Origin: Chiloscyllium plagiosum
Taxonomy: Eukaryota
Assembly: GCF_004010195.1 (NCBI RefSeq)
Contig: NC_057719.1
Location: forward strand, 11,826,774 to 11,846,773
Length of the DNA stretch: 20,000 nucleotides
Direction of reading: 5' to 3'
Shown here: piece after piece, positions 1-20,000 of the stretch
How the letters are laid out: the number at the start of each line of letters is the position of its first letter
Numbering within the stretch: position 1 is the first letter of the stretch
The notes under the pieces: model-generated
Told to the model about the DNA's origin: nothing
The model's database searches: none
Seen by the model: the letters and a program-made list of their open reading frames with translations, nothing else
Translations under genes and position numbers: made by a program

Positions 1-393
1 ACTCGTACTTCATTTCGTCAACATGACCCTTCAACTTGGGCAGTTACAAACTGGGTCAGTGCTCTGACCTTATTTTTGGTAGGAAGTAAATCAGAAGATC
101 AATTCGACTACATTCACTCATTAAGTTGTCAACTCTGGTTGATAGGTTTCATTGTGTGACTTGACCCACTCTCCTTAACTACCTCAGCTGGTTAAACAGT
201 CTTCACCCACTGTGCCTTCCTGCTGCAGTTTGCCAATATTTTGTAACTTTTCTAACAAAACAAAATGTTCACAGCGCAACGAAAACTATTTGAATGAATC
301 TTCAATCATTGCAAACTCCAGGGCAAAACTGGAGGGTTGGCAACCCCACCAGCTCATCTTCCTGGGAGTTACAGAATGCCTTTGTATTTTCAA

Positions 394-705
394 TTTTGTT
401 CATGGATTGCAGGAATTTCTGACTGAGCCAGTATTTATTGCCCAGATGGTAGTTCAGAGTTATCCACATTGCTCTGGTCTGGAGTCGTGTGTCGGCTAGA
501 CCAAGTGAAGATGACACATTCCTTTCCTAAAGAACATTAGTGGGTTTTAACCATCGACAAGAGGTCATTAGGCCAGCTTTCAATTTCAGACTTTTGTTGA
601 ATTCAAATTATCACCACCTGCCTTGGTGAGATTCAAACCCATGTCCCTAGAACAACGGCCTGGGGTTCTGAATTATTAGGCTAGTGATATTACCACAATA
701 TCACC
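394..705 (-). mobile_element. tRNA-derived SINE (shark type), diverged copy
   Basis: The minus strand has a tRNA-like head (GGTGATATTGTGGTAATATCACTAG; B-box-like GGGTTTGAATCTC at 628-640). The body matches the copy at 8343-8671 (e.g. CACTAATGTTC, TGGTCTAGCC/TGGTCTGGCC, CCAGACC). The tail GGGCAATAAATACTGGC resembles 15170-15227. Confidence 0.7.
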
Positions 706-805
706 CCCATCACGACATTCCAGAAATTCATAGTAATCCACATAGGCTCTTTCACAAGGGGCAATGAACTTCTCTGATACAAGGCCGGCCTCATTGGATT
801 ATGCA

Positions 806-990
806 GCACAGAATGAGGCCTTTCAGCCCATTATGCCTGTGAAAGCACTTTCCAATCAGTCCACTTGCTCATAACCCTGTGAGCTATTCTACTTAGAACC
901 ACTTCTCCAATTCCTTTTGGAAAGTTACTGTTGAAATTGCCATTTCAGGCAGCACACTCCATATCACAAGCTCTTGCCGGTTTAAAGAGA
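806..990 (-). mobile_element. Old CR1 LINE 3' end remnant
   Basis: AGGCCTTTCAGCCCAT...CCAATTCCTTTTGGAAAG...TCAGGCAGCACACTCCA resembles the reverse-complemented 3' ends of the other CR1 copies in the window. Highly diverged. Confidence 0.45.
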
Positions 991-1519
991 CTTTTCTGCT
1001 CCCGGCTCTTTTGAATGAGCATTTATGAAGATAACCAATGGGCAGAACTGGTCTTAAACAGTCAACTTCACTGCATAGCCCAGTAACTAAACTTGCAAAC
1101 TCCCCCGCACATGAAGGAAAATCCACCGATGAATTAAGTTGAAATCATGGCTTTATTTAACAGGCCCTTATTCTCTGAAGTTTTGAAGATTGAGGGGTAA
1201 TCCCACTGAAAGATATTAAATTTCTGAGAGGGTTTGATGATACGATAAATGTTAAGAGATTGTTTCCTCTGGCTGGACAATTTAGTCCTTAAGGATATAC
1301 CTTGATCATTTAGGACTGAAATGAGGCTGTGAATCTTTGGAATTCTCTACCCCAGTGAGACACGGATTCTCCATCAAATGCAGAAGAAGCTAGAGAAGCT
1401 CAGCCAGTCTGGCAGCATCTGTGGAGGTAAAAACAATGACTGCAGACGCTGGAAACCAGATTCTGGATTAGTGGTGCTGGAAGAGCACAGCAGTTCAGGC
1501 AGCATCCAAGGAGCTTCGA

Positions 1520-1555
1520 AATCGACATTTCGGGCAAAAGCCCTTCATCAGGAAT
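1520..1555 (-). ncRNA. Minimal type-I hammerhead ribozyme motif (PLE-associated)
   Basis: Minus strand reads attc-CUGAUGA-a-GGGC uuuu GCCC-GAAA-u-GUC-gauu. The helix III palindrome ACGU is mutated to AUGU. Confidence 0.7.
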
Positions 1556-1885
1556 AAAGGCAGTGAGCCTGAAGCGTGGATAGATAAGCTAGAGGAGGGT
1601 GGGGGTGTGGAGAAAGTAGCGTAGAGTCCGTGTGGGATGAGTTGGTTACGGATGTGGCTGTGGTAGCGAGTTTGTTTCACGACATGGTTGAAGAGCTTCA
1701 GGGCAGAGGAAATGACCTGGGAGTTGCAGTGGGAGAGGGACTCCCTGAAATTCTTGTAGAGAGAGGAGGAAAACTTCTTCAAGGCAGGCATCCTTGCAAG
1801 AGGATTCGCAGTAGGGTTAAAATCAATGAGGTAAAAACAATGACTGCAGATGCTGGAAACCAGATTCTGAATTAGTGGTGCCTTT

Positions 1886-1921
1886 ATTCCTGATGAAGGG
1901 CTTTTGCCCGAAACGTCGATT
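1886..1921 (+). ncRNA. Minimal type-I hammerhead ribozyme motif, intact core
   Basis: Reads attc-CUGAUGA-a-GGGC uuuu GCCC-GAAA-c-GUC-gauu. Helix III is the palindrome ACGU. Predicted cleavage between 1917 and 1918. Confidence 0.8.
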
Positions 1922-2587
1922 TCGAAGCTCCTTGGATGCTGCCTGAACTGCTGTGCTCTTCCAGCACCACTAATCCAGCATCTGAGGAGAGATACGATAT
2001 GACTTTCCTTCAGGAATATTATTCATGGATTGTCCATCATTTGAATTTCTGCAAGTCAGGAGATTGACAGTTTTGTGCTGTTAAAGGGAGTCAGGAAGTG
2101 TCGAGTTAGGACGTGAAAATAACATTGAGGCAGAAGGTAGCCTTACTGAATATGGATCATGGACTGGATGACCTGATGCGGTTCCTATTTTATTCTCATG
2201 GCTAAGACCTCGTCTCAAGAGGCACACTCCGGCCTCGTGGGACAACAAGTATGCTGGGAGATCAAGCCACTCCCTGGAAAATTCCCATGAATTGATGTCA
2301 GTGCCCTGTATTTGGTCCATTCTTCAGGATTTGTCTCTGTAGTTGGTCGCTGTGAAGGAATGTTAATGCTATACTCATCTGCTGAGAATCGTACCACAGG
2401 AAACCGCAAAAAATATAAAAAGCAAGGAAAAGAAGACATACATTAGACTGAGACAGAGAGAGAACAAAAACATTTATTCTGTGGGTTGGGAAGTTTCCCT
2501 TCACTGAATTTATCTTGGCAATGCTGTCATTCTGACAGTTTACAAAGTCTGTGCCTTCTCTTTTGTCTCCAAAGATAGTCCTCAGTT

Positions 2588-2690
2588 TTCTGAAGAAGGA
2601 TCACTGGACCTAAAATATTAACTCTGACTTCTCTCCACAGATGTTGCCAGTCCTGAGTTTTTCCAGCAATTTTTGCTTTTGTTTCTGATT
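2588..2690 (+). mobile_element. Old PLE terminal-repeat fragment with a degenerate hammerhead
   Basis: CTGAAGA-A-GGATC ACTG GACCT-AAAA-TATT-AAC followed by TCTCTCCACAGATGTTGCCAG...GAGTTTTTCCAGCA. Same family as 1377-1426. The core is damaged (GAAA->AAAA). Confidence 0.6.
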
Positions 2691-2709
2691 ATATCTTTGC
2701 TGCTTTGGT

Positions 2710-2955
2710 TCCATTTCCCTTAATATCCTCGTTCAAGAAGAATCAACCAATATTAGTTATTCAATTAATCCATACTTCCTTGAGTTCTAAATTTACATTG
2801 TCCTTTGTGTTGAATGCATTCTGACATCCCCCACCCCCAAACAGCCTTGCTGGAATTCTAAAATTATGCCATTTCGTATTCTCATCTGCCCACCAGAACC
2901 AATCACTTACTTTTTCCTATCTATCCTATCAGATTATTTAAATCTCAAGCACTTT
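2710..2955 (-). mobile_element. Very old CR1-like 3' remnant
   Basis: Weak resemblance to reverse-complemented CR1 3' regions (CCATTTCCCTTAATATCC, TTCTAAATTTACA, CTATCTATCCTATCA). Confidence 0.3.
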
Positions 2956-3387
2956 GTGATGGAGGATCACAACATATTGTCATTTGGAAACCTGGGCTGT
3001 AATGTGGACAGAACATATAGGTTCTTAAAGTTTTATTTATATTTCTATGTTGGGTGTCAAAAATGGGAGACATTGTTTCAGTACAATTTTTTTGAGTCCT
3101 CCGAGAGTGTTGAGAGTTTTCTGACATGTTGTTTGCGTATATTTAAATGAGGTTTTTAAAATAAAAGCCCCTGAGATGAATAGTTCAGTGTTTCAGAAAA
3201 GTAGAGTAAATGTAAGTAAAAGAAAAGGCAGTTTCTTAAATACTAGCCAGATGTATGCAATCTTTCACCATATTTGAACCCTTTCATCTTCTGTTTGATG
3301 TCTATTTCCATGCTTTACAAGGCAATTTGAGGTATTTCTGCATTCAAAAACCTCTAAGTTCAGTGGTAGTACAGAATTTAAGTAGTT

Positions 3388-3553
3388 CTGAAAAGAGAGA
3401 CATGTTTCTGAAGCTTTTCATCTTGCACCCATCATAACAAAAACAAGAATGCCAAATTCCAACTAATCACAACAGCTTGTTTGAAATTTGGCATTCCTGC
3501 ATTTGTCCTAATGAGTGCATGACAAAAAGCTTTGACAAAATTTCTCTTTTCAG
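3388..3553. repeat. Imperfect palindrome (arms 3388-3462 and 3481-3553, 18-bp spacer); each arm is a decayed hammerhead-bearing repeat
   Basis: The reverse complement of the right arm (CTGAAAAGAGAAATTTTGTCAAAGCTTTTTGTCATGCACTCATTAGGACAAATGCAGGAATGCCAAATTTCAA) aligns along the whole left arm (CTGAAAAGAGAGACATGTTTCTGAAGCTTTTCATCTTGCACCCATCATAACAAAAACAAGAATGCCAAATTCCAA). Confidence 0.8.
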
Positions 3554-3679
3554 CAATTGTCTGTAAATTGTTTTTAAAGAAAATAGATACTTTTTTTGTA
3601 TTAAGGATCTACCTTTCTATTTTAAAGGCTGATAGATTTCAACTTAAATTTAACAATGTTTAGTTCAGGCTTTAAGATC

Positions 3680-4720
3680 ATAAGACATAAGAGACATAGG
3701 CCAATCAGCTCATCGAGAATACTCTACCGTTCAATGAGATACTGACTGATCAGATAATCTTTCACTTTCTTGCATTTTCCCCATAACTTTTGATTCCTTT
3801 ACTGAATAAAAATGTCTATCTCAGCCTTGAATATATTGGCCCAGCCTCAACATCCCTTCATGGTAAAGAATTCTTCAAATTCACAACCCTGAGAGAAGAA
3901 ATGCCTCCTCATCTCTGACCTAATTCCTTATGCTGAGATGATGCTCTCTGGTCCGAGACTGTCCCACAAGGGGAAACAAACTTTCTGTATCTATCCTTTC
4001 AAGTCCTCTTAGAATTCTGTATGTTTCAAAAAGGTCGCCTCTCATTCTTATACATTTCTAAAAGTACAGGTGTGAACTCCTCAACCTCTCCTCATCAGAC
4101 AGCCTCTCCATAGCTGGTATCAGTCGAGTGAACCTTCTGTGGGCTGCTTCCAATGCCAGTACATCTTTCATTAGTTAAAGAGCCCAAAACTGTTCACAGT
4201 ATTCCAGTTGTGGTCTGACTTGTATAGTGCCTTGTGTAGTTTTTGCTAGGCTTCCTTATTTTTAACTTCCATTCCCTTTGAAATAAAGGCCAATATTCCA
4301 TTTGCCTTCTTTATTACCTACTGAACTTGAATACTAGCTTTTTGTGATTTACGTACGAGGACTCCCACAGTCCTCTGTTCAGTAGCTTTCTCCATTTAAA
4401 TAAAATTCAGCTCCCCTGTTCTTATTGCCAAAGTGCATAAATTCACATTCGCCCAAATTATATTCCATCTGCCAAGTTTTCCACCACTTGCTGAATCTGT
4501 CCGTATTTCTCTTTGGACTCTTTGTGTCATCTTCACCACTTGCTTCCCCACCTATTTTGGTGTGTCATCCACAAACTTGGCTATAATATGTTCACATTCC
4601 TCATCCAAGTCATTAATATACATTGTAAATAATTATAGCCCCAGTATTGTTCCCTGTGGCACTCCGTTAGTTACAGATTACAATCCATAAAAAAAACCTC
4701 TTATCCCAACTTTTGTTTTT
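3680..4720 (-). mobile_element. CR1 LINE, 5'-truncated, diverged
   Basis: CATAAGA-type tail repeats at 3680-3699. The minus strand encodes RT motifs GVPQGTILGL and AKFVDDTP near 4550-4670 with frameshifts and stops. Confidence 0.85.
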
Positions 4721-5145
4721 TAATACCCTAAAACCCAACATTTGCAAATACATTCCAAATAGCACAAATAGCGCTCAAACTCCCAGTAACCTTGCATTTG
4801 TTTGAATCCACAAAATAACAAAGTTTAACAGCAGAATTGCGCAGAAGACATTGTTGTCATTATAAAATGGTTTCCAACTGGGGGCAATACCTCAGCCCCT
4901 TAGCATTTAATAAATACAGTCCTTCCATTCACTAGATACTAACGTATCTTGTGAGGTCCATGGGTTCATTATTTCATAGTGGGTCCCACAAATTGAAATT
5001 TGTTTGGCAGATTTAAAAGCCTTCATCGAGAAAGCAGATAGCATGCCTCTGTCATTCCAGATTAAAGTGATTTTTCTGGGATATCAGGTTGAAATGTGGA
5101 AAGATATAAAGCACATAACATTACCACAACATTATATGTCTGTTC

Positions 5146-6997
5146 ATAGAGTCATAGAGATGTACAGCATGGAAACAGACCCTTCAGCCCAACTCGTCCA
5201 CGCTGACCAGTTATCCCAACCCAATCTAGTCCCACCTGCCAGCACTCAGCCCATATCCCTCCAAAACCTTCCTATTCATCTACCCATCCAAATGCCTCTT
5301 AAATGTTGCAATTGTACCAGCCTTCACCATTTTCTCTGGCAGCTCATTCCATACACGTACCACCCTCTGTGTGAAAAAGTTGCCCCTTGGGTCTCTTTTA
5401 TATCTTCCCCCTCTCACTCTAAACCTATGACCTTTAGTTCTGGACTCTATGACCCCAGGGAAAAGACTTTGCCACTTACTCTATCCATGCCCCTCATTTC
5501 CCAAAATGCAGCACCTCACATTTATCTGAATTAAACTCCATCTGCCACTTCTCAGCCCATTGGCCCATCTGATCAAGATCCCATTGTAATCTGAGGTAAC
5601 CTTCTTCGCTGTCCACCACACCTTCATCTGCAAACTTTCTAACCATACCTCTTATGCTCACATTCAAATTATTTATATAAATGACAAAAAGTAGAGGACC
5701 CAGCACTGATCCTTGTGGCACTCCACTGGTCACAGGCTCCAGTCTGAAAAACAACCCTCCACCACCACCCTCTGCCTTTGAGCCAGTTCTGTATCCAAAT
5801 GGCTAGTTCTCCCTGTATTTCATGAGATCTAACCTTGCTAACCAGTCTCCCATGGGGAACCCTGTTGAACGCCTTACTGAAGTCCATTTGGATTACATCT
5901 ACCGGTCTGCCCTCATCAATTCTCTTTGTTACTTCTTCAAAAAACTCAATCAAGTTTGTGAGACATGATTTCCCAAGCATAAAGCCATGTTGACTATCCA
6001 TAATCAGTCCTTGCCTTTCCAAATACATGTACATCCTGTCCCTCAGGATTCACTCCAACAACTTGTCCACCACCGACGTCTGGCTCAGTGGTCTAATAAG
6101 GCTTGTCCTTACTATCCTTCTTAAAGTGTGGCACCACACCAACCTCTTGTCTTCCAGCATCACCTGTGACTATTGATGATACAAATATCTCAGCAAGAGG
6201 CCCAGCAATCACTTCTCTAGCTTTCCACAGAGTTCTAGGGTACACCTGATCAGGTCATGGGGAGTTATCCACCTTCATACGTTTCAAGAAATCAGCACTT
6301 CCTCCTCTGTAAATGGACATTTTTCAAGGTGTCGCTATCTTTCTCCGTACATTCTATATCTTCCATATCATTTTCCACAGTAAATACTGATGCCAAATAC
6401 TCATTTAGTATCTTCCCCATTTTCTGCAGCTCCACACAAAGGCCGCCTTGCTGATCTTTGAGGGGCTCTATTCTCTCCCTATTACCCTTTTGTCCTTAAT
6501 GTATTTGTAAAACCCTTTGGATTCTCCTTAATTCTATTTGCCAAAGCTGTCTCATGTCCCTTTTTTGCCCTCCTGATTTCCCTCTTAAGTGTACTCCTAT
6601 TGCCTTTATACTCTTCTAAGGAATCACTCAATCTATCCTGTCTATACCTGACATATGCTTCTTTCTTTTTCTTAACCAAACGCTCAATTTCTTTAGCCAT
6701 CCAGCATTCCCTATACCTACCAGCCTTCCCTTTCACCCTGACAGGAATACACTTTCTCTGGATTCTTGTTATCTAATTTCTGAAGGCTTCCCATTTTCCA
6801 GCTGTCCCTTTACTTACGAACATCTGCCCCCAAGCAGCTTTTGAAAGTTCTTTCCTAAACCCGTCAAAATTGGCCTTTCTCCAATTAGAACTTCAAATGT
6901 TACATTTGATCTGTCCTTTCCATCACAATTTTAAATCTAATAGAATTATGGCCGCTGGCTCCAAAGTGCTCCCCAACTTGACTCGGTCACCTGCCCT
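5146..6997 (-). mobile_element. CR1 LINE (young subfamily A), 5'-truncated, with an internal deletion of about 410 bp at 5497
   Basis: Tail CATAGAGTCATAGAG. RT fragments SQHGF...[35 protein letters not shown] and KFAD. Colinear with the copies at 8686-11870 and 12152-14008. Confidence 0.93.
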
Positions 6998-7319
6998 GTT
7001 CAATCCAACAGAATTAATTAACAGAACAGACACATAATAAATTGTACTCTATTTCAAAGGAAGAGTGTAATTTAGTTCAGGATAAGCACAGTCCACTACT
7101 GCTAGGTGAATAAGTCAGCTTTGCAAGGCCAGGCCCTGAACAGGCTCTTGGCTCTGGACAGAGATTGTTTCAAACAATAGCACAGCAATAGTTAACATCT
7201 TCTACAGATTGAGGGAGTCGAACATAAACCAACAAAGCATTTCTTTCACTCTACAAACATGCCTGAGGCAACTATTACTGTTACATCCTGTGACTGAATC
7301 TTGCTGCTTTGTTCCAAAG

Positions 7320-7562
7320 GTCAAAAGCCAATCAATGCCGAGGTCGACTCAGAGGCCCGAGGAAAACAACAAGCTGGAGAGTTGGAAGCAGAACAGCCAG
7401 CAACACCACAAGCAGCGGTGGTCACCTCAACAGACGCAGGGCACTCAGGCACAGCCAAACTTTGGGTCCAACTTGGAGGAAGTGGATCCTTTCGTCCTGG
7501 ACCTGAAGAATTTCCCTGACCTGACAAATGCAGATCTTAATGCTCAGAACCCAAATATTCAG
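7320..7562 (+). CDS. ISM2: Internal coding exon (243 bp, 81 codons, phase 0-0) of an isthmin gene, most likely isthmin-2 exon 2
   Basis: Acceptor TTGCTGCTTTGTTCCAAAG| ends at 7319 and donor CAG|GTGAGA starts at 7563. The open frame is VKSQSMPRS...HHKQRWS...LEEVDPFVLDLKNFPDLTNADLNAQNPNIQ. The C-terminal motif matches isthmin F(L/V)LDLxNFPDLxxADxNxQNPNIQ, which is followed by VTIEVVD in the next exon. From memory PFVLDLKNFPDL/NADL is closer to fish ISM2 than to ISM1, so the paralog call is less certain than the family call. Confidence 0.85.
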
Positions 7563-8377
7563 GTGAGAGAAACAATTAATGACTTGTAAACAATAGCGGA
7601 GCTTGGGGAAAAGAGAAGTCCCCTTCCTTTTACAATTTGAGAGCAACTAACATGCAACCTTCTTCATCCATTCAAATCTCTTGAGGGAATGATCTACACA
7701 ATCTCTTATTCCCATACATTATTGAATACATTTCTGGAAATTCAGCCAACCCAACCACATATTCATCCAACTACTTGAATCGGTACAACATCACCTGTTT
7801 TTGTTGGGCATCATCTTGTTCCATGTTTGTTCTACTTGTGACTAAAATGATTTCAAGACTCCCAGACCCATTGTTCAATGAAGATCAAATGATTTGATGT
7901 AATTCATTGCTGCAGCATTAACCTGCAGATGATTGAATACTGGAGTCTGCCTGATTCAATCTCTTTTGCATTGGACTGATACCAAATAATTTGATCAAAG
8001 GAGAATTTGTCCTACTTCTTTGCATGATCAATACTTCTATCGTCTTCTTCACCTTCCTTTTTTTTCCATCATCTTCTTTTCTCCAGCCTTGAAGATTTAA
8101 TCACCAGTCCAACTGGATTGTGTCAAGCACCACATGGCCAAATTGTCCTTTTCTAAAAACATCTACATTTTGAGTTCTTTCTCAGGAACAATGTCCAACT
8201 TCTTTTCTCTATCATTGTTTCATTAACACTCTCTCCTCTCACTTTCATCATCGAATGAAAAGAGTCTACAAATGACAATGCTAGAGAGACCATGTGTTCA
8301 ATTGACTCTGCTTCTCCCTCTTTTTCACCAGATTCTTGGGAAGGGTGCTGGTGTAGTAATAATGTCACTACAATAGT

Positions 8378-8463
8378 TAAATATCACACAACACCAGGTT
8401 ATAGTCCAACAGGTTTAATTGGAAGCACTAGCTTTCGGAGCGCTGCTCCTTCATCAGGTGGTC
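8378..8463 (-). mobile_element. 86-bp PLE terminal-repeat insertion (family B) inside the SINE head
   Basis: Perfect 14-bp TSD GTCACTACAATAGT at 8364-8377 and 8464-8477. The insert is the reverse complement of about 18722-18806. Confidence 0.85.
8426..8460 (-). ncRNA. Minimal type-I hammerhead ribozyme motif, fully intact
   Basis: Minus strand reads CAC-CUGAUGA-a-GGAGC agc GCUCC-GAAA-g-CUA-GUG. Helix I is CAC/GUG, helix II is 5 bp and helix III is the palindrome AGCU. Predicted cleavage between 8429 and 8428. Confidence 0.8.
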
Positions 8464-9192
8464 GTCACTACAATAGTAATCCAAAGCCAATGATCTCGGG
8501 ACATGGGTTTGAAATCCACTGTGGCAGATGGTGAAATTTGAATTCAATGACACAAGATCCAGAATTTTAAAAAGACCTGTAAGCACTATAAAAACCCTCT
8601 GGTTCACTAATGTTCATTAAGTCAGGAATCTGCCATCCTAACCTGGTCTGGCCTACAGCAAGTCCAGACCCTAAGACTATAAGACGATAGGAACATGGGA
8701 CTGGGATATCATAGCAATTACAGAAATGTGGCTCAGGGATGGGCAGGACTGGCAGCTTAATTTTCCAGGATACAAATGCTACAGGAAGGATAGAAAGAGA
8801 GGCAAGAGAGGAGGGTAATGGCACTTTTGATAAGGGATAGCGTTACAGCTGTGCTGAGAGAGGATATGGAAATAAATCCAGGGAAGTTATTTGGGTGGAA
8901 CCGAGAAATTGGAAAGGGATGATCACCTTATTGGGATTGCATTATAGACTCCCTAATGGTCAGAGGGAAATTGAGAAACAACCTTGTAAGGAGATCTCAG
9001 CTATCTGTAAGAATAATAGGGTGGTTATGGTAGGGGATTTTAACTTTCCAAACATAGACTGGGACTGCCACAGTGTTAAGGGTTTAGATGGAAAGGAATT
9101 TGTTAAGTGTGTACATGAAAATTTTTCTGTTTCAGTATGTGGATGTACCCACTACAGAAGGTGCAAAACTTGATCTACTCTTGGGAAATAAG

Positions 9193-9283
9193 ATTCTGGA
9201 TCAGTGGTGCTGGAAGAGCACAGCAATTCAGGCAGCATCCGAGGACAGGCAAAATCGACGTTTCGGGCAAAAGCCCTTCATCA
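9193..9283 (-). mobile_element. 91-bp PLE terminal-repeat insertion with a hammerhead core (9253-9284)
   Basis: Perfect 10-bp TSD GGGAAATAAG at 9183-9192 and 9284-9293. Minus strand reads CUGAUGA-a-GGGC uuuu GCCC-GAAAC-GUC. Same family as 1427-1975. Confidence 0.88.
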
Positions 9284-9575
9284 GGGAAATAAGGCAGGGC
9301 AAGTGACTGAGGTGTCAGTGGGGGAGCACTTTGGGGCCAGCAACCATAATTCTATTATATTTAAAATAGTGATGGAAAAGGATAGACCAGATCTAAAAGC
9401 TGAAGTTCTAAATTGGAGAAAGGCCAATTTTGACAGTATTAGGCAAGAACTTTCGAAAGCTGATTGGAGGCAGATGTTTGCAAGTAAAGGGACGGCAGGA
9501 AAATGGGAAGCCTTCAGAAATGGGATAATGAGAATTCAAAGAAAGTATATTCCTGTTAGGGTGAAAGGAAAGGCT

Positions 9576-9754
9576 TGATTCTGGATTAGTGGTGCTGTAA
9601 AAGCACAGCAGTTATACACAGCAGCATCCTGATGAAGGGCTTTTGCCCGAAATGTCGATTTTACTGCTCCTCGGGTGCTGTCTGAACTGCTGTGCTTTTA
9701 CAGCACCACTAATCCAGAATCTGGTTTCCAGCATCTGCAGTCATTGTTTTTATC
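9576..9754 (+). mobile_element. 179-bp PLE terminal-repeat insertion with a 5' inversion and a hammerhead motif (9626-9659)
   Basis: Perfect 14-bp TSD TGAAAGGAAAGGCT at 9562-9575 and 9755-9768. Perfect 37-bp inverted repeat at 9577-9613 / 9685-9721. Motif AUC-CUGAUGA-a-GGGC uuuu GCCC-GAAAU-GUC-GAU. Confidence 0.9.
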
Positions 9755-10026
9755 TGAAAGGAAAGGCTGGTAGGTATAGGGAATGCTGGATGACTAAAGA
9801 AATTGAGGATTTGGTTAAGAAAAAGAAAAAAAAAGCATATGTAAGGTATAGACAGGATAGATCGAGTGAATCCTTAGATTATAAAGGAAGTAGGAGTATA
9901 CTTAAGAGGGAAATCAGGAGGGCACAAAGGGGACATGAGATAGATTTGGAAAATAGAATTAAGGAGAATCCAAAGAGTTTTTACAAATACATTCAGGACA
10001 AAAGGGTAACTAGGGAGAGAATAGGG

Positions 10027-10148
10027 GAGAAAGTGAGGTCTGCAGATGCTGGAGATCAAAGTTGAAACTTTATTGCTGGAACAGCACAGCAGGTCAGGCA
10101 GCATCCAGGGAACAGGAGATTCGACGTTTCGGGCACAGGCCCTTCTTC
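10027..10148 (-). mobile_element. 122-bp PLE terminal-repeat insertion (related subfamily) with a hammerhead core (10119-10150)
   Basis: Perfect 11-bp TSD AGAGAATAGGG at 10016-10026 and 10149-10159. Minus strand reads CUGAAGA-a-GGGC cugu GCCC-GAAAC-GUC-gaau. Confidence 0.88.
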
Positions 10149-11870
10149 AGAGAATAGGGCCCTTCCAAGATCAACAAGGCAGCTTTTGTGTGGAGCCGCA
10201 GAAAATGAGAGAGATACTAAATGAGTATTTGGCATCAGTATTTACTATGGAAAAGGTATATGGATAGACTGTAGGGAAATAGATGGTGACATCTTGCAAA
10301 ATGTCCATATTGCAGAAGAGGAAGTGCTGGATGTCTTGAAAAGCATAAAGATGGATAAATCCCCATGACCTGATCAGGTGTACCCTAGAACTCTGTGGGA
10401 AGCTAGAGAGGTGATTGCTGGGCCTCTTGCTGAGATAGACTGGAGGTTGGCTAACGTGGTGCCACTGTTTAAGAAAAGTGGTAAGGACAAGCCAGGGAAC
10501 TATAGACCAGTGAGCCTGACTTCTATGGTGGGCAAGTTGTTGGAGGGAATCCTGAGGGACAGGATGTACATGTATTTGGAAAGGGAAGGACTGATTAGGG
10601 ATGAGTGCATGGGAAATCATGTCTCACAAACTTGATTGAGTTTTTTGAAGAAGTAACAAAGAGGATTGATGAGGGCAGAGCGGTAGATGTGATCTATATG
10701 GACTTCAGGAAGGCATTCAACAAGGTTCCCCATGGGAGACTGATTAGCAAGGTTAGATCTCGCGGAATACAGGGAGAACTAGCCATTTGGATATAGAACT
10801 TGCTCAAAGGTAAAAGACAGAGGGTGGTGCTGGAGGGTTGTTTTTCAGACTGGAGCCTGTGACCAGTGGAGTGCCACAAGGATTGGTGCTGGTTCCTCTA
10901 CTTTACATAAATGATATGGATGTGAGCATAAGAGGTACAGTTAGTAAGTTTGCAGATGACACCAAAATTGGAGGTGTAGTGGACAGCGAAGAGGGTTACC
11001 TCAGAGTACAACCGGATCTTGATCAGATGGGTCAATGGGCTGAGAAGTGGCAGATGGAGTTTAATTCAGATAAATGTGAGGTGCTGCATTTTGGGAAAGC
11101 AAATCTTAGCAGGATTTACACACTTAATGGTAAGGTCTGAGGGAGTGTTGCTGAAAAAAAGAGACCTTGGAGTGCAGGTTCATAGCTCTTTGAAAGTGGA
11201 GTCGCAGGTAGATAGGATAGTGAAGAAGGCGTTTGGTATGCTTCTTTTATTGGTTAGAGTATTGAGTACAGGAGTTGGGAGGTCATGTTGCTGTACAGGA
11301 CATTGGTTAGGCCACTGTTGGAATATTGCATGCACTTTTGGTCTCCTTCCTATTGGAAAGATGTTGTGAAACTTGAAAGGGTTCAGAAAAGATTTACAAG
11401 GAAGATGCCAGGGTTGGAGGATTTGAGCTATAGGGAGAGGCTAAACAGGCTGGGGCTGTTTTCCCTGGAGGGTCAGAGGCTGAGGGGTGACCTTATAGAG
11501 GTTTAAAAAATTATGAGGGGCATGGATAGGGTAAATAGACAAAGTCTTTTTCCTGGGGTCGGGGAGTCCAGAACTAAGAGGGCATATAGGTTTAGGGTGG
11601 GAGAGGGAAGATATAAAAGAGACCTAAGAGGCAACCTTTTCACACAGCGGCTGGTACGTGTATGGAATGAGCTGCCAGAGGGAGTGGTGAAAACTGGTAC
11701 AATTGCAACATTTAAGAGGCGTTTGGATGGGTATATGAATAGGAAGGGTTTGGAGGGATATGGGTCGGGTGCTGGCAGGTGGGACTAGATTGGGTTGGGA
11801 CATCTGGTCGGCATGGACGAGTTGGACCAAAGGTCTGTTTCCGTGCTATACGTCTCTATGACTTTGACTG

Positions 11871-14800
11871 TAAGACCATAAGATACTGGAGCAGAAATTA
11901 TGTCATTCAGCCCATCAAGTCTCTATCAATCTCTGTCTTAAATATACTCGAAGACCTGGCCTCCACAGCTTCAGTGGTAGTGAATTCCACAGATTCACCA
12001 ATCTCTGGTTGAAGAAGTTTCTTCTTATCTCCGTTCTAAAAGATCTTCCCTTCACTCTAAGGCTGTGCTCTCGGGTCCCAGTCTCTCCTACCAATGGAAA
12101 CGTCTTTCCAGCATCCACTCTGTCCAGGCCATTCAGTATTCTGTAAGATTTAGTTCGGAAACAGACCCAATTGCCCAACTCGTCCATGCTGACCAGATAT
12201 CCCAACCCAATCTTGTCTCACTTGCCACTTCCCAGCCCATATCCCTCCAAACCCTTCATAATCATATATCCATCCAGATGCCATTTAAATGTTGCAATTG
12301 TACTAGCCTCCACAACTTCCACTGGCAACTCATTCCACAAACGCACCACCCTCTGCGTGAAAATGTTGCCCCGTAGGTCTCTTTTATATCTTTCCCCTCT
12401 CACCCTAAACCTATCCCCTCTTGTTCTAGATTCCCCCAACCCAGGAAAAGACCTTGTCTATTTACCCTATCAATGCCCCTCATGATTTTATAAATCTCTA
12501 TAAAGTCACCCCTCAGCTCCAGGGAAAACAGCCCCAGCCTATTCAACCTCTCCCTATAGCTCAAATTCTCCAACCCTGGCAACATCCTTGTAAATCTTTT
12601 CTGAACCCTTTCAAGTTTCGCAACATCTTTCCGATAGGAAGGAAACCAGAATTGCACGCAATATTCCAACAGTGGCCTAACCAATGTCCTGTACAGCCAC
12701 AACATGACCTCCCAATTCCTGTATTCAATACTCTGACCAATAAAGGAAAGCATACCAAATGTCATCTTCATTATCCTATCTACCTGCGACTCCACTTTAA
12801 TGGAGCTATCAATCTGCACTCCAAGGTCTCTTTGTTCAGCAGCACTCTCTAGGACCTTACCATCAAGTGAATACGTCCGGCTAAGATTTGCTTTCCCAAA
12901 ATGCAGCAGCTCGCATTTATCTGAATTAAATTCCATCTGCCACTTCACAGCACAATGGCTCATCTGATTAAGAGACTGTTTTAATCCAAGGTAACCTTCT
13001 TCGCTGTCCACTACACCTCCAATTGTAGTGTCATCTGAAACTTACTAACTATACCTCTTAAGCTCACATCAAATCATTTATATAAATGACGAAAAGTAGT
13101 GGACCCAGCACTGATCCTTGTGGCACTCCACTGGTCACAGGCCCCCAATCTGAAAAACAATCGTCCACCACCACCTGGCTCAAAGGTCTTCTACCTTTGA
13201 GCCAGTTCTGTTTCCAAGTGGCTAGTTCTTCCTGTATTCCATGAGATCTAACCTTGTTAATCAGTCTCCCATGGGGAACCTTGTCGAATGCCTTACTGAA
13301 GTCCATATAGATCACATCTACCGCTCTGCCCGCATCAATCATCTTTGTTACTTCTTCAAAAAACTCAATCAAGTTTGTGAGACATGGTTTCTCATGCGCA
13401 GAACCATGTTGACTATCCCTAATCAGTCCTTGCCTTTCCAAATACATGTACATTCTGTCCCTCAGGATTCCATTTCACAACTTTCCCACCACTGACGTCA
13501 GGCTCACTAGTCTATAGTTCCCTGGCTTGTCCTTACCACCTTTCTTAAATAGTGGCACTATGTTAGCCAACCTCCATTCTTCTGGCACCTCACCTGTGAC
13601 TATCAATGATACAAATATCTCAGCAATCACTTCACTAGCTTCCCACAGAGGTCTAGGGTACACCTGATCAAGTCCTGGGGATTTATCCACTTTTATGCAT
13701 TTAAAGATATCCAGAACTTCCTCTTCTGTAATTTGGACATTTTTCAAGGTGTCACCATCTATTTCACGACAGTTTATATTTTCCATGTCCTCCTTCACAG
13801 TAAATACTGATGCAAAATACTCGTTTAGTATCTCCCCATCTCCTGTGGCTTCACATAAAGGCTGCCTTGCTGATCTTTGAGGGGCCCTATTCTCTCTCTA
13901 GTTACCCTTTTATCCTTAATGTATTTGTAAAAACCCTTTGGATTCTCCTTAACTATATTTGCCAAAGTTATCTCATGTCCCCTTTTTGCCCTTCTGATTT
14001 CCCTCTTAATGATTCTGGATCTCCCTCCCATACTTCTAAACTCCCAAGTATAGACCCAGAGTCCTCAAATGTTTCTCATATGCTAAGCTTTTCATTCCTG
14101 GGGCCATTCTTGTGAATCTCCTCTGAACATGCTCCAGGGCCAGCACATCCTTCCTGAGATACGGAGCCCAAAATTGTATACAATATTTCAAATGTGGTCT
14201 GACCAGAGCTTTATAGAGCCTTAGAAGTATATCCCTGCTTTTATATTCAAGTCTTCTCAAAATAAATGCCAACATTGCATTTGCCTTCCTAACTACTGAC
14301 TCAACCTGTAAGTTTACCTTGAGAGAATCCTGGACTAGAACTCCCAAGTCTCTTTCTATTTCAGACTCCTGAATTTTCTCCCCATTTAGAAAATTGCCCA
14401 TGTCTCTATTCTTCTTACCAAAGTGCATGACCTCACATTTTCCCACGTTGTACTCCATCTGCCACTTCTTTGCCCACTCTCCTAACCAGTCCAAATCCTT
14501 CTGCAGCCTCCCCATCTCCTCAATGCTACCTGTCCCTTTACATATCTTTGTATCATCTGCAAATTTAGCCAGGATGCCCTCGGTTCCTTCATCTAGACCA
14601 TTAATGTGTAAAGTGGTTCTAACACTGGGCCTTGCAGAAACCACTTGTCACCAGCTTCCCTCCTGAGAAAGACCCTTTTATCCCCACTCTCTGGTTTCTG
14701 CCAGACAGTCCAGCTTCTATCCTTGCTACCACCTTGCCTCTAACACTATTGGCACTTTTCTTACTCAGCAGCCTCCTGTGCGGCACCTTGTCAAAGGCTT

Positions 14801-15124
14801 TCTTGAAGTCCAGGTAGATAACATCCATTGGCTCTCCTTGGTCTAACCAGCTCATTAATTCCTCAAAAAAAGTCTAGCAGATTTTTTAGGCATGTCCACC
14901 CCTTGATGAAACCACAATGCTGACTTTGCCCTATTTTACCATGCACTTCCGAGTATTCAGAAATCTCATCCTACAGAATGGTCTACAAAATTGTAGCCAT
15001 GATAGAGGTTAGGCTAATCGGCCTGTAATTTTCCATCTTTTGCCTTACTCCCTTTTTAAACTGGAGTATCCATGTTCACCAATTTCCAGTCCTCTGGGAC
15101 CCTCCCTGACTCTAGCTATTCCTG
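11871..15124 (-). mobile_element. CR1 LINE (subfamily B), 5'-truncated, in two parts (11871-12151 and about 14009-15124)
   Basis: TAAGACCATAAGA tail. The 3' part encodes ILNGLDRVDAGKTFPLVG...NLWNSLP. The upstream part encodes [21 protein letters not shown] and LYKALVRPHLKYC. The two parts are contiguous in ORF2 order across the nested copy. Confidence 0.9.
12152..14008 (-). mobile_element. CR1 LINE (subfamily A) nested in the subfamily B copy
   Basis: RT motifs [21 protein letters not shown] and [21 protein letters not shown]. It is a reverse-complement match to about 9902-11843. It lacks the terminal CATAGAG tail and has no clear TSD. Confidence 0.93.
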
Positions 15125-15227
15125 AGACCCATTGCAAAGTGGTTGACTCCTACCCCCACCTCGCTCCAGGTAAATAAATGTTGGGCCAGCTAACAAAGTG
15201 CACATCTCATGAACGAATAAATAAAAA
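15125..15227 (+). mobile_element. 3' part of the SINE that starts at 8343
   Basis: AGACCCATTGCAAAGTGGTTGACTC resumes where 8671 stops (compare minus-strand CCAGACCAGAGCAATGTGGATAACTC in the 394-705 copy). AGACCC is duplicated at 8666-8671 and 15125-15130. Ends in CATGAACGAATAAATAAAAA. Confidence 0.7.
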
Positions 15228-15332
15228 GTCACCTCTCTAATCCCAGCTGTTTTCTCTCTTTCCAGTTTCATCTTCCATCTCTTTCCCAAACAGTTCTGAG
15301 TTCATCTTGTTCATCAGTCCCACTGCCTATGA

Positions 15333-15421
15333 TTGCTCCTGGGATGCTGCCTGACCTGTTGTGCTTTTCCAGCACCACACACTCAACTCTGATCTCCAGC
15401 ATCTGCAGTCTTCACGTTCTC
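15333..15421 (+). mobile_element. 89-bp PLE terminal-repeat insertion lacking the hammerhead
   Basis: Perfect 15-bp TSD TCCCACTGCCTATGA at 15318-15332 and 15422-15436. GGATGCTGCCTGACCTG...GATCTCCAGCATCTGCAG is homologous to the reverse complement of 10027-10113. Confidence 0.85.
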
Positions 15422-15453
15422 TCCCACTGCCTATGACCTCAATCCCATTAAAC

Positions 15454-15661
15454 TGTTGTGACCCAACCTCTCTTCATGGCCCTGCTTGTAAACATACTCT
15501 AATCAGGGAGCCCTGGCTGACAGATATAAACAGGAGTGTCAGAGGTTCTGTTCACTCTGAGAGCTGGCTCTGAGGAAACTGGACCAGTGTCAAGTACTAT
15601 GAGTGTCTAAATCAAGGGTGACTTGGTGACGGGATATTGGCTTTTGTGGGGTTTTTTTCCA
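15454..15661 (+). mobile_element. Probable solo LTR (Gypsy-like)
   Basis: TG...CA ends, a TATA-like GATATAAA near 15523 and a degenerate polyA-like AAATCAA near 15608. It resembles a shark LTR repeat recalled from memory. No TSD found and the boundaries are approximate. Confidence 0.4.
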
Positions 15662-16007
15662 CTCTGTTTGTTCTCCCTTCCAAAATGAACATCATTCGAT
15701 GGTAGTTGCTCCATTTCATAGGGGATGCCAGCCCCTTGCAAGCAGTGGTTACCTGTGTACCCACTCTCAGTGTGACCCCGACCTCGTATAGAGGCTTTCG
15801 TGGGGTCAAGTTCAGCACAGTCCAACTCAATCTCTTCTAAAATCTCAGCCTGGGTGGGTGATGGGGGAATCATCTTAAACCAATCCTTTGGATTGGTTTT
15901 CCTGCAGGATTGGGTGGAATTTTGTTTTGTCACCTCTGTCTAATGTTACCCGTAGCCCACTTTCGAGGGGAGGGGGAGTGGGTCTGCGCCTTCTGGGTGC
16001 AGGCGGC

Positions 16008-16077
16008 TGTGCATGTCACTGTCTCTGGACTAGTAATTCAAAGGTCCAGCCTGCAGACATGTGTTCAGACCCCATCC
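16008..16077 (+). mobile_element. SINE head fragment
   Basis: TGTCTCTGGACTAGTAATTCAAAGG...GACATGTGTTCAGACCCCA resembles the heads of the SINEs at 394-705 and 8343. Confidence 0.4.
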
Positions 16078-16084
16078 TGAGTTC

Positions 16085-16415
16085 AATCGAATGCAGCGAA
16101 GGTTGACCAGACTGCCTCTAGGGATGGTGGCTCAGTTGGATGAGAAGACGTTGGATCAACTGGGCCTATATTCAGTATTAGGAAAATTGGGAGGGGCTCT
16201 AATTAAAACAGAACCTTCACACAGGGCTGGACAGACCGAACACACGGATAATGTATCCCCCTCCTCCCTGCCTGGCAGGCGAGGGTGGGGTCAGCTGTGT
16301 GGCCAGAACAAGTGGTCACAGACTCTGGATGTACAACTGGATGCCATTTTCAGACTGAGCTGAAGGCTGATTTCTTCTCACAGAATGTGTTTAACTCTGT
16401 ATCACAGAAGGAGGT
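16085..16415 (+). mobile_element. Old CR1 3' ORF2 fragment
   Basis: Translates MQRRLTRLPLGMVAQLDEKTLDQLGLYS...LGGALIK, a decayed version of VQRRFTRM.PG...RL..LGL.S...LRGDLI. Also TTTCTTCTCACAGAATG. Confidence 0.55.
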
Positions 16416-16419
16416 GAAC

Positions 16420-17716
16420 ATGTTTATTGGCCACTTTTGGAAGTACTGTGTAAGGTTCTGGTTGCTATGCTATAGAAAGGAAATTATTAATTTGGAGATG
16501 GTTTGGAAAAGATTTACAATATTACTGAGATTGGAAGGTTTTAGTTATGCTTGGGGAGGCTAGATAGTCTGAGACTTTTTCACTAGAGTGTAGGAGGTTG
16601 AGGGGTTACCTTATAGAGTTTTATAAAATCATGAGGGCATAGATAAGGTGAATAGCCAAGGTCTTTTCCATTAGTTGGGGGAGTTCAAAACCAGGGGGCA
16701 TATCTTTAAGGTGAGGGGAAAAGATTTAAAAGGACCTGAGGGGCAACATTTTCAAACAGACAGTGGTTTGTATGTGGAATGAATTGCCAGAGGAAGTGAA
16801 GATGCAAGTACAGTTAAAACATAAAAGACATATAAATGGGAAAGGCTGAGAGTCATAGAGATGTACAGCATGGAAACAGATCCTTCGGTCCAACCTGTCC
16901 ATGCCGACCAGATATCCCAACCCAATCTAGTCCTACCTGCCAGCCCATATCCCTCCAAACCCTTCCTATTCATATACCCATCCAAATGCCTCTTAAATGT
17001 TGCAATTGTACCAACCTCCACCACTTCCTCTGGCAGCTCATTCCATACACGTACCGCCCTCTGCATGTAAAAGTTGCCCCTTAGGACTCTTTTATATCTT
17101 TCCCCTCTCAGCCTAAACCTATGACCTCTAGTTCTGGACCAGGGAACACCAGGGAAAAGACTTTGTATATTTATCCTATCCTATCCATCAGCCTTATAAT
17201 TTTGTAAACCTCTATAAGGTCACCCCTCAGCCTCCAATGCTTCAGGGAAAACAGCCCCAGCCTGTTCAGCCTCTCGCTATAGCTCAAATCCCCCAACCCT
17301 GGCAACATCCTTGTAAATCTTTTCTCAACCCTTTCAAGTTTCACAACATCTTTCCAATAGGAAGGAGACCAGAATTGCACGCAATATTCCAACAGTGGCC
17401 AAACCAATGTCCTGTACAGCTGCAACACGACCTCTCAACTCCTGTACTCAATACTCTGACCAATAAAGGAAAGCATACCAAATGCCGCCTTCACTATCCT
17501 ATCTACCTGCGACTCCACTTTCAAGGAGCTATGAACTGCACTCCAAGGTCTCTTTGTTCAGCTACACTCCCTCGGACCTTACCATTAAGTGTATAAGTCC
17601 TGTTAAGATTTAGGCCAAATGCAGGCAAATGGTACTAGTTTAGTTTGGGAAACATGGTCGGCATGGATAGGTAGGATTGAAGGGTTGTCTCCATGTCGTA
17701 TGATTCTATCACTGTA
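16420..17716 (+). mobile_element. CR1 3' fragment in two parts (16420-16846 and 17611-17716)
   Basis: Contains KYCVRFW...YRKEII.LEMVWKRFT, TTGAGGGGTTACCTTATAGAG and GTGGAATGAATTGCCAGAGGAAG. The 3'UTR resumes at GGCCAAATGCAGGCAAATGG and ends TATGATTCTAT. Confidence 0.8.
16847..17610 (-). mobile_element. CR1 LINE (subfamily A), 5'-truncated, nested antisense in the older CR1
   Basis: Tail GAGTCATAGAGATGTACAGCATGGAAACAG and peptide LYRTLVWPLLEYCVQFWSPSY...LRGDLIEVYKI. Colinear with 12157-12889. Confidence 0.92.
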
Positions 17717-17727
17717 AGCAATTGCCT

Positions 17728-17900
17728 TTCCTCGATTACTGCTCCACTCTTTCTAAATCACTGTCATCATCTCAATATTGGCTAGAAACAATCTGTACCC
17801 TCTCTCCTTGCCACTCCATCTGCAACCTCCTATACTTCACCACAATCCACAAATGTGCCGTTCCTCCCAAAATCCTTGTCTGTATTTCTTACGACTCTGT
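17728..17900 (+). mobile_element. Possible ancient L2 LINE remnant
   Basis: Translation LDYCSTL...KILVCISY loosely resembles the L2 ORF2 C-terminal motifs LDYCNSLL...FKIL. Confidence 0.3.
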
Positions 17901-18066
17901 ATTTGAATCCTTCTCCTGTAGCAGAAGAACAGCTCTAACCAAGGTCACAATCAGTATTCACTATAACTGATGGTAGTACATTCTTTCTTCTCTACTGGAT
18001 TGCAAGGTTGATCATACCATCCTCACTCAATGCCTCTTTTTTGACCCAGCTTAATGGAATTACTCC

Positions 18067-19657
18067 TTTGATTTATTTTTGTTGTCACATGTATCCTGAT
18101 ACAGTGAAAAAGTGTTGTTTTGTGTGCTATATGGGCAGAGTGTGCTATATAAAGTGCATCAGGAAAGCAAAACAGAGTGCAGACTACAGTGTTACAGCCA
18201 CAGAGAAGGTGCAGAGAGAGAAAGAGATCAGCATTAACATTTGACAAGTCCGTTCAAAAGTCTGACAACAGTGGGGAAGAAGCTGTTTGTACGTGTATTC
18301 AAACTTTTATATCTTCTGCTCAACAGAAGAGGGTGGAAGAGAGTGCAACCTGGGTAGGAGGGATCTTTTATTGTGTTGTTTGCTTTCCCAAGGAGCGGGA
18401 AGTGTAAATTGAGTCAGTGGATGGAAGGCTGGTTTGTGTGATGGACTAGGCTGTATTCACGACTCTTTAGCTTCTTGTGGTCATGGGCAGAGCAGTTGCT
18501 GCACCACACTGTGATGCATCCTATTGTTAAAGTTCTTTTGAGAACATAACTTTAAAAAAAGTTCTGAGATTTACATATGAAAGAACTGAAACCAACAAGG
18601 TCATTCTAACAGATGACAGACATATCAAACAATCCAAGTCTTTTTCAATATGTCATTTCATTGGCATCACACTGTAAACTGTTGCTATAAATTCTGTGTC
18701 TTATGATCTTATATTCCACAACCACTTGATGAAGGAGCAGTGCTCCAAAAGCTAGTGCTTCCAAATAAACTTGTTGGACTATAACCTGGTGATGTGAGAT
18801 TTTTAACTTCGTACACCACAGTCCATCACCAGCATCCAAATCATGCACTCTGATGGAATGCTTTCTATGATGCATCTGTAAATATTTGTAAGAGTCTTTG
18901 TGGACATGCTAACTTTCCTTAGTGTCCTGAGGAAGTAGAGACATTGTTGTACTTTCTAGACCGTTGTGTTGACTTGAGTGGACCAGGACGAATTGTTGGT
19001 AATTATCACTCCTAGAAACTTGACGCTCTCGACGATCTCCACCTCAGCAACATTGATGCAGTCAGGCGTGTGTCCTCCACTCAGCCTCCTGAAGTCAATG
19101 ACCAGCTCCTTCATTTTGCTGACGTTGATGGAGAGATTGTTGTCTTTGCATCTTGCTGCTAAGCACTGAATCTCTTTCCTGTATTCTGACTCGTTGTTAT
19201 TTGAGATTGACCTACAATGGTAGTGTCGTCGGCAAACTTGTAAATGGAGTTGGGTCAGCTTTTGGCCACACAGTTGTGAGTATGCAAGGAGTATAGTAGG
19301 GGACTGAATATGCAGCCTTGTGGGGCACCAGTGTTGGGGATTATCTTGGCACAGCTGTTGTCGCCTATTCTTACCGACTGTGGTCTGTGGGTCAGGAAAT
19401 TGAGGACCAGGTTACAGAGAGGGGAGTTGAGACCTAGGTCTGGGAGTTTAGAGGTGAGCTTATTTGGAACTATAGCGTTGAAGGCTGAGCTTTGGACAAG
19501 TAGCAGAAGCCTGACAATAGGTATCCTTGTTATCCAGATATTTCTGGGATGAATGTAGGGCCAGAGAGATGGTGTTTAGTGTCGACCTCTTGTGCCTGTA
19601 CGCAAATTGCAAAGGATCAAGGCAGTTTGGTCGGATGGAGTTGATGTGAGCCATGAA
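18067..19657 (-). mobile_element. Rex1/Babar-clade LINE, 5'-truncated RT pseudogene, interrupted at about 18525-18845
   Basis: The minus strand encodes LDPLQFAYRHKRST, GAPQGCIFSPLLYSL and IYKFADDTTIVG, which are Rex1-type motifs. The 3' end is TTTCACTGTATC...CATGTGACAACAAAAATAAATC. Confidence 0.85.
18525..18845 (+). mobile_element. PLE family B terminal repeat (about 320 bp) with an inactivated hammerhead at 18723-18757
   Basis: Contains the reverse complement of 8378-8463. The core is mutated to UUGAUGA...AAAA. It interrupts the Rex1 sequence at GTGATGCATCC / GATGGAATGCTTTC. Confidence 0.8.
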
Positions 19658-19666
19658 GTGAGCCAA

Positions 19667-20000
19667 GTAGTCCATGCTTATATTCTTTTTTCCAAAGTGC
19701 AAGACCTCGCTTTTGCTCACATTGAATTCCATCAGCCATTTCCTGGACCACTCTTCCAAACTGTCTAGATCCTTCTGCAGCCTCCCCACTTCCTCAGTAC
19801 TACCTGCCTGTCCACCTAACTTCGTATCATCGGCAAACTTCGCTAGAATGCCCCCAGTCCCTTCATCCAGATCATTAATATATAACGTGAACAGCTGCGG
19901 CCCCAACACTGAACCCTGCGGGACACCGCTTGTCACCAGCTGCCATTCCGAAAAAGAACCCTTTATCCTAACTCTCTGCCTCCTGTCAGACAGCCAATCC
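19667..20000 (-). mobile_element. CR1 LINE (subfamily B-like) RT fragment, runs off the window and is 3'-truncated at the Rex1 junction
   Basis: Peptide [41 protein letters not shown]...LHFGKKNISMDY. Homologous to 14395-14715. Confidence 0.9.

Follow-up and report, generated by a model that had tools for sequence, protein, structure and literature searches.

Minimal hammerhead motifs around an isthmin-2 exon in the bamboo shark Chiloscyllium plagiosum, probable remnants of Penelope-like elements

Ten hammerhead-like motifs lie in a 20,000-nucleotide stretch of Chiloscyllium plagiosum DNA (NC_057719.1, here called the window) around a single coding exon of isthmin-2. Their density raises the question of whether they are real ribozyme sequences, what brought them there, and whether the gene makes any use of them. 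Very probably, they are minimal type-I hammerheads from the terminal repeats of Penelope-like elements (PLEs), left by some eight short insertions; these likely sit in the introns of isthmin-2 as inert passengers.

All ten motifs are genuine sequences of the minimal hammerhead ribozyme. A descriptor scan (CUGANGA, an optional extra nucleotide, helix II of at least 3 bp, GAAA, a palindromic helix III and H17) found six intact cores in the window, with C3 at 1551 (-), 1890 (+), 8457 (-), 9284 (-), 9629 (+) and 10150 (-). In 300 dinucleotide shuffles the mean was 0.08 and the maximum 2, so a chance origin (six matches against 0.08 expected) was ruled out. All six intact and four decayed cores of the original prediction were recovered at the positions and on the strands it gave, the core CUGANGA...GAAA...UH being unchanged in 6 of 10 copies and carrying one or two changes in the other four (Table 1). 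The extra A that was said to follow A9 in most copies is there in eight of the ten and missing from family E, and the pair G10.1-C11.1 is G-C in eight copies and G-U in two decayed ones. Helix III is palindromic (ACGU, AGCU, AAGCUU and AUAU) and, as claimed, reads AUGU in the 1520 and 9626 copies, while helix II, described as changing sequence without loss of pairing, is paired in 38 of 39 cells. Between families, both sides of helix II change at 10.2, 10.3 and 10.4, by a pair count over five families only. The window motif agrees with the published PLE min-HHR consensus, CUGANGAH-G..C-GAAAN-palindrome-NUH (PMC4209133, text and supplement).

The description of six motifs as intact holds for the core but not for helix I, where only one to three contiguous pairs flank the core: two in 1520 and 1886, three in 8426 and 9626, one in 9253 and one, a wobble, in 10119. 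The two pairs of the family A copies at 1520 and 1886 are followed by a U-U mismatch at the third pair and then one more pair. At 9253 and 10119 the 5' arm of helix I is host DNA, and the decayed copy at 3503 has a helix I of 6 bp. A covariance-model check against Rfam, proposed with the original prediction, returned no hammerhead family at E<=10 for the whole window or for 1400-2050; the weak Rfam miRNA matches reflect only inverted repeats. Monomer folds were no stabler than shuffles (z -1.8 to +1.0), and minimum-free-energy folds of homodimers did not yield a hammerhead dimer. One fold showed a competing hairpin in which the core pairs with the 7 nt upstream of C3; another fold lacked it, 18 of 96 metagenome motifs have it, and the idea was set aside. 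PLE minimal hammerheads are defined with a helix I of 3-5 bp; here it is 3 bp in 8426 and 9626, and shorter or longer elsewhere.

Table 1. Features of the window, with the TSD of each insertion and the state of its hammerhead core
Feature	Position	Strand	TSD	Remarks
Family A PLE insertion	1427..1975	-	14 nt, one mismatch, at 1413-1426 and 1976-1989	Contains a tail piece, the start of the ORF, a deletion junction and a hammerhead-bearing 3' pLTR; inverted arms 98% complementary
Family A hammerhead	1520..1555	-		Minimal, core intact, helix III AUGU
PLE ORF 5' start	1612..1791	-		About 60 codons, internally deleted
Inverted short pLTR copy in the 1427..1975 insert	about 1879-1975	+		Adjacent to the minus-strand part
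Family A hammerhead	1886..1921	+		Minimal, core intact, helix III ACGU
Family D stub	2590..2690	+	flanks without a convincing TSD	Hammerhead (2590, +) decayed: G12>A, and in helices II and III changes at CpG
Family E inverted pair	3385..3560	3405-3440 -, 3503-3538 +		Two decayed hammerheads: C3>A, A9>G (3435, -); G5>A, G12>A (3508, +)
isthmin-2 internal coding exon (host gene)	7320..7563 (about)	+		AG/GT ends
Family C stub	8380..8463	-	14 exact nt at 8364 and 8464	Hammerhead (8426-8460) intact, with a 5-bp helix II, AGCU as helix III and a 3-bp helix I
Family A stub	9193..9284	-	10 nt at 9183 and 9284	Starts at C3 of intact core (9253-9284); nested inside a CR1-like LINE copy
Family A stub	9576..9754	+	14 exact nt at 9562 and 9755	Inverted 5' arm 9576-9613; intact core 9626-9659
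Family B stub	10027..10150	-	11 nt at 10016 and 10149	Starts at C3 of intact core (10119-10150); 5' arm of helix I missing
Family B-like stub	15333..15421	+	15 nt at 15318 and 15422	Truncated 3' of hammerhead, no core
Longer family C copy	18600..18843 (5' limit approximate)	+	looked for, none found	Hammerhead 18723-18757 decayed: C3>U, G12>A (18726, +); long 3' end

At least four repeat families had been proposed, and we find five sequence types, A to E. The ten motifs correspond to about eight insertions, because 1520 and 1886 lie within one TSD-bounded insert and 3405 and 3503 look like an inverted pair. Six inserts are flanked by TSDs of 10-15 nt. The distance from C17 to the 3' end is 58 and 64 or 97 and 98 nt in family A, 96 nt in family B, and 49 or 89 nt in family C, which gives families A and C two alternative 3' ends spaced 34-40 nt apart. 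A PLE tail of 30-40 bp is reported in two papers (PMC8557442, PMC11167929), and the two 3' ends expected of an EN+ PLE tail are thus found in families A and C. The insertion anatomy of EN+ PLEs is found as well, with 5' truncation, TSDs of variable length, and inverted arms in 1427-1975 and 9576-9754; contigs aligned to 1000-1878 contain both opposite-strand and tandem joints. The B-like stub at 15333..15421 is additional to the copies originally listed.

The coding evidence comes from family A. The ORF start is 81% identical over 67 aligned positions to a Chiloscyllium protein (P0013). P0013 in turn aligns with the N-terminus of P0039, a full-length RT+GIY-YIG protein (E 1e-13), and scores E 9e-29 against a profile built from 75 full-length PLE ORFs; the window's own ORF piece reaches only iE 0.001 against that profile. 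In Pfam no domain passed the cut-off in the ORF start, P0013 or P0014, and among 17 longer homologues a PLE domain was placed in P0039 alone. A tblastn search of the window with 121 PLE proteins matched the family A ORF start and nothing else; the ORF present is the N-terminal 60 or so codons, in family A only, and the window contains neither RT nor endonuclease sequence. The assignment of several families to PLEs thus stands for family A on its ORF start and insertion anatomy, while families B to E, for want of an RT or endonuclease, are tied to PLEs by anatomy and motif alone. Family A is more likely Neptune-like, because a CX2-5CxxC linker, a Neptune/Nematis trait, occurs in 74 of its 75 full-length relatives, all of them distant and none a shark RT. 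Family E, which has a 2-bp helix II, no extra A and a helix I of up to 6 bp, is putatively of PLE origin.

By analogy with the Poseidon element of Anolis, a PLE protein would nick the target, and reverse transcription of uncleaved element RNA would begin 49-98 nt downstream of the cut site, at either of two positions. It would usually halt a few bases upstream of the core, and such an early halt would leave stubs of 85-125 nt that keep the core, often without helix I. In the parent elements the hammerhead would likely be kept by selection, cleaving only as a dimer through its palindromic helix III and probably with help from protein, and inserted copies would be expected to decay neutrally, mostly at CpG.

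Families A and B are very abundant. In one DNA-sized run 41,420 contigs align to 1000-1878, as do 27,905 from the run of a second organism, 64% of which was read, and contig depth is about 4e6 over the core against 11.4 on unique flank. We estimate roughly 10^4-10^5 copies of families A and B (bracket 1.1e4-3.5e5), a figure drawn from contig depths and not a measure of copy number. The genome of the bamboo shark is about 4 Gb, for which the five A/B cores in the 20-kb window would imply roughly 1e6 copies; the bracket lies below this, and the window may therefore be richer in such copies than average. At this scale, tens of thousands of dated copies could be used to map the points at which PLE reverse transcription begins and ends, and to test whether the hammerhead is ever cut in the transposition cycle. 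Viral contigs gave no match to the A/B pattern and none to an E-type pattern. In metagenomes, 119 pattern matches occur at 118 loci without flank homology to the window, and 77 of the 119 have the same architecture; none of the loci is a shark copy, and BLAST against the window matched the core alone, in 4 of the 118.

Selection on the motif had been proposed, and this is supported for the comparison between families, where the core is invariant and helix II changes on both sides, but not for the copies in the window. Core conservation holds between families, and single copies decay, mostly at CpG. Across four family A copies, the 28-nt core has 0/112 differences against 11/228 downstream (p=0.019) with a tied CpG column excluded, and 2/112 once that column is included; divergence between subfamilies may account for much of what differs downstream. 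The only difference between the two arms of the 1427..1975 insert, in 88 nt compared, is the CpG at 1527, where about 70% of the depth carries the palindromic base.

The host exon is 97% identical to isthmin-2-like of Chiloscyllium punctatum. No other isthmin-2 exon was found in the window, and the location of the motifs inside the introns of one gene, as first suggested, is consistent with this single exon. Only 1886 and 9626 among the six intact copies lie on the sense strand of the gene, the other four being antisense. Folding predicts that in the pre-mRNA 1886..1921 would pair with 1524-1551 and 9626-9659 with 9257-9284, leaving both sense-strand intact cores 96-99.9% paired to their antisense neighbours; these are equilibrium models that ignore co-transcriptional folding and splicing. 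No pile-up of starts or ends was seen in 2,102 RNA reads, which run in both directions, lie 97% only partly on the stretch, and come from a fragmented poly(A) single-cell library, a weak test; from a second RNA run no read aligned. For 7250-8500 no RNA record containing it was listed, which says nothing about expression. The copies are likely inert leftovers and not a device of isthmin-2, and since the A/B family is so abundant the gene setting is likely incidental. Whale-shark introns have been described as rich in PLEs (10.1101/443036). The default reading of dispersed hammerhead motifs in shark introns is repeat debris.

We considered the possibility that the hammerhead-headed units of 85-135 nt are a self-propagating non-autonomous family, SINE- or retrozyme-like, transcribed from just before helix I and mobilised by PLEs in trans. 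The 5' ends do cluster just before the core in five inserts (three of them begin no more than 2 nt from C3, the other two 5-6 and 11 nt upstream of it), and position 1555, four bases upstream of C3, is among the best-supported loose ends in three runs when the best 6 places per run are considered (1368 further rows follow), with 581, 517 and 194 records and two contig sets with long, unlike flanks. By 1570-1599 the depth has dropped about 4.5-fold, by 1600-1629 it is down 25-fold, and joints of 1555 to 1829/1830 (7 and 12 contigs) put a tail end on a hammerhead head, as in a head-to-tail unit of about 130 nt; animal retrozymes have also been argued to derive from PLE pLTRs (10.64898/2026.07.22.740005). 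However, the window has no tandem array, and truncation predicts what is seen in one A insert, which retains part of the ORF, and in one B stub, whose cut lies 3' of the core. The loose ends at 1555 may partly mark divergence of a sister subfamily, their consensus having the same first four letters in three runs. Two of the five A/B target sites also resemble the element's own upstream sequence (a post hoc observation), and target homology could therefore set the 5' junction as well. On balance we think such a self-propagating family unlikely.

Far less credible, indeed very improbable, is co-option of the copies by isthmin-2 to cleave its own pre-mRNA, for example through a dimer that 1886 and 9626 would form across the exon. 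These two copies keep the full core, one on either side of the exon, and conserved intronic hammerheads are known in amniotes (PMC6155905, PMC3088659). Against this, only two of the six intact copies are in the sense orientation, and for each of these folding predicts sequestration by a near-perfect antisense neighbour at a distance of 300-350 nt; their helix I has only 2-3 bp, and the family is very abundant. Moreover, in vitro cleavage by natural dimers of these motifs is poor (PMC4209133), and in another study 1 of 9 dimers was active (10.64898/2026.07.22.740005). It is also possible, though we consider it improbable, that PLE lineages keep the hammerhead shape for protein binding, as a promoter or as a translation signal, and that it never cuts. 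Hammerhead mutants of Anolis Poseidon had no effect on insertion in vitro, and no RNA-seq read started or ended at the cut site (PMC11167929); the copies studied here likewise continue intact across that site, and the family A helix I has its U-U mismatch. All catalytic positions are nevertheless kept across families A, B and C, and the same paper describes cleavage of the Anolis motif once protein was added, with C3G/G8C rescue.

As remains of PLE terminal repeats, the carriers of these motifs are an already described kind of element, and a described PLE feature is now extended to bamboo sharks. With the min-HHR that pLTRs of metazoan PLEs carry (Cervera and De la Pena 2014, PMC4209133) the shark motifs share the CUGANGAH box, the extra nucleotide before helix II, G10.1-C11.1, the palindromic 15.2-16.2 (ACGU, AGCU), a short helix I, several covarying families per genome found mostly as solo copies, and opposite-strand pairs 100-700 bp apart. 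They differ in a shorter helix II, of 4-5 bp (2 bp in family E), and in an abundance that by our rough estimate appears above the reported coelacanth and Xenopus figures of 4,000-9,000; of the two files in that paper's supplement, one was searched and names no shark. Published tests of such motifs report cleavage activity that is low or depends on protein. In Poseidon of Anolis carolinensis (PAc; Frangieh et al. 2024, PMC11167929) the hammerhead likewise lies close to where pLTR and ORF meet, the tail is defined by two 3' insertion ends, and uncleaved RNA serves as the template for insertion, whereas the family A ORF has its ATG about 70 nt past the tail and not at helix II. Non-LTR (animal) retrozymes, reported in one chondrichthyan (10.64898/2026.07.22.740005), resemble our copies in being non-coding, in their type-I hammerhead and in their PLE pLTR origin (see also PMC7229834). 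Those, however, are tandem units each with a hammerhead, while those in the window are TSD-bounded and either solo or inverted; with no tandem array in the window, and head-to-tail joints in a few contigs only, from elsewhere in the genome, the label retrozyme-like does not fit.

A broader reading joins three parts, and for all three together we regard it as doubtful: that sharks carry PLE-derived, hammerhead-headed mini-retroposons of 85-135 nt in 10^4-10^5 or more copies; that their RNA would start just before helix I and be mobilised in trans, partly into targets mimicking their own upstream sequence; and that family E, with a 2-bp stem and a pseudoknot between loop II and the 5' flank, would possibly be faster as a ribozyme than the other hammerheads of PLEs. 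Perreault et al. (2011, PMC3088659) describe hammerheads whose stem II has 2 bp and whose stems I and II form a pseudoknot, and omit repetitive type-I motifs from part of their pseudoknot analysis. Family E, known here from two decayed copies only, likewise has a 2-bp helix II and may form such a pseudoknot: in each of the two copies, loop II could form six pairs with the sequence that flanks helix I on its 5' side.

The hammerhead observation is real, and the motifs had been rightly recognised. A hammerhead descriptor matched six times in the window, exactly at the six copies called intact by the original prediction, against a mean of 0.08 in 300 shuffles, and a stricter pattern gave three matches against none in 200 shuffles. 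The four copies regarded as decayed indeed have one or two core changes each. When the copies are lined up by their cores, 38 of the 39 helix II cells hold a base pair, and both partners of pairs 10.2, 10.3 and 10.4 differ between families, bearing out the proposal that this helix varies in sequence and stays paired. At least four repeat families had been expected and five sequence types (A to E) are distinguished, with a related 3' part common to A, B and D. Rfam did not recognise the hammerheads of the window. They belong to an already known kind of feature: the traits given by Cervera and De la Pena 2014 (PMC4209133) include the extra nucleotide, the palindrome and the G10.1-C11.1 pair, as well as covarying families, copies that stand alone and pairs on opposite strands. 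No description of the shark PLE (Penelope-like element) hammerhead families was found in the literature searched, a scope with most subscription papers, Repbase and Dfam outside it.

Features of the window (TSD, target-site duplication; motifs are named by start position)
Feature	Position	Strand	Remarks
Family A motifs	1520, 1886, 9253, 9626		
Family B motif	10119		
Family C motifs	8426, 18723		
Family D motif	2590		
Family E motifs	3405, 3503		
Family E inverted pair	3385-3560		two decayed copies only
TSD-bounded insert	1427-1975		minus-strand unit with ORF start, plus-strand inverted arm; carries 1520 and 1886
TSD-bounded insert	8380-8463		
TSD-bounded insert	9193-9283		
TSD-bounded insert	9576-9754		
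TSD-bounded insert	10027-10148		
TSD-bounded B-like stub	15333-15421		no hammerhead core
isthmin-2 internal coding exon	about 7320-7563	+	97% identity to Chiloscyllium punctatum isthmin-2-like
LINE fragments	about 8700-11870, 5140-6990, 12150-14020, 16850-17620	+, -, -, -	long, mutually 85-95% alike

The TSDs of the six bounded inserts are 10-15 nt long; a search around the C copy at 18723 and around the D and E copies gave none that convinces. At 81% identity, the ORF piece 1791-1612 matches the Chiloscyllium protein P0013, whose first 164 residues retrieved 68 relatives, including P0039 (E 2e-7; pairwise E 1e-13), a protein of 882 residues with a C-terminal GIY-YIG domain and with RVT_1 in its close relatives. 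A profile built from 75 full-length relatives matched shark proteins from its first positions (E 1e-23 to 1e-36); in the window it matched the ORF piece at only iE 0.001 and nothing elsewhere. The CX2-5CxxC linker, given as a trait of Neptune and Nematis in part of PMC8557442, is present in 74 of the 75. Families A and C each have two classes of 3' end, separated by 34-40 nt, matching the PLE tail pattern. The ORF match together with the insertion anatomy thus makes family A a PLE; families B, C, D and E are putative PLEs, assigned on anatomy or motif only. N-terminal PLE ORF pieces (P0013, P0014, P0015, P0016, P0020), in a region not recognised by Pfam, occur among shark and ray gene models called 'uncharacterized' or 'mucin-2-like'. 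Insert 1427-1975 itself sits within an older, decayed D-like terminal repeat (1380-1426 and 1976-2020, minus strand), in line with the known habit of PLEs of inserting into other PLE copies. What may be the remnant of an eleventh hammerhead is kept in this older copy near 2013.

The suggestion that self-cleavage was kept under selection has support between families, where an invariant core with a changing helix II fits selection on the active elements, but not for single copies in the window, which decay. The G12>A changes of three copies, like the step from ACGU to AUGU, look like CpG transitions; the two arms of insert 1427-1975 differ at the CpG site of position 1527, where the palindromic base is kept in about 70% of contig depth. 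Among family A copies, differences number 0/112 in the core against 11/228 downstream (p=0.019) with four tied columns left out, but the core count becomes 2/112 once the tied CpG column is included, so that the signal of core conservation is weak. The four copies compared also include two that lack independence.

Most likely the copies are inert at the isthmin-2 locus. Helix I beside the core has only 1-3 bp, its 5' arm is host DNA in 9253 and 10119, and four of the six intact hammerheads are antisense to isthmin-2. In predicted folds of 1400-2030 and 9150-9790, the sense-copy core is taken up in a long duplex with its antisense neighbour, at mean probabilities of 0.96 and 0.999, with a predicted helix II probability of 0.0. 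In the one RNA run that gave reads, a weak test, read starts or ends did not accumulate at any position. In published tests, PLE minimal hammerheads did not cleave as monomers and cleaved at a low level as dimers (PMC4209133), the hammerhead of Anolis Poseidon cleaved only with protein and was dispensable for insertion (PMC11167929), and one of nine dimers was active (10.64898/2026.07.22.740005).

Inserts tend to begin at the front of the core: three retain 0, 1 and 2 nt of the element before C3, and two others 5 and 11 nt. As exceptions, two copies reach much further upstream and one is truncated downstream. In three runs, position 1555, which lies 4 nt before C3, ranks with the top places for loose ends; none of the loose-end rows listed, beside which there are 1368 more, lies just after C17. 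One reading is a transcript start, in keeping with the internal promoter with initiator described for a Penelope terminal repeat in part of PMC2377424; another is a sister subfamily diverging there, and another homology with the target. Two of five A/B target sites (9284-9303 and 15313-15332) are similar to the 16 nt upstream in the element itself, at background fractions of 0.003 and 0.008, with 0.3-0.97 for the remaining three (combined p 0.007, a post hoc test). This likeness possibly reflects endonuclease preference or a homology-set junction. The target site of stub 15333-15421 has eight straight bases in common with the family A upstream sequence. Some contigs join 1555 to 1829/1830, placing a tail end directly on a hammerhead head in a head-to-tail unit of about 130 nt, or 1512/1514 to 1555/1553, an opposite-strand inversion at the hammerhead head; these come from elsewhere in two organisms and are candidate natural dimers.

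At 82% likeness or more, 41,420 contigs matched 1000-1878 in sequencing run X1 and 27,905 in run X9 (another organism; 64% of the run covered). Summed contig depth was 11.4 at the unique flank against about 4e6 over the hammerhead core, from which we estimate 1.1e4 to 3.5e5 A/B-like cores, allowing up to 31-fold overcounting, contig depth being no true copy number. The A/B density of the window would imply more copies than this, so that the window may be richer than average in such cores. The hammerhead architecture as such is widespread: a metagenome scan gave 119 pattern matches in 118 loci (L001-L118), 77 with a helix II of at least 4 bp and an ACGU or AGCU palindrome, two pairs being fixed by the search pattern; the minimal pattern is estimated to occur in about 4,100 metagenome stretches.

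Family E differs in having a 2-bp helix II, a 6-bp helix I and no extra A. In each of its two copies in the window, both decayed, loop II could form six pairs with the flank upstream of helix I, a possible pseudoknot of a type described for other hammerheads (PMC3088659).

The isthmin-2 exon is 63-86% identical to eleven further protein matches, ten of them named as shark or ray isthmin-2, which makes a bamboo shark the likely source of the DNA. No second isthmin-2 exon was found within the window, and the rest is likely intron, as the original prediction had it. In whale shark, CR1-like LINEs together with PLEs are reported to have enlarged the introns (10.1101/443036). The LINE fragments of the window, which lie in both orientations, would give long double-stranded RNA in isthmin-2 pre-mRNA. 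Much of the window is LINE debris with endonuclease and RT motifs of CR1-like type; one LINE copy contains three hammerhead stubs, which are therefore younger than that copy.
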